Positions 1-64,000 of a stretch of DNA of 64,000 nt are shown piece by piece (the stretch's first letter is position 1; every line of letters starts with the position of its first letter). Position numbers and translations under genes: made by a program. Origin of the DNA: an uncultured Alphaproteobacteria bacterium (GTDB lineage Bacteria > Pseudomonadota > Alphaproteobacteria > RF32 > CAG-239); assembly GCA_944392205.1 (NCBI GenBank), contig CALXVV010000039.1, positions 2,368-66,367 of the forward strand, written 5' to 3'. The notes under the pieces were generated by a model that had not been told where the DNA came from, did not search any database, and worked only from the letters and a program-made list of their open reading frames with translations.

Positions 1-365
1 CCTTGGTGCACTCTCAATGTTTCGGCTATTTGGTGCTCAATGGTGTGCAGCGGGTTTAGTGATGACATCGGCTCTTGAAAAATAAAACCTATTTTGCCAC
101 CTCTGAATTCTCTTAAATTAGGATTATCTAACAGCTCTACCCCTTTGAATTTTATGGAAGAATCTTTGCCGTGATAAGCCTGCGGGTATGGCAGCAGGCC
201 CAAAATGGAAAGCGCTGTCAAGCTCTTGCCGGAGCCAGATTCTCCTACTATTCCCAAAATCTCTCCGGCCTCGAGCTTAAAAGATATTCCCTTTACGGCG
301 CAGAAATCTTTTTGCCCGCTACCATGAAAACAAACACTTAGATCTTTTACTTCAAGTAGGCTCAT
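1..365 (-). CDS. yejF: ABC transporter ATP-binding protein, YejF-like; N-terminal part only (gene runs off left edge)
   Basis: Own translation of minus strand from ATG at 365-363: MSLLEVKDLSVCFHGSGQKDFCAVKGISFKLEAGEILGIVGESGSGKS (Walker A). Start overlaps yejE stop (TAATG). Absent from ORF track because truncated. Confidence 0.8.
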   Translation of the reverse strand, partial: MSLLEVKDLSVCFHGSGQKDFCAVKGISFKLEAGEILGIVGESGSGKSLTALSILGLLPYPQAYHGKDSSIKFKGVELLDNPNLREFRGGKIGFIFQEPMSSLNPLHTIEHQIAETLRVHQ

Positions 366-1399
366 TAGCCGTTCCTCCGGCTGTCAAAGGCGTCTCTCAC
401 CCCTTCTCCGATGAAGATTAGCATTGTCAGCAAACCAGATAAGACCACAAATATCGATATTCCTATCCAGGGGGCTTGGAGATTGTCTTTGCCCTGGCGC
501 ACCAAGTCTCCCAAGGACGGGTATTCATGCGGCAGGCCAAGTCCTAAAAAGTCAAGCGCTGTCAGGGCCACAATTGCCTCAGATAAAATAAACGGGATAA
601 ATGTAATGCTGGCAACAAGCGCGTTGGGCAATATGTGTCTGAATATTATGCGAGAATCACTCACGCCTAAAGCTTTTGCCGCTTTGACAAATTCAAAATT
701 GCGGGTGCGCAAAAATTCAGCCCTCACAACTCCGGTTAGGCTCATCCAAGTGAACGCCAGCATTATTATCAGCAAACTCCAAAAAGTGGGCGTAAAAATA
801 CTGGCAATGATAATCAGTACAAACAGTTGCGGCAAGGATTCCCATATTTCCAGCAACCGCTGAAAAATTATATCGACTTTGCCGCCAAAGTATCCCTGAA
901 CGGCACCGCTTGCAATGCCTAGTACCGAGCTTATTGCCGTTAGCAAAAAGGCAAACACAATTGATAGACGCAGGCCATAGATAATGCGAACCAAGATATC
1001 TCTGCCCTCGTCATCGGTGCCAAGCCAATGCTCTTTGCTTGGAGCTGAAGGTGTGGGCGTATCTAAATCATAATCTACCGTGTTGAATGAATATGGCAGC
1101 AAGGGAAAGAGCATCCAGCCGTTGTCTTCAATGTTCTTTCTGATATATGGATCTCTATAATCCGTTGCTGTTGGAAAATCTCCGCCAAAGGTTTGCTCTG
1201 TATAGCTCTTAATAATCGGGAAATATAGTTTATTCTTGTAGCTCACCAGAAGTGGTTGGTCATTGGCTATTACTTCTGCAAACAACGTAAAAATAAAGAT
1301 GCCCAAAAATAAAACCAGGGACCAAAAAGCACGCTTGTTTCTGCAAAAAGCCTGCCAGCGGCGTTGCAAGAGGGATTGTGAAGCCTGCGTTCTTTTCAC
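365..1399 (-). CDS. yejE: Peptide/microcin-type ABC transporter permease (YejE/OppC-like)
   Basis: 344 aa, multi-TM, long loop after TM1, HWLGTDDEGRDILVRIIYG motif; translationally coupled to downstream ATPase. Confidence 0.85.
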   Translation of the reverse strand: MKRTQASQSLLQRRWQAFCRNKRAFWSLVLFLGIFIFTLFAEVIANDQPLLVSYKNKLYFPIIKSYTEQTFGGDFPTATDYRDPYIRKNIEDNGWMLFPLLPYSFNTVDYDLDTPTPSAPSKEHWLGTDDEGRDILVRIIYGLRLSIVFAFLLTAISSVLGIASGAVQGYFGGKVDIIFQRLLEIWESLPQLFVLIIIASIFTPTFWSLLIIMLAFTWMSLTGVVRAEFLRTRNFEFVKAAKALGVSDSRIIFRHILPNALVASITFIPFILSEAIVALTALDFLGLGLPHEYPSLGDLVRQGKDNLQAPWIGISIFVVLSGLLTMLIFIGEGVRDAFDSRRNG

Positions 1400-1408
1400 T
1401 TTTTAGCC

Positions 1409-4081
1409 TTATTTTTGAGGTTGAGAAATACTGCTTGGTTCTTCTGCCAAATCGTCTATCAAGGCCGGGGGAATAACATCTGTGCCGGAGGATTGCTCTA
1501 TTACCTTTACCTCAACGATGACTTTCTTTTGCCCATCCTCTTCAGCCGTGGCCATTTTTTCTTGTGCGGCGGCCATTTTCTTCCTGAACTCTTGTTTTAA
1601 TCTTTCCGGTTTGGGGAGCGGCTTTGATTCTGCAACTGTTGCCTTGGTGGTTGCTTTTTGCACTGTCGTCTTAGGCTGAGCTTGTTCTGGCTTTTTCTCA
1701 GGAACGGGAGCTTTTGCTTTTTCTTTTACTGTTTGTACGGGAGCTGCTTGCTGCTCTTGTTGTTGGGAAACCGTCTTCGTTTCTGCCTTCACCGGTCGCA
1801 CTTCTGGCTTTACTTTATCCTCTTTTGCAGGTTGTGTTTCTGCCTTTGTTTCTTTTGCAGTGATTTCTTCTGGCTTTTTAGTCTCCTCTTTTACAACAGG
1901 TTCATCTACTTTTACTTCCGCAGTTGTACTTGCCTCCTCTATGGGAGCTGCTGGTGGTGTCACCTCTTTTTCCGGTTGCTTTGGGGCTTGAGGCTCGTTT
2001 TGAGGCTTTGTTTCGGATGTTTCCTCAAGCTTCTCCTCTGTGGCTGGGATTTCTTTTTCAATCTCTTGCAGGGTTTTCACTTCTGCTTCAGGAGCCAATT
2101 CCTCAGCCTCGGACGCTACCGGTGCGGCTTTTATCTCTTTTTCCGGCAGAATCTCTGGTGTATCCGGCGATTTCTCAAGAGGAATAACCTCTTCTGCCAT
2201 GTTGTTTTCAACCTGGTGATAGGCGGCCCAAGAGGCATACCACTGTTTGAACGAGTTTTTTGCCTCTTCTATTTGCTCGTTTGACAGCTCTTGCTTCTTG
2301 GCTTCTTTGAAAAGCTGTGTCTTCAATTGGTCTGTTATTGTAAAATCTTCCAGTTCCGTGCAATCTTTCTTGTACAAATATTCTCCTAAAATACTTGGAA
2401 CTGTGCACAGGCTGTAGTCCATATCTGCTTGGTCTTTCAACGGGTCATAGATAGCCAAACCTGTCTGCTTGGTATTTTGAAGGTTTTTAAATAGGTTCTT
2501 TTCTGCTCCGGGAATGGCTGCAAATGGTGTATTTAATCCGGCAATGATTATCGTTGTATGTTCTAGCTTGCCGTTTCTTTCTAATTTTTGTATGAAGTTT
2601 TCTAACTGTCCGTATAGGCAGCTGGTTTGCTCTGCAAAGGCCTCACGTCTTTTGACCAAACTGGTGCTGGTGTCTTGCGCGCTTACCCACTCTGATACCG
2701 GCTTTATTTTGCAGAGATTATCATACATAAATAAGTGTCCGGGCATGTCTAAAACCGTAACATAAACATTGTTGCCTCGGTCAGTCGCTATATCTTGTGC
2801 AATGAGATCAAGGTTTTTGAAAGCATCATAGCTCTTTAGTTGCTTGGTTGAAAAATGCAGCGGGCTAACTTCTCTTGTGAATGCTGAAGCCAAGCCTAAT
2901 ACAGGGTCTATGCCTTTTATAAAGCCTGTACTTTCAAGCCATTCCGCCGCAAGAAGAGCTGCCTTTTGTTGTGCGCTGATATCTAAATCTTCAAAGCTTA
3001 TCGGAAGCCCCGTGCGTCTTATGCAGCGATTAACCGAAAGCCTGCTGTTTATGCTGCATAACTCTATTCCCGCCCCTTCATATACCCTGATGTTATAGTC
3101 ATCCTTGGTGAATTTATCAAAGACTTGGTTGTCTTTTAGGTATAGCTTGCCACTTCCGAGATTCTTAAGGTCCCAATAGCCGTTCATGACAACATCTGAG
3201 AGCAATAATTGCTCAGGATCTTTGTCGGTACTCGGGTTGAGGCTCGCTACTATGTTGAGGTATGGGTTGTTGTTGTGCTTTACGTAGGCATAGGGATAGT
3301 ATGTAAAATTGTTTTGTTGGTAAAAGCCTAACAGATTGTTTCGACTTTGCTTAATTGCTGAACTCTTTTGTTGTTCATTGAAGCCTGAAAGTTGGTAGTA
3401 TGACGGCGCGTTTTGTAGCGAAATTAGTACAAAATTGCGGTTGTTGGGGTGAGAACTTTCGTCTTCCAGGGAGGCTAACGTATCAAAAACCCTCGACCGT
3501 GGATTGAAGTAGGCTTCACTCATTAACCCGCCTAAGATTAACAACAAAATACCCAACAGATATGTTTGTGTTGATCTTTTGGCAAAGCTCAGAAAAATGA
3601 AAATAAACAAGGCCACTATAAGTGCAGAGGCCAAATGTGAATAGTTTGCAAGGATATCGGAGATGCCTGCAATTTGAACGTTGTTGAAGTAAGTTGCCAG
3701 AAATGAATGTGAGTCAAACAAAGCAAATTGCGCAAACATCGCCAGCAACAAAAATCCACATCCTATCCCAATCATGAGGTTTTGCAATGTTAGCGAAAAT
3801 GAAAATAAAAAGATGACAGCAAAGGAGAAAATGGCAATCCCTGCATATACCCACATTGCCTCTGTGGCAAGAGTTTGCTCTGCCGTGAATAAATTGTAGC
3901 TTCCGGCCTCGGCAAAAAGGGTAAAGTCTATGCCAATTAAAGCCGCCAGAAGCAAGCTTTTGACAAATAAATCAACCAGATACTCGCGTAGGCGTCTTCC
4001 ATTTTTTTTCTTTTCTTTTTGTTTGCGAGAAATGTTTTGTGCTGATTGCTGTCTGGGGTCATCTAAGAAAATATCTTCCAT
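1409..4081 (-). CDS. Large inner-membrane protein: N-terminal multi-TM block, central sulfatase/alkaline-phosphatase-like fold with substituted catalytic motifs, ~290-aa Pro/Glu/Lys/Ala-rich disordered C-terminal tail
   Basis: 890 aa; ~6 hydrophobic helices in first ~190 aa; NFVLISLQNAPSY, TVLDMPGHLFMYDN and YGQLENFIQKLERNGKLEHTTIIIAGLNTP line up with sulfatase-family motif order but lack ES and DHG; tail is EKEIKAAPVASEAEELAPEAEVK... low complexity. Confidence 0.6.
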   Translation of the reverse strand: MEDIFLDDPRQQSAQNISRKQKEKKKNGRRLREYLVDLFVKSLLLAALIGIDFTLFAEAGSYNLFTAEQTLATEAMWVYAGIAIFSFAVIFLFSFSLTLQNLMIGIGCGFLLLAMFAQFALFDSHSFLATYFNNVQIAGISDILANYSHLASALIVALFIFIFLSFAKRSTQTYLLGILLLILGGLMSEAYFNPRSRVFDTLASLEDESSHPNNRNFVLISLQNAPSYYQLSGFNEQQKSSAIKQSRNNLLGFYQQNNFTYYPYAYVKHNNNPYLNIVASLNPSTDKDPEQLLLSDVVMNGYWDLKNLGSGKLYLKDNQVFDKFTKDDYNIRVYEGAGIELCSINSRLSVNRCIRRTGLPISFEDLDISAQQKAALLAAEWLESTGFIKGIDPVLGLASAFTREVSPLHFSTKQLKSYDAFKNLDLIAQDIATDRGNNVYVTVLDMPGHLFMYDNLCKIKPVSEWVSAQDTSTSLVKRREAFAEQTSCLYGQLENFIQKLERNGKLEHTTIIIAGLNTPFAAIPGAEKNLFKNLQNTKQTGLAIYDPLKDQADMDYSLCTVPSILGEYLYKKDCTELEDFTITDQLKTQLFKEAKKQELSNEQIEEAKNSFKQWYASWAAYHQVENNMAEEVIPLEKSPDTPEILPEKEIKAAPVASEAEELAPEAEVKTLQEIEKEIPATEEKLEETSETKPQNEPQAPKQPEKEVTPPAAPIEEASTTAEVKVDEPVVKEETKKPEEITAKETKAETQPAKEDKVKPEVRPVKAETKTVSQQQEQQAAPVQTVKEKAKAPVPEKKPEQAQPKTTVQKATTKATVAESKPLPKPERLKQEFRKKMAAAQEKMATAEEDGQKKVIVEVKVIEQSSGTDVIPPALIDDLAEEPSSISQPQK

Positions 4082-4156
4082 AATTTAATCCGCCTTTGTT
4101 GATCTTTACATTACAGATATACAATATATAAGCATAGTTGTTCTTAATTTTAAAGC

Positions 4157-4194
4157 AAAAATCCTCAGAGTTTGCACAACTTCTGAGGATTTTT
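4157..4194. terminator. Bidirectional intrinsic terminator downstream of rpsD
   Basis: AAAA-ATCCTCAGA (4161-4169) / TCTGAGGAT (4182-4190)-TTTT, 12-nt loop. Confidence 0.7.
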
Positions 4195-4212
4195 GTAAAA
4201 TCTTGCGATTTA

Positions 4213-4824
4213 TTATCTGGAGTAGAACTCGATAACCTGGTTGGGCTCCATCTGAGATGCGTATGGAACATCATCAAGTTTCGGTACATAGGTGTATTTG
4301 GCAGTGAATTTCTTGCTGTCAACTTCCAGATAGCCGGGGAAATCACGATTGGTGGCTTCCATAGCGGCAACAGTGATTGCCAACTGTTTAGCTTTGTCTG
4401 TTGCTTCCAATACATCCCCTACTTTTACCATATAAGAAGGAATGTTTACTTTTTTGCCGTTAACGGTAACGTGACCGTGGTTTACAAATTGACGTGCGGC
4501 AAAAATAGTCGGTGCAAATTTGGCTTTGTATACCAAGTTGTCCAAACGAGACTCCAAAATACCAATCAAGTTCTCAGCAGCATCACCAGAGCGGCGGATG
4601 GCTTCTACATAGTATTTGTGGAATTGTTTTTCAGAAACGTTACCATAGTAGGTTTTCAATTTCTGTTTTGCATACAACTGAGTGCCATAGTCAGTTTGTT
4701 TTTTTCTTCTCTGACCATGTTGGCCGGGAGCATATTCTCTTTTGGCTACAGAGCTGTTCGGGTTGCCCCAAATCGGGCCATATTGGCGCTCTTTTTTCTT
4801 CTTTGCAGAAACGATACTTTTCAT
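4213..4824 (-). CDS. rpsD: 30S ribosomal protein S4
   Basis: 203 aa; [56 protein letters not shown] (S4 domain). Confidence 0.95.
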
Positions 4825-5035
4825 CTATATTTTCCTTATTTTTTGATTTCACTTATTGTCCCGGTAGTTTTGGCTTATGCTGCCAAACGAGGCGGTTGTT
4901 CCGTCTTCATTCCCGGAAGTGCTCGCAATGTATAACATTAATTGCGATAAATCAAGTGTTTTTTTGCATAATTTTGTGGATTTTTAAAATTCTAAAGGCT
5001 AAAATACAGCAGATTTTGGTGGAAGTATTGAGCAT

Positions 5036-6790
5036 ATGTCTTATGAGCTAATGTTTCAAAATGCCGTCAAGCTCCATCAGGATGGGCAGCTTGATCAGGC
5101 AGAAAACCTTTACCGGCAAATCCTTGAGACCGTGCCGGAACAGCCGGATGTGCTCAATTTGCTGGGCCTTGTTGCCCAGGCCAAAGGAGCTCAAGACGAG
5201 GCTTGCCGCCTTTTTATGCAAGCCATCAGGGCAAAACCGACAGAGGCTCCGTTCTATTATAATTTGGCGTTTTCTTTTAAGTTGAACGGAAAACCTAAAG
5301 AGGCTTTGGAAAATTTTCGTAAGGTAACTGAACTGGCACCGGAAATTAAGGAAACTTATAACGAAATTGCCCTCCTGCTCCAACAAGAAGGAGATATGGA
5401 TGCTGCCAGAAAAAATTGGCAATATGCCATCTCGTTAGATGCATCTTTTGCCGAGGCAAAAGCTAATCTCTCCATGAGTTATCGGCAGGAAAACATTGTC
5501 AAAGCCACAGAAGAACTTGTTCGATTGGCACAAGAATTTCCCTCTGAGGCCCGAATTTTTTATTATCTTACTCAGCTCTATATTCAACGCAATCTATGGG
5601 AAAACGCTTGGCAAAGTGCCGTCAAGGCTAAGGAATTGGCACCGGCATCTGATGAAGTCAGGGTCCTTTTGGGGCAACTTTCTTGCCACGATAAACAATT
5701 TGAAAATGCCAAAATTTATTTTGCCAAGGCGGAGCTTCTTAATCCTTACAATATTGCGGCTCTGATGTCTTTGGCAGATATTTATAGTCGTGAGGGAAAT
5801 TTTGAACAGGCAGAGCCAAGATACAAAAGGGTTCTGGAGTTAGAGCCCAAAAATTTTGAGGCTCACAACAATTATGCGGAAATGCTTCAGCGTCAGGGCC
5901 GCTTGAGCGAGGCTTTAGAGGAATATAGAGCCGCCGTGATTCTTAATCCGAAAGCTGCGGAGGTGAGTAATAACTTGGCCCTTATCTTACGTGATCAAAA
6001 CGAATATGATGAGGCCTTGGGGCTTTTGTTTAACGCCCTTACCCATGCACCAAACATGGAAGAAATATCCATCAATCTTTCTGAAACACTTATCCTATTG
6101 GCCAGAAAGGACTTAAATAAGGCTCTTACAATTGCGCAAAACTGGCTTAAGAATTTTCCGGAAAATATCTTTGCCCAACAAACTTGTGCAGCCCTAAAAG
6201 GAGAAGACATTGGCAATAATAAAGTTTATAGTGAAAAGTTGTTTGACCATTTTGCTGATAATTATGAGCTGGTTATCAAGAATTTGGGCTATTCAGCTCC
6301 GGTGGCTATGGGAAGAATTGCTGGACCTCTTAAAGGTACCGTTGTGGATTTGGGCTGTGGTACGGGGCTTGTGGCGCAAGCTCTTAAAAATGATGAAAAT
6401 ATCTTCATAGGGGTCGATATCAGCCAAAAGATGCTTGATGTTGCTGCCCAAAAACATCTTTATCAATCTTTGGTTAAGTCAGATATTGTTGATTATTTGC
6501 AAAAAAATCAGAATTTTGATTGGGCGGTGATGGGAGATGTTTTGGGCTATGTTGGTGATATTTTTCAAATAATAAATTTATTAAAAAACAAAAGAATATT
6601 ACTTTCTATTGAAGCTTTAGATGAAGATAAAAACTACCAAATAATGCCTTCCGGACGCTATAAACATAATCCAAATTATGTCGAAAAACTCTTGAGAGAT
6701 AACGGATTTGAGTGTATAACTAAAGAAGAAACAATTCTGCGTTATGAAAACGGTGAACCGGTGAAGGGCTTTATCTTTATGGGAGAATGA
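5036..6790 (+). CDS. TPR-repeat protein fused to class I SAM-dependent methyltransferase
   Basis: 584 aa; ~10 TPR-like repeats in N-terminal 380 aa; C-terminal VVDLGCGTGLVAQAL (motif I) and GVDISQKMLDVA. Confidence 0.8.
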   Translation: MSYELMFQNAVKLHQDGQLDQAENLYRQILETVPEQPDVLNLLGLVAQAKGAQDEACRLFMQAIRAKPTEAPFYYNLAFSFKLNGKPKEALENFRKVTELAPEIKETYNEIALLLQQEGDMDAARKNWQYAISLDASFAEAKANLSMSYRQENIVKATEELVRLAQEFPSEARIFYYLTQLYIQRNLWENAWQSAVKAKELAPASDEVRVLLGQLSCHDKQFENAKIYFAKAELLNPYNIAALMSLADIYSREGNFEQAEPRYKRVLELEPKNFEAHNNYAEMLQRQGRLSEALEEYRAAVILNPKAAEVSNNLALILRDQNEYDEALGLLFNALTHAPNMEEISINLSETLILLARKDLNKALTIAQNWLKNFPENIFAQQTCAALKGEDIGNNKVYSEKLFDHFADNYELVIKNLGYSAPVAMGRIAGPLKGTVVDLGCGTGLVAQALKNDENIFIGVDISQKMLDVAAQKHLYQSLVKSDIVDYLQKNQNFDWAVMGDVLGYVGDIFQIINLLKNKRILLSIEALDEDKNYQIMPSGRYKHNPNYVEKLLRDNGFECITKEETILRYENGEPVKGFIFMGE

Positions 6791-7398
6791 AAATGGCTGA
6801 CCAACTTATCGATATTTATGACAGTGATATGAATTTGCTGGGAACAGCCATGAAGTCCCAGGCCTATAGCGAGGGATTGTGGCACAAAAATGTCCATGTT
6901 TGGGTATTAGATGGGGATGATGTTTGGTTTCAGTTGCGTTCTCAAAATAAGCCCTACTACCCTTCTCTCTTGGATGCTACCGTTACCGGAAGTATTGAAA
7001 CCGGAGAAACACCTAAACAGACAGCAATAAGAGAATTTGAAGAGAAACTCGGTCTCTTGGTTTCTGAATCGGAATTTGAAAAATTGTTTACTTATAAATT
7101 TGTTGAAGATGCCACCGGCTTTTTAATCAGAGCTTTTTGCCCAATCTATGTTATCAGAAAAAAGTTGAATGCTAAAGCTGTCATCTTTAATCCTGATGAG
7201 GTTGAGGCTCTTTTTAGGGCAAAACTCGATGATTTGGTTGATCTCTTTGCCGGTGATGTTAAAAACATTACATTGGTCGGCTATTCCAAAGATTCAAAAG
7301 CTCTGCAAAAACGTAAAGTTTCAGCTTCTGATTTTGCACCATACGGCGAGAATTACTATCTGAAGGTTTTGACTACCCTTGACAGGATGATTGGCTAG
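6787..7398 (+). CDS. Nudix hydrolase
   Basis: 203 aa; Nudix box GSIETGETPKQTAIREFEEKLGL; ATGA overlap with upstream gene. Confidence 0.8.
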   Translation: MKMADQLIDIYDSDMNLLGTAMKSQAYSEGLWHKNVHVWVLDGDDVWFQLRSQNKPYYPSLLDATVTGSIETGETPKQTAIREFEEKLGLLVSESEFEKLFTYKFVEDATGFLIRAFCPIYVIRKKLNAKAVIFNPDEVEALFRAKLDDLVDLFAGDVKNITLVGYSKDSKALQKRKVSASDFAPYGENYYLKVLTTLDRMIG

Positions 7399-7420
7399 TT
7401 TCTTTTGCCGTTTCTGGTAG

Positions 7421-7458
7421 AAAAAAACCGCCTCTGGTCTTCTTACAGAGGCGGTCTT
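7421..7458 (-). terminator. Intrinsic terminator for the OMP gene (also closes the Nudix gene)
   Basis: ACCGCCTCTG (7427-7436) / CAGAGGCGGT (7446-7455); A7 on plus side gives a U-run on minus strand. Confidence 0.7.
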
Positions 7459-7483
7459 ACTTTATAAAGGAGAGTCTATCCGA

Positions 7484-8056
7484 TTAGAAAGAATATTTCA
7501 AACCGGCAGTTACCTCGGCAATGTGATTCAAATCACGAGAGCCAATGTAGCCATAACGTCCGATTACACGAGCAGCCATGTGGTCTGTCAGTTGATACTG
7601 AGCACCACCACCGATACGGTAACCTACTTTGCTCTTGCTTACTTTGTCGTTATATTTCAACTCAGTGTCATAAATGGCAAGACCGGCTGTTCCGACCAAG
7701 CTGAATTTTTGAGCGCAGCCAAGAGGCATATAGCCATACATATCCAAACCATAGGCATTGAATTTGAACTTTTTGGTGCCGCCGCCCTGATCTTCTTTCA
7801 GGTGAGCTTTACGAGAACCGCCAAACTGGTAGAAAGCTTCTAAGCTGGCATATTTGCCCATCTCAACACCGGCGTTAATCTTGGCAGAGTTGAAGTTTTC
7901 TTCAGCATGCTTGGCTGCACCTTTGAGGTCCAGATTGGTGTAGGCATAGTCAACACCAACATAGGGTTTCATTTCCTTCATGCTACTCATCATCTCAGCA
8001 TTGGCTGAGGCAGCTACTAAACAGGCAACACTTGCAAGTAATAATGTTTTCTTCAT
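7484..8056 (-). CDS. Small outer-membrane beta-barrel protein (OmpW/Opa/porin-family-like)
   Basis: 190 aa; signal peptide MKKTLLLASVACLVAASANA; alternating amphipathic strands; C-terminal GLKYSF. Confidence 0.7.
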   Translation of the reverse strand: MKKTLLLASVACLVAASANAEMMSSMKEMKPYVGVDYAYTNLDLKGAAKHAEENFNSAKINAGVEMGKYASLEAFYQFGGSRKAHLKEDQGGGTKKFKFNAYGLDMYGYMPLGCAQKFSLVGTAGLAIYDTELKYNDKVSKSKVGYRIGGGAQYQLTDHMAARVIGRYGYIGSRDLNHIAEVTAGLKYSF

Positions 8057-8267
8057 TTTATAAAAACTCCATTTATAAATAGATTTTTGTTTTAAAATAA
8101 GTTGAAGTTCACGTTTTTTTGAGCACGATCCTGTGCTCTACCCGTTCTACATATACTTGCAAAATCACTTTTAAAGGGGGTGAAATCAAAAAATATAAAA
8201 ATTTTTTAAGTTTTTTTTTACGCGGTGTATGTTTTATTGGTAAAAAATATTTGAAGGAGTTGTTCTT

Positions 8268-8936
8268 ATGTCGTTTTGTTGCCCAGATAAATCTTGCTCC
8301 CTTTGTCCGAGGTTACTTGAATTTCGTGCTCAAAATGTGGCCAAATTTCCGGCTTATTACAATGGCCCTGTTCCTCCTTTTGGAAGTTTGGAGGCGGAGA
8401 TCTTAATCGTGGGCATGGCTCCCGGCTTAAATGGCGCAAACCAAACGGCCAGACCTTTTACCAATGATTATGCTGGCGATGTTCTTTACCCTATCTTGAA
8501 GGACAATGGGTTTGCCAAGGGTAATTATGGCAAACGTAAAGATGACGGTTTTGAGCTTATTAATGTGAGGGTTACTAATGCCGTGCGTTGCGTGCCGCCG
8601 CAGAATAAGGTTACCGGTGATGAGGTCAAAAATTGCGGACGCTATCTTCAGCAAGAAATAGCCTCAATGCCAAACCTCAAGCTCATCCTTACCCTGGGAG
8701 GTGTTGCTCACAATGCCGTACTCGGAATTTTGGGTTACAAAAAAGCTGCCTATAAATTTGCACATGGTGCTTTGCATTTTCTGCCAAACCACAATTTGAT
8801 GATGCTTAATTCTTATCATACATCGCGCTACAACATCAATACCGGTGTTTTAACCCCGCAGATGTTTGACCGGGTCATCAAGAAAATGAAGGAGTTATTA
8901 ATTACTGATGCCGGCAAAACCCATGAACGCCATTGA
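8268..8936 (+). CDS. Uracil-DNA glycosylase superfamily protein (family 4/5-like, Fe-S type)
   Basis: 222 aa; N-terminal Cys cluster CCPDKSCSLCP; GMAPGLNGANQTARPFTNDYAGD and HTSRYN motifs; SD AAGGAG upstream. Confidence 0.75.
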   Translation: MSFCCPDKSCSLCPRLLEFRAQNVAKFPAYYNGPVPPFGSLEAEILIVGMAPGLNGANQTARPFTNDYAGDVLYPILKDNGFAKGNYGKRKDDGFELINVRVTNAVRCVPPQNKVTGDEVKNCGRYLQQEIASMPNLKLILTLGGVAHNAVLGILGYKKAAYKFAHGALHFLPNHNLMMLNSYHTSRYNINTGVLTPQMFDRVIKKMKELLITDAGKTHERH

Positions 8937-9473
8937 CAGTAAACCTGCCGTAATCAAAGCTATGGGCGTGCCCTGCAAAGCAACCGGTATTTTGGTGTAG
9001 GCCAGTCTTTCTCTGATACCTGCAAAAATGACAATTGCCAGCGTAAAGCCCATGGCGCTTGCTAAGGCGTAGCAAACACCGGCCAGCAGCGTGTAATTTT
9101 TCTGAATTGTCAAAATAGCAATACCTAAAACTGCGCAGTTGGTGGTTATCAGCGGCAAAAATATGCCCAAAGCCTGGTATAATGCCGGAGAGACCTTCTT
9201 GATGATAATTTCCACCATTTGCACCAAGGCGGCAATTACCAAAATAAATGTGACAGTTATCATAAAGGTCAGGTTATAAGGCTGCAAAAACGTGTAATAA
9301 ATCAGAAAAGTTACAATCGTTGATAAGGTCATAACAAACATGACCGCAAAGCCCATGCCGGCTGCCGTTGATATCTTCTTGGACACACCCAAAAACGGGC
9401 AAATTCCTAAAAATTGTGACAAAACAATGTTGTTTACAAAAATTGCGGTGATGAAAATCATTAAATATGCCAT
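8898..9473 (-). CDS. rnfA: Rnf electron-transport complex subunit A
   Basis: 191 aa polytopic; IFVNNIVLSQFLGICPFLGVSKK signature. Confidence 0.9.
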   Translation of the reverse strand: MAYLMIFITAIFVNNIVLSQFLGICPFLGVSKKISTAAGMGFAVMFVMTLSTIVTFLIYYTFLQPYNLTFMITVTFILVIAALVQMVEIIIKKVSPALYQALGIFLPLITTNCAVLGIAILTIQKNYTLLAGVCYALASAMGFTLAIVIFAGIRERLAYTKIPVALQGTPIALITAGLLSMAFMGFAGISN

Positions 9474-9476
9474 ATC

Positions 9477-10085
9477 TTAAGCCCTCCGCAACTTATTAAA
9501 CAATACAATCAGCCCTGCCAAAGCCAGAAAAGCTCCCGGCGGCATAATAAACAGCAACATCGGTGTGGCATCTTCTCCGACAAGCGGGTAGTTAAACACA
9601 GAGCCATTACCCAAAATCTCCCTTACAATTCCAAGAGAGGTCAGCCCAATCGTAAAGCCTATTCCCATGCCGACACCATCTAATATTGACTGCCACAAGT
9701 TATTTTTGGAGGCAAAGGCCTCTGCCCTGCCCAAAATGATGCAGTTTACAACAATGAGCGGAATGAATATACCCAAAGCCGCGTGCAATCCCGGCAGATA
9801 TGCCGACATCAGTAAGTCAATTACGGTGACAAAAGCGGCAATAACCACAATATAAGACGGAATTCTCACCATGGGCGGAATAAAATTCTTGATTAGTGAG
9901 ATGGCTGAGTTTGATAAAATTAACACAAACAAGGTTGCCAATCCCATGCCTAACCCATTGAATGCTGAAGTGGTGACACCTAAAGTCGGGCACATGCCAA
10001 GCAGCATTACAAATGTCGGGTTTTCTTTTATTATTCCTCTGGTCAGGTTCTCATAACTTGTCTTATTCATCTTATTTACCTGCAT
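9477..10085 (-). CDS. rnfE: Rnf complex subunit E
   Basis: 202 aa; [20 protein letters not shown] signature; start may be the internal Met at 10070. Confidence 0.9.
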
Positions 10086-10647
10086 TAAAGTTGTTGTATG
10101 CGTCTACCGCTCTTTGGATAGCGTCTATGACCGCGCGAGATGTTATTGTGGCAGCTGTTATGCCATCTATTTCGCCGCCGTCTTGCTTGACCTTAAATTT
10201 GTGGCGATTGGGATTAAAACCGTCAAACTGATTTTTGAATTTTGGTTCGTCTGCTTTGGAGCCAAGACCTGGTGTTTCTCCGTGCTTTAAGAGTTTGAAG
10301 CTTTTTACGGCGCCGTCTATGTAGAAGCCGACAATCAGGTCTATGCGACCACCAAAGCCGTTGTTTGAATAGGTTTTGATGGCAAACGAGTTGATGTTGC
10401 CCTCTTTCCGGGCCGGGTAGAACTCTAATTTATCTTTTTTATCCGGTGTTGTGATAATCATCTTCTCCGCAAAGGGATCGTTATCAAAATCCGTTACCAC
10501 CTCGGAAATGGCTTCAAGTTGTTTTTGCTCTTGAGCTTTTTTTATGGGCTCTTTGGTGAGGTTGTATACACTTGAAAGAACAAAGGCAGAAAGAACGGCG
10601 ATTGTCGTCAGGGTGATAAGCATTTTCAGAAAAGTCTTATAATTCAT
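10072..10647 (-). CDS. rnfG: Rnf complex subunit G (FMN-binding)
   Basis: 191 aa; N-terminal TM anchor; [12 protein letters not shown] flavinylation motif. Confidence 0.85.
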
Positions 10648-10650
10648 GGC

Positions 10651-11631
10651 TTATCTCCGTTGTCCATAAACTCTGGGCTGCATATATTTATCTATCAGCG
10701 GCACAAAGGCATTCATGATTAGAATGGCAAAAGACACGCCTTCCGGATATGCACTGTATAATCTGATGATTACCGTTAAAATACCGCAACAAACGGCAAA
10801 TAAAATCTGCCCTTTCTTGCTCATGGGTGATGTGGTGTAGTCTGTGGCCATAAATATGGCACCCAACATCAAGCCGCCAGAAAGAATATGCGTGAGAGGA
10901 TCATAGCGGACATCACCGGTGATGAGCCACATTAGCCCGGTGATGGCAAAGACCGTGCCAATATAATAAAAGGGAATGTGCCAGGTGATGACTCTGCGCC
11001 AAAGCATGTAGGCTAAGCCGAGCAACAAGGCAAGAGCTGAAACCTCACCTATACAACCGCCGATATTGCCGATGAACATATCAAAATAGCTTGGCAGTTT
11101 GGCATTGATGTATGTGGCAGAGGTCTGGCCGTCTATGTGCTTTAGGATTCCCAACGTGGTGGCGCCGGTTTGGGCATCCATATCCAAAAACTTCAAAAAT
11201 TCCGGTTTGGGCCAAGATGTCATCTGCACCGGAAAAGATATGAACAAGAACACACGACCGACTAATGCCGGATTAAAAATATTTTTGCCCAGTCCGCCAT
11301 AGCAAAGCTTGCCAACAACGACAGCCATAAAAGCGCCGACCAAAACCATCCATAGAGGAATTGAACTCGGCAGATTATAGGCCAGCAATAAGCCGGTGAC
11401 AATGGCTGAAAAATCTGTTACCGTGTTCTCTTTGTGAAAGCAATAACGATTAAATAAGTACTCAAACCCGGCGCAGGCGGCAACCGATGTCAGAATAACC
11501 AAAAGAGCATTGATGCCGAAAAATAAAACACCGACTAATGCCGCCGGCAACAACGCGATGACAACATCCCTCATCAGGGATTTGGTGTCTTGATTGGTTT
11601 GCATATGGGGTGCAGTTGATATTTTTAACAT
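10651..11631 (-). CDS. rnfD: Rnf complex subunit D
   Basis: 326 aa polytopic; NqrB/RnfD-like, MATDYTTSP region. Confidence 0.9.
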   Translation of the reverse strand: MLKISTAPHMQTNQDTKSLMRDVVIALLPAALVGVLFFGINALLVILTSVAACAGFEYLFNRYCFHKENTVTDFSAIVTGLLLAYNLPSSIPLWMVLVGAFMAVVVGKLCYGGLGKNIFNPALVGRVFLFISFPVQMTSWPKPEFLKFLDMDAQTGATTLGILKHIDGQTSATYINAKLPSYFDMFIGNIGGCIGEVSALALLLGLAYMLWRRVITWHIPFYYIGTVFAITGLMWLITGDVRYDPLTHILSGGLMLGAIFMATDYTTSPMSKKGQILFAVCCGILTVIIRLYSAYPEGVSFAILIMNAFVPLIDKYMQPRVYGQRR

Positions 11632-11633
11632 GG

Positions 11634-12956
11634 TTATTTCTTCTTTTTCAGTTCTATTTTGGCTAATTTACAATAATCCAGAAGCGGTATCCGTGAGGGG
11701 CAGACATAGGAACAACAACCGCATTCAATACAATCTAAAACGCGTGTGTTCTTCACCTCATCTATCTGGCCAGCTCTCATTAGACGGCCGATTAAAAATG
11801 GCTGCAAGCCCATTGGGCAGCCTTCGGCACACTTGCCGCAGCGGATACAATCTTCCTCATGATGTTTGGCAGATATCTTGTCTGAAAGGAGTAAGAGCCC
11901 CGATGTGATTTTGGTGATGGGGGCATTAATATTGAAGGCAGATGTTCCCATCATGGGACCGCCAAATACGACTTGTGCCGTTTGCGGCGTAATTCCTCCT
12001 GCTTTTTCCAGCAGGTATGATGCCGGGGTACCTATTCGCACCAAATAATTGGCCGGGTGCAAGCAAGCATCGCCGCTTACGGTCACAACTCTTTCAAACA
12101 AAGGCTTGTTTTTCATGACCGCTTCATAAATAGCAAAAACCGTACCTACGTTTTGGACCAAGCAACCTGCATCCGCCGGAAGTTTACCGGAGGGAACCTC
12201 GCGGCCGGTGATGGCCGTGATTAATTGCTTTTCGCCTCCTTGCGGGTATTTGGTGGCACAGACCTGAACATTTACGCCAACATAAGTTTTGGTTATCTTG
12301 CTCAGGACTTCGATTGCTTTGGGCTTATTCTCATCTATGGCAATGATGGCGTTTTGAATGCCTAAAATCTTGTTTAATATCTTGGCGCCAATGATAATTT
12401 GCTCGCCTTTTTCTACCATTAGGCGGTCATCAGCGGTTAAAAACGGTTCGCATTCTATACCGTTTAAGATGAGTGTGTCTACCTTTTTGCCTTCCGGAAT
12501 AGAGGTTTTCACCGGGGTGGGATATCCTGCCCCGCCCATACCGACAATACCGGCTTCTCTTATTTTGGCAATAATTTCTTCGGCCGTGTACGGAATCTCT
12601 CTATCAATATCCAAACTTCTGTCAATACTTGGTTCAAACCCGTCGCCTTCAACCTTGATGGTTATCATATCCTCAACATAGCCAAATTCGCCTTCGATGG
12701 CCTCTACTTTTAGGACCTCGCCGGAAACTGAAGAATGGACATCGGCCGAGACAATACCGTCTGCGTCTGCCAAAAGGGTTCCCACCTTTACCTTATCTCC
12801 CGGTTTGACCAGTATTTTGGCCGGGGCGCCGATATGCTGTTTGACCGGAATATAAACCGTTTCCGGCAGACCGGCAAAAATAATCGGCGAATCTGTGGTA
12901 ATCTTATATTTATTCGGATGAATGCCGCCGAGAGGAAACGTTTTTATCTTAGTCAT
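11634..12956 (-). CDS. rnfC: Rnf complex subunit C (short form)
   Basis: Start moved to MTKIKTFPLGGIHP (ATG 12956, 8-nt overlap with rnfB). Two ferredoxin motifs CIRCGKCAEGCP and CIECGCCSYVCP; GMGGAGYPT. Confidence 0.9.
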   Translation of the reverse strand: MTKIKTFPLGGIHPNKYKITTDSPIIFAGLPETVYIPVKQHIGAPAKILVKPGDKVKVGTLLADADGIVSADVHSSVSGEVLKVEAIEGEFGYVEDMITIKVEGDGFEPSIDRSLDIDREIPYTAEEIIAKIREAGIVGMGGAGYPTPVKTSIPEGKKVDTLILNGIECEPFLTADDRLMVEKGEQIIIGAKILNKILGIQNAIIAIDENKPKAIEVLSKITKTYVGVNVQVCATKYPQGGEKQLITAITGREVPSGKLPADAGCLVQNVGTVFAIYEAVMKNKPLFERVVTVSGDACLHPANYLVRIGTPASYLLEKAGGITPQTAQVVFGGPMMGTSAFNINAPITKITSGLLLLSDKISAKHHEEDCIRCGKCAEGCPMGLQPFLIGRLMRAGQIDEVKNTRVLDCIECGCCSYVCPSRIPLLDYCKLAKIELKKKK

Positions 12957-13797
12957 TATTCTTCTCCTCTTTGGTATAAATGATGGCGCCGGTTGGGCAG
13001 GCCTCGCGCAGAGCTTGTCCAAATTCCTCGGCCGAAACTGTATCCGGAATATAGGACAAATTGTTCTCTACCTTTACTTCTGCATTAACTTTGGTGCATT
13101 TTTGGCACGCAATGCAGGCGGCTTTGCAGTTTTTGCGAGCAATGGCGCCTTTTTGGGTGTTGCGGCAAGCAACATAGAGCATTTCTCCGTTTTCGGTCTT
13201 GGGTCTGATTTCAAACAGTCCCCGCGGGCACATCCTTACACAAGCGCCGCAAGATGTGCACTTGTTATGATCTATAATCGGAATGCCGGTCTCTTTATTC
13301 ATGCTTAGGGCGCCGAATTTGCAGACCTTGATGCAATCACCCAAACGCAGGCAGCCTGTCGGACAGCCGGTTTGGCCGCTTGAGATGCGGGCAGCTATGC
13401 GGCAGCTGGTTATATGATCGTAGCTGACTTTTAAGGGCGCGTTTTGGCAAGTGCCGTTGCAACGCAAAACCGCAGCGGTTGGTTTCTTTTCAACCTTGGC
13501 AAAACCACGCAGGGCGGCAATTTGATCCATCACTTGTTGGCCACCGACCGGGCAATACAAGCCGGCAAAGCCTTTCTCATCTACAAAGGCGCAGGCTTGG
13601 GCAAAATCGTGGCAGCCGGCCTTGCCGCAGCCGCCGCAATTGGCCTGGGGCAACAGCGCGTCTATTTCCACAATCTTGACATCTTCGGCGATTGCAAATT
13701 TGCGCGAAACCAAATACAAAACAATGGCAGAAACTATCGCTATTCCGCCTAAAACCAGAACACTTAACAGAACCGTATCGTCCATTTTATAATCCAA
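12949..13797 (-). CDS. rnfB: Rnf complex subunit B (long, multi-[4Fe-4S] form)
   Basis: 282 aa; N-terminal TM; CGGCGKAGC plus several CxxCxxCxxxCP ferredoxin motifs. Confidence 0.85.
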   Translation of the reverse strand: MDYKMDDTVLLSVLVLGGIAIVSAIVLYLVSRKFAIAEDVKIVEIDALLPQANCGGCGKAGCHDFAQACAFVDEKGFAGLYCPVGGQQVMDQIAALRGFAKVEKKPTAAVLRCNGTCQNAPLKVSYDHITSCRIAARISSGQTGCPTGCLRLGDCIKVCKFGALSMNKETGIPIIDHNKCTSCGACVRMCPRGLFEIRPKTENGEMLYVACRNTQKGAIARKNCKAACIACQKCTKVNAEVKVENNLSYIPDTVSAEEFGQALREACPTGAIIYTKEEKNND

Positions 13798-14214
13798 TTA
13801 TTCTTTTTTTGAGATGCTAAACCGAAACCTGCCGGCTATTTTTTTCTTGTTTAAGAATAGCCAGAAATAATAAGGAATCAAGATAATTATTGCAGATATG
13901 CCACCGTTTATTTCACTTTTGCTCACCAGATAAACGCTTGTTAGCGCTGCGAGCATAAGGATAAGCGGTAATCCATAGCTAAGAAAAACAGCCAAGAACC
14001 CAGAGGTCGCATCCAGTTTGACGGTGACAATTTCTCCCGGCGTGAACTGCCGATTAGCATCATCGCTGATTTCTATGACTTTGGCTTGACTATTTATAAG
14101 CCCGCAGCTATCTTTGGCCACACATTGGCTGCAAGCCGACTGTCTGGATATCTTGACGCCGACGATATTGCCTTTTTGAAAAACGACTTCTCCTTCGTGC
14201 TTAATCGTTTCCAT
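13798..14214 (-). CDS. rseC: RseC/MucC-family (SoxR-reducing system) membrane protein
   Basis: 138 aa; N-terminal Cys motif ACSQCVAKDSCG then two TM helices; sits directly upstream of rnfB. Confidence 0.7.
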   Translation of the reverse strand: METIKHEGEVVFQKGNIVGVKISRQSACSQCVAKDSCGLINSQAKVIEISDDANRQFTPGEIVTVKLDATSGFLAVFLSYGLPLILMLAALTSVYLVSKSEINGGISAIIILIPYYFWLFLNKKKIAGRFRFSISKKE

Positions 14215-15232
14215 GTTCTAATCCTATCAGTTGTTGGGCCTGCTTGGAGCTTTCCATGTCAAAACCTCCTTTGGGGTTGTGCGTAAACAAAATTATCGGT
14301 AGTTTTATTTTGTTTGCCAGCTCCAGGCCTTTTTGCTTTCCCATGGCCATAATTGCCGTGGCATAGGCATCTGCCTCCATGCAAGTGGGGGCAAAAACCG
14401 TGACTGAGGCTAAATCGTTTTTTACCGGTTGTCCGGTTTGCGGCGAGATTGTATGCGAGAATACTTTTCCGTCTTCTTCTATAAAATTTCGATAATCTCC
14501 TGAGGTGGCAACCGCGTAGTCTGAAATCTCCATGACCAGGGCATTGCCTTTATAGTGTTTTAGAGGAACACCAATGCCGATATTCCAAAGGCCGCCCTCC
14601 TCGTCTCTCTTGCCTGATAAGCGCAGCTCTCCGCCAATTTCTACAATATAGTCCCTAAAGCCCAAATTATCCAGGCTTTCTGCAACCTTATCTACCGCGT
14701 AGCCTTTGGCTATGGCAGATAAATTTAGCGAAGTTCTGCCGTCTTTTTTAATAACGTTTTTATAGTCTTTTGAAAATTTGAGCTTTTTGAAATCGCTATA
14801 GGCTTTAACGGCGGATAATTCTTGTTTGCTCGGGGCTCTAAATTCATGCCCTGGGCCAAATCCCCACAAGTCAATCAGCGGAGCAATGGCGGGGTCAAAA
14901 GCACCATTGCTTTCTTTATTTATTCTTTTAGCTGTTTTTAGAACTTTTGATAAATCATCAGAAAGTGCAAAATCTTCTCCTGCCCTAGCTCTGTTTAGTC
15001 TGCTTATTTCCGAATCCTCTCTAAAAACAGACATTTTGGCATCAACATCTTGCAGTATCTTTGCAACTTGCTCCGGCAGGCTTTTGTCTGCAACGGAAGT
15101 GCGAATCTTTATCTTGTAATAGGTATTAAAAGCTTTGCCGCCGAATTCCTGGTAGTCTGAAAAGGTGCTGCGCAGAAATACGGCCAGTGCCACCAACAGA
15201 AAGATTATTGAAATATATTTTAAAATACGCAT
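14201..15232 (-). CDS. apbE: FAD:protein FMN transferase ApbE
   Basis: 343 aa; signal anchor; FDPAIAPLIDLWGFG, SAIAKGYAVDKV, VATSGDYRNF, HTISPQTGQP motifs. Confidence 0.85.
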   Translation of the reverse strand: MRILKYISIIFLLVALAVFLRSTFSDYQEFGGKAFNTYYKIKIRTSVADKSLPEQVAKILQDVDAKMSVFREDSEISRLNRARAGEDFALSDDLSKVLKTAKRINKESNGAFDPAIAPLIDLWGFGPGHEFRAPSKQELSAVKAYSDFKKLKFSKDYKNVIKKDGRTSLNLSAIAKGYAVDKVAESLDNLGFRDYIVEIGGELRLSGKRDEEGGLWNIGIGVPLKHYKGNALVMEISDYAVATSGDYRNFIEEDGKVFSHTISPQTGQPVKNDLASVTVFAPTCMEADAYATAIMAMGKQKGLELANKIKLPIILFTHNPKGGFDMESSKQAQQLIGLEHGND

Positions 15233-15321
15233 ATTCTTCTTTATAAGTTGAAGTTAGTTCTTACATCTGATGAAAAATACGTTATGATACGTATAAAGTC
15301 AATCATAAGAGGGATTATAAT

Positions 15322-15999
15322 ATGCAAAACAAATTCGAATCAATCGTTAATCGTCTTCGCTCACAATATAATAAAACACATCTCTGTTCAGGTGTGGCTT
15401 GCTTTAGATCTTTTGTGGCTGACAGCGGCAGAAAACTGGCCAAAGCCGGGGTATCTGCCAATGTTATCAGCATTGCCGGTTTTATCATAGGTATGTTTGC
15501 CGTTAATTTCTTGGCTCTCAACATGTATTTCTGGGCGCTTGTATGCATTCTTCTCAACCGTTGGTGCGATGCTTTGGACGGCGCTGTTGCAAAAATCAAC
15601 GGCAAAACAGAATTTGGCGTGTTTCTGGATGCTTGTCTTGATTATATCTTCTATGCCGCGGTTATTTTCGGTTTTGCTTTGGCGCAGCCGCAAAATGCAA
15701 CCTCGGCCGCTTTTTTGTTGTTTGGTTTTACGGCCTCGGCGGCGGCTATGCTTGCTTATGCCGTTGTAGCCTACGGGAAAGGCAAAGACTCCGATGAGAT
15801 GTTGCAAGAATCTCCCTTCTATTTGGGCGGTTTGGCTCAGGGTGCCGAAACACTGGCCGCTTTGGTTATCTTATGTCTGGTGCCGGTCTGGTTTGTACCG
15901 ATTGCTCTTATTTTGGGGTGTTGGTGCATTGTTAAATCTTTGGTTGTTATCTCTACGGCTTATTATGCCTTTGTTATTGCTAAAAAAGGTTCCAGGTAA
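15322..15999 (+). CDS. CDP-alcohol phosphatidyltransferase family protein
   Basis: 225 aa polytopic; CDALDGAVAKINGKTEFGVFLDACLDYIFY matches D-G-x2-A-R-x8-G-x3-D-x3-D spacing; SD AGAGGGA. Confidence 0.75.
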   Translation: MQNKFESIVNRLRSQYNKTHLCSGVACFRSFVADSGRKLAKAGVSANVISIAGFIIGMFAVNFLALNMYFWALVCILLNRWCDALDGAVAKINGKTEFGVFLDACLDYIFYAAVIFGFALAQPQNATSAAFLLFGFTASAAAMLAYAVVAYGKGKDSDEMLQESPFYLGGLAQGAETLAALVILCLVPVWFVPIALILGCWCIVKSLVVISTAYYAFVIAKKGSR

Positions 16000-17594
16000 T
16001 GCCAAAATTTAAGCTTGCGGCACTGTTATTTATCTTTTCTGTTCTTTTTGCTATCCCAAATTCTTTTGCCTTGGTGCAAGAGCAGCTTACAGACAAAGTA
16101 AAAGTCAGTCTTCATACCCAATATGATGCTGTTAATCCAAACCAAAATCTTGGCGTTTTGCTCAAGTTCAAAATGACGCCGGGGTGGCATATCTTTAGCC
16201 AAAATCCCGGCGAAGTCGGTATGCCGACCAAGGTGGAGTGGAAGTTGCCTTTTGGTTACGAGGTCAGCGAGCTTGGTTGGAGCCGTGATGAGGAGTTCAA
16301 AAGTGATGACATCATCCAAAGAGGTTTTGGTGACACGGCCTATTATCAGGCGATTATTCACCCGGATACAACAACTTTGGAACGCGCAGAATTGGAAGTA
16401 AAAATCAAATGGCTTGCCTGCCGTGACGAGTGTGTGCCCGAGCAGAGAACCTTTGTTTTGAATCTTCCGGTTTCTGCCATGGAGCAGTTGCCGACGCCTG
16501 ATTGGAATACAACACTTAAGGAAGCTGAAAGTTGGTTTTTGCCTGAAGTTGAGATCCTACCCCAGCCAAGTTTATGGCTGGTTCTCTTGATGGCTTTTGC
16601 GGGCGGAATTATCATGAATGCCATGCCTTGCATATTTCCGATTTTGGCAATTAAGGTTATTTCTCTTTCTCAGACCTCTTATAATAAAAAGAAAAATAGA
16701 ATGGAGGCCTTGTTCTATACGCTCGGCGTGGTTATTTCTTTTCTGATTGCCGCGACTATTTTGCTGTTGTTGAGGCAAAACGGTGAAAATATCGGCTGGG
16801 GATTTCAGCTCCAGTCACCTTGGTTTGTGGCTGCAATGGCTGTCTTGTTCTTGATTATCGGATTGATGCTTTTTGACCTCGTTGCCATTCCTAATCCTTT
16901 GGCTAACAAGGCGGGCAGAATGTCTTTTAGGAATCATCTGATAAACTCTTTTATGACCGGCTTTTTGGCTGTGTTGATTGCCAGCCCCTGCACTGCTCCC
17001 TTTATGGGAATCGCCATTGGTTATACTTTGAGTGCTCCCGTTTATGCCTATTATCCAATCTTTTTGGCTCTTGGTTTGGGATATGCTCTGCCCTTTGCCT
17101 TGGCCGGATTGTTTCCCAAGGCTATTCATAAAATTTTGCCCAAACCCGGAAAATGGATGGATATTTTGAAAAAAATCTTTGCCATTCCTGTGTTTTTGAC
17201 CGCTTTGTGGCTTTCTTGGATACTTTATCACCAAATAAAGCCCGAACAAATTTCAGAGGTGAATTGGCGTCCCTATAATGCCGCTGAAGTATCTTCCCTG
17301 GTTGAAAACCAAAAGCCTGTGTTTATTGATTTTACTGCCAAGTGGTGCCTTACTTGTTTGATGAATAAGCGTTCAACACTGGAAACATCTGATTTTGCCT
17401 CTCTGGCCTCAGAAAAAGGAATTGTCTTGTTTAGGGCTGATTGGACCAATAATGATCAGATGATTGCCAAGGCCTTGGAAAGTTATGGGCGCAACTCTAT
17501 TCCGCTTTATGTTTACTATGATGGCAAAAGTTCCGACTATAAGATATTGCCGCAGATTTTAACGCCGGGAATCACTCAAAAATATTTGAGATAG
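15999..17594 (+). CDS. dsbD: Thiol:disulfide interchange protein DsbD/DipZ-like
   Basis: 531 aa; signal peptide, N-terminal periplasmic domain with CRDEC, CcdA-type TM core (MPCIFPIL, ASPCTAPF), C-terminal thioredoxin WCLTC. Confidence 0.85.
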   Translation: MPKFKLAALLFIFSVLFAIPNSFALVQEQLTDKVKVSLHTQYDAVNPNQNLGVLLKFKMTPGWHIFSQNPGEVGMPTKVEWKLPFGYEVSELGWSRDEEFKSDDIIQRGFGDTAYYQAIIHPDTTTLERAELEVKIKWLACRDECVPEQRTFVLNLPVSAMEQLPTPDWNTTLKEAESWFLPEVEILPQPSLWLVLLMAFAGGIIMNAMPCIFPILAIKVISLSQTSYNKKKNRMEALFYTLGVVISFLIAATILLLLRQNGENIGWGFQLQSPWFVAAMAVLFLIIGLMLFDLVAIPNPLANKAGRMSFRNHLINSFMTGFLAVLIASPCTAPFMGIAIGYTLSAPVYAYYPIFLALGLGYALPFALAGLFPKAIHKILPKPGKWMDILKKIFAIPVFLTALWLSWILYHQIKPEQISEVNWRPYNAAEVSSLVENQKPVFIDFTAKWCLTCLMNKRSTLETSDFASLASEKGIVLFRADWTNNDQMIAKALESYGRNSIPLYVYYDGKSSDYKILPQILTPGITQKYLR

Positions 17595-17629
17595 AAAAAA
17601 GCCCCGCTTTCTAAAAGACGGGGCTTTTA
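17595..17629. terminator. Bidirectional intrinsic terminator
   Basis: AAAAAA-GCCCCG (17601-17606) / CGGGGC (17619-17624)-TTT between convergent genes. Confidence 0.7.
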
Positions 17630-17644
17630 ACTTGGTAAGTATCT

Positions 17645-18415
17645 TTAGTTTCCGAAAATTCCAAAGCTTTTTACTTTGTCTTTGACGCCACCGACAACAT
17701 TATCGAGGTTCTTCTTGGCGACGTTTTTCAGGTCACTTAGGCCGCTTTTGACAACTGTTTGAGAAGCGGTTGAGAGTATTTTGTTCAATACTTTGGAAAT
17801 GGAGGCGACAATACTTTCACCCTTGTCTTGTCCACCAATGTCGGTGAGGACAATTTCTGGCAAGACAACGTCTATAGAGTTTTCTTCTCCACCGACATTA
17901 GCCGCGGCTTTCAACTCCCCGGCCTTAATCGTGAGTTTCTTAATGATGACTTTTTTGGCTGAAGCTGAGTTGTCTTTTTCTCCTTTTTCATCTTTGGCAG
18001 TTTGAGCTTTTTCTGCTGAGGCGGTGTTTTTGCTGATGTTGCTTTGGAGCTGTTTGATGTTGTTTTGACTGATAGACAACATTTCATAGGTGATAACCGG
18101 TTTATCTACGGTGATATCTTCAATGACGATTGTGTCACTCATCAGGCTTTTAACATCTAACTTAACCGAAATGCCGTTTAGAGAAAGCAAGTATGGATTT
18201 TTGTAGTTTTCGGGGTTTGCAACCGTCAAGCCTTTGATTGATGCGGTGCCGTCAAAGGGAGAGAGATTAAAGCCCTCAAGTTTGACTTCAGTGCCGGTAA
18301 CTTGTGAACCAAATTTATTAACAACACCTTTAACAATAGACTCTAAAGACATCCAAGTAATTGCCACGGCAATAACGATTATTGCCAACAGGCTTAAGAA
18401 AATACGTTTTTTCAT
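17645..18415 (-). CDS. Membrane-anchored hypothetical protein
   Basis: Start moved to MKKRIFLSLLAIIVIAVAITW (ATG 18415); the longer track ORF would run through tRNA-Lys. 256 aa, single N-terminal TM, Lys/Ser-rich middle. Confidence 0.6.
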   Translation of the reverse strand: MKKRIFLSLLAIIVIAVAITWMSLESIVKGVVNKFGSQVTGTEVKLEGFNLSPFDGTASIKGLTVANPENYKNPYLLSLNGISVKLDVKSLMSDTIVIEDITVDKPVITYEMLSISQNNIKQLQSNISKNTASAEKAQTAKDEKGEKDNSASAKKVIIKKLTIKAGELKAAANVGGEENSIDVVLPEIVLTDIGGQDKGESIVASISKVLNKILSTASQTVVKSGLSDLKNVAKKNLDNVVGGVKDKVKSFGIFGN

Positions 18416-18500
18416 ACTTATTTCTCCTTTGGTTAATACTATTTGCGAGTTTATATCATTTATATACTTTGGCAAGGTTATTTTTTTAGTAAAAAAGTTG

Positions 18501-18529
18501 TTGCAATTAAAAAAAATAGAGTCTATATT
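18501..18529 (+). promoter_or_regulatory. Sigma70-type promoter for tRNA-Lys
   Basis: TTGCAA (18501-18506), 17-nt spacer, TATATT (18524-18529), ~18 nt before tRNA 5' end. Confidence 0.5.
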
Positions 18530-18547
18530 CCCCACTGTTAAGATTAT

Positions 18548-18623
18548 GGGTGCGTAGCTCAGTTGGTAGAGCAACTGACTCTTAATCAGTGGGTCTGGGG
18601 TTCGAACCCCCACGCGCCTACCA
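18548..18623 (+). tRNA. tRNA-Lys (anticodon CUU), CCA encoded
   Basis: Cloverleaf by eye: acceptor GGGTGCG/CGCGCCT, D-arm AGCTCAGTTGGTAGAGC, anticodon loop CT-CTT-AA, T-arm TGGGG-TTCGAAC-CCCCA. Confidence 0.9.
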
Positions 18624-18625
18624 AT

Positions 18626-18658
18626 AAAAAGAGGTCTCCTTTATGGAGGCCTTTTTTA
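18626..18658 (+). terminator. Intrinsic terminator after tRNA-Lys (repeat copy 1)
   Basis: AGGTCTCC (18632-18639) / GGAGGCCT (18645-18652) + T6; the 29-nt string 18629-18657 recurs exactly at 18811-18839. Confidence 0.75.
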
Positions 18659-18660
18659 TT

Positions 18661-18810
18661 GGTTTAGGTAATGTCGGGTTTGAAGCCCAGAGGCTGGGGT
18701 TCGACTACCAGCGAAAGCGATACGGGGGTATCGCGGTGAGCGTTAGCGAATGAGTGCCGGTGTAACTCAAGCCTTTGCAAAAAGGCGCAGAGTAGCCTCC
18801 ACGCGCTTTT
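18661..18810 (+). other. tRNA-Lys 3'-half-like fragment interrupted by a structured 93-nt segment
   Basis: CTGGGGTTCGA (18694-18704) = tRNA 18595-18605; CCACGCGC (18799-18806) = tRNA 18610-18617. Between them: hairpins GCGATAC-GGGG-GTATCGC (18717-18734) and GCCTTT-GCAA-AAAGGC (18771-18786). Confidence 0.4.
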
Positions 18811-18841
18811 AAGAGGTCTCCTTTATGGAGGCCTTTTTTTC
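18811..18841 (+). terminator. Intrinsic terminator, exact second copy of the tRNA-Lys terminator
   Basis: Same hairpin at 18814-18834 + T7. U-run only on plus strand, so it ends a plus-strand transcript rather than panD. Confidence 0.65.
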
Positions 18842-19212
18842 TATGCGGCGATGATGTCTTTTTTCTCAACAACGTGGTTGTTGGCATCCATCTGGACAAT
18901 GGTGGGTTTGTGTTTATCTGCTTCTTCCTCACTCATATAAGCGTAGGCAATGATTATTACCTTATCACCTATAGCGACTTTGCGCGCGGCGGCACCGTTC
19001 AGGCAGATATCTCCCTTGCCCGCCGGCCCCGGAATAACATATGTCGATAATCTTTCGCCATTGTTGATATCAACCACATCAACTTTTTGGTTCTCACGCA
19101 GGTTGGCTTTTTTCATTAAATCTGTGTCTATCGTGATTGAGCCGACATAATTCAAATTGGCATCTGTCACCGTGGCGCGGTGAATCTTAGACAACATCAT
19201 CTCTATTTGCAT
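18841..19212 (-). CDS. panD: Aspartate 1-decarboxylase
   Basis: Start set at [29 protein letters not shown] (ATG 19212, SD GGGGGAGAG); self-processing YVGSITID site and ICLNGAAAR motif. Confidence 0.9.
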
Positions 19213-19259
19213 AGCTGCTCTCCCCCAAGATTTGACGCCTTTATTCAATCACATTTTTC

Positions 19260-20387
19260 TTAATTTTGCAAGAGATGAAGAGGAATCCGCACCTCAAAAG
19301 CACTATAGTGCCCATAGCAGGAGCGGACATGAACTTTGGCTTCCAACAAAACTGCTAAGCGTTTTACGATGCTCAACCCCAATCCTGCACCGTTGCTTCT
19401 GTTATCCTTGACCTCCCTGCTCTGATAAAACTCCTCAAATATCAGTCTTTGCTCCTGCTCTTTTATGCCACAACCATCGTCTATAATCCGGATGCAGGCT
19501 TCATCCCCGTCCTTACGACAGCTGATTAATATCTTGTGTTTGGCATATTTTAGGGCGTTGCTAAACAGATTTCTGATAATTCTCTCTAGCAAAAAGCTAT
19601 CCGTTTCAACCTCAAAATGCCCTACCCTGCAAATGACATCTACCCCTTTGGCCGCTGCGGTTTGGTGATATTCCAAACAGAGTCTGCAAAAAATGGTGCC
19701 AATATTAAAGCACTGTACCTCCACTCTTATTCCACCTGAATCCAGCTTGCTGATATCTAACAGATTATCTAACAGCGACTTCAGACCTGCTGCAGCGGCA
19801 GATATCTTTTGCACCAGTTTTTGCTGAGAGTTTTTTAATTTTTCTTCTGATAAAGATTCAACAAACAACTGCAGTGCCTGCATGGGTTGGCGCAAATCAT
19901 GGCTGGCTTGGGCCAAAAAATATGATTTGGCCTTGTTGGCATCTTCGGCTTTCTTCTTGGCCGCTTTTAGTTCCTCTTTAGCCTTAACCTCCTGTGTTAT
20001 ATCCTGAAATGTGCCTGCAATCTTTTTCTTGTTTCCGCTCATTACAAATCCGGCCCTAAAACGGCAATAAGCCACTTCTCCGCTTGGGCGGCGCAGGCGA
20101 ATCTTGCCGCCTACCAACCGAGCACCGGAAAAAAGCTTTTTTATTTGCTGTTTATAAATCTCAAAATCATCAGCCAGAATTCCCTCTCTTATCAAATTTC
20201 GCTTGTGATTTTTGACAACTTTGGCATAGCCGAAAATGCGGTACATCTCCCTGGACCAATAAAATCTCTTGGTCTCAAGATCTAGTTCCCAATAGCCTAA
20301 ATGTGCTGTTTTTTCCGCAAATTCTCTTCTTTGGCGGCTTTGCTTTAATTCTTGCAGTGTTCGGGCAAGCTTTTCTTTATCTTCCAT
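19260..20387 (-). CDS. PAS-domain sensor histidine kinase
   Basis: 375 aa; PAS-like N-half; HisKA FLAQASHDLRQP; HATPase DDGCGI and GAGLGLSIV. Confidence 0.85.
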   Translation of the reverse strand: MEDKEKLARTLQELKQSRQRREFAEKTAHLGYWELDLETKRFYWSREMYRIFGYAKVVKNHKRNLIREGILADDFEIYKQQIKKLFSGARLVGGKIRLRRPSGEVAYCRFRAGFVMSGNKKKIAGTFQDITQEVKAKEELKAAKKKAEDANKAKSYFLAQASHDLRQPMQALQLFVESLSEEKLKNSQQKLVQKISAAAAGLKSLLDNLLDISKLDSGGIRVEVQCFNIGTIFCRLCLEYHQTAAAKGVDVICRVGHFEVETDSFLLERIIRNLFSNALKYAKHKILISCRKDGDEACIRIIDDGCGIKEQEQRLIFEEFYQSREVKDNRSNGAGLGLSIVKRLAVLLEAKVHVRSCYGHYSAFEVRIPLHLLQN

Positions 20388-20396
20388 ATCTGTTTG

Positions 20397-21341
20397 CTAT
20401 ATTGTTGTTAAAAACAACAGACTTCCCTGATCGGATGATAATTTGAAATACCAGCCGTCATAGAATATCTGATTGTCTCTTATATATGCATTAACAGACT
20501 TTTTTGGTAGTGGGGTGGTTGATAAAGTTATCTTCAGCCAATAGTTTTCGTTATCTGAATACAGATGATATTCGACTACAAGACCTTGAAATGTCGTGAA
20601 TTTTATAATCTTTTGCTTGGGATATGCGGTCTCATCAAAATTTTGCGCAGACAACACGTTTTCTGCCGTGACGTAGGCCGCCGCATCTGCCAGGCCAAAT
20701 GCCGATGAAGATATTCCCTTCTCTCCGAAAAACGGCTGTATCCTGTTTTCTCTTCTGACTATTTTGCCATCCGTTTCTATTTGTTCCACCATATCAGGCG
20801 GCAACTCCGATATGGGCTGCATGATCCATGAATAAAATTCTTTGGGCAAATTATATTTGCCATCTATCAGCCAAATCTCGTTTTTTTCTTGTGGTTTGGC
20901 AAAGTAGTAGCCCTCTTTTTCTGCCGCTTTGCCAATTACAATGCGGTTTAGCAAGTTATCCTGCTGGTAGGTGGTGATTTGTATGCCTTTTTTATCAAGT
21001 TCTTTTTCTGTTAGCTGCTCTGCCGAGAATGGGATTTCTCCATAATAGGTTGAATTGTTAAAATCTGTCAAGAGGCGGTTGAGCAACTCTGTGTTGGCAT
21101 AGTAGTAATCTGCCTCTCTAACCACCCAGTAGCCCCCTTCTTTTTGCAAAGTTATGTCTTTATCTGATGTGGTTAGCATAATCTTGTCTAGCTTGGTGCC
21201 ATCCTTATAGGTGGCGGCAAAGACCAGCTCCCCGTTTGACTGCTTGGGAAAGCGCCAGTCAGTTAATAATATGGCTACAGCCAGCAAACCAAAGGATAGG
21301 CTTGCCAGAATGATAGAGGCTTTCAACATACGCTTAAACAT
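20397..21341 (-). CDS. DUF4340-like accessory protein of GldG-type ABC system
   Basis: 314 aa, N-terminal TM anchor. Position after the permease/GldG gene matches the usual ATPase / ABC-2 permease / GldG / DUF4340 layout; family call is by context. Confidence 0.55.
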   Translation of the reverse strand: MFKRMLKASIILASLSFGLLAVAILLTDWRFPKQSNGELVFAATYKDGTKLDKIMLTTSDKDITLQKEGGYWVVREADYYYANTELLNRLLTDFNNSTYYGEIPFSAEQLTEKELDKKGIQITTYQQDNLLNRIVIGKAAEKEGYYFAKPQEKNEIWLIDGKYNLPKEFYSWIMQPISELPPDMVEQIETDGKIVRRENRIQPFFGEKGISSSAFGLADAAAYVTAENVLSAQNFDETAYPKQKIIKFTTFQGLVVEYHLYSDNENYWLKITLSTTPLPKKSVNAYIRDNQIFYDGWYFKLSSDQGSLLFLTTI

Positions 21342-23883
21342 TGGCTATCCTTTCAGCTTGGCGAGCCAAGCGGCGTTGAGACAGGCGCAAAGCTATAATC
21401 AATATGCACAAAATCAATAGTGGTAAAATGAAGTTTATTCCCATAAACGTACCTAACTTTAATTTATAGGTATCAACAATGTCTTGTTTTAATTGCCGTT
21501 CTTCTTGTCTTAATTCTAGCCGACGGCGTTCTAAATCTTCCAATTTCTTAGTGACTTGGATTGAGGGTAATATCTCCTGATGTTCAATTTTGTAGAGTAT
21601 GGTGCTCTGTTCTTTTAAAACTTTTGTTTGTTCCGCGCTGATATCAAATTGTTTTGGTGAGAAAATTTCTTCCGTTCTCAGCAATAATACGGCTCCTATC
21701 GGTGTGGAAGTAACCGGAGAAAATTTGGGAGAAACACTCAAAATTTTTGTGTTGCCACTCATATAATCAACCGTGCGTTCTATAAAGTCCATATTGCCGC
21801 TATAAGGAATAAAGTCATAAATATCTTGTCCTTCTTGTTTATTGGCGTTCCATAGTCCGGAGGTTAGGATATCACTGTCGGCCACCACTAATAAACGCCC
21901 AGGTTTTAGTGACACGCTCAAAAACGGCAATAACCTTTCAAAATATTCTTTTGTATTAAATAAAGGTTCTTTAAAGAGAGAAGTGAAATTTCCTTCTTTT
22001 AAGACCGCCAAAACTTTTGCCTTATCCTCTGAGCTATAATTTGCAAGCGTTTCAGCTAAGCTTGCATACCTAATATAAGCCGCATCTACGCTGCCGCTGT
22101 TCTCCGAGGTCGTAAACAAGACCTCTGTTCCCTCCTCGGGGGAAACATCCAGCCAACCCGCCGTGTTTAGCGCCAGAGGTTTTAGTCCTGCCAAGAAGCG
22201 ATGTTTGTTGTTTTGCGGCAAAACGTTTATCCAAAACGGGTATTTTTCTTTAGCTTTTCCAAGGTCTAAGCTGCGATTATACAGATTATCTCCTGCGACT
22301 TTGGTCTCATCATATCTAATCCCTGAATTTGCCAAGAATTTGACTATATTTGAGTGTTCGGCAGCCTCACCGTTTTGGGCAAGAGCAGCCTCAGAAAAGG
22401 GATCGGCAAAAACAATCACGTTGCCGCCGCGCATGAGGTATTGATCTATGGCATAGAGCCCGATATTGGAAAGACCTTTGGGGTTTATAACCAGCAAGGC
22501 ACTGATATCTTGCGGAATTTCTACCAGATTTGTTGAAATGTGGCGCAAATTGTAATTATTTTTCAGCACCATTGCAAAGGGCCAATCTGAGGTGTAGTCA
22601 AGCGCATTTCTTGATGATGTAACTTGAAACTCTGATGACATGATGCCTAAAGTTGGTTTTTGATATTCTCCCAAGCTGCTTAAGATTCTGCTAATGTCAT
22701 GCTCAAGGTATTCTCGGCGTTTGGGCTCCAGGTAAGGTATTGTCTTAAAGCGGCCATTTTGGTCCGAGATGACCAAGCCAAAATATGGTTCGCCCTCACC
22801 GCCTCTGATGCCAGCCTTTTTAGCTTCTGCCTCCTCCGGACTCAGGGGTGAAACTTTTATGGTTCGCAAACTTAGTTTGTTGTTGGAATTTAGCTGATAT
22901 TGCTCAAGCAGGCGCAAAACATCTTGCGAGTAGTTTTCCAGGTTTGCGTCCTTTTCCACCTCTGCTGATAAATACAAGCGCGCAAATAAGTTGTTCTTAT
23001 TTTCTTTCAACCATACCTTACTTTCGTTGCTGAGGCTGAAGCGTTTATCGGGGCTTAGGTCCCATACCAAGGAGCTTCCGGCCAGGGCAATCGCCATATT
23101 GAAGGCGCAGAAGGACACAAGCAAACAAAAGCAAAATATTCCGTATCTGCTTTGTTTGTTTTGCTGCCAGATTATTGTGGCTATATTTAGCCATAAGGCT
23201 CCGCCGATGATACTTAAAAAGTAGCAAACGCCGCCAAATGTTATCTGGCCTGCAATCAGATTATCAAAATGTTCTCCGAAATTTAGGGCGCCGCCGGCAC
23301 GCAAAAGAGCCTCGGAAGAAAAGCCTAAATGCTCAACTATGGTACTGAAGCTAATCAGAGAAAAGCCCAAACAAACAGCCAAGGACAAAACAAAAGCGCT
23401 GACCGGGTGTGATGTGAAGGCTGAGGCCGCCAGGCTCAGGGCGCAAAGAGCCCCGTACAGTAACCAACAAATCAGATAATTTTGCAAAATTCCTAAATTA
23501 TCCGTATGAGTGACCAAAGAAGTTGAAATCCACAGACCAATCGTCGAAAAGAGCATTACGCCGCACATGGCCCATACAGCCAAAAATTTGCCCACCGTCA
23601 GAGCCGTGTAGCTGATGGGCAGACTCAATGTCAGTTCCAGGGTTCCTGAGCGTTTTTCATCTGTCCATAACTTGATTGTGAGGGCCGGAATAATCAGTGT
23701 GAAAATGTTGGCTTGCAGTTTGAAAAATGAAATCAACTCCGGCTCAGAAGCAGAGATGAACGGGCTCTGAAAAAATGTTACGGCCATTGACAATATGGCA
23801 TAGACGCCCAAAATCAGCCAAGCCATTCGGCTTTGGAAAAAAGAGTGAAATTCTTTTATGAAAACAGGCCAAATATTTTTCAT
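21334..23883 (-). CDS. Fused ABC-2 type permease and GldG-like auxiliary domain
   Basis: 849 aa; ~6 TM N-terminal block, large soluble middle, C-terminal coiled coil plus final TM (FILPLLILCILIIAL). Confidence 0.65.
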   Translation of the reverse strand: MKNIWPVFIKEFHSFFQSRMAWLILGVYAILSMAVTFFQSPFISASEPELISFFKLQANIFTLIIPALTIKLWTDEKRSGTLELTLSLPISYTALTVGKFLAVWAMCGVMLFSTIGLWISTSLVTHTDNLGILQNYLICWLLYGALCALSLAASAFTSHPVSAFVLSLAVCLGFSLISFSTIVEHLGFSSEALLRAGGALNFGEHFDNLIAGQITFGGVCYFLSIIGGALWLNIATIIWQQNKQSRYGIFCFCLLVSFCAFNMAIALAGSSLVWDLSPDKRFSLSNESKVWLKENKNNLFARLYLSAEVEKDANLENYSQDVLRLLEQYQLNSNNKLSLRTIKVSPLSPEEAEAKKAGIRGGEGEPYFGLVISDQNGRFKTIPYLEPKRREYLEHDISRILSSLGEYQKPTLGIMSSEFQVTSSRNALDYTSDWPFAMVLKNNYNLRHISTNLVEIPQDISALLVINPKGLSNIGLYAIDQYLMRGGNVIVFADPFSEAALAQNGEAAEHSNIVKFLANSGIRYDETKVAGDNLYNRSLDLGKAKEKYPFWINVLPQNNKHRFLAGLKPLALNTAGWLDVSPEEGTEVLFTTSENSGSVDAAYIRYASLAETLANYSSEDKAKVLAVLKEGNFTSLFKEPLFNTKEYFERLLPFLSVSLKPGRLLVVADSDILTSGLWNANKQEGQDIYDFIPYSGNMDFIERTVDYMSGNTKILSVSPKFSPVTSTPIGAVLLLRTEEIFSPKQFDISAEQTKVLKEQSTILYKIEHQEILPSIQVTKKLEDLERRRLELRQEERQLKQDIVDTYKLKLGTFMGINFILPLLILCILIIALRLSQRRLARQAERIANV

Positions 23884-23887
23884 TTTC

Positions 23888-24604
23888 TTACCTATCTGAG
23901 GTTATGGCGCGGAAGGCGGCTTCTATGTCGTTGGTTGGGGTTAGGCTTTTTAGTCCTACCGGCGTGGTATCGCAAATCAGTTTACCATGGTTTAAGAGTA
24001 ATATTCTGTCGGCAAAAGCCTCAACATCTTCCATGATGTGGGTGGAAATTAAAACCGTGTGTTGACGCCCATAATCCTTTAGAAAATCTCTTATCATAAA
24101 TTTTTGGTTGGGGTCCAACCCCTCGGTTGGTTCATCCAGCAGCAAAACTTTGGGCCGATGCACAAGAGCTCCGGCCAAAGCCACGCGCCGCTTAAACCCC
24201 TTGGATAAGGTATCACAACGCTGGTTGATGACCTTTTCTAACTGTAGCTCTTGCACCAAAGATGCCAAATTATCCACAAAGTCAACTTCTGAAAGTTGAT
24301 GAATGTTTGCCATAAAACGGGTATATTCGACCACGCTCATCTCGGGATAGAGCGCTCCGTTTTCGGGTACGTAGGCAAAGGAGGCTAATGCTTTGAGGCG
24401 ATCTTCTTCAAATTTGAAGTTCTCTATTGAAATCTCGCCTTGGTCAGGAGAATAGTAGCCGCTCAAAAGTCTGAGCAAGGTCGTCTTGCCGGCACCGTTG
24501 GGGCCAAGAAGCGCTGCAACCTCTCCCTTTTGGAGAAAAAAACTTACATTATTTACAGCTTTTATTTTTCCGAATGACTTTGATATGTTTTTGACAATCA
24601 GCAT
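23888..24604 (-). CDS. ABC transporter ATP-binding protein
   Basis: 238 aa; Walker A GPNGAGKTT, signature LSKGFKRR, Walker B LLLLDEPT. Confidence 0.9.
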   Translation of the reverse strand: MLIVKNISKSFGKIKAVNNVSFFLQKGEVAALLGPNGAGKTTLLRLLSGYYSPDQGEISIENFKFEEDRLKALASFAYVPENGALYPEMSVVEYTRFMANIHQLSEVDFVDNLASLVQELQLEKVINQRCDTLSKGFKRRVALAGALVHRPKVLLLDEPTEGLDPNQKFMIRDFLKDYGRQHTVLISTHIMEDVEAFADRILLLNHGKLICDTTPVGLKSLTPTNDIEAAFRAITSDR

Positions 24605-24750
24605 ACTCTCACCATCGTTTGCTCAAATTCTCTCTTATTCTAACAAAATATTTTTAAATTTTAACAACTATTTTCATTTTTCAAAATCTTTGGTGACAAA
24701 ATCGTTATTTTAATTTATGTATATATTAGTTTTAGTAAAGGATTTTAGTA

Positions 24751-25248
24751 ATGCAAACAACAGACGTCTACAGCAAAGAAGAAACAAAATACCTCAAAAT
24801 CGGCTTTGGTGTGGCTTTGGCCATTCTTGTCATTATTGGCTTTTGGCTTTTTGCCAACAACCGCGTAACACATTTGGAGGAAGGAAACTATTACCCCGTT
24901 AAGGCTCGATTTAACCGCACTGACGGTCTTTTGGTCGGCGATTTGGTGCGTTTGGCCGGAATGAATGTCGGCAAAGTTGTTGATGCTCAATTAGATGAAA
25001 ACTTTAAAGCCGTTCTTACCTTGGAAGTCAAGGAAAACGTGCAGCTTCCCGATGACAGCAGCGCCTCTATCGTCAGTTCAGGGCTCATGGGGCCAAAATA
25101 TATTGAGATTGAACCCGGCGGATCCTTTGATATGATTGCTCCCGGCGGCGAATTCTCTTATACGCAAGATGCCATGGTGATTGAAGAACTACTTGACCGC
25201 ATTGTCGGAATCGGTAAGGCTAACCGCCAGAAAAACAAGACTAAATAA
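24751..25248 (+). CDS. mlaD: MlaD/MCE-domain protein (paralog 1)
   Basis: 165 aa; N-terminal TM, MCE core GLLVGDLVRLAGMNVGKV...SSASIVSSGLMGPKYIEIEPG. Confidence 0.75.
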   Translation: MQTTDVYSKEETKYLKIGFGVALAILVIIGFWLFANNRVTHLEEGNYYPVKARFNRTDGLLVGDLVRLAGMNVGKVVDAQLDENFKAVLTLEVKENVQLPDDSSASIVSSGLMGPKYIEIEPGGSFDMIAPGGEFSYTQDAMVIEELLDRIVGIGKANRQKNKTK

Positions 25249-25271
25249 GATTTTTTTAATGGAGAATACTA

Positions 25272-25733
25272 ATGAATAAAAGACCAGTTGAAACAATTAT
25301 GGGAATCGTGGTTCTGGCTGTGGCCGCTTTTTTTGCCTATTTTGCTTACAATGTCTCTGACCTTCAGGTTGTTAAGGGCTACAATGTTACTGCTAAATTC
25401 TTAAAGGTCGGCGGACTGACCGTTGGCTCTGATGTCAGAATCAACGGTATTAAGGTCGGAACCGTTATCGGACAGTCTTTGGATGATACCGACTATACCG
25501 CTGAGGTTAAAATGAGTTTGTCTTCCGATATCAAGCTACCGGTTGACAGTGTCGCCTCCATTGTTAGCGACGGATTGGTCGGTGATAAGTATATTAAATT
25601 TGAACCCGGCCACAAAACCGAATATCTTAAAGATGGCGATGTTGTTAAAAACACCAAAGACTTTAAGGCCTTGGAAGATATGGTCGGTGAAATTATCTTT
25701 ATGGTGACCGATGATGGCTCTAATCAACAATAA
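25272..25733 (+). CDS. MlaD/MCE-domain protein (paralog 2)
   Basis: 153 aa; N-terminal TM, GLTVGSDVRINGIKVGTV...SVASIVSDGLVGDKYIKFEPG. Confidence 0.75.
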   Translation: MNKRPVETIMGIVVLAVAAFFAYFAYNVSDLQVVKGYNVTAKFLKVGGLTVGSDVRINGIKVGTVIGQSLDDTDYTAEVKMSLSSDIKLPVDSVASIVSDGLVGDKYIKFEPGHKTEYLKDGDVVKNTKDFKALEDMVGEIIFMVTDDGSNQQ

Positions 25734-26619
25734 AGCTCTGAAAACGACCGTTGCGGCTGTTGCCTTGTGCGCCTTTTGTGATGTTGCGGCGGCTGCTAAC
25801 ATTGAGACCAATATGGCGCATATGCAGGCCATGGACAAAATCACCGGTCGTGTCAGCGAAATTGACGTTCCTGTTAATGGCGAGGCAAAATTCGGCAGTT
25901 TTTCTATTGTGGTGCGCCGTTGTGTGACCCGCTCTCCGGAAGAAACTCCCGAAAACACTGCTTTTGTTGATGTGGTGGATAATTATAATACCGATGATCC
26001 TATCAATATCTTTAAGGGGTGGATGTTTTCTTCAACCCCTGCTCTTAATGCCGTTGAGCATCCGATTTATGACGTCTGGTTGCTTAAGTGCTACAATGCG
26101 GACTTAAAAGGCAAAAAGTTGCTCTCGGAAGATGAGTTGATTTTGCGCGATGAAATTCCTATGCAGGAATCTCGGGAAGATGCCGAGCCGGTTGGTATAA
26201 GTGTTGGTAGCGACGATGAAACACCGGAAGATTCTGCCCCCGTTGCCGCCTCAGAAACTTCGGAAACACAAGAAACTTCCTCTGCTCATGAGGATGGTGA
26301 TCAGGAGCCGCAAAGTGAGGGAGAGGAAAAACATCAGCCAGCTGAGGTGATTGCCGTGGTGGTTAATGATGAGACTCTTGCTCAGGATGACGGTGCGCCT
26401 AAGGCTCTGCTGCAAGTGCAAACTCAGCCCCAGGAAAATGCTGAGGTTGAAGTTCCTCAGCCGGAAGAAAATGCCGTTGCCGCTGAAAATGTAACTTCTC
26501 AAGATGATACGGTTTTGCCAGAGGCTGCCAATGCCGCTATTGAAGATGAAAATGCCTATATTCCGACAGAAGATGAGGAAAACGGCTTTATTGCCGAAGA
26601 TGAGGAAATTGCTCAGTAG
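25711..26619 (+). CDS. DUF2155-domain protein with ~150-aa acidic C-terminal tail
   Basis: 302 aa; signal peptide; MDKITGRVSEIDVPVNGEAKFGSFSIVVRRCVTRSPEETPENTAFVDV matches my memory of alphaproteobacterial DUF2155; tail rich in E/D/Q/P. Confidence 0.65.
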   Translation: MMALINNKALKTTVAAVALCAFCDVAAAANIETNMAHMQAMDKITGRVSEIDVPVNGEAKFGSFSIVVRRCVTRSPEETPENTAFVDVVDNYNTDDPINIFKGWMFSSTPALNAVEHPIYDVWLLKCYNADLKGKKLLSEDELILRDEIPMQESREDAEPVGISVGSDDETPEDSAPVAASETSETQETSSAHEDGDQEPQSEGEEKHQPAEVIAVVVNDETLAQDDGAPKALLQVQTQPQENAEVEVPQPEENAVAAENVTSQDDTVLPEAANAAIEDENAYIPTEDEENGFIAEDEEIAQ

Positions 26620-26624
26620 CTTGC

Positions 26625-28058
26625 TTATTTCCAGAAGTTCTTGGTGAATATCACAACCACCGTCATGACTTCAAGGCGGCCGAAAATCATGGCAAAAGCC
26701 AGTATGTATTTGGCTGTATCCGTCAGAGAAGAGTAGTTTCCGGCAGGACCGATGATTTGCCCTATTCCCGGTCCGCTGTTGGTCATGCAGGCTATGACCG
26801 CACTGAAGGATGTTACAAAATCAAATCCGCAAAAAGATATCAGAAGTGTCAAAAACGCTATACTTAAACAATAAATAGTCAGAAATGTGAAAACTGATTC
26901 GGTAATCTCGCTGCTTATGTTGCTGGGACCAACTTTTAAGGGAACCAAGCGATTGGGTTCTGTGGTGGTTATCAGCGCTTTTTTTAGATAAGCAAGTACA
27001 ACTTGCCAGCGAAAGATTTTAATAGAACCGGCGGTTGAGCCCGTGCAGCCTCCGGTTAAGGCAAAAATAATGAACATGGTGCCGGAAAAAATTCCCCATT
27101 TTAGGTAGTCGCTTGAAGCAAAGCCTGTCGAGGTGACTATAGAGGTGATATTAAAGGCAGCTTGCCGCAAAGCTGTCGGCAAATCATAGATATCTGACGA
27201 CCATAGCCACAGAGTTACGCATATGATGTAAAAACTAAGAACTTTTATAAATGTGGCAACTTGTGATGACCGCAAAGAATGTAAATTTTTGGTGGCCCAA
27301 ACACTATGGTAAAAGGTCAGTGGGATGGCACCTAGGAACATAAACAGTGTAATGATCCATTCAATCGAGGCACTATGAAAAGCGCCAATAGAGGCGTTTT
27401 TGGTAGACATTCCGCCGGTGGAAACCGTTGCTAATGCATGACAAACGGCATCAAACCACCCCATGCCGGCAAGTTTTAAGGATGCCAAACAAAGCAAATT
27501 AAGAATGATGTAAACTAAGATGATCCTTTTGGCAATATAGCTTATTTTGGGCATAAATTTCTCGTTTACATCAGAGTTTTCTCTCTGGAATATCTGCATG
27601 CCGCCGATGCCTAAAAACGGAAGCAATGCAATGGCAAAAATTACTATTCCTACGCCGCCTAAGCTATTTAGCAAAGCCCGCCAAAGCAAAATTGAGCGCG
27701 GCAGAGCCTCAACATCTTTGTAGATGCTGGCTCCAGTGGTGCTGATGCCGGATGCAGCCTCAAAAACGGCATCAGCCGGTGATGAGCCATACAAAATAAA
27801 CGGCAATGCTGCCAACAGAGCCACAGAAAACCAGCTGATGCAGGTGAGCAAATATCCCTGTTGCTGAGTGATGTTTCGAATCTTGTTATTGTTGGCTAAA
27901 AACAGCGAGAGCCCTATAAATAAAGAAATTATTGAGGCAGTGATGAAATATGACCAGTTGGTTTGCGTGTAGTAAATATCAACTCCGGCAGGCACCAACA
28001 TGGCCAAGCCCAAAACGCTGATAAAGTAACCGCTGATCATGAGTACCGGTTGCCACAT
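26625..28058 (-). CDS. trkH: Potassium uptake protein TrkH
   Basis: 477 aa polytopic; repeated pore-loop GISTTG / VSTGG / VTSTGF / NSGPG motifs. Confidence 0.9.
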   Translation of the reverse strand: MWQPVLMISGYFISVLGLAMLVPAGVDIYYTQTNWSYFITASIISLFIGLSLFLANNNKIRNITQQQGYLLTCISWFSVALLAALPFILYGSSPADAVFEAASGISTTGASIYKDVEALPRSILLWRALLNSLGGVGIVIFAIALLPFLGIGGMQIFQRENSDVNEKFMPKISYIAKRIILVYIILNLLCLASLKLAGMGWFDAVCHALATVSTGGMSTKNASIGAFHSASIEWIITLFMFLGAIPLTFYHSVWATKNLHSLRSSQVATFIKVLSFYIICVTLWLWSSDIYDLPTALRQAAFNITSIVTSTGFASSDYLKWGIFSGTMFIIFALTGGCTGSTAGSIKIFRWQVVLAYLKKALITTTEPNRLVPLKVGPSNISSEITESVFTFLTIYCLSIAFLTLLISFCGFDFVTSFSAVIACMTNSGPGIGQIIGPAGNYSSLTDTAKYILAFAMIFGRLEVMTVVVIFTKNFWK

Positions 28059-28082
28059 TTGCCCTCTCCTCTGCGCTAAGCT

Positions 28083-28847
28083 CTAGTCTAAAGCAACGTT
28101 TTTTGAATATCCCAAAGTCACCAATTCATAATTTAGTCTTTTGTCTCCGACACTGCAAACACTGGTGGCTATGGCTTGGTAGGTGTAGGCCTTTATTATA
28201 CAGGACACTTCTTGATTCTGTGTGGTCTGGCGCAAATATTCTTCCGCTTTTTTGCCATTTTCAGATTGGGGATCAACATAAATGCCATAGAGAAACATAT
28301 CAACGCCTTCAACCACAATTTCATTGGCATTGATAATCTCTGCTCGGCCGGAAATTGTTTTGGGCTCATCTAAATATACCAAATCAAGTTTCTTCTGGGT
28401 GGCGACTTGAGGTTCTGTTTTGGTTACTTGTGCCGGCTCCCTTACCACTACAGGAGCTGATTTGGCCCGTTCAAACATCCTGCGACCACTAGGCTTAATT
28501 GGCATATCAACAACTTTTACGGCAGGTGTTTGAGGTTTGCTCTGCGGCTCAACATCAACAACCTGCGGGATTTCTTCCATAATCTCTTTGGCTTTATCTG
28601 CCACCTTGTCTGTTACCTGAGAGGAAGAATTTTTTATATGATTCCAGTACCATAAATGGACCTCTGTGGGTTTGACCCCCTGAAAGGTCGGGGCTAAAAA
28701 CAACACCAGAACAATCAACAAGGTCCACAAAGGTTTGCGCAGTGGAAAAGTTACCAACAAAAATAATCGGTGGAAGCACTTGGCCCACCCCTTGGCCGGG
28801 CCGATATAATCATCTTGTTTTTCTCTTCTTTTGCGGCGACCAATCAT
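28083..28847 (-). CDS. Membrane-anchored protein with C-terminal thermonuclease (SNase)-like domain, catalytic motif apparently degenerate
   Basis: 254 aa; basic N-terminus plus TM. C-terminus GRAEIINANEIVVEGVDMFLYGIYVDPQSENGKKAEEYL...ELVTLGYSKNV parallels SNase-family layout. Confidence 0.4.
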   Translation of the reverse strand: MIGRRKRREKQDDYIGPAKGWAKCFHRLFLLVTFPLRKPLWTLLIVLVLFLAPTFQGVKPTEVHLWYWNHIKNSSSQVTDKVADKAKEIMEEIPQVVDVEPQSKPQTPAVKVVDMPIKPSGRRMFERAKSAPVVVREPAQVTKTEPQVATQKKLDLVYLDEPKTISGRAEIINANEIVVEGVDMFLYGIYVDPQSENGKKAEEYLRQTTQNQEVSCIIKAYTYQAIATSVCSVGDKRLNYELVTLGYSKNVALD

Positions 28848-30544
28848 TATTTGCTGCTCCCGTATTTTTGCTTTAATTCCTCTACTCTCTCCGGAGTAAT
28901 ACGCTCAAATAAGGTCTCGCCTACCACAAACGGATGGCCAGCTTTGAGGGCTGCAATCTCTTTGCTGATATCAAAATTTTTGAGACACGGCATATCTTCC
29001 GGTTTTAAGCCCAATCTCTCCAACATGGAAGCTGAGACATCAGGCATTACCGGCGCACTCAAAATGGCGAAGATTCTTATCAAATTTATGCAGGTGCGTA
29101 AAATGGTCTCAGCTCTTTTGGCATCGGTCTTAATCACTGTCCACGGCTCAGTTACTGAGATGTAATTATTGCCTTCTACCCAAATGGCACGAAGCTCATT
29201 CATGGCTTTGCGGAATTCCATCTCATCCATGTATTTAAGGTAGTCATTTACCCTTGTTTGCAAAGTGGCAATCAGCTCTTTCTCGGGGGCTTCAAGCTCA
29301 CTGCCTTCCGGCACAGTATTGCCAATCTTGGAAGATGTCATCTTCAAAACACGAGAGACAAAATTGCCCAAGACGCCGTTTAGATCCTTATTAACCACGG
29401 CAGCAAATAAATCAAAGCTGAAAGATGCGTCTGAACCCTCGGGTGCATTGCTCATCAGCCAATAACGCCAGTAGTCTGCGGGAAATTCTTTGATGGCATC
29501 TTCGGCGAAAATACCGCGTTTTTCAGACTTGGAAAACTTGCCTCCCTCGTAGGTCAGGTAGCTCATGCCTTTCAAATAATCCACCTGCGTCCAGTTCTCT
29601 CCGGTGCCCAAAAGTGTGGCAGGAAAAGTGATGGAGTGGTAAGGGACATTGTCTTTGCCCATAAACTCCACATGGCGGACATCTTTGGCATCTAGCCACC
29701 AATCTTTCCAGTTGCGCTCACCAGGTTTTTCATCTGACCATTGTTTGGTGATGCCGATATAGCCAATCGGAGCATCAAACCAAACATAGAAAACTTTATC
29801 TTCATAGCCTGGCTTATTGACCGGGAATCCCCATTTGAGGTCACGGGTAATGCAGCGTTCCTGCAAACCCTCTTTGAGCCATTTTTGGGCAATGGTGTAG
29901 GCAACATCCGGCCAGAACGGCTCTTTGGTTTTTATCCACTCGGCCAAGCGTTTTTCCAACTTAGGCAGGTCTAAAAACAGGTGTTTGGTCTCCCTCACCT
30001 CCAGGTTGGTGGAGCCGGAAACCGAACTCCTCGGATTAATCAAGTCTGTGGGTTCTAAAACCTTGGTGCAGTTTTCACACTGGTCGCCACGGGCTTTTTC
30101 ATAACCGCAATAAGGGCATGTGCCGGTAATGTAGCGGTCGGCCAAAAACATCTTATCATCCACCGAATAAACTTGTTTGATGGTGCGCTCTTCAATATAG
30201 CCGTTTTTATCTAACTGCTCAAAGATATGATATGTCATCTCTTTATTTTGTTCTGAAGATGTGCGGCCAAAATAGTCAAATGACAAATTAAAATCTTTAT
30301 AAGTTTGCGCATGGCGGGCATGATACATATCGCAATAGGCCTGAACATCCATACCCTCTTTTAAGGCACCGACTTCTGATGTGGTGCCGTGTTCATCGGT
30401 TCCGGCAATGTAAAGCACCTCGTTGCCCAGCATTCGCATATAGCGGGCATAGATATCGGACGGCAGCAAGCAGCCGACCATGTGACCCAGGTGCGGAATA
30501 CCGTTGATATATGGTAACGCTGAGGTAACAAGCACTTTAGACAT
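28847..30544 (-). CDS. metG: Methionine--tRNA ligase
   Basis: 565 aa; ALPYINGIPHLGHMVG (HIGH region), zinc knuckle CPYCGYEKARGDQCENC, KFSKSEKRG (KMSKS). Confidence 0.9.
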   Translation of the reverse strand: MSKVLVTSALPYINGIPHLGHMVGCLLPSDIYARYMRMLGNEVLYIAGTDEHGTTSEVGALKEGMDVQAYCDMYHARHAQTYKDFNLSFDYFGRTSSEQNKEMTYHIFEQLDKNGYIEERTIKQVYSVDDKMFLADRYITGTCPYCGYEKARGDQCENCTKVLEPTDLINPRSSVSGSTNLEVRETKHLFLDLPKLEKRLAEWIKTKEPFWPDVAYTIAQKWLKEGLQERCITRDLKWGFPVNKPGYEDKVFYVWFDAPIGYIGITKQWSDEKPGERNWKDWWLDAKDVRHVEFMGKDNVPYHSITFPATLLGTGENWTQVDYLKGMSYLTYEGGKFSKSEKRGIFAEDAIKEFPADYWRYWLMSNAPEGSDASFSFDLFAAVVNKDLNGVLGNFVSRVLKMTSSKIGNTVPEGSELEAPEKELIATLQTRVNDYLKYMDEMEFRKAMNELRAIWVEGNNYISVTEPWTVIKTDAKRAETILRTCINLIRIFAILSAPVMPDVSASMLERLGLKPEDMPCLKNFDISKEIAALKAGHPFVVGETLFERITPERVEELKQKYGSSK

Positions 30545-30759
30545 TTATAAATTCTCCTGATTTATTTTTTGTTTTTCTTTATCGGCGCCTAGTTTACAAC
30601 AATTTCAGATTTTCTCAAGAGCAAAAAGAGCCTGCAAACAGTCTAAACTCAAAAAAAAATCACTTTCCCTCTTGTTGTTGGACAAAATTTATGATAATAT
30701 CCGATTATTACAAAATCTTATTTTAGATACTTTATGTTAAATTAAAATAATGATAAGCT

Positions 30760-31923
30760 ATGAAAACGAACATCATTGCAGAGATTAGCAAGTTCCTGCA
30801 GAAGGAGCTTGATAATAAGTGCAACGCTCCTGCCAGACAGGCCGTGTATGAAAAGTTCGGTTTTTTACCCGAACATAAACTGACCTGGTCTGATTGGGCC
30901 ATGATTCTTGATTATGCCCGCATTGTCGGCGGAGCGCGTCCCGGAGATGAATACGGGTATATTGATGCCCGTGGAGAGGTTGCGACCGCTAAGGTCTACG
31001 ATCTCTACAACATCCCCAAGGGCCTTAAGAACCCTTTCCTTGTGTGCTTTAGCGGTTTTATGACCGCGCACCTCTATACCTTTGAGGCTCTGAGGTGGCA
31101 TTATAAGGTTACCGGGGAGTTGTTGCGGATCTTTTGCACCGGTAAGGAGGGAAATAAAGGCCTTTATAAAAAGGTTGTCGAGAGATTAAAGGGGCTTATG
31201 ATCGGGTCCGAGGCAGAAGCATACCTGCGCTGTCTTTCTCTTCTCGGTGACGAGAAGTTCATGCGGCAGTATGAGCGTGCAGTCGCTGATACGGATACCC
31301 ACGGCAACTTCGATGAGATGTATGCCATGGCAAAGAGCCTGGGGCTTAAGGAAGCAACATTCTTGTTGGTTTCCGGCAACCCCACCTACGACAAGCGTCT
31401 TTTGGCCGAGGGAATGCTCCAGCTTCGGGACAAAAAATATGCCGATGTAAAGATTAATCTTTGCATCGTGCACTGCCCTCCCCGATATGACTTTGCGGTA
31501 CCTGAAGGTCACTTGACCGAGATTCTTCTCGGCTACTATGCGGCCTCTCTCGGACCACTGGCCAAGGACACAACGCCACTGTCGTTGTCGCTGAAGCCTC
31601 GTGAGGGTGCTGAGCGATATGCTCTTCCGGGGCTGGAAGATGTGGACTGGAGCGTTTTCCGATCTCTGATCTCGGACTACTCCAACATGGGGTGGCCGAA
31701 TTACCAAGAGCTCCTCTATGGGGTTCCGCACGAAGAGGCTGTGCTTAATATCATTTTATCCGACCTGCGGGCCCGTTCCTGCTTCACCTCGGAGAGCTAC
31801 GATGAGGCGCTGCTTCAGGACATTCGCACCTACCAGAAATTCCTTGGAGGTGCGTATATCCAGGGGGAAAACTTCGAGGAATATCTCGATATGTCTCCTT
31901 ATGTGCCATATTTTCGGCGCTGA
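30760..31923 (+). CDS. Orphan 387-aa protein, compositionally foreign; central region weakly DUF218/YdcF-like
   Basis: Uninterrupted ORF, ~53-58% GC in sampled 60-nt blocks versus ~37-48% in neighbours, AAG/GAG/CTC/CTG codons, no SD. Motif order FLVCFSG..IFCTGKEG..SEAEAYLRCL..DTDTHGNFDEM..FLLVSGNPTYDKR. Confidence 0.65.
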   Translation: MKTNIIAEISKFLQKELDNKCNAPARQAVYEKFGFLPEHKLTWSDWAMILDYARIVGGARPGDEYGYIDARGEVATAKVYDLYNIPKGLKNPFLVCFSGFMTAHLYTFEALRWHYKVTGELLRIFCTGKEGNKGLYKKVVERLKGLMIGSEAEAYLRCLSLLGDEKFMRQYERAVADTDTHGNFDEMYAMAKSLGLKEATFLLVSGNPTYDKRLLAEGMLQLRDKKYADVKINLCIVHCPPRYDFAVPEGHLTEILLGYYAASLGPLAKDTTPLSLSLKPREGAERYALPGLEDVDWSVFRSLISDYSNMGWPNYQELLYGVPHEEAVLNIILSDLRARSCFTSESYDEALLQDIRTYQKFLGGAYIQGENFEEYLDMSPYVPYFRR

Positions 31924-31931
31924 TAATAAAG

Positions 31932-31965
31932 AAAAAACCGACCATCTTATGGCCGGTTTTTCTTT
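31932..31965. terminator. Bidirectional terminator between convergent orphan and DHH genes
   Basis: AAAAAA-CCGACC (31938-31943) / GGCCGG (31951-31956)-TTTTT, one mismatch. Confidence 0.65.
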
Positions 31966-31968
31966 TGC

Positions 31969-32829
31969 CTATTTGTTGCCTTTTTGCAAAAACTCGGGCA
32001 GTTTTTTCAGCTTAGAGGCTCCAGCCGCGCGAACATGTCCGCCGCCGCCCAATGTGGCCGCTATCTTGGAAACATCTACCCCCTCTTTGGCGGTGTAAAA
32101 AGACAAATTCCAGTTGTTTCTCTTGTTCATAAAGAAATTGCACATGAAATCATATTCTTTGATATTGGGCAAAGAATCGAAAAACTCCGAATATCCTTGC
32201 GGCATATTGGCACAAATACACTTATACCCCATATACTCGCTCTCAAACGCCATGCTATGTGACAAGCGGATATTGCGCACCTTTATCCAAGACAATATTG
32301 CCCTACCTTTTTCTACCATTTCTTCAATATTCATCTTGCCGCTTAGCAAATCATCCCAGGTCTTATCGGTCGGCCTGTTCACTCCTAAAGACTGGAAAGC
32401 ATATTCAAACGGGCGCACACGCTCATCTCTTAAGTCAAAAATATCATTTAAGCCAAGTAACTTCACACCCTCGGGAGCTTCTGTTTGCGGATAAAAATAT
32501 TCCCAAGTGAGACAAATGGCCGCGGTGCCTATTCTCCTTAAACCCTTTATCTCTTTACCTGCTCCTTTTTTCATGGCCTCATCATATTCATTAATCACAG
32601 AAGCGTGGTGGTCTATCCAGGTTAAGTCCCTGCTCTCGTTTAGCTCAAACATAAATTCAAGCGGAAGTGCAATATCGCAAATAATTATCTTATCATGTTG
32701 TCTTATATCATCAAAAGGTATTTCCATATCATGATTTAGCCCCAAAAGCTCCGCCTCAGGGTACAATCTTTTGACAATGGCGGCAGAGCCTTTGCCATCG
32801 TGGTCTGCTATATGGAAAATACACAACAT
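31969..32829 (-). CDS. Compact DHH/DHHA1-family phosphoesterase (NrnA-like)
   Basis: 286 aa; motif I HIADHDG, motif II CDIALP, motif III IDHHAS, DHHA1 motif GGGGHVRAAG. Confidence 0.8.
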   Translation of the reverse strand: MLCIFHIADHDGKGSAAIVKRLYPEAELLGLNHDMEIPFDDIRQHDKIIICDIALPLEFMFELNESRDLTWIDHHASVINEYDEAMKKGAGKEIKGLRRIGTAAICLTWEYFYPQTEAPEGVKLLGLNDIFDLRDERVRPFEYAFQSLGVNRPTDKTWDDLLSGKMNIEEMVEKGRAILSWIKVRNIRLSHSMAFESEYMGYKCICANMPQGYSEFFDSLPNIKEYDFMCNFFMNKRNNWNLSFYTAKEGVDVSKIAATLGGGGHVRAAGASKLKKLPEFLQKGNK

Positions 32830-32842
32830 CTCTTTCTTCCTC

Positions 32843-33631
32843 TTATATCTCTACTTTCAAATTATCATACGCCGGAATAACATTTTCCGGTGAGGCGGCC
32901 ATTAGTGCATCATAATCGCACTCGCTGGCCATATGGTTTATGATAACCCGTTCGGGGTTAATTTTTTCTATATAGTTCAAAACCTCTTGCCAGCCAGCGT
33001 GGTATTTTTGCCCAAACGGCGTGGTCAGCGGCATGACTAACAATTTGACCTTATGCTCTGTCAAATGCTTCAAAGCCGAAGGTGCCAATCTCTTGAAATC
33101 TGCAATATGCGCCACCTCTCCGTCATTAAACAAATAGCCATTTGAGGGCACATTGTGGCCGCACAACTTTAAGGGGGTTATCTTTACCCCTTTGACATAA
33201 AAATCATGATTGCATTTTATCTTATGCGCCACTAATGAAGGTGAGCGTATCACATCTTTAATCTCTTTGGGATTGGTTATCAGATACCCAAATCTTGCTT
33301 TTATCACTTTCAACACAACATCTGTCGCATAGAAATCCAAATTGCAGGCATTAATCCTGTTTATCTCCCTCAAATCATCTATCCCGTGCAGGTGGTCTGC
33401 GTGCGTATGCGTATACAGCACCGCGTCTAATCTCTTGATTTGGTTATCTAAAAGCTGCAAACGTAAATCCGGCGAGGTGTCTACCAATATCTCCACCCCT
33501 TTGAAATTGTAATAAGTGCTGGTTCTTTTGCGAATGTTCAGCGGATTGTTCGGATCACAAAAGCCCCAGCCGCTACTCAATGATGGCACGCCGGGAGCTG
33601 CTCCTGCGCCTAAAAATATGGCATAACTCAT
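32843..33631 (-). CDS. MBL-fold metallo-hydrolase
   Basis: 262 aa; YTHTHADHLHGIDDL (HxHxDH). Confidence 0.8.
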   Translation of the reverse strand: MSYAIFLGAGAAPGVPSLSSGWGFCDPNNPLNIRKRTSTYYNFKGVEILVDTSPDLRLQLLDNQIKRLDAVLYTHTHADHLHGIDDLREINRINACNLDFYATDVVLKVIKARFGYLITNPKEIKDVIRSPSLVAHKIKCNHDFYVKGVKITPLKLCGHNVPSNGYLFNDGEVAHIADFKRLAPSALKHLTEHKVKLLVMPLTTPFGQKYHAGWQEVLNYIEKINPERVIINHMASECDYDALMAASPENVIPAYDNLKVEI

Positions 33632-34425
33632 TTATAGTTCCTCCGCCCCTTGTCACTGGCTTTGCGGAACAAATTGCAGAAGTTATCTGATGTTATCTGA
33701 GCAATCTTTTCAAACGGCAAATCTCTTATTTGCGCTAGCTTCTCTGCCGTAAAGCGCACAAAAGAAGGTTCATTGCGGTGCCCGCGCTCTGGAACCGGCG
33801 CCAAAAACGGCGAATCGGTTTCAACCAATAGTCTCTCCAAAGGAACTTTGGCAAAAATATCTCGCAACTCTCCGCACTTGTTAAAAGTTATCATCCCAGA
33901 GGCCGAAAGATAAAAGCCTATCGATAAGGCGAAGTCTGCAAATTTCTCTGAGGAGCTAAAACAGTGAATCATCCCCGAAAACGGTTTTTCTTTATAAGCC
34001 TTGCCCAGAATATCCGCCATATCATCATCCGAATCTCGATTATGAATAATCAGCGGCAGCCCGGTTTCCTGCGCTGCTTTGATGTGTTCCTTTAGCAATC
34101 TTATCTGCAGATCTTTGGGCGCATAGTCATAGTAATAATCTAAGCCCGTCTCGCCAATACCTATAACTTTTTTGTGACTGGTCTTGGCGATAATATCTTC
34201 TGCTTTGAGCTCCGGATATTCTCCAGCATTGTGCGGATGCACACCTACTGCCGCATAGATAAACGGATACTTCTCTGATAAGGCCAGTTGATTTTCCAAC
34301 TCGTCTAAGTTGTTGCCGGCATTTAATATCATGTTTACACCGCACTCTCTTGCCCGCTCTATAATCTCTGCGGTATCGTCCTCAAAATCATCAAAATCCA
34401 AATGACAGTGACTGTCTACTAACAT
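33628..34425 (-). CDS. tatD: TatD-family metal-dependent hydrolase/DNase
   Basis: 265 aa; MLVDSHCHLDF, IGETGLDYYY, PLIIHNRDS, ETDSPFLAP. Confidence 0.9.
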   Translation of the reverse strand: MLVDSHCHLDFDDFEDDTAEIIERARECGVNMILNAGNNLDELENQLALSEKYPFIYAAVGVHPHNAGEYPELKAEDIIAKTSHKKVIGIGETGLDYYYDYAPKDLQIRLLKEHIKAAQETGLPLIIHNRDSDDDMADILGKAYKEKPFSGMIHCFSSSEKFADFALSIGFYLSASGMITFNKCGELRDIFAKVPLERLLVETDSPFLAPVPERGHRNEPSFVRFTAEKLAQIRDLPFEKIAQITSDNFCNLFRKASDKGRRNYK

Positions 34426-34434
34426 ATTTTCCTC

Positions 34435-35490
34435 TTATACTTGTTTGCAGATATTGGCCATTATGTTTATTAAAGCTTGTTTTTTATCTAAATTCAAGCT
34501 TTCAACCTCAGAAAAAGTCTTGATTGTCTTGCTCCAGCAATCTGCCGTCTCGATTACCTTGTCGGTGCTTTTGGCGTGCTCGCTCAAAAACTTCAAAATC
34601 AGCTCCTGAGCTAAGTCATAGTTTTCTTCCGAAGATGCCGCATCATTGCAAAAATCTAAGATATCCGCAATCTTAAAGTTTTTGCCGGCAGATACAAGCG
34701 CGCAAAGGTCATCATATTTTTCGGCGGCTCCGTTGTCGGCATAGTTCAGAGCTTTGCCAATGCTGCCAGATGAAATGGCGGCAATTTTTTTTATCTCTTT
34801 TTCGGATATTTCCGGCCGATAACGTCTGAGCAGGCTCGAAACAATCGTGTCTTTCAGCGGTTTTAGTTCCAGCTTGGAACAACGCGAGCGAATGGTTGGC
34901 AGCAGGCGATTCGGATTGTGGCTGATTAGAAGCATTAGTGTCTTGTATGGCGGCTCTTCCAATATCTTCAGCACTGCGTTGGCCGCAGATGAATTCATAT
35001 CATCAACGCTGTCTATCAAGACCACCCGCCAGCCGTCTCCCGATGAGCGGTGTGATAAAAACTCGTTTATGGTACGAACATCGTCTACCCTTATGAAGGC
35101 TGATTTCTTGAGCTCTTTTAGCTCATCAGGGCTTAGTTGCTCACCGTCTTTTATGGCTTTTAATATCTTTTTGCGGTCTGTATCCGTGTAGTCCCTTTGC
35201 AAAACCTTAAAATCAGGATGGGCGTTACTTGCTATCAGTTTATATATGTGAGAATCGGGAGAAACCTCAAGACTGGTGTATTTGTCCCTCTCTTTTTCAT
35301 CTGCGCTTAAAATAAATCTGGCCAGCCTATATGCCAGTGTGGCTTTGCCAATGCCTTTTATTCCCGTTATCAGCCAAGAATTATGCAAAGAATTATTTTG
35401 CCAACAGTGCAGGAATAGTTGCTCGGCCTCCTCATGGCCTGCCAAATAAGTATTAAACTGCGGCTCAAACGATGCTAACTCCTGCGGCAT
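34435..35490 (-). CDS. holB: DNA polymerase III subunit delta prime
   Basis: 351 aa; GIKGIGKATLAYRLARFIL, KILEEPP, TIRSRC motifs; follows tmk. Confidence 0.85.
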   Translation of the reverse strand: MPQELASFEPQFNTYLAGHEEAEQLFLHCWQNNSLHNSWLITGIKGIGKATLAYRLARFILSADEKERDKYTSLEVSPDSHIYKLIASNAHPDFKVLQRDYTDTDRKKILKAIKDGEQLSPDELKELKKSAFIRVDDVRTINEFLSHRSSGDGWRVVLIDSVDDMNSSAANAVLKILEEPPYKTLMLLISHNPNRLLPTIRSRCSKLELKPLKDTIVSSLLRRYRPEISEKEIKKIAAISSGSIGKALNYADNGAAEKYDDLCALVSAGKNFKIADILDFCNDAASSEENYDLAQELILKFLSEHAKSTDKVIETADCWSKTIKTFSEVESLNLDKKQALINIMANICKQV

Positions 35491-35493
35491 ATG

Positions 35494-36138
35494 TTACAAA
35501 CCTAACCTTTCTTTCACAACACTCACAATATCTTGGTGCAATGCCTCTATGCTCTTATTAGCATCCAAGACGACGCAACGCTTTGGCTCTCTGGCTGCTA
35601 TATCCAAATATCCTTGCCTTAAGCGCTCATGAAAGCTGATGTCTATTCCCTCAAATCTGATTTCTTTGACATCTTCACCTTCTGCCTTGCGCAAAGAACG
35701 CTCAATACCTACTTTGGGGTCTATATCTAAAATAAGGGTCAAATCAGGTTTGAACGAACCTACCGCTATTTTATATAGCTCATCTAAGGTATTTCTTGAT
35801 ACTTTGTTTTGGTAGCCATAGCACTGATAAGCAAAGGTGGAATCGGCAAAGCGATCGCTTAAAACCCATAGGCCCTTTTCCATTGCCGGCCATATTTTCT
35901 TAACCAAATGAATGTGGCGGTCGGCAAAAAATAACAAAGCCTCAGCTACAGCGTCTAATTTATCTTGCTCTCCGGTGACAAGCAGGCGCCTTATCTCCTG
36001 GCCTAAAGCTGTGCCACCCGGCTCTTTGGTGGTTACAACATCAACACCTCTCTCTTGTAAATATTCCGCCAAGAGCTTTATTTGGGTGGATTTACCCGTA
36101 CCCTCACCGCCTTCGAGTGTGATAAACTTGCCTTGCAT
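35494..36138 (-). CDS. tmk: Thymidylate kinase
   Basis: 214 aa; FITLEGGEGTGKST P-loop, DRFADST, TKEPGGT. Confidence 0.9.
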   Translation of the reverse strand: MQGKFITLEGGEGTGKSTQIKLLAEYLQERGVDVVTTKEPGGTALGQEIRRLLVTGEQDKLDAVAEALLFFADRHIHLVKKIWPAMEKGLWVLSDRFADSTFAYQCYGYQNKVSRNTLDELYKIAVGSFKPDLTLILDIDPKVGIERSLRKAEGEDVKEIRFEGIDISFHERLRQGYLDIAAREPKRCVVLDANKSIEALHQDIVSVVKERLGL

Positions 36139-37292
36139 TAATCATTCCCTAGTAGCAAATAGCTTAAGTTCTTGCGAATACGGCCCCACAAGCCAACCTC
36201 AGCAACATCTGCGGCCGCCACCAATGGAACCTCCAAAGTATCTTGCCCCGGCAGCTCTACTTTAACAACACCAAGCTGTTGTCCGGCTTTTACCGGTGCT
36301 TTAACCGGTTTATCATAAGAGGCTATTACCCTCACCTCATCTGATTTGCTCTTCTTTAATGTGCGGACGACATCCTCAGATACCACCATCGGAACATCTT
36401 TGCTGGCACCATACCAAACCGGAATATCTGCCACCTTGGCACCTTTTTTCAAGATGGTATAATTATCAAACTCTCTAAAACCCCAGCTCATTATCTTGTT
36501 GGCTTCTTCTGAGCGCTCTTTCATGGAGCTAAGCCCGGTCATAACGCTGATGAGGCGTCTGTCGCCTTTCTTGGCTGAAGCGGTTAAACAGAATCCAGCT
36601 TCTTCGGTATGACCGGTTTTCAAACCATCGGCATAAGGCATGTTGTACAACAGCGGATTCCTATTGCCTTGGCGAATGTTGTTGTAAACAAATTCTTTTT
36701 GTGAAAACAGGTGATAATATTGCGGAAACTCTGAAATAATCCGGCGAGATAATTTAGCCAAATCCTCCACCGACATCCGATGGTCAGGGTGCGGCAAACC
36801 CGTTGCGTTTACAAAATGTGAATTGTTTAGTCCAATCTCTTTGGCCTTTTTGTTCATCATATCTGCAAAATCTTCCTCAGTGCCGGCCAAATTTTCTGCT
36901 GCAACAATGCAAGCATCGTTACCGGATTGAATAATGATGCCCTTGAGCAAGTCTTCTACCCTAACCTTGCTGCCCAAAGCCAAAAACATGGTGGACCCGC
37001 CGCTTGCCGCGCCGCCTTTGCGCCAGGCATTCTCACTTACGGTGAAAGTGTCATCCAACGACAAACTGCCGTCGCCTAATTTGCTGAACAGAATATAAAC
37101 CGTCATCAGCTTGCTCATAGAGGCAGGCGGGATCATCTTCTCGGCATCTTTGGTGTATAGATATTGTCCGGTATCGTAGTCCATTAAAATCATATTGCGA
37201 GCCTTGGTTTCTATTGCTCCGGCAACGGAAACCGAGCTCAAAAAGCCGCCTATTAATGCTACGGAAAAAAGTAACTTAGATTTTAACATCAT
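36138..37292 (-). CDS. dacC: D-alanyl-D-alanine carboxypeptidase (PBP5/6 family)
   Basis: Start set at MMLKSKLLF (ATG 37292, SD AGAGG); SMSKLMT (SxxK), QSGND (SxN), KTGHT (KTG). Confidence 0.85.
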   Translation of the reverse strand: MMLKSKLLFSVALIGGFLSSVSVAGAIETKARNMILMDYDTGQYLYTKDAEKMIPPASMSKLMTVYILFSKLGDGSLSLDDTFTVSENAWRKGGAASGGSTMFLALGSKVRVEDLLKGIIIQSGNDACIVAAENLAGTEEDFADMMNKKAKEIGLNNSHFVNATGLPHPDHRMSVEDLAKLSRRIISEFPQYYHLFSQKEFVYNNIRQGNRNPLLYNMPYADGLKTGHTEEAGFCLTASAKKGDRRLISVMTGLSSMKERSEEANKIMSWGFREFDNYTILKKGAKVADIPVWYGASKDVPMVVSEDVVRTLKKSKSDEVRVIASYDKPVKAPVKAGQQLGVVKVELPGQDTLEVPLVAAADVAEVGLWGRIRKNLSYLLLGND

Positions 37293-37310
37293 TTTTGCCT
37301 CTACCAAATT

Positions 37311-38195
37311 TTAGTCTTGCATAATTCTGGCATTGTATATGCCGAAATTTTTTACTTTGGCCAACATGACTTCTGCCTCTTGCTTGTGGCTGTATGGGCC
37401 TAAGCGAACACGATAAAATTTTTGCCCGTTTACCGTCACATAATAAATATTGGTCTCGCCGAATTGATCCAATTGTTTGCTCAAATTTTGGGCAGCACTT
37501 TCTCTTGAGTAAGCTCCGGCTTGCACAAACCAACTTCCTTTGGGATATGCCTTTACGGCATTGGGATTGGCATATTCCGCTCCAACCAACTGCAAGGGTT
37601 TCAGGTCTTTTAATGAGCTATTGGCTGCAGACCTGGCAGGAATCGTCACTTTGTCTTCCCCATCTTCAACCGGTTGCCCCAGCAATGCTGCTTTTAGGGC
37701 TTTGCTCTCTTTTTCCATAATCTCAACCCTAACTTTGGCTGTTCCTTGGGTTTGAAATCCCAGCAATTGGGCGCCACGCTTGGAAATATCTATAATCCTA
37801 TTTTTTGCATAGGGGCCTCGATCATTAACCCGCAGAACAAGTGAACGTCCGTTTTCAAGGTTTGTCACTTTTACGATACTTGGCAGAGGCAAAGTTCTAT
37901 GTGCTGCCGTTAAAGCGTGCATATCATAGTTTTCACCATTGGCGGTTTTGCGTGCATGGAAGTCCTCCCCATACCAAGAGGCAGTGCCGACCTCTGAGTA
38001 ATCATAGTCTTCTTTGGGATAATACCACTGCCCCATAATTTTATAGGGAGAGCCTACCTTATAAGTTCCGCCCTGGCCTTTAATGGCCTCAGCCTGGGTG
38101 TAGTTATTGCCGCTTATCCGCCCATAGGTGCAGGCATTAAGCATGGCTGCCGCGCAGACAAGCATAACGGTCAAAAAGTTGGGTTTGTTCGTCAT
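37311..38195 (-). CDS. rlpA: Septal-ring lytic transglycosylase RlpA-family lipoprotein (DPBB + SPOR)
   Basis: 294 aa; lipobox MLNAC; ASWYGEDFHARKTANGENYD...VRVNDRGPY; C-terminal SPOR-like WFVQAGAYS...FYRVRLGPY. Confidence 0.85.
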   Translation of the reverse strand: MTNKPNFLTVMLVCAAAMLNACTYGRISGNNYTQAEAIKGQGGTYKVGSPYKIMGQWYYPKEDYDYSEVGTASWYGEDFHARKTANGENYDMHALTAAHRTLPLPSIVKVTNLENGRSLVLRVNDRGPYAKNRIIDISKRGAQLLGFQTQGTAKVRVEIMEKESKALKAALLGQPVEDGEDKVTIPARSAANSSLKDLKPLQLVGAEYANPNAVKAYPKGSWFVQAGAYSRESAAQNLSKQLDQFGETNIYYVTVNGQKFYRVRLGPYSHKQEAEVMLAKVKNFGIYNARIMQD

Positions 38196-38261
38196 TTTTA
38201 CTTTCTCATCGTTTCCTAATTGCCAGATAATTTATACTGTTTTTCCAGCTTCGTAAAGAGC

Positions 38262-39536
38262 TTAATTCCCCTTGTGTAATTTTCTTTCCGGTACCGGGAC
38301 TGAAAAGCCTATCTCCGGGTTGTAGTTTTTGATCTTTTGCAAGAGTTGATAATCCGGATAGCCATCGGCCGGGAGTCTTGCCGCTTTTTGAACCTTTTTT
38401 ACCGCCTCTTTGGTCTGGCTGCCAAGTTGTCCGTCTTCTTCCAATTTACCCCAACCTAGTTTATTGATAAAAGATTGAATCGTCATGACATCATCCGTTT
38501 TCAACCTGGTGGCAGGGTTGGCAATAATCGGCTTCCAGCTCTTGCCGGAGGCGATGTAATCTGCCAAGATTCCTACCGCCAATGCATAGTTTTCTGAGCG
38601 ATTCCATTGCATAATCTTGTGAAAATTATTTAAAACCAAATAGGCGGGGCCTTTTTTGCCCTCCGGTGTTATGATTGCACCTTTTACATCATCTGCCAGC
38701 TTAATAGCCTTCTTGTCTTTGGTTTTTACCCCCAGTTTTTTCCATTCCTTTATGCTCTTATTCTTGTTTCTGCCGCTTTGAGAAAAATCAAAATTCCAAG
38801 GCAGGCTCACCTCCATTCCCCAGGGCTCATTTTCTTTCCAGCCGATGGATGACAAATAATTTGCCGCTGAAGCCGATGCATCTTCAAAAGAGCGCCAAAT
38901 ATCTATTGCCCCATCTTGGTTAAAATCTACCGCATAGGCATTAAATGTTGAGGGCATAAACTGAAAATGCCCCATGGCGCCGGCCCAGGAGCCCTGCATC
39001 TTGGTATAATCTATCTGCCAGGTGTCTATAATTTTCAAAGCCTCATAAAGTTGGTTGCGGAAAAATGTGGGGCGTCTTTTATCGTAGCTCAAAGTTGTTA
39101 AGGCATCTATGGTATTATAGCCGCCAAAATTGCTGCCGTAGTTGGTTTCCACTCCCCAAAAGGCTACCAGATAATTCCCCTGCACGCCGTATTTCTTTTC
39201 CAGCTTGTCCATTAGCGGTTTTAGCTCTTGGTAGCGGCGTTGCCCTTCGGCTACTCTTTTTTTGTTCACCAGGCGATTTACATATTCCGTACTAGTCAGG
39301 ACAAATTCTGCCTGATGGCGATCTTTTTTGACAACCTCCGGCTCGGGGTGATAAAAATCTTGCGCGTAGACGGTGTCCAGTGTTTTTTTTGAGATGCCTC
39401 TTTGGGCCATATCTGCTTTGAGCTCGTCTAACCAGCTCAAGTACTCCGGCGGCGCAAAAGACGTGACATTTGCACAAGCTGCCGTTGCTACACTCAATGC
39501 TATGGCCAGCATGCTTATTTGGCGGTGAAAACTCAT
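38262..39536 (-). CDS. Lytic murein transglycosylase (MltB family) with C-terminal peptidoglycan-binding domain
   Basis: 424 aa; signal peptide; FWGVETNYG, GAMGHFQFMPSTF, C-terminal DGQLGSQTKEAVKKVQ. Confidence 0.85.
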   Translation of the reverse strand: MSFHRQISMLAIALSVATAACANVTSFAPPEYLSWLDELKADMAQRGISKKTLDTVYAQDFYHPEPEVVKKDRHQAEFVLTSTEYVNRLVNKKRVAEGQRRYQELKPLMDKLEKKYGVQGNYLVAFWGVETNYGSNFGGYNTIDALTTLSYDKRRPTFFRNQLYEALKIIDTWQIDYTKMQGSWAGAMGHFQFMPSTFNAYAVDFNQDGAIDIWRSFEDASASAANYLSSIGWKENEPWGMEVSLPWNFDFSQSGRNKNKSIKEWKKLGVKTKDKKAIKLADDVKGAIITPEGKKGPAYLVLNNFHKIMQWNRSENYALAVGILADYIASGKSWKPIIANPATRLKTDDVMTIQSFINKLGWGKLEEDGQLGSQTKEAVKKVQKAARLPADGYPDYQLLQKIKNYNPEIGFSVPVPERKLHKGN

Positions 39537-39608
39537 TTTGTTTCTTTCTATATTTTTCTATTTTTTTTATTTTTACATCTAACTTGTAAATAAATATTAA
39601 AAAAACGC

Positions 39609-39637
39609 TTGACGAAAAATAAACTTTAAGCTAAAAC
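39609..39637 (+). promoter_or_regulatory. Sigma70-type promoter for tRNA-Ser
   Basis: TTGACG (39609-39614), 17 nt, TAAAAC (39632-39637). Confidence 0.4.
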
Positions 39638-39663
39638 CTGCCCATAAACCGCTTTTATCTCAC

Positions 39664-39753
39664 GGAGAGGTGGCAGAGCGGTTTAATGCAGCGGTCTTGA
39701 AAACCGTCGTGGGCGCGAGCCCACCGTGAGTTCGAATCTCACCCTCTCCGCCA
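39664..39753 (+). tRNA. tRNA-Ser (anticodon UGA), long variable arm, CCA encoded
   Basis: GGAGAGG...CCTCTCC acceptor, anticodon loop CT-TGA-AA, variable arm GTGGGCGCGAGCCCAC, T-arm GTGAG-TTCGAAT-CTCAC. Confidence 0.9.
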
Positions 39754-39758
39754 ATACT

Positions 39759-39783
39759 AAGCCCCGCTTTTTAGCGGGGTTTA
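39759..39783 (+). terminator. Hairpin terminator after tRNA-Ser
   Basis: GCCCCGC (39761-39767) / GCGGGGT (39774-39780) then TT; overlaps stop of the convergent 133-aa ORF. Confidence 0.55.
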
Positions 39784-40182
39784 ATATCTTCCAGAAAACC
39801 AAGCCCTTTTTCCTCTATCATATAATGCTTTTACATTTCCACTTGAACCGGTGATCGCTGTAATATTTCTTTTCTTCTCAGGATTATTTTTGATAAACTC
39901 TTTATCATACTGCCTATATTTTTTTCTTTCTATTAAGACGCCACCTACTTGCCACTTGCTTAAGGGTACACTGTTCAGGTTGCTTTGAAACTTTTTATTG
40001 CGGCGAACTTCAGGTACTTCCCCACATATAACATCTCTTAACTCCTGCAATTTTTCGGCAGAGTTCATATCAAAGTCCTTAACCTTTGCATTTTCGCCCC
40101 GAGTTAAATCCGTAAACTCTTTGGTCTTTATAAATTCTTCAAAAGCTTTCCATTCCGGTGAATTTTTTGTATCTGATATCAT
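39781..40182 (-). CDS. Hypothetical protein (133 aa), AT-rich
   Basis: Start set at MISDTKNSPEW (ATG 40182) because of SD AAGGGAG 8 nt upstream; no motif recognised. Confidence 0.5.
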   Translation of the reverse strand: MISDTKNSPEWKAFEEFIKTKEFTDLTRGENAKVKDFDMNSAEKLQELRDVICGEVPEVRRNKKFQSNLNSVPLSKWQVGGVLIERKKYRQYDKEFIKNNPEKKRNITAITGSSGNVKALYDRGKRAWFSGRY

Positions 40183-40295
40183 CTTTTTGCTCCCTTTAGC
40201 ATAATTGATGATACCATACAACAGGCCTCTTAACAATCTTTTAATGCCACAAAAAAAGACCCGCGGGCGCAAAAGCACCGGCAGGTCTGAACTCA

Positions 40296-41411
40296 CTACT
40301 TTTCCTTTCTGGAAAGCTTTGCTACATTGGCTTTGGCCAGCTCCAGCTCATGAGGGGTAAGAACATCCGTGTTACTCTTCTCAAGGTAGGTGATGATGTC
40401 CTCTATATCCTCATAGCTGCCCGGCGCCATTCCCTTCTCTGTCTGACGCAGATACAAAGAGTAGTTCTCCATATCCGTCAGCAGCAGAAGTTTGCAACGC
40501 TGCATCAGGCGGCCCTCTGCAGGCAGAAGCTCCGCTTTTCTGAATGTTTCGAAATCAAGGAACTTTATTAACTCAACATTCTCAAGCCTGGAGGCTATGC
40601 CTCTGGTTTGAAGCCATTTGACCGTCTCTTGCGGACACTTTTTGAAGCTGCAGAGAAACATTGCCCTTTGCAAATCTTCAAATTTGCTATCCACACCCTT
40701 TTGAACAATCTCTATTTGCAGACGGTTCAGGAGGTAGGCGACCTGGCTAAAATTGCTCCAGGTTCGCTTTTGGTAGACTTTGCACAGAATCGCCCACAAC
40801 TCGGCATCGCCACCGAACAGCACATCAAACTTCGGTTTGAGGTAGTGCGGCATCATCATGTTGTGAACACCGGGCGTGACATGGTGCAGAGCGGCAATAT
40901 ACTCTCCTCTCTTGCAGAGGTCTTTGGCCACGGTGGAAGACATGTGACTCACCTCATCATTGGTGTGCATGAGATGATAGTTTTGCCTCGTGAGAGGATA
41001 GTTGCGGATGCTGAACTGAAGAAGAATGCGATCTTCCAACTCTTCCTCAATGTGGATATCCGTATCATTGCGGACACCGCGAATCATGTCCGTGGCGCCA
41101 CAGCGGATGGCCGTATCAACAACCTCGCCTTTGATGGCGACAACCTGTACGATCTCCGGATTTTGGCGGATACGTTCAATAATCTCGTTGCGGAACTGGA
41201 CCGGACCGCATTTGAACTTGAGGATATCCTCAATGCTCTGACGCGCCATCTTTACTCGTTCTTCTTGCGAAAAATCGCAATTGACAAACATCCCATCTTC
41301 TACGCCGATGATGATTTTTTCGTTCTCTCTGAGCGTGCGGATAAGAATGTTTAAATGCCCGCGGGTGAAGGGATCAAACAGCCCGCTGTAAAAAGCAACG
41401 CTTCCTTTCAT
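40296..41411 (-). CDS. CoaD-like (phosphopantetheine adenylyltransferase-type) nucleotidyltransferase fused to unknown ~190-aa C-terminal domain; compositionally foreign
   Basis: 371 aa. N-half aligns by eye to E. coli CoaD: FYSGLFDPFTRGHLNIL (GTFDPITNGH), ATDMIRGVRNDTD (LIRGLRAVAD), SHMSSTVAKDL (ISSSLVKEV). ~53-57% GC in sampled blocks; no SD. Confidence 0.75.
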   Translation of the reverse strand: MKGSVAFYSGLFDPFTRGHLNILIRTLRENEKIIIGVEDGMFVNCDFSQEERVKMARQSIEDILKFKCGPVQFRNEIIERIRQNPEIVQVVAIKGEVVDTAIRCGATDMIRGVRNDTDIHIEEELEDRILLQFSIRNYPLTRQNYHLMHTNDEVSHMSSTVAKDLCKRGEYIAALHHVTPGVHNMMMPHYLKPKFDVLFGGDAELWAILCKVYQKRTWSNFSQVAYLLNRLQIEIVQKGVDSKFEDLQRAMFLCSFKKCPQETVKWLQTRGIASRLENVELIKFLDFETFRKAELLPAEGRLMQRCKLLLLTDMENYSLYLRQTEKGMAPGSYEDIEDIITYLEKSNTDVLTPHELELAKANVAKLSRKEK

Positions 41412-41458
41412 ACAAAAATTTTTTAAAAATTAAACAATATGATACTTAAGGTGCTCTC

Positions 41459-41536
41459 AACATAAATTCGGGCTCTCTATTTGTCAATCTTTTATATTTT
41501 TTATTTGTTGACAAAATTTGCCAACAATGCTATAAA
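41459..41536. promoter_or_regulatory. Back-to-back divergent sigma70-type promoters built on an inverted repeat
   Basis: Plus: TTGACA 41508-41513, 17 nt, TATAAA 41531-41536. Minus: TTGACA (complement of 41482-41487), 17 nt, TATGTT (complement of 41459-41464). The -35 boxes sit within IR TTTGTCAA/TTGACAAA. Confidence 0.55.
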
Positions 41537-41575
41537 TGACACATTCGAGTACAAATTATTTAAAAACTAAATGCT

Positions 41576-41758
41576 ATGAAAAGACTTATCACAATTGCAG
41601 ATGTAGTAGAATTCCTCAATAGAGTCGGAATTGATTTCGAAAAAAATTCTATTCGTAAGGTAACATTGCCCCGATCTAAAGAGCCTTTCTGGCAGTTCCG
41701 AGGCATCTTTCGAAACTATATCATCACTGAACGAGGTGATTTAGTTTCTGCCATCTGA
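41576..41758 (+). CDS. Small (60 aa) excisionase/AlpA-type HTH-like protein
   Basis: MKRLITIADVVEFLNRVGIDFEKNSIRKVTLPRSKEPFWQFRG resembles HTH_17 pattern (..LT..E.a.fL.vs...i.r...lP......W.Fr). Own promoter and terminator; no SD. Confidence 0.45.
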   Translation: MKRLITIADVVEFLNRVGIDFEKNSIRKVTLPRSKEPFWQFRGIFRNYIITERGDLVSAI

Positions 41759-41771
41759 GTTCACAACTTTT

Positions 41772-41811
41772 GCCCCCGCTGAACTTGTTTTAGCCGGGGC
41801 TTTTCTTTTTT
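41772..41811 (+). terminator. Intrinsic terminator
   Basis: GCCCCCGCT (41772-41780) / AGCCGGGGC (41792-41800), one mismatch, then TTTTCTTTTTT. Confidence 0.7.
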
Positions 41812-41889
41812 AGATATCAAATTCTTTTTTCTTGTCTTTGGCTCTAAAAAATGTTTTGATGTTTAGGTAACAAAAAAAGGACTTGGACG

Positions 41890-42549
41890 ATGGAACTTTC
41901 AAAACCCGGTTGGCGCCCCTACACTATCAAAGAAGAAATTTGGAACTGTATTATCCACGGAATCGGTATTGGTTTGAGTATCGCCGGGTTGGTGGTTTTG
42001 GTGGTGTTTTCCGCCCTGCATGGAAACGCTTGGGCCGTGGTGTCTTCCTCTATCTTTGGGGCATCTATGATAGTTCTTTACAGCTCTTCTACCATTTATC
42101 ATGCCGTAAGTAGCGAGAAATGGAAAAAACGCCTTAAAAAGCTTGATCATATTTCCATCTTCTACCTCATTGCCGGCACTTATACGCCATTTTTGCTCAT
42201 TAATCTTCGCGGAGCTCTGGGTTGGACCTTGTTCGGCATTGTCTGGGGGCTGGCTCTTATTGGCACGTTTCTCAAGCTTCTCACCTCCGGCAGCGGGACC
42301 AAGATCTGGTCTATCAGCCTTTATCTCTCTATGGGGTGGATGATTATATTCGCCTCTAAAAGCCTGTTCCAAAATCTCTCAACTCTTGGAGGCGTTTTCT
42401 TAATTTTGGGTGGCGTATTTTACACTTTGGGCATATTCTTCTACATCTGGAAAAGCAAAAAATACACGCATGCCATTTGGCACTTCTTTGTGCTTACAGG
42501 AACAATTATGCATTTCTTTTCCGTGCTTTACGGCTGTATCTTAATCTAA
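41890..42549 (+). CDS. trhA: Hemolysin III / PAQR-family membrane protein
   Basis: 219 aa, 7 TM; NCIIHGIG, SSTIYH, LDHISIFYLIAGTYTPF, HAIWHFFVL. Confidence 0.85.
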   Translation: MELSKPGWRPYTIKEEIWNCIIHGIGIGLSIAGLVVLVVFSALHGNAWAVVSSSIFGASMIVLYSSSTIYHAVSSEKWKKRLKKLDHISIFYLIAGTYTPFLLINLRGALGWTLFGIVWGLALIGTFLKLLTSGSGTKIWSISLYLSMGWMIIFASKSLFQNLSTLGGVFLILGGVFYTLGIFFYIWKSKKYTHAIWHFFVLTGTIMHFFSVLYGCILI

Positions 42550-42559
42550 AACATTAAAA

Positions 42560-42946
42560 TTACCATCGCTCCGTTACGCAGTCATCGCCGTTGAAACTAT
42601 AGTTGGTGACAATCCCGTTACTTATCGTAAACGAGGTCTTGCAATAATAATCTGAAGGCATCGGTGCACTCGGGTAGTCAAAATCAGGTGTCGAATCCGC
42701 CGCATAATAAAATTCATCGCTATACGGGTCACTTATTCCCCCTTTGGCGTGAGTTGAAAACTCAACATAAGTCACCACTTTTTCATTGGGTGCTACATAA
42801 AATACATTGTGCGGAATTCCCCAAGACTGCTCCAAACTTGCCTCTGATTGCCCAATCCACGGTTGCAGCGTGGCGCCGTAATCTTGGTTTATCATGCAAC
42901 CGGCCGCTAATGAAATAAAACCTAACCGTGCAAATTTTTTAATCAT
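42560..42946 (-). CDS. Hypothetical lipoprotein
   Basis: 128 aa; lipobox SLAAGC. Confidence 0.55.
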   Translation of the reverse strand: MIKKFARLGFISLAAGCMINQDYGATLQPWIGQSEASLEQSWGIPHNVFYVAPNEKVVTYVEFSTHAKGGISDPYSDEFYYAADSTPDFDYPSAPMPSDYYCKTSFTISNGIVTNYSFNGDDCVTERW

Positions 42947-42990
42947 CTCTATCTCCTTATTTTTTTATAAAGAGATATACTCCGCTTTTT

Positions 42991-44289
42991 TTAGATTTCA
43001 TCCCTTGAGGTGAGCATCTTTTTTAACCTGGCGGCTGATTTTTCATCCAGTCTGACTTTGAAAACTATCGTATCTTCTTTTATCTGTTTGGAAAGTATTT
43101 CCGAATTTTCATATACCCACGCTATCAACTTTCCCTCTGTTACCGGAACGCCAAACTCCAAAACCTCAAAACCATCTGCCAATCGCTCATCTAATTCATG
43201 TAAAAATTTATCGCATCCCTCACCGGTTAAAGCAGAAACGAGCACCGTTTTTTTGCTCTTTGACAATTCTTTTTGTTTTTCTTCCGTCAACAAGTCTGCT
43301 TTATTTAACAATTCTATATATTTAGAGCTTTCTTCTATATTCTCTAGCCCCAAACTTTCCAAAACTTTCAGAACATCTTGCTTTTGCTCTTTGCTCTCAT
43401 CGTTGGCGGCATCTCTGACATGGACAATAATATCTGCCTCTAAAACCTCTTCCAATGTGGCGCGAAAAGCCATAACCAGCTCATGGGGCAGATCTGAAAT
43501 AAACCCAACCGTATCTGACAAAATCACAACCCGGCCTGATGGCAATTCCAGCTTTCTCAACGCCGGGTCAAGTGTTGCAAAAAGCATATCTTTAGCTAGA
43601 ACATTTCCTTTTGTCAGTGTGTTAAACAGTGTCGATTTTCCGGCATTGGTATAGCCAACCAAGGCCACAACCGGGTATGGCACCCGTTTTCTTGCAGAAC
43701 GCTGTATCTGTCTGGTTTGGCGCACTTTTTCCAGCTCTTTTTTTATCCGCAAAATCTTGTCATCAATAATTCGGCGGTCCAGCTCTATCTGTGTTTCTCC
43801 AGGGCCGCCCAGAAAGCCCGCGCCGCCTCTTTGCCGCTCCAAGTGTGTCCAGCTTCTGACCAAGCGGCTGCGCTGATAACTCAAATGCGCCAACTCTACT
43901 TGCAACTTACCTTCGCTGGTTTGGGCACGCTCGCCGAATATCTCCAATATCAGCGCTGTCCTGTCTATTACCTTTATTTGTAAGAATTTTTCCAGATTTC
44001 TTTGCTGAATGGGGGTTAGTTCTGCATCCACCACCAGCAGTTCAACCTCTTTTTCCCGCAAAATCGGTAACAAACGCTCTAAAACACCCTGCCCAATTAA
44101 TGTGGCAGGTTTCACTCTTCTTAAACGGATAATTTCCTGATATGCGACGTCTAAATCTATGGCCAAGGCCAAGCCAACCGCCTCTGCCAACCTCGCCTCG
44201 GCTGAAACACTCAAATAACTCTCCGCAATCTCTGGAAAAATTACGGCTGCTTTGGTCCTATGCCTGGAATTAAACTCTATAAACGCCAA
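42991..44289 (-). CDS. hflX: GTPase HflX
   Basis: 432 aa; G1 GYTNAGKST, G3 DTVGF, G4 NKAD; follows hfq. Confidence 0.9.
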   Translation of the reverse strand: MAFIEFNSRHRTKAAVIFPEIAESYLSVSAEARLAEAVGLALAIDLDVAYQEIIRLRRVKPATLIGQGVLERLLPILREKEVELLVVDAELTPIQQRNLEKFLQIKVIDRTALILEIFGERAQTSEGKLQVELAHLSYQRSRLVRSWTHLERQRGGAGFLGGPGETQIELDRRIIDDKILRIKKELEKVRQTRQIQRSARKRVPYPVVALVGYTNAGKSTLFNTLTKGNVLAKDMLFATLDPALRKLELPSGRVVILSDTVGFISDLPHELVMAFRATLEEVLEADIIVHVRDAANDESKEQKQDVLKVLESLGLENIEESSKYIELLNKADLLTEEKQKELSKSKKTVLVSALTGEGCDKFLHELDERLADGFEVLEFGVPVTEGKLIAWVYENSEILSKQIKEDTIVFKVRLDEKSAARLKKMLTSRDEI

Positions 44290-44290
44290 T

Positions 44291-44515
44291 TTATTTTTCT
44301 ATTTCCAGCTCAACGGCCTCTGCCGGCATAATTGTTGACACTGCGTGCTTATATATCAATTGCGTATGTCCATCGCGGCGCAATAACAATGATGTCTCAT
44401 CATACCAGGTGATTATTCCCTGCAGTTTTACCCCGTTTACCAAAAATACGGTAACTGAAATCTTGTTCTCTTTTAAGTTATCTAAAAAATCGTTTTGGAC
44501 ATTTTGTGACATCAC
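44291..44515 (-). CDS. hfq: RNA chaperone Hfq
   Basis: 74 aa; Sm1/Sm2 [25 protein letters not shown]...[13 protein letters not shown]. Confidence 0.95.
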
Positions 44516-44583
44516 TTTATTCCTTCTTTTTATTATTGCTGTTCTTTATTCTAACAACATTTTTTTCCATTAGTAAAGTTTTT

Positions 44584-45942
44584 TTAGGCAAAAATATTTT
44601 CTGCCTGTCGAATGGCCGCGGAATCTACATAAACAAGCAAAACATCTCCCGTGCTCAGTCTGGTCGTGGGATCAGGATAAATGCTTTCTTCTCCCCGACT
44701 TATCATGAAAATTCGGCATGATTTGGGTAGACTTAGCTCCCCTATCTTCTTTTCACAACAGCTGTCTTCCTCGCTTAGTTTTATCTCCCATATCTCCCCA
44801 TGGCCGCGGCTTACGGCATAGGCCTCCTGCATCTTGGTCTTGCGGATTTCTTTTAGCAATTTCGATATCGTTACCGAACTGCGCTCAATCAGAATATTAT
44901 CACCAATGTTAAACACCAAGTTGCTGTATGAGGGTGTGTTTACAACCGACAAAGTCGAAGAAACACCCCTCTTTTCTGCCAATAATGAGGCTAGCAGATT
45001 GTCCTTGTCATTATCCGTTAGGGCAATAGTCGCATCGGTGTGGCCAATATCTGCCTCATTTAAAATAACGTCACTCAACATCTCTCCGTGAATGATGACT
45101 GCGCTTGATAGCTCTTTGGCCAGTTCTCTGGCCTTATCGTAGTCTTCTTCTATAATCTTACAGCTGATGATGCTATCATCCAGCTCTATCTCTTTTCCCA
45201 AGTGTTCGGCTATGGCGTTGCCGCCGAATATCAACACTCTCTCGTTGGCTTGTTTTTCCAGCCCAAAGGCCGCTATTGTGTTGTAGACTTCTGAAATCGG
45301 CACATATATATTTATCTCGTCTTCTGCGGCAAAGCTATCGTAGGCTTCGGGAATAAAACATCTTCCCTCTCTTAAGATATTTACGACCGCAATATCTAAG
45401 TCCTCATTTTGGCGGTTTAGCTGCAACAATGGGATGTTTAGCAGCGGGCATGTCTTTGACAATTTGAGGCTTAGAATACATCCCTTATCTTTTAGGACCG
45501 GTAAAAAACCTGAACAACCCGGATATTTTAGAACCTGCAAAATGTTTTCAGCGATCTCAATCTCGGGAGATATGATGTTGTCTATTGGTAAATGGCGGTC
45601 ATTATACAAAACTCCCCACACAGGATCCAAAAACACCTCACTGTCTATGCGGGCAATCTTGCGCGGAACATTAAACAAACTGTAGGCTATTTGGCATATC
45701 AGCATATTGACTTCATCTGATCCGGTCACGGCCAAAATTAAATCGGCATCTCTAATTCCTGCTCGCTCTAAAACATCGGGGTGTGCAGCCTCGCCTAATA
45801 TCGGCAAGACATCATATTCATTTGATATCTCATCCAGGCAGTGTTGGTCGTGGTCTATTACCACAATGTCGTTATTACCCTTCACCAGATAGCTTACGAT
45901 ACTTTGACCCACGTTACCGCCGCCGCAGACAATTATCTTCAT
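44584..45942 (-). CDS. trkA: Trk system potassium uptake protein TrkA
   Basis: 452 aa; two Rossmann RCK modules, MKIIVCGGGNVGQSI and LIFGGNAIAEHL. Confidence 0.9.
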   Translation of the reverse strand: MKIIVCGGGNVGQSIVSYLVKGNNDIVVIDHDQHCLDEISNEYDVLPILGEAAHPDVLERAGIRDADLILAVTGSDEVNMLICQIAYSLFNVPRKIARIDSEVFLDPVWGVLYNDRHLPIDNIISPEIEIAENILQVLKYPGCSGFLPVLKDKGCILSLKLSKTCPLLNIPLLQLNRQNEDLDIAVVNILREGRCFIPEAYDSFAAEDEINIYVPISEVYNTIAAFGLEKQANERVLIFGGNAIAEHLGKEIELDDSIISCKIIEEDYDKARELAKELSSAVIIHGEMLSDVILNEADIGHTDATIALTDNDKDNLLASLLAEKRGVSSTLSVVNTPSYSNLVFNIGDNILIERSSVTISKLLKEIRKTKMQEAYAVSRGHGEIWEIKLSEEDSCCEKKIGELSLPKSCRIFMISRGEESIYPDPTTRLSTGDVLLVYVDSAAIRQAENIFA

Positions 45943-46901
45943 TCCTTAGCCTCTTCAAAATAAAGGTTAATCTCCTTTAAGGCCTCCGGCAAATTATCTA
46001 TATGCACGTACTTTTCCCTAAATCTTTTGGCATCTCTCATGCTTTTGGTATACCAACAGACATATTTGCGCGAAAGTCCTAAAGCTATTTTCTCTCCATA
46101 ATAATTCACCAGTTCTTTAATATGGGTTAACAAGGTTTCTTTTACAAGTTGATGGGATGGTGGTAAAAATTCTTCTCCGGTTTTAAGCCCCTTATCTATT
46201 TGGCTTATCAGCCATGGCTGCCCCAACGCCGCGCGGCCAATCATAACACCGTCAGCTCCCGTATATTCAAGCATTTTTCTGGCGTCTGTAACAGAACCAA
46301 CATCCCCATTGCCGACAACAGGTATCTTAACGGCCGCTTTAACCTCACCGATGATATTCCAATCTGCCCGGCCGGAATAAAATTCTGATCTTGTCCGCCC
46401 ATGCACTGTGATATATGAGGCACCGCTTTCTTCACACATCTTGGCAAATTCAACCGCATTTACGTGTTGGCAATCCCATCCTTTGCGGAATTTTACGCTC
46501 ACCTTTAAGGGCGTGGCTTTAACCACTGTTTCTATTATCTTTGAGGCCAGAGGCATATCTGTCATCAGGTAGGAGCCGCTCTTGTTTGCAACAATTTTTC
46601 TCACCGGGCAACCCATATTTATGTCCAAAGAGTGAGCCCCTAAATCTTGAGCCAATTTGGCGGCAAAATCAAACAACTGCAAATCGCTTCCTACCAGCTG
46701 AACCACTACCGGATAAGGCTCATCTCTGACATCTGCTATTCTATAACTTTTGGGATTCTTGCGTGATAAGGCATTGATTGCCACCATTTCGGAGACGATG
46801 TTGCCTTTGCCAAAGCCTGCCGTCAGTTTTCTTAACGGCTTATCCGTTATTCCTGCCATTGGTGCCAAAAATACTTGGCTGTCAAAATCCAATATCTGCA
46901 T
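45939..46901 (-). CDS. dusB: tRNA-dihydrouridine synthase B
   Basis: 320 aa; LAPMAGITDKPLR, DINMGCP, ITVHGRT; 4-nt overlap with trkA. Confidence 0.9.
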   Translation of the reverse strand: MQILDFDSQVFLAPMAGITDKPLRKLTAGFGKGNIVSEMVAINALSRKNPKSYRIADVRDEPYPVVVQLVGSDLQLFDFAAKLAQDLGAHSLDINMGCPVRKIVANKSGSYLMTDMPLASKIIETVVKATPLKVSVKFRKGWDCQHVNAVEFAKMCEESGASYITVHGRTRSEFYSGRADWNIIGEVKAAVKIPVVGNGDVGSVTDARKMLEYTGADGVMIGRAALGQPWLISQIDKGLKTGEEFLPPSHQLVKETLLTHIKELVNYYGEKIALGLSRKYVCWYTKSMRDAKRFREKYVHIDNLPEALKEINLYFEEAKE

Positions 46902-47240
46902 TTATACCTTAAAATCAAATTCTTGGTTGTTTTTGAACATGAAGTCTATCAAAACCGTTGGCTCTTTTAATACCTCCCCGGCTTGTTGGTATGAGGAGGC
47001 TGCATAGGCGCTACCACCGGTTTCCATTTTATTGCCGCTTTGTATTTGCCAGCTTATTTCTTCAGGCAAAAGCCGATAAGCGTACCCCTTAATCTGTTCG
47101 GCATAAGGCCGGTTCCAATTAGCATCTTCTTTTTCTCTTGATGGCGCTTCAAAAGAAGATTGGTCTTTTATCTTTGCAACAGAGGAGTATATCTGTTGCT
47201 GAAGATTGTTAAGGTAGTCGTTTACATAAAGCCGGCTCAT
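46902..47240 (-). CDS. Hypothetical protein (112 aa)
   Basis: ORF abuts dusB start and follows the giant coiled-coil gene; no motif recognised. Confidence 0.45.
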   Translation of the reverse strand: MSRLYVNDYLNNLQQQIYSSVAKIKDQSSFEAPSREKEDANWNRPYAEQIKGYAYRLLPEEISWQIQSGNKMETGGSAYAASSYQQAGEVLKEPTVLIDFMFKNNQEFDFKV

Positions 47241-47249
47241 GCCTCAATT

Positions 47250-50200
47250 TTACTCCATTTTATCCAAAGTCTTGGCCAGAATATAGTAGAGCTTACCAAT
47301 GTCGGCTCCGGAAACAACGGAGAGCAAAAGCCCTGAATGTTCGTGGCTTTTGGCAGCACTGATGAGCTGTTCAAACTCTGAAAGATATGCATTAACCTGG
47401 CTGCGGAAGTCCTCGTTTTTCTCGTATTCTTTTCTGATGGCCGCAACCTGGGACCTGCTCATATTCTTTGCCAGATAGCGCACGAATACTGCCGTATCTC
47501 CGCCATAGAATTTCTTCCACAAATCTTCTTCATCTTTTGGATTAAATACTCGATTGATGTCTACGGAAATGCTTTCCAATTTTTCAATAATCATTCCGGC
47601 TTGTTTTAAGAAGCCTTCTATCTGGATTCCCTGGTAAGCCGTTGTCAAATTCTTCAGAGTATTATCCGCCTTGCGTGTATGCTCGTTCAACTCCTTAATC
47701 TGGCTGCTTATAGTCTCATTGAAGCGCAGAGCCTCTTTGATGATATTATCACTGTTTAGGCTGAAATCTTTGCTGGTCTCAAGCAGGCTGCCCATGGCCG
47801 AATTTACCTTGGCTACCGTATCATCGGTGGCGGCTACTAAGGCATTGGATTGTTTCAAAAATACCTCGCCGGAGCCTAAAATATCATTAGATATTCTTTC
47901 CGCATTGGCGGCAATCTCGCTGATGGAGGCTCTCAGCTTATCTCCGGAATTGACCAGATGAGCAGCACTTACCTTGGCGGCATCTTCCATTTGCAAGCCC
48001 AGATTCTTCAAATCTTTGCCCAAGCCTTTTACTTTGTCATAAGCCTGGTTGGCTCTTTCTGCCAGTTGGTTTGAAGTGTCATTCAGCACTGTGTTAAAGC
48101 AATCTACCAATTTTTTGGTATCATCAGAGATCATTATCATCTTATCACTCTGAGCCGCTATAAGTTTATTTATTTCCATAACGCTGGTGCTTGTTTCCGC
48201 TGTTACCGTATTGAAACCTGCCGTATATTTTTCGTATTCCTTAAATATATTGCCAATCTTTTCAACCGATTGTTTAACCGCTCCGTCTAAGTCCTCCTCT
48301 GTTTGTGACAACAATAAGTTAACTTGATCTAGGCTCTTCATGGAGTTTTTGGATGTCTTGCTAACATCTTCTCCGGCCTTTATCAATCTGTCTCCCAAAA
48401 CATCAAACTCGTAGGCCAGCTTGGTGGATGTATCAAAAATGCCATTGGTGTTGTTCTGGAAGCTCTCGTTTATCTCTTTCATCTTTTGAGCCACATTGAC
48501 CGCGGCATCTGACAAATATTTGTATTGCTGTGCTAAAGAGGCCTCGCCCAGACGGCTTTGGGTTGCCAGAGTATTGGAAACCTCTGTCATTGCCTCTGCC
48601 TGTGATGACAACATCTTATTGATATCTTCACTTTGGTTTTGGGCCTTTACAACCGCCAAATCTATGTTCTTGGCATGTTCGTCCAGCAATTTACTGATAT
48701 TAGCACCGGTCTTGGATAGCTCTGTTTCCGCTGTTTGAAGCTTGTTGCAGCTTTCCATAATGCCCTTGGCGCTGTCTTTTCCTTGTTCATCCATCTTTTT
48801 GGCGGCACCATTGAAGATATTTACCTGTTCCAAAATCTTGCCGGATATACTGCCGAGATTGTCAGAGATATCTTCAACCATCTTCTTAACTGCCGTATTC
48901 TTAGCCTCTACCATGGCCTCAATTTCTGATAAGCGGTCTATCGAACGGTGCGAATCATTTACCACTGCCTCCGTATGACGAGAAGTATCTTCTTCAAGCA
49001 TGGTCATACGTGTAAATACTTTGTCAGCGCTCTGCTCTATGATACCTACCTGTTTCTTTAACGCCTCACTCATATTTTCCGCATTGTCTGCAATCTTGTC
49101 ACAGAAATTGTAAAACTCGGTTTCTTGCTGTTTGAACAACGTATTTAATGCTGCTGCTTTTTCATCCAAGCCTGCCGCCACATTAGCCGTGTATTCCGTT
49201 GTTGAGCGTGAAATCTCGTGCAAAGCCTTGCTCTGTTCATCAAAATCATTAGCCGCTTTTTTGAAGGATTCCAGAGCAGATGCCGTTGCTTCGTTTACTT
49301 CTTTGTTTTGACGGCTCAAGATATTCTCTATTCCGGAAACCCTGTCAGAAACTGTCTGGCTTAGTATTTCTATATTCTGATTTTGTGTCGTCAAGACATT
49401 TTCAAACTGCGTTACCTTGGCCAAAGTTCTGTTTGCTGAGGTATCAAATTGGTTGGCCTGCTCTGTCAGATTGTCATTAATGGCTTTGCTCTTGTTTATT
49501 ACTTCATTACAAGAAGTAAGCATGGATGTTAAACTATCTTTCAGATTATCAACCGCTGTTGCTGCATTGCTTTCCAACGCTGTTGATGCATTAGACAGTT
49601 CTTCAAGCTGGCGTTTTAGTTCCGCTCTGATTTCTTCTACTCGGGCAGCGCTATTGGTTATGTTCTTATGCTGCTGCGCCAAAGAAGCCTCGCTTACTTG
49701 GCTTTGCGCAACAACAACAGACGTTGCTTCATTCAGAGAAGTACTGCAACGATTCATATTCTCAGATACCTCAGACATGGCAGCAATAGATGTTTCTGAA
49801 TTTTTCTTGACATTTGCTGCCGCTCCGTTGACCTCGTTGTTTAGAGCTTGAATTTGTACCGAAACATCCGAAATTGTTTCTTTGATGTATTGGCGACGGG
49901 TCTGTAGGTCCTCTCCGATTGTGCTTGCTTGTTCCATGGCTTCTGTTGCCAGCTTTTGCAGAGCCTCTGTCTTTTCTTCCAACCCCTTGATGTAGCCGTT
50001 TAAATCTTCTTTGGCAACCAACGTCTTGTTTTGCAATGAATCTATATTGTTCTCCAGTTCATCGTCTACCTTTTGCATTGCGCTGATGGCTTGTTCGGAA
50101 ACATTGCTCAAATTATTGACCTGAATAGCAATACTGTCCTCAAGATTACTTCCTCTAACCATCAACTTATCAAGTTCTTGAGCCAAAATGTCTCCGTGGT

Positions 50201-51431
50201 TGGATAGCTTCTTGTTTATGTTATCAGCATGTTCATCCAAGCTTGAAATCAGCTCTACAACATCGTGATTGTGTTTTGACATATTGTCATCAACTCGTTT
50301 GATTTGCAAAGCCACGGAATCATCCAACCCATCTATTCCTTTCAGAATATGCTCGTTTATGGTTTCTATATTGGCTAATGTTCGTTTGGAGAGCTCATCA
50401 ACTTTGCCGCGCATGATGTTGCCACTTTCAGATATTGCTTTTTCTAGCTTTGATGTATGCTCCTCAAGGGTGCCGGCCATGCTCTCAACTTCTGAGGATA
50501 CTGTCTTCTTCAACAAACCACAATTGGTTACGGCTGCCGCCGATATTTGTTGCAATGTTTGCGACTGAGCATTTAGTGCTTCGCTGACCATGTTCAGATT
50601 TGCGGTTGTCTCATCATTGAACTGCTTTAGCATTTCATTGGCGTGGATGATATCATGATTGCTGGCATCTGAAATCTCATGTAAAAATTCGGCCGAAGTC
50701 TTTATCTCCTTGAGCTTGGGCAAAATCTTTTCAAACAAGCCATCCAGGCTTTGTTCTATCTCCAATGCCCCGCTGGCAAACGCTTTGTTTAATCCTGAAA
50801 ACGTCTCAGCCGAGTTTTGAGCTTTGTCCGTAATATTCTCAAAATTCTGGGTTAAAAATTTGACACCGTCGCTTAATTCAACAATCGTTTTGGAGGAATA
50901 ATTATCCAAAATGGCTACCAACTTGGTAAACTCGTTGATGTTTTCTTTTATCTCATCTTTAATCTTTGCCGTCTGAATGGTGGCCATTTTGCTCACTTCT
51001 TGCAGCTCAACAACTTGGGAACGTATGGCATCAGCCATGGCTTTGGCTGTTTGGGGAGCGCCTTCTTCAGGGTATACCAACTGGTTCATGTAGGCTCTTA
51101 AAAACTTCGCCTCTTGCTTAAAAGATGTGCCTCTGTCTATGTAGGCCATAACAACCCAGATAATCGCCAGTGGCAATGTAATACCCGCCAAAAAGCCGCC
51201 AAACTCGTCTGGCATCATCAAAAAGAGATTATCCCACCCAAAAAACTGGGTGATGTATATCAAGACAATGGCAAACCATATTGCACTCACGCCTATCATC
51301 AGTTTGTGCAAGTTGTTATTTAGCCACGAGGGTTTCTCCTCTATCTCTACCGAGTGAGGTGCCTCATTCATAAATTGCGGAAGAGTTTCAGCCGAGACAG
51401 CGTTGCGGCTTTCTTTGTTCTTTTCAGACAT
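47250..51431 (-). CDS. Giant membrane-anchored coiled-coil protein (~1393 aa)
   Basis: Start set at MSEKNKESRN (ATG 51431, GGGGAA 6 nt upstream). Two TM helices near N-terminus, ~1100 aa of heptad-like N/S/E/K/A/Q-rich sequence, globular C-terminus (WKKFYGGDTAVFVRYLAKNM...). Confidence 0.75.
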   Translation of the reverse strand: MSEKNKESRNAVSAETLPQFMNEAPHSVEIEEKPSWLNNNLHKLMIGVSAIWFAIVLIYITQFFGWDNLFLMMPDEFGGFLAGITLPLAIIWVVMAYIDRGTSFKQEAKFLRAYMNQLVYPEEGAPQTAKAMADAIRSQVVELQEVSKMATIQTAKIKDEIKENINEFTKLVAILDNYSSKTIVELSDGVKFLTQNFENITDKAQNSAETFSGLNKAFASGALEIEQSLDGLFEKILPKLKEIKTSAEFLHEISDASNHDIIHANEMLKQFNDETTANLNMVSEALNAQSQTLQQISAAAVTNCGLLKKTVSSEVESMAGTLEEHTSKLEKAISESGNIMRGKVDELSKRTLANIETINEHILKGIDGLDDSVALQIKRVDDNMSKHNHDVVELISSLDEHADNINKKLSNHGDILAQELDKLMVRGSNLEDSIAIQVNNLSNVSEQAISAMQKVDDELENNIDSLQNKTLVAKEDLNGYIKGLEEKTEALQKLATEAMEQASTIGEDLQTRRQYIKETISDVSVQIQALNNEVNGAAANVKKNSETSIAAMSEVSENMNRCSTSLNEATSVVVAQSQVSEASLAQQHKNITNSAARVEEIRAELKRQLEELSNASTALESNAATAVDNLKDSLTSMLTSCNEVINKSKAINDNLTEQANQFDTSANRTLAKVTQFENVLTTQNQNIEILSQTVSDRVSGIENILSRQNKEVNEATASALESFKKAANDFDEQSKALHEISRSTTEYTANVAAGLDEKAAALNTLFKQQETEFYNFCDKIADNAENMSEALKKQVGIIEQSADKVFTRMTMLEEDTSRHTEAVVNDSHRSIDRLSEIEAMVEAKNTAVKKMVEDISDNLGSISGKILEQVNIFNGAAKKMDEQGKDSAKGIMESCNKLQTAETELSKTGANISKLLDEHAKNIDLAVVKAQNQSEDINKMLSSQAEAMTEVSNTLATQSRLGEASLAQQYKYLSDAAVNVAQKMKEINESFQNNTNGIFDTSTKLAYEFDVLGDRLIKAGEDVSKTSKNSMKSLDQVNLLLSQTEEDLDGAVKQSVEKIGNIFKEYEKYTAGFNTVTAETSTSVMEINKLIAAQSDKMIMISDDTKKLVDCFNTVLNDTSNQLAERANQAYDKVKGLGKDLKNLGLQMEDAAKVSAAHLVNSGDKLRASISEIAANAERISNDILGSGEVFLKQSNALVAATDDTVAKVNSAMGSLLETSKDFSLNSDNIIKEALRFNETISSQIKELNEHTRKADNTLKNLTTAYQGIQIEGFLKQAGMIIEKLESISVDINRVFNPKDEEDLWKKFYGGDTAVFVRYLAKNMSRSQVAAIRKEYEKNEDFRSQVNAYLSEFEQLISAAKSHEHSGLLLSVVSGADIGKLYYILAKTLDKME

Positions 51432-51546
51432 TTTGTTCCCCATTGTCAATAATATTCCCCTGCCTTTTCCTAGGCTTTCCGTATCTTAAAACATTATTTT
51501 TAAATTGGGAATATCTTAACTTAACTTCTTTGCACTTATCCACACC

Positions 51547-51637
51547 CCAGGCGACGGCCTGGTGCGATTAGCAAGCTGTGAACCGCAAGACTAAAAAGCC
51601 GCTCCTCACAAAGCGGCTTTTTACGGCTTGCTAATCG
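51547..51637. other. Orphan nested-hairpin element (possible small RNA or regulatory structure)
   Basis: CCAGGC-GACG-GCCTGG (51547-51562). Perfect 12-bp stem CGATTAGCAAGC (51565-51576) / GCTTGCTAATCG (51626-51637) encloses a symmetric terminator-like hairpin AAAAAGCCGCT / AGCGGCTTTTT (51593-51622). Confidence 0.35.
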
Positions 51638-51686
51638 GCGGTGCCTCAATCAAATAAGCACTGCCCTTCCAAATAAATTAATTGAC

Positions 51687-51721
51687 TAAAAAACAAAGCC
51701 TCGTTTTCACGAGGCTTTTTC
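51687..51721. terminator. Bidirectional intrinsic terminator ending the recO-parC transcription unit
   Basis: AAAGCCTCG (51695-51703) / CGAGGCTTT (51710-51718), flanked by A- and T-runs. Confidence 0.7.
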
Positions 51722-51907
51722 TTATTCTTCGGCTTTTTTGCGCAAAACGTAATTTAGTTTTTGCAGGGCCTGAACTTGCATTTGCTCTTGGCTCAGTGTG
51801 GCCGGAACAACCACACTCGCTTCTATCTTGGTTTCCGGCTCTATCGCCGTTACCTTCACATATGCCCCTTGGCGAATATATTCAAACAATATTTCTGACA
51901 TTGCCAC
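51722..51907 (-). CDS. Small conserved alphaproteobacterial protein (61 aa), family name uncertain
   Basis: EILFEYIRQGAYVKVTAIEPETKIEASVVVPA resembles a small protein I recall from many alphaproteobacteria; abuts parC stop. Confidence 0.5.
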   Translation of the reverse strand: MAMSEILFEYIRQGAYVKVTAIEPETKIEASVVVPATLSQEQMQVQALQKLNYVLRKKAEE

Positions 51908-54145
51908 TTATTCCTTCAGAAACTTATTGCTCTTGGGAAAACCAAAGGGGGCCAGTTTGCCAACTTGAGCGCGGTGTCCAAGCCAGGTCAACAACTCGGT
52001 CTCGGTCTTGGTGCCGCCTGCCCTTGTATAGGTAAAGCCCTCTGATTCGTTGAAAATTTGAATATCAGCCAGGCCTCCGTCCTTATACTTTTGCAAGGTG
52101 ACACCTCGACCCCTGGCCATGGTCGGAACCTCTTCTACCTTGAAAATCAGAAGCTTGCGGTTATCACCAATCACGGCAACCATATCGCCGGTTATCTTCT
52201 TGCAAAAGGCCAATTTCTCTCCTTCCGCCACGTTCATAATCTTGCGACCGTTGCGGGTTTGCGCCACAATGTGGTTCTCATCTACCACAAAACCTCTGCC
52301 GATATTGGAGGCTATCAGATATTTTGCCTTGGCATCAAATACAAACATATCAACAATATTATCGCTGTTGCCTAAGTCTATCATCAGGCGCAAAGGTTGG
52401 CCAAAACCTCTGCCGCTTGGTATCTCGGAAGCGGAAATATTGAAAAACTTGCCCGAAGTATCCAGTAAGACAATCTTATCCGTCGTCTGTGCGTGGATTG
52501 CCATCAAAAGCGCATCATCATCCTTAAACTTAAACTCCTCATTTAAGTCATTATGACCTTTGGTGCAGCGTATCCACCCTTTTTGCGACAAGATAATCGT
52601 TATCGGCTCCTTTTCTACCATTGCCTCTATTGAAATCTCTATATCATCGGCAACTTCGGCAAACTCTGTGCGGCGGCGACCCAAAGCCGTCTTCTTGCCG
52701 AATTTTTCTCTGATATACTTAATTTCTTCCGCCACCTTTTGCCAACGCAAATTCTCATCTGCGAGCAGAGCCTCTAACTCTCCCTTCTCGGCGCTTAAAT
52801 CATCAAATTCTTTATGAATCTCGCTTTCTTCCAACTTACGGAGGCTGCGCAGTTTCATATTCAAAATCGCTTCTGCCTGATTATCCGTCAGTGCAAATTC
52901 CTTCATCATCACTGCTTTGGGCTCGTCTTCTTCCCTGATTATGCGGATAATCTCATCCAAATTCAGGTAAGCTATCAGATAGCCGGATAATATCTCCAAG
53001 CGCGCGTTTATCTTTTGCAGGCGATAATTAGAGCGGCGCTCTAAAACATGAAGCCGGTGATGCAGATATTCTCCCAAAACCTCTTTGATGCTCATTACTC
53101 TTGGCACACCGTCAGAATCCAAGACATTCATGTTCAACGCAAATTTGCTCTCAAGCTCCGTTTGTTTAAACAAAAGCTCCATCAGCATATTGGCATCAAC
53201 GTTCCTGTTCTTGGGCTCCAAAACAATTCTCACATCGTGAGTGGATTCATCTCTGACATCTGCCAAAAGCGGAATTTTCTTTTCCATCAGCAGTTGGGCA
53301 ATCTTTTCTATCAGCTTAGACTTGATGACCTGATAAGGAATCTCGGTGACAACAATTTGATATTGCCCCATACCTAAATCTTCTTTCTCCCACTTGGCAC
53401 GAATACGGAAATTGCCGCGCCCTTGCTTATAGGCTTCTAAAATAGTTGAAAACTTATCAACAATAACGCCGCCGGTCGGAAAATCTGGCCCTCTCAACTT
53501 GCGAACCAGAGGCTCAATCTCTACATCAGGCTTTTCTATCAGCAGCAACAAAGCATCACAGACCTCTGATAAGTTATGCGGCGGGATATTGGTGGCCATA
53601 CCAACCGCAATACCCGAAGAACCATTGCACAGCAAATTCGGCACTGCCGCAGGCATTACTACCGGCTCAGATTCCTCACCGTCATAGGTGTCTCTGAAAT
53701 CTACCGCATCATCATTTAAGCCTTCCATCAAGGCCATGGCAAACTCGGTTAACCTTGCCTCCGTATAACGCATGGCGGCCGGACCGTCACCATCAATGTT
53801 GCCAAAGTTGCCCTGCCCGTCAACCAAAGGATAGCGCACCGAAAAATCTTGTGCCAAGCGCGCCATTGCCTGGTAAACGGCGCTGTCACCATGGGGGTGA
53901 TATTTACCGATAACATCGCCAACCACGCGGGCGCATTTTTTGAAGCCCGATTTGGGGTCCAAATGCAATTGGCGCATGGCAAACAAAAGCCTTCTGTGTA
54001 CGGGTTTTAAGCCGTCTCTCACATCGGGCAAAGATCTTGATACAATGGTGGACATTGCATAAGAAAGGTAGCGGCTGCTCAGCTCTTCAGCCATGGCAAC
54101 GGGTTTTATTTTTTCTTGCGGTTCTGCCATATTTTTTATATCCAA
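51908..54145 (-). CDS. parC: DNA topoisomerase IV subunit A
   Basis: 745 aa; RSLPDVRDGLKPVHRRLLFAM, HPHGDSAVYQAMARLAQ, AMRYTEARL (catalytic Tyr); size and recO neighbourhood fit ParC rather than GyrA. Confidence 0.85.
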   Translation of the reverse strand: MDIKNMAEPQEKIKPVAMAEELSSRYLSYAMSTIVSRSLPDVRDGLKPVHRRLLFAMRQLHLDPKSGFKKCARVVGDVIGKYHPHGDSAVYQAMARLAQDFSVRYPLVDGQGNFGNIDGDGPAAMRYTEARLTEFAMALMEGLNDDAVDFRDTYDGEESEPVVMPAAVPNLLCNGSSGIAVGMATNIPPHNLSEVCDALLLLIEKPDVEIEPLVRKLRGPDFPTGGVIVDKFSTILEAYKQGRGNFRIRAKWEKEDLGMGQYQIVVTEIPYQVIKSKLIEKIAQLLMEKKIPLLADVRDESTHDVRIVLEPKNRNVDANMLMELLFKQTELESKFALNMNVLDSDGVPRVMSIKEVLGEYLHHRLHVLERRSNYRLQKINARLEILSGYLIAYLNLDEIIRIIREEDEPKAVMMKEFALTDNQAEAILNMKLRSLRKLEESEIHKEFDDLSAEKGELEALLADENLRWQKVAEEIKYIREKFGKKTALGRRRTEFAEVADDIEISIEAMVEKEPITIILSQKGWIRCTKGHNDLNEEFKFKDDDALLMAIHAQTTDKIVLLDTSGKFFNISASEIPSGRGFGQPLRLMIDLGNSDNIVDMFVFDAKAKYLIASNIGRGFVVDENHIVAQTRNGRKIMNVAEGEKLAFCKKITGDMVAVIGDNRKLLIFKVEEVPTMARGRGVTLQKYKDGGLADIQIFNESEGFTYTRAGGTKTETELLTWLGHRAQVGKLAPFGFPKSNKFLKE

Positions 54146-54156
54146 TAGTCTGATTA

Positions 54157-54867
54157 TTATATAATTTCTGCCAAGTTAACACGGCATTTCGGAAATTTCA
54201 AGCCGTGTGTGGCAAAAAAGTTTTTATAGAGGAAAAACTCCGTCATTTTCAACAAATCTCTCAGTTCTTCCTTTGAGGGAGAATATTCCTGATTTAAAAT
54301 AAAATGCGGAAATTTAAACAATCTGTCCTTATAAGGCTCTCCGGCTTCTGCACAAACAGCGCGACCTGTTTTGGGCGATACATAAGCCAAATTATCTGTC
54401 CGGCCGGTGGCTGAGCAAGCAGACAAGTCAAGCCCCACGCCCAAAAATTCAAGAAGATAAAATTCAAAGTAAGAATAATGCGCTAGCCAATTATCTTCAT
54501 CTATCAGATTAAAAAAACTATCAACGTAATAATAAAATCTTTCCAAATTTTCTTGCTCGGGCATGCAGGCATTGCAAAGACTGCAAAATGAGCTCAAAAC
54601 CCTCAGCTTATTATTATCACTCATAAAATTTACCGCCAAAGGCGACACCAGCTCCACCCTAAACAGTAGCATATTTTCATCAACTCTGGCATAGGCATCA
54701 ACTTTTACCAAATTGCCCAGTTGAAATGTGGATAAATTCTTCTTGCTCAGGCAATTTTTGACATAGCCTGTCACTTTGCCGTGTTCTTTGCTCAGAACCG
54801 TCAATATCAAAGATTTTTCGCCATGGCGGCGCAAATTTATTATGTAGCCTTGATCTGTGAACTTCAT
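54157..54867 (-). CDS. recO: DNA repair protein RecO
   Basis: 236 aa; OB-fold N-terminus (GYIINLRRHGEKSLILTVLSKEHGKVTGYV), Cys pairs in C-half. Confidence 0.8.
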   Translation of the reverse strand: MKFTDQGYIINLRRHGEKSLILTVLSKEHGKVTGYVKNCLSKKNLSTFQLGNLVKVDAYARVDENMLLFRVELVSPLAVNFMSDNNKLRVLSSFCSLCNACMPEQENLERFYYYVDSFFNLIDEDNWLAHYSYFEFYLLEFLGVGLDLSACSATGRTDNLAYVSPKTGRAVCAEAGEPYKDRLFKFPHFILNQEYSPSKEELRDLLKMTEFFLYKNFFATHGLKFPKCRVNLAEII

Positions 54868-54910
54868 ATTTTAAGAATTAGCTCCCTGCCGCCGTCCCGT
54901 CAACAAAAAT

Positions 54911-54939
54911 TTGACAAAATTAATTTGTTCGGTTAATAT
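54911..54939 (+). promoter_or_regulatory. Sigma70-type promoter
   Basis: TTGACA (54911-54916), 17 nt, TAATAT (54934-54939). The track ORF start at 54911 is this -35 box. Confidence 0.55.
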
Positions 54940-54973
54940 CTTCTTGATTAAAAAACAACTTAAAACTTATTAT

Positions 54974-55303
54974 ATGAAAAAGATTTTATCTATTTTGGCA
55001 GCTATTTTATTGGTTGTCATACTGGTATGGTCATATTATGTCTTTGCACATGATATGCGCCATGCAGGGAGGATTATGCTCGAGCTCATAGCTCTATCAG
55101 GCCTTGTCTTTCTGGGGGCATATGCCTTAAAAATCAAAGGACTGCGCAAATTGCGCCACAGCCTGCTTCCTTGGGTGGAAAAAAGGCTTAAGCTCAAAGA
55201 GCTGCGTGATCGCGTTGAGCTTGTTGACAACATTGCCATGGCGTTGTTGCTCAATGGCCTGGCCGTCGGTTTTGCCGGTTTCTCTGCCGGTATGCTGTTC
55301 TAG
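54974..55303 (+). CDS. Small membrane protein (109 aa)
   Basis: Start set at MKKILSILAAILLVVILVW; three predicted TM helices. Confidence 0.55.
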   Translation: MKKILSILAAILLVVILVWSYYVFAHDMRHAGRIMLELIALSGLVFLGAYALKIKGLRKLRHSLLPWVEKRLKLKELRDRVELVDNIAMALLLNGLAVGFAGFSAGMLF

Positions 55304-55314
55304 AACAAAAGAAT

Positions 55315-55347
55315 AGCCTGAGTTGGTTGCTCAGGCTTTTCTTTTTT
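55315..55347 (+). terminator. Intrinsic terminator
   Basis: AGCCTGAG (55315-55322) / CTCAGGCT (55330-55337) + TTTTCTTTTTT. Confidence 0.75.
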
Positions 55348-56191
55348 AATAATCATGTATCATGCTTTTGGTTATCTTATCATATGCCATCAGCTCGGTT
55401 AAAACTCTTTCCATATCTTTTAGAGGAATCGCATTGGGGCCGTCTGATAAGGCTTTATCAGGATTATCATGTGTTTCAATGAAAACTGCGGCTACGCCTA
55501 CGGCCACCGCGGCTCTGGCCAAAACCGGAGCAAATTCTCTTTGGCCGCCGGAAGAACCTCCAAGGCCGCCCGGTTGCTGAACCGAGTGAGTAGCATCCAT
55601 AATCACAGGGCAACCCGTATCTTTGGCCATTTGCGGAAATGAGCGCATATCCGTTACCAAAGTGTTATAGCCAAAAGAAACGCCGCGCTCGGTCAGGCAT
55701 ACTTTGTCATTGCCGCTGTCTTCACATTTTTGAACCAAAGTCTTCATATTCCACGGGGCCAAAAACTGCCCTTTCTTGATGTTTATCACCTTGCCGGTTT
55801 TGGCGGCGGCAACAACCAAGTCTGTCTGGCGACACAGAAATGCCGGAATTTGCAGTATATCCACATGTTTGGCAACCTCTGCACATTGGCATTGCTCATG
55901 CACATCGGTCACTATCGGAATATTGTTATAAAGCTTTTTGATCTCGTCAAAAGTACGCATCCCCTCTTCTAAGCCAACACCGCGCGGACCATTGAGCGAT
56001 GTGCGGTTGGCTTTGTCAAAAGAAGCTTTGAAAACGTAATTAATGCCCAATTTCTTGGTTATCTCCACCATTGCGCCGCAGATGTCTATCGCATGCTGGC
56101 GGCTTTCTATCTGGCAGGGACCGCAAAGCAAAGCCAGCGGCAACTTATTGCCAATCTCAAAATTTCCGATTTTGATAATTCTTTGTTCCAT
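55346..56191 (-). CDS. kdsA: 2-dehydro-3-deoxyphosphooctonate aldolase (KDO-8-P synthase)
   Basis: Start set at MEQRIIKIGNFEIGN (ATG 56191, SD AAAGGTGA); GPCQIES, FKASFDKANRTS, QIPAFLCRQTDL, ATHSVQQPGG. Confidence 0.9.
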   Translation of the reverse strand: MEQRIIKIGNFEIGNKLPLALLCGPCQIESRQHAIDICGAMVEITKKLGINYVFKASFDKANRTSLNGPRGVGLEEGMRTFDEIKKLYNNIPIVTDVHEQCQCAEVAKHVDILQIPAFLCRQTDLVVAAAKTGKVINIKKGQFLAPWNMKTLVQKCEDSGNDKVCLTERGVSFGYNTLVTDMRSFPQMAKDTGCPVIMDATHSVQQPGGLGGSSGGQREFAPVLARAAVAVGVAAVFIETHDNPDKALSDGPNAIPLKDMERVLTELMAYDKITKSMIHDY

Positions 56192-56257
56192 TAGTTTCAC
56201 CTTTCGTTTCTGATACTTTTGAGGCTATCATATTTTATGAAATTGGCAACAACATAA

Positions 56258-56284
56258 AATAAAATCCCCAAGTTGGGGATTTTT
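56258..56284 (-). terminator. Intrinsic terminator after pagP
   Basis: ATCCCCA (56264-56270) / TGGGGAT (56274-56280); minus-strand reading is followed by TTTTATTTT. Confidence 0.6.
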
Positions 56285-56285
56285 G

Positions 56286-56831
56286 CTAATTAATCGCTAT
56301 CTTGGTCCAGACAAACAACACGTTTCCATCGTTTTTGACGCCGGGAACATAAGCCGCCTGCAGGGCGAATCTCTTGTATTCCACACTAGCCAAAGGAAGC
56401 GGCGCCGGCACCGGGAGATAGTACCACTCACTGCGCTGGGTAATTCCCAAAGTATAACCTATGCCGACTCTAAAGTCCGGGTTGCAGTTCACAAACCAAT
56501 TCTTCATGAAGGCATAGCCAAAAAATGTTTCCAAATGTTTGTTGGAATCCTTAAAGCCCATGGCATAAAGCCCGTGCCAGTTGCCGTTTTCATCAAAACG
56601 CGACTTTCCTATGCCAAAACCCCACGGATTTTCGTTGTATTTATCTATATGCTCTTGGTCATAAGTCAGCCGGTTGTGCCAGGCATAGACCGGAATATAG
56701 GCATCATATTCTTCAGAATCCCAGGTTTTAGCAACATCTGATTTCAGCTGTTGCCAGTATTCCGCAAATCCGGCCCTTGCCGGTGCGGTGTACAAACAAA
56801 TGAGTATGCAAATCGTTAGTATTTTTTTCAT
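56286..56831 (-). CDS. pagP: Lipid A palmitoyltransferase PagP
   Basis: 181 aa. Aligns by eye along full length with E. coli PagP: YDAYIPVYAWHNRLTYDQEHIDKYNENPWGFGIGKSRFDENGNWHGLYAMGFKDS; PLPLASVEY; NDGNVLFVW. Confidence 0.85.
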   Translation of the reverse strand: MKKILTICILICLYTAPARAGFAEYWQQLKSDVAKTWDSEEYDAYIPVYAWHNRLTYDQEHIDKYNENPWGFGIGKSRFDENGNWHGLYAMGFKDSNKHLETFFGYAFMKNWFVNCNPDFRVGIGYTLGITQRSEWYYLPVPAPLPLASVEYKRFALQAAYVPGVKNDGNVLFVWTKIAIN

Positions 56832-57054
56832 GAGGTATGTTTATAAACACAATTAAATATAATATCAACTTTTTTATTCAACTTATCAAAAATTGTTTAA
56901 AACTATTTTACTCAATTTTAAGTATTATACCTTATAAAATTAAAATCTTCAGGTCTATTTCAGATTTGTATAATTTAGATGTTAAATGTGTGATATTTTG
57001 GTTGTCTTGGGAAAAAATATATCTTAGCCTAGGGAAAAATATAAGGATAACAGT

Positions 57055-64000: not shown

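What the first reader, a model, noticed from the sequence alone, without database searches (positions are those of the whole stretch)
40296..41411. CoaD-like nucleotidyltransferase fused to an unknown ~190-aa domain, with foreign composition
Residues 1-180 align by eye with phosphopantetheine adenylyltransferase. The matches are GxFDPxTxGH, the RG(L/V)R segment and the C-terminal (I/M)SS(S/T) motif. There is an extra insertion, followed by ~190 aa I cannot place.

The C-terminal domain loosely follows the helix pattern of an HD-type phosphohydrolase, but the His/Asp positions are replaced (WSNFSQV, FLCSFKK).

Sampled 60-nt blocks are ~53-57% GC, against ~37-48% nearby. The gene prefers G/C-ending codons, has no Shine-Dalgarno sequence, and has its own TTGACA-17-TATGTT promoter. 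A canonical 160-aa coaD would be expected elsewhere in the genome, so this looks like an acquired enzyme of new architecture, not housekeeping CoA synthesis.
Basis: partly seen in the sequence, partly recalled or inferred. Interest (0 to 1): 0.6.

Follow-up and report, generated by a model that had tools for sequence, protein, structure and literature searches.

The report
Diverged CoaD enzyme with dead HD domain
This gene was inherited by descent, not acquired: it is a fast-diverged copy of a little-known fusion between the coenzyme-A enzyme CoaD and an HD-type hydrolase, it keeps its ATP-using core, and it has lost the hydrolase's metal site and the usual substrate-holding residues.

Summary
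The 371-aa ORF at 40296..41411 (-) is real. Residues 1-195 form a CoaD/PPAT-type nucleotidyltransferase, and Foldseek matches are all PPATs. Residues 196-371 are a degenerate HD-domain fold (hhalign 99.2% to intact relatives).

The "acquired, foreign, new architecture" reading fails. The gene sits at the same chromosomal position in six related uncultured gut Alphaproteobacteria. In the most distant of these (L012), that position holds a CoaD-HD protein with intact motifs. About 100 protein clusters share the fusion, and two also carry dephospho-CoA kinase (CoaE). This ties the family to CoA synthesis.

What is unusual is the divergence of this clade of 18 proteins. The ATP and catalytic residues are kept. 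Every residue on the phosphopantetheine side is replaced (T10L, A37E, K42 lost, L73E, N106I/V). The HD metal ligands are gone in all 18. The TIGR01510 score is 67 against a cut-off of 103.3. dN/dS of 0.10-0.17 indicates purifying selection, so the gene appears functional.

GC is only mildly raised (48.7% against 43.6%; GC3 0.60).

My best reading is an active adenylyltransferase, probably still PPAT, with a non-catalytic HD relic. A shift to a new acceptor substrate is nearly as likely. I could not check whether a second coaD exists elsewhere in the genome.

The parts
40296..41411 (-). CDS of 371 aa (stop codon at 40296-40298): diverged CoaD-HD fusion protein
   Evidence: ORF list. 100% match to P0001, with 19 homologs of the same clade. 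dN/dS is 0.10-0.17 against orthologs.
40827..41411 (-). Residues 1-195: CoaD/PPAT-type nucleotidyltransferase domain
   Evidence: PF01467 E=1e-9. TIGR01510 67 bits, below the 103.3 cut-off. Foldseek top 50 hits are all PPAT. Residue map against E. coli PPAT.
41355..41384 (-). GLFDPFTRGH (residues 10-19): (H/T)xGH nucleotide-binding motif. The catalytic His19 is kept. The Thr10-equivalent position is Leu11.
41148..41228 (-). Residues 62-88: clade-specific insertion relative to canonical CoaD. The AF2 model places an extra helix at residues 74-83. Q72, R74, R80 and P85 are invariant.
   Evidence: Alignment. AF2 secondary structure.
41070..41081 (-). RGVR (residues 111-114), equivalent to PPAT Arg88-Gly89-x-Arg91, which bind the ATP phosphates
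   Evidence: Residue roles from PMC12784347.
40932..40943 (-). MSST (residues 157-160), equivalent to PPAT Ile127-Ser128-Ser129-Ser130
40299..40826 (-). Residues 196-371: all-helical HD-fold domain with the metal-ligand set lost
   Evidence: AF2 pLDDT 83. Top Foldseek hits are HD proteins, though none is individually significant. The profile finds intact HD relatives. hhalign gives 99.2%, E=1.9e-19.
40740..40760 (-). WSNFSQV (residues 218-224): relic of the YHNLSH motif (His to Ser219, His to Gln223)
40644..40664 (-). AMFLCSF (residues 250-256): relic of the A-x-F-(F/Y)-H-D motif (His-Asp to Cys254-Ser255)
40545..40559 (-). LDFET (residues 285-289): relic of the T-(K/D)-H motif (His to Phe287)
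40473..40499 (-). RCKLLLLTD (residues 305-313): relic of the H-D-L-D-L-A-I-L motif. The first Asp is Arg305 in 18 of 18 clade members. The second Asp is Lys307 here.
41459..41487 (-). Promoter-like TTGACA-17 nt-TATGTT
   Evidence: Scan, 10 of 12 matches. Both hexamers and the spacing are conserved in L001-L004.
41503..41516 (.). TTTTGTCAACAAAT: conserved 5-2-5 palindrome (TTTGT-CA-ACAAA) about 16 nt upstream of the -35 element; possible regulator binding site
   Evidence: Invariant in all five aligned upstream regions, including the distant L004. Occurs once in the window.
40251..40288 (-). Hairpin plus U7 run starting 8 nt after the stop codon: likely intrinsic terminator, which would make the gene monocistronic
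   Evidence: RNA fold dG -25.2 kcal/mol, z = -2.78. The simple terminator scanner did not flag it.

Best explanation
The gene is the vertically inherited, fast-diverged ortholog of a CoaD-HD fusion protein found in uncultured gut Alphaproteobacteria.

Shown:
- It occupies the ancestral chromosomal position of an intact CoaD-HD gene.
- Its N-terminal Rossmann-type domain keeps the complete ATP-binding and catalytic set of phosphopantetheine adenylyltransferase: His19, Arg111, Gly112, Arg114, Asp118, Glu122 and Ser158-Ser159-Thr160.
- Its C-terminal domain is an HD fold in which every metal-liganding His/Asp is replaced, so it cannot be a metal-dependent phosphohydrolase.
- It is under purifying selection.
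- It appears to be its own transcription unit: it has a conserved promoter-like site and a predicted terminator hairpin right after the stop codon.

Inferred:
- The N-domain still transfers AMP from ATP to a phosphate-bearing acceptor. The acceptor is most probably still 4'-phosphopantetheine, giving dephospho-CoA, held in a remodelled pocket.
- The HD relic serves as a non-catalytic scaffold or ligand-binding module.
- In intact relatives the HD domain probably acts as an accessory diphosphatase or phosphatase in CoA synthesis, by analogy with the NadD-YqeK proofreading fusion. This clade has given up that activity.
For: Synteny:
- The same flanking genes (1399-aa protein, Dus, TrkA, Hfq, HflX, lipoprotein | gene | SLT_2 transglycosylase, RlpA, PBP5, Tmk, HolB) occur in L001-L005 and in L012.
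- In L012 the slot holds P0022, which has intact HD motifs and the Ser10 and Lys42 equivalents.

Link to CoA synthesis:
- TIGR01510 scores are 160.8 bits for P0037, 139.7 for P0129, 106.3 for P0026 and 99.8 for P0022.
- P0098 and P0129 are also fused to CoaE (TIGR00152).

Catalytic core:
- Residues equivalent to E. coli Y7, G9, F11, D12, G17, H18, R88, G89, R91, D95, E99, S128 and S129 are kept unchanged throughout the clade, and position 130 stays Ser or Thr.
- Foldseek hits are PPAT only.

Dead HD domain:
- 0 of 18 clade members keep the His of the HD motif, and 0 of 18 keep the T-x-H His.
- The first Asp is Arg in 18 of 18. In the 73 other family members the six core metal-ligand positions are intact in 58-71.
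- HD homology: hhalign 99.2%. The intact relatives hit PDB HD proteins 3b57, 3gw7 and 3dto. Foldseek top ranks are HD proteins.

Selection: dN/dS is 0.17, 0.12 and 0.10 against L001, L002 and L003.

Pathway and mutants:
- PanD (aspartate decarboxylase) is in the window at 18841..19248, which suggests pantothenate and CoA synthesis is in use.
- T10A and K42A mutants of H. pylori PPAT keep substantial activity, so loss of these side chains alone does not abolish PPAT (PMC12784347).

Analogy: NadD-YqeK is a nucleotidyltransferase plus HD diphosphatase with a proofreading role (PMC9426524).
Against: - All residues on the acceptor side of PPAT are replaced together, by new residues that are fixed or nearly so at most positions: T10 to L, A37 to E, K42 deleted or variable, L73 to E, M74 to V/I, N106 to I/V. 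Two new glutamates in a normally hydrophobic pocket fit a changed acceptor better than pantetheine.
- The TIGR01510 score falls to 41-74 bits in the clade.
- The clade sits on a long stem branch. It is only 28% identical to its positional ortholog, while the flanking genes are 61-71% identical.
- The gene's dN/dS is roughly 2-4 times the typical value for its neighbours. That would be easier to explain if another PPAT had relieved the constraint.
- I could not see the rest of the genome, so a second coaD is not excluded.
- The function of the intact HD domain is unknown. The YqeK analogy is an analogy only, and the HD subfamily here is a different one.
Confidence: 0.5

Rival explanations
1. 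Neofunctionalised ex-CoaD. After the split from the L012-like lineage, another enzyme took over PPAT. This copy evolved in place into an ATP-dependent nucleotidyltransferase for a different acceptor, possibly a cationic or polar one. The metal-less HD relic was re-used as a binding domain.
For: - The whole acceptor-side residue set is replaced together, by new residues that are fixed or nearly so (L11, E38, E96), while the ATP site is untouched.
- The HD ligands were lost at the same time, with an invariant Arg305 at a former metal-binding Asp.
- There is a long stem branch followed by conservation within the clade. Identity to the positional ortholog is 28%, against 61-71% for the flanking genes.
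- TIGR01510 scores are 41-74 bits against a 103.3 cut-off.
- Within the family, the reciprocal degenerate form also exists: P0042 and P0048 have lost the nucleotidyltransferase motifs but keep an intact HD domain. The two domains can therefore be lost independently.
Against: - No second coaD was seen in the window or in the flanks of L001-L005. This covers only about 64 kb plus roughly 10 kb either side of the gene in each locus.
- T10A and K42A PPAT mutants remain active.
- No candidate acceptor is suggested by the neighbourhood, because the gene appears monocistronic.
Confidence: 0.35
2. Non-catalytic pseudoenzyme or slowly decaying gene. Both domains have lost their original activities, and the protein survives as a regulator or scaffold, or is on the way to loss.
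For: - Constraint is relaxed relative to the neighbours, with higher dN/dS.
- The C-terminal half evolves about twice as fast as the N-terminal half (dN 0.72 against 0.36 versus L004).
- The HD site is destroyed.
Against: - dN/dS stays at 0.10-0.17.
- 79 columns are invariant across 18 proteins that are as little as 47% identical. These include every ATP-site residue.
- The ORF is intact in all loci, and the promoter is conserved.
Confidence: 0.1
3. One reading: a horizontally acquired enzyme of novel architecture, possibly part of a mobile or defence island.
For: - GC is 48.7% against 43.6%, and GC3 0.60 is the top of the window.
- A tRNA-Ser gene lies about 540 nt downstream of the stop codon, and this spot holds a variable island in L012.
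- dS against L003 is 0.69, while flanking genes give 0.08-0.42. This suggests the allele was exchanged by recombination.
Against: - The gene is syntenic in six loci that span 61-99% identity in the flanking proteins.
- Its nearest outgroup in the tree is its positional ortholog.
- There is no PADLOC hit and no full-length match in phages or plasmids.
- The GC3 excess is absent in L003 and L005.
- The dS pattern indicates exchange between alleles within the lineage, not foreign origin.
Confidence: 0.03

Closest known systems
Bacterial phosphopantetheine adenylyltransferase (CoaD/PPAT; TIGR01510, PF01467)
   Same: - The fold is the same (Foldseek TM 0.70-0.85 to PPAT structures).
- It has the (H/T)xGH His, the RGxR motif, the Asp95 and Glu99 equivalents, and the SS(S/T) motif.
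   Different: - It is 371 aa rather than about 160 aa, has an insertion of about 25 aa, and carries a C-terminal HD-like domain.
- The residues that hold the 4'-phosphate and the pantetheine arm are replaced (T10, K42, A37, L73, M74, N106).
- It scores 67 bits, below the curated cut-off of 103.3.
Uncharacterised CoaD-HD fusion family. NCBI names members 'adenylyltransferase/cytidyltransferase family protein' and JGI names them 'pantetheine-phosphate adenylyltransferase'. Examples: P0022, P0026, P0088, P0100, and the CoaE-containing P0098 and P0129.
   Same: - The two-domain architecture and domain order are the same.
- The profile search and hhalign show homology in both halves.
- P0022 lies at the same chromosomal position.
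   Different: - Family members keep the YHNLSH, F(F/Y)HD, T(K/D)H and DLDL motifs, and the Ser/Thr10, Lys42, Leu73 and Asn106 equivalents.
- The window's clade has lost all of these.
- I found no paper describing the family.
NadD-YqeK fusion or operon: NaMN adenylyltransferase plus an HD-domain diphosphatase that proofreads wrong dinucleotides and hydrolyses Ap4A
   Same: It joins a nucleotidyltransferase of the same superfamily to an HD-domain hydrolase within a cofactor pathway. The HD domain is accessory and the transferase is essential (PMC9426524).
   Different: - It belongs to a different cofactor pathway.
- The HD subfamily differs. The relatives here match Lin1889 (3b57), YedJ (3gw7) and BH2835 (3dto), not YqeK.
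- In the window protein the HD site is destroyed, so no proofreading hydrolysis is possible.
Eukaryotic CoA synthase (COASY, a PPAT-DPCK fusion)
   Same: It also fuses the last CoA-pathway enzymes. P0098 and P0129 in this family likewise join CoaD and CoaE.
   Different: The window protein has no kinase domain. COASY has no HD domain. This comparison rests on general knowledge of COASY and was not tested here.

Membership tests
Bacterial PPAT / CoaD (TIGR01510) | Rossmann-type nucleotidyltransferase fold that superposes on PPAT | tested here: met
   AF2 model pLDDT 86.6. Foldseek PDB top 50 hits are all PPAT, with TM 0.70-0.85 normalised to the target.
Bacterial PPAT / CoaD (TIGR01510) | (H/T)xGH motif with the catalytic His, plus the RGxR, Asp95/Glu99 and ISS(S/T) residues for ATP binding | tested here: met
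   TRGH at 16-19, R111-G112-V113-R114, D118, E122 and M157-S158-S159-T160. The ATP-site residues are invariant in 18 of 18 clade members.
Bacterial PPAT / CoaD (TIGR01510) | Ligands of the 4'-phosphopantetheine phosphate and arm (Thr/Ser10, Lys42, Leu73/Met74, Asn106) | tested here: not met
   These positions are L11, a variable or deleted segment, E96, V97 and I/V. Residue roles come from PMC12784347. Arg88, the third phosphate ligand, is kept.
Bacterial PPAT / CoaD (TIGR01510) | Score above the curated equivalog cut-off | tested here: not met
   67.0 bits against a cut-off of 103.3. Other clade members score 41.5-74.4.
Bacterial PPAT / CoaD (TIGR01510) | PPAT activity, or being the only coaD in the genome | not testable with these tools
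   Only 64 kb of the genome and about 10 kb either side of the gene in relatives could be read. No second coaD is present there.
HD-domain metal-dependent phosphohydrolase superfamily | Homology to, and fold of, the HD domain | tested here: met
   - The profile of residues 196-371 finds intact HD relatives at E=1e-13 to 1e-4 among 1.8 billion proteins.
- hhalign gives 99.2%, E=1.9e-19.
- The relatives hit PDB HD proteins.
- Foldseek top ranks are HD proteins, but each E-value is 0.1 or higher.
HD-domain metal-dependent phosphohydrolase superfamily | The H...HD...(H)...D metal-ligand signature | tested here: not met
   Window residues at the ligand positions are S219, Q223, C254-S255, F287, R305 and K307. 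The HD His and the T-x-H His are absent in 18 of 18 clade members.
CoaD-HD fusion family (uncharacterised) | N-terminal CoaD-like domain followed by this HD subfamily in one polypeptide of about 350-420 aa | tested here: met
   In the tree, the clade nests beside P0022, P0038 and P0039.
CoaD-HD fusion family (uncharacterised) | Orthology with an intact member (same chromosomal position) | tested here: met
   L012 has the same upstream and downstream gene order. Flanking proteins are 61-71% identical.
NadD-YqeK-type transferase plus proofreading HD hydrolase | An active HD diphosphatase partnered with the nucleotidyltransferase | tested here: not met
   The HD ligands are absent in the window protein. 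The feature may hold for intact relatives, but that was not tested.
NadD-YqeK-type transferase plus proofreading HD hydrolase | HD domain of the YqeK (COG1713) subfamily | tested here: inconclusive
   No YqeK entry is evident among the descriptions of the top 50 Foldseek hits. Sequence hits are to Lin1889, YedJ and BH2835. I made no direct comparison with YqeK.
Anti-phage defence system or mobile-element cargo | Match to a defence-system model, or presence on phages or plasmids | tested here: not met
   PADLOC gave 0 hits. In phages and plasmids only the N-domain matches ordinary coaD, at 30% identity or less and about 50% coverage. The only PHROG hit covers residues 6-62.

The most novel reading that the evidence does not exclude
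An enzyme of an essential pathway, CoaD fused to an accessory HD hydrolase, was converted in place within one gut alphaproteobacterial lineage. It became a nucleotidyltransferase with a new acceptor, not yet identified. The two invariant new glutamates in the pocket hint at a cationic or polar substrate. The metal-less HD relic, with an invariant Arg at the former metal site, was re-used as a phosphate- or ligand-binding module. This would be a new enzymatic activity. It would also imply that the wider CoaD-HD(-CoaE) family hides an undescribed accessory step in CoA synthesis, such as proofreading or diphosphatase activity.
Probability: 0.3. Interest if true: 0.6.

Novelty: new variant of a known kind. 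Interest (0 to 1): 0.4.

Why it matters
- Annotation. Pipelines would label this protein a generic 'cytidylyltransferase-like' protein, or wrongly call it CoaD. It is actually a CoaD-HD ortholog with a dead HD site and a remodelled acceptor pocket.
- CoA biology. The wider CoaD-HD family includes fusions with CoaE, and I found no paper describing it. By analogy with NadD-YqeK, it may point to a proofreading or accessory hydrolase in CoA synthesis.
- Enzyme evolution. Positional orthologs with intact (L012) and degenerate (window clade) motifs make a clean natural pair. They allow study of how a housekeeping enzyme changes or loses function without moving in the genome.
- It is not a defence gene, a mobile gene or a foreign gene.

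Tried and rejected
- Sequence searches of the C-terminal half against Pfam and PDB found nothing, either with the single sequence or with a 14-sequence profile. Homology appeared only through the profile search of 1.8 billion representatives.
- Foldseek with the full-length model returned only PPAT hits, which masked the C-domain. Foldseek with the C-domain alone gave no individually significant hit (best E=0.12), only a consistent enrichment of HD proteins.
- PADLOC, PHROGs, and phage and plasmid tblastn gave no support for a defence or mobile origin.
- A tblastn search for a second coaD, using E. coli CoaD written from memory and the gene's own N-domain, covered the window and L001-L005. It found only the gene itself.
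- I could not inspect the remainder of the MAGs.
- I wanted to test whether P0048-like proteins (transferase motifs lost, HD intact) occur in the same organism.
- The metatranscriptome evidence is one 210-nt contig with 10 mismatches at 40777-40970. It is too weak to claim expression.
- Literature searches for a CoaD-HD fusion or for COG4339 found nothing.
- The 171-aa ORF that appears to overlap the stop codon (GTG at 40296) is probably an artefact at its 5' end. The terminator hairpin lies inside that stretch. A start at the ATG at 40182, which has a Shine-Dalgarno and a TG-extended promoter-like site, fits the homolog alignment.
Full report
**Observation**

The window has an ORF at 40296..41411 on the minus strand that encodes 371 aa.
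- Pfam finds only CTP_transf_like (PF01467, E=1e-9, residues 8-160).
- NCBIfam's best model is coaD (TIGR01510) at 67 bits, well below its curated cut-off of 103.3.
- phmmer against PDB sequences hits only PPATs, and mainly the first 60 residues.
- An AlphaFold2 model built on 18 homologs is confident (pLDDT 86.6, pTM 0.87). Its top 50 Foldseek PDB matches are all phosphopantetheine adenylyltransferases, with TM 0.70-0.85 normalised to the target.
There is also an insertion at 62-88 that the model partly folds as an extra helix.
- By comparison with E. coli CoaD, the PPAT domain runs to about residue 195. The conserved LHHVTPGVHN stretch belongs to it.

**Composition and signals**

- Gene GC is 48.7% against 43.6% for the window. 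Only 2% of equal-sized windows reach that value.
- The 60-nt blocks range from 35% to 63%, not a uniform 53-57%.
- GC3 is 0.602 against 0.478 +/- 0.047 for the window's larger ORFs. It is tied for highest with ORF 30760..31923.
- The excess is also seen in L001 and L002, weakly in L004, and not in L003 or L005.
- The promoter-like TTGACA-17-TATGTT exists at 41487..41459. Both hexamers are conserved out to the distant L004, as is an upstream palindrome TTTGTCAACAAA.
- There is no Shine-Dalgarno, but only 46% of ORFs here show one by the same crude test.
- A hairpin plus U7 run (dG -25.2 kcal/mol, z = -2.8) follows the stop codon. If the promoter and hairpin are functional, the gene is a single transcription unit.

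**The C-terminal domain**

Residues 196-371 are all-helical. They have no Pfam or PDB sequence match, even as a profile.
- A separate AF2 model has pLDDT 83. It gives no significant Foldseek hit. Even so, the top PDB and viral ranks are almost all HD-domain phosphohydrolases: 2pjq, 3b57, 2pq7, SAH, RelH, 2qgs, 1xx7, Mesh1, YGK1, and phage 'HDc' or 'phosphohydrolase' entries.
- The decisive result is a profile search of 1.8 billion representative proteins. It gave 30 hits. Most are proteins of 356-420 aa with the same architecture, but with intact YHNLSH, F(F/Y)HD, T(K/D)H and DLDLAIL motifs. The rest include stand-alone HD proteins of 200-250 aa.
- hhalign between the clade's C-domain and the stand-alone relatives gives 99.2% probability and E=1.9e-19 over 152 columns.
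- Those relatives hit PDB HD proteins Lin1889 (3b57), YedJ (3gw7) and BH2835 (3dto).
- In the window protein the ligand positions read S219, Q223, C254-S255, F287, R305 and K307.
- Across the clade's 18 proteins, the HD His and the T-x-H His are absent in all 18, and the first Asp of DxD is Arg in all 18. The 73 other family members keep the six core metal-ligand positions in 58-71 cases.

**Distribution and origin**

- The exact clade is small: 20 clusters among 5.8 billion proteins. Five GTDB species genomes carry it, and all are uncultured Alphaproteobacteria MAGs.
- Near-identical DNA occurs in chicken-gut and other gut or manure metagenomes.
- In all five loci the gene lies between the Dus-TrkA-Hfq-HflX block and the SLT_2-RlpA-PBP5-Tmk-HolB block, or a rearranged version of this in L005.
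- In an NJ tree, the clade's nearest relatives are P0022, P0038 and P0039.
- P0022 lies in a contig (L012) with the same flanking genes on both sides. Those flanks are 61-71% identical to the window's proteins, but P0022 is only 28% identical to the window protein.
- P0022 has intact HD motifs and the Ser10 and Lys42 equivalents, and scores 99.8 bits on TIGR01510.
- The window gene is therefore the positional ortholog of an intact CoaD-HD gene. It diverged in place and was not acquired.
- No full-length match exists in 50,697 phage or 72,556 plasmid records, and PADLOC finds nothing.

**The wider family**

- A search with the intact member P0026 finds about 100 clusters. Those carrying a source name are labelled 'adenylyltransferase/cytidyltransferase family protein [Alphaproteobacteria bacterium]', a [Lactobacillaceae bacterium] MAG, a hypothetical protein, or 'pantetheine-phosphate adenylyltransferase'.
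- They sit in ordinary housekeeping neighbourhoods.
- Two members are triple fusions with dephospho-CoA kinase: P0098 (CoaE-CoaD-HD) and P0129 (CoaD-HD-CoaE). Both of their enzyme domains score strongly.
- This ties the family to the last two steps of CoA synthesis.
- I found no paper on the fusion.
- The nearest characterised analogue is NadD-YqeK. There, an HD diphosphatase fused or clustered with a nucleotidyltransferase of the same superfamily proofreads wrong dinucleotides (PMC9426524). The HD subfamily here is a different one.

**What changed in the window's clade**

I mapped E. coli PPAT positions onto a 92-sequence alignment.
- The ATP and catalytic set is kept in both the clade and the wider family: Y7, G9, F11, D12, G17, H18, R88, G89, R91, D95, E99, S128, S129 and S/T130.
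- The acceptor-side positions are replaced only in the clade: T/S10 to L, A/G37 to E, K42 deleted or variable, L73 to E, M/T74 to V/I, and N106 to I/V. E38, E96 and (nearly) L11 are fixed in the clade; the 74- and 106-equivalents are V/I or I/V.
- According to PMC12784347, Thr10, Lys42, Leu74 and Arg88 hold the 4'-phosphate of phosphopantetheine. T10A and K42A mutants keep substantial activity, whereas R88A is dead.
- The substitutions therefore weaken the case for PPAT activity but do not exclude it.

**Selection**

- dN/dS is 0.17, 0.12 and 0.10 against L001, L002 and L003. The neighbours typically give 0.02-0.09.
- Against L004, dN is 0.36 for the N-domain and 0.72 for the C-domain. Most neighbours give 0.09-0.22.
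- The gene is under purifying selection but less constrained than its neighbours. Most of the change lies on the stem branch.
- Against L003, the gene's dS is 0.69 (1.2 in the N-domain). Flanking genes give 0.08-0.42. Together with the GC3 differences between alleles, this points to allele exchange by recombination within the lineage. That may also explain the raised GC3, which is my inference.

**Interpretation**

- I commit to an active adenylyltransferase whose HD domain is a non-catalytic relic.
- It is most probably still the lineage's PPAT (confidence 0.5). PanD in the window suggests the pathway is used, and no second coaD was found in the sequence available.
- The main rival is that it has taken on a new acceptor while another gene supplies PPAT (0.35). 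The concerted remodelling of the pocket favours this.
- A non-catalytic pseudoenzyme (0.1) and horizontal acquisition (0.03) are less likely.
- The decisive computation is a scan of the full MAGs for another coaD. I could not run it here.

**Verdict**

The 'foreign, acquired, novel architecture' interpretation is wrong. The gene is a new variant of a known enzyme kind within an undescribed but sizeable fusion family. Interest is moderate.

Noticed in passing
window 39664-39753 (+): A tRNA-Ser(UGA) gene lies between the small ORF and the SLT_2 transglycosylase gene. It shows up as a depth spike of 100-366x when metagenome contigs are laid on the region.
   Followed up: partly
window 39781-40182 (-), listed as 39781-40296: - A small hydrophilic ORF, probably 133 aa from the ATG at 40182. 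It has a Shine-Dalgarno, a TG-extended TTGTTA-17-TATCAT promoter-like site and its own terminator.
- Its GC is the lowest in the window (37.6%) and it evolves fast (72% identity in L003, 32% in L004).
- It is present in L001-L004 but absent in L005 and L012.
- The only match is a sub-threshold DUF5824 hit. There is no PHROG or PADLOC hit.
   Followed up: partly
L012 11125-16623: In the outgroup genome, the slot between the CoaD-HD gene and SLT_2 holds an insert of about 5.5 kb. Its genes carry HMUDK_hel, hexapeptide transferase, tubulin/FtsZ-like, WYL, DUF2157 and GDYXXLXY domains. This position, next to the tRNA-Ser gene in the window, therefore appears to be a variable hotspot.
   Followed up: no
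window 41503-41516: The palindrome TTTGT-CA-ACAAA lies upstream of the gene's promoter. It is invariant in five lineages although the surrounding intergenic DNA has diverged in L004. It may be a regulator binding site, and it occurs once in the window.
   Followed up: partly
P0042, P0048 (loci L016, L017): These relatives show the reciprocal degeneration. The nucleotidyltransferase motifs are lost (no (H/T)xGH, no TIGR01510 or PF01467 hit), while the HD motifs are intact. P0120-P0122 are a third degenerate form of 303 aa. The two domains of this family can decay independently.
   Followed up: partly
P0098, P0129: These are triple fusions of dephospho-CoA kinase with CoaD-HD, in both domain orders. 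They amount to a bacterial counterpart of a PPAT-DPCK fusion with an extra HD domain.
   Followed up: partly
window 30760-31923 (+): A 387-aa ORF with high overall GC for the window (51.3%) and GC3 of 0.601. It has no Pfam or PHROG match. It is conserved at 95% in L003.
   Followed up: no
window 40296-41411 compared with L003: Synonymous divergence of this gene (0.69; 1.2 in the N-domain) and of the small ORF (0.57) is several times that of most flanking genes (0.08-0.42). This indicates a recombined, more divergent allele at this locus.
   Followed up: partly
window 18841-19248 (-), 8898-13022 (-), 61221-61550 (+): - Aspartate 1-decarboxylase PanD (PF02261, E=1e-51).
- An Rnf-type electron-transport gene cluster.
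- A permuted tmRNA, which is typical of Alphaproteobacteria by general knowledge.
   Followed up: partly
window 47250-51449 (-): A 1399-aa protein with only a sub-threshold ATG17_like match. It is conserved and syntenic in all relatives, at 50-93% identity.
   Followed up: no
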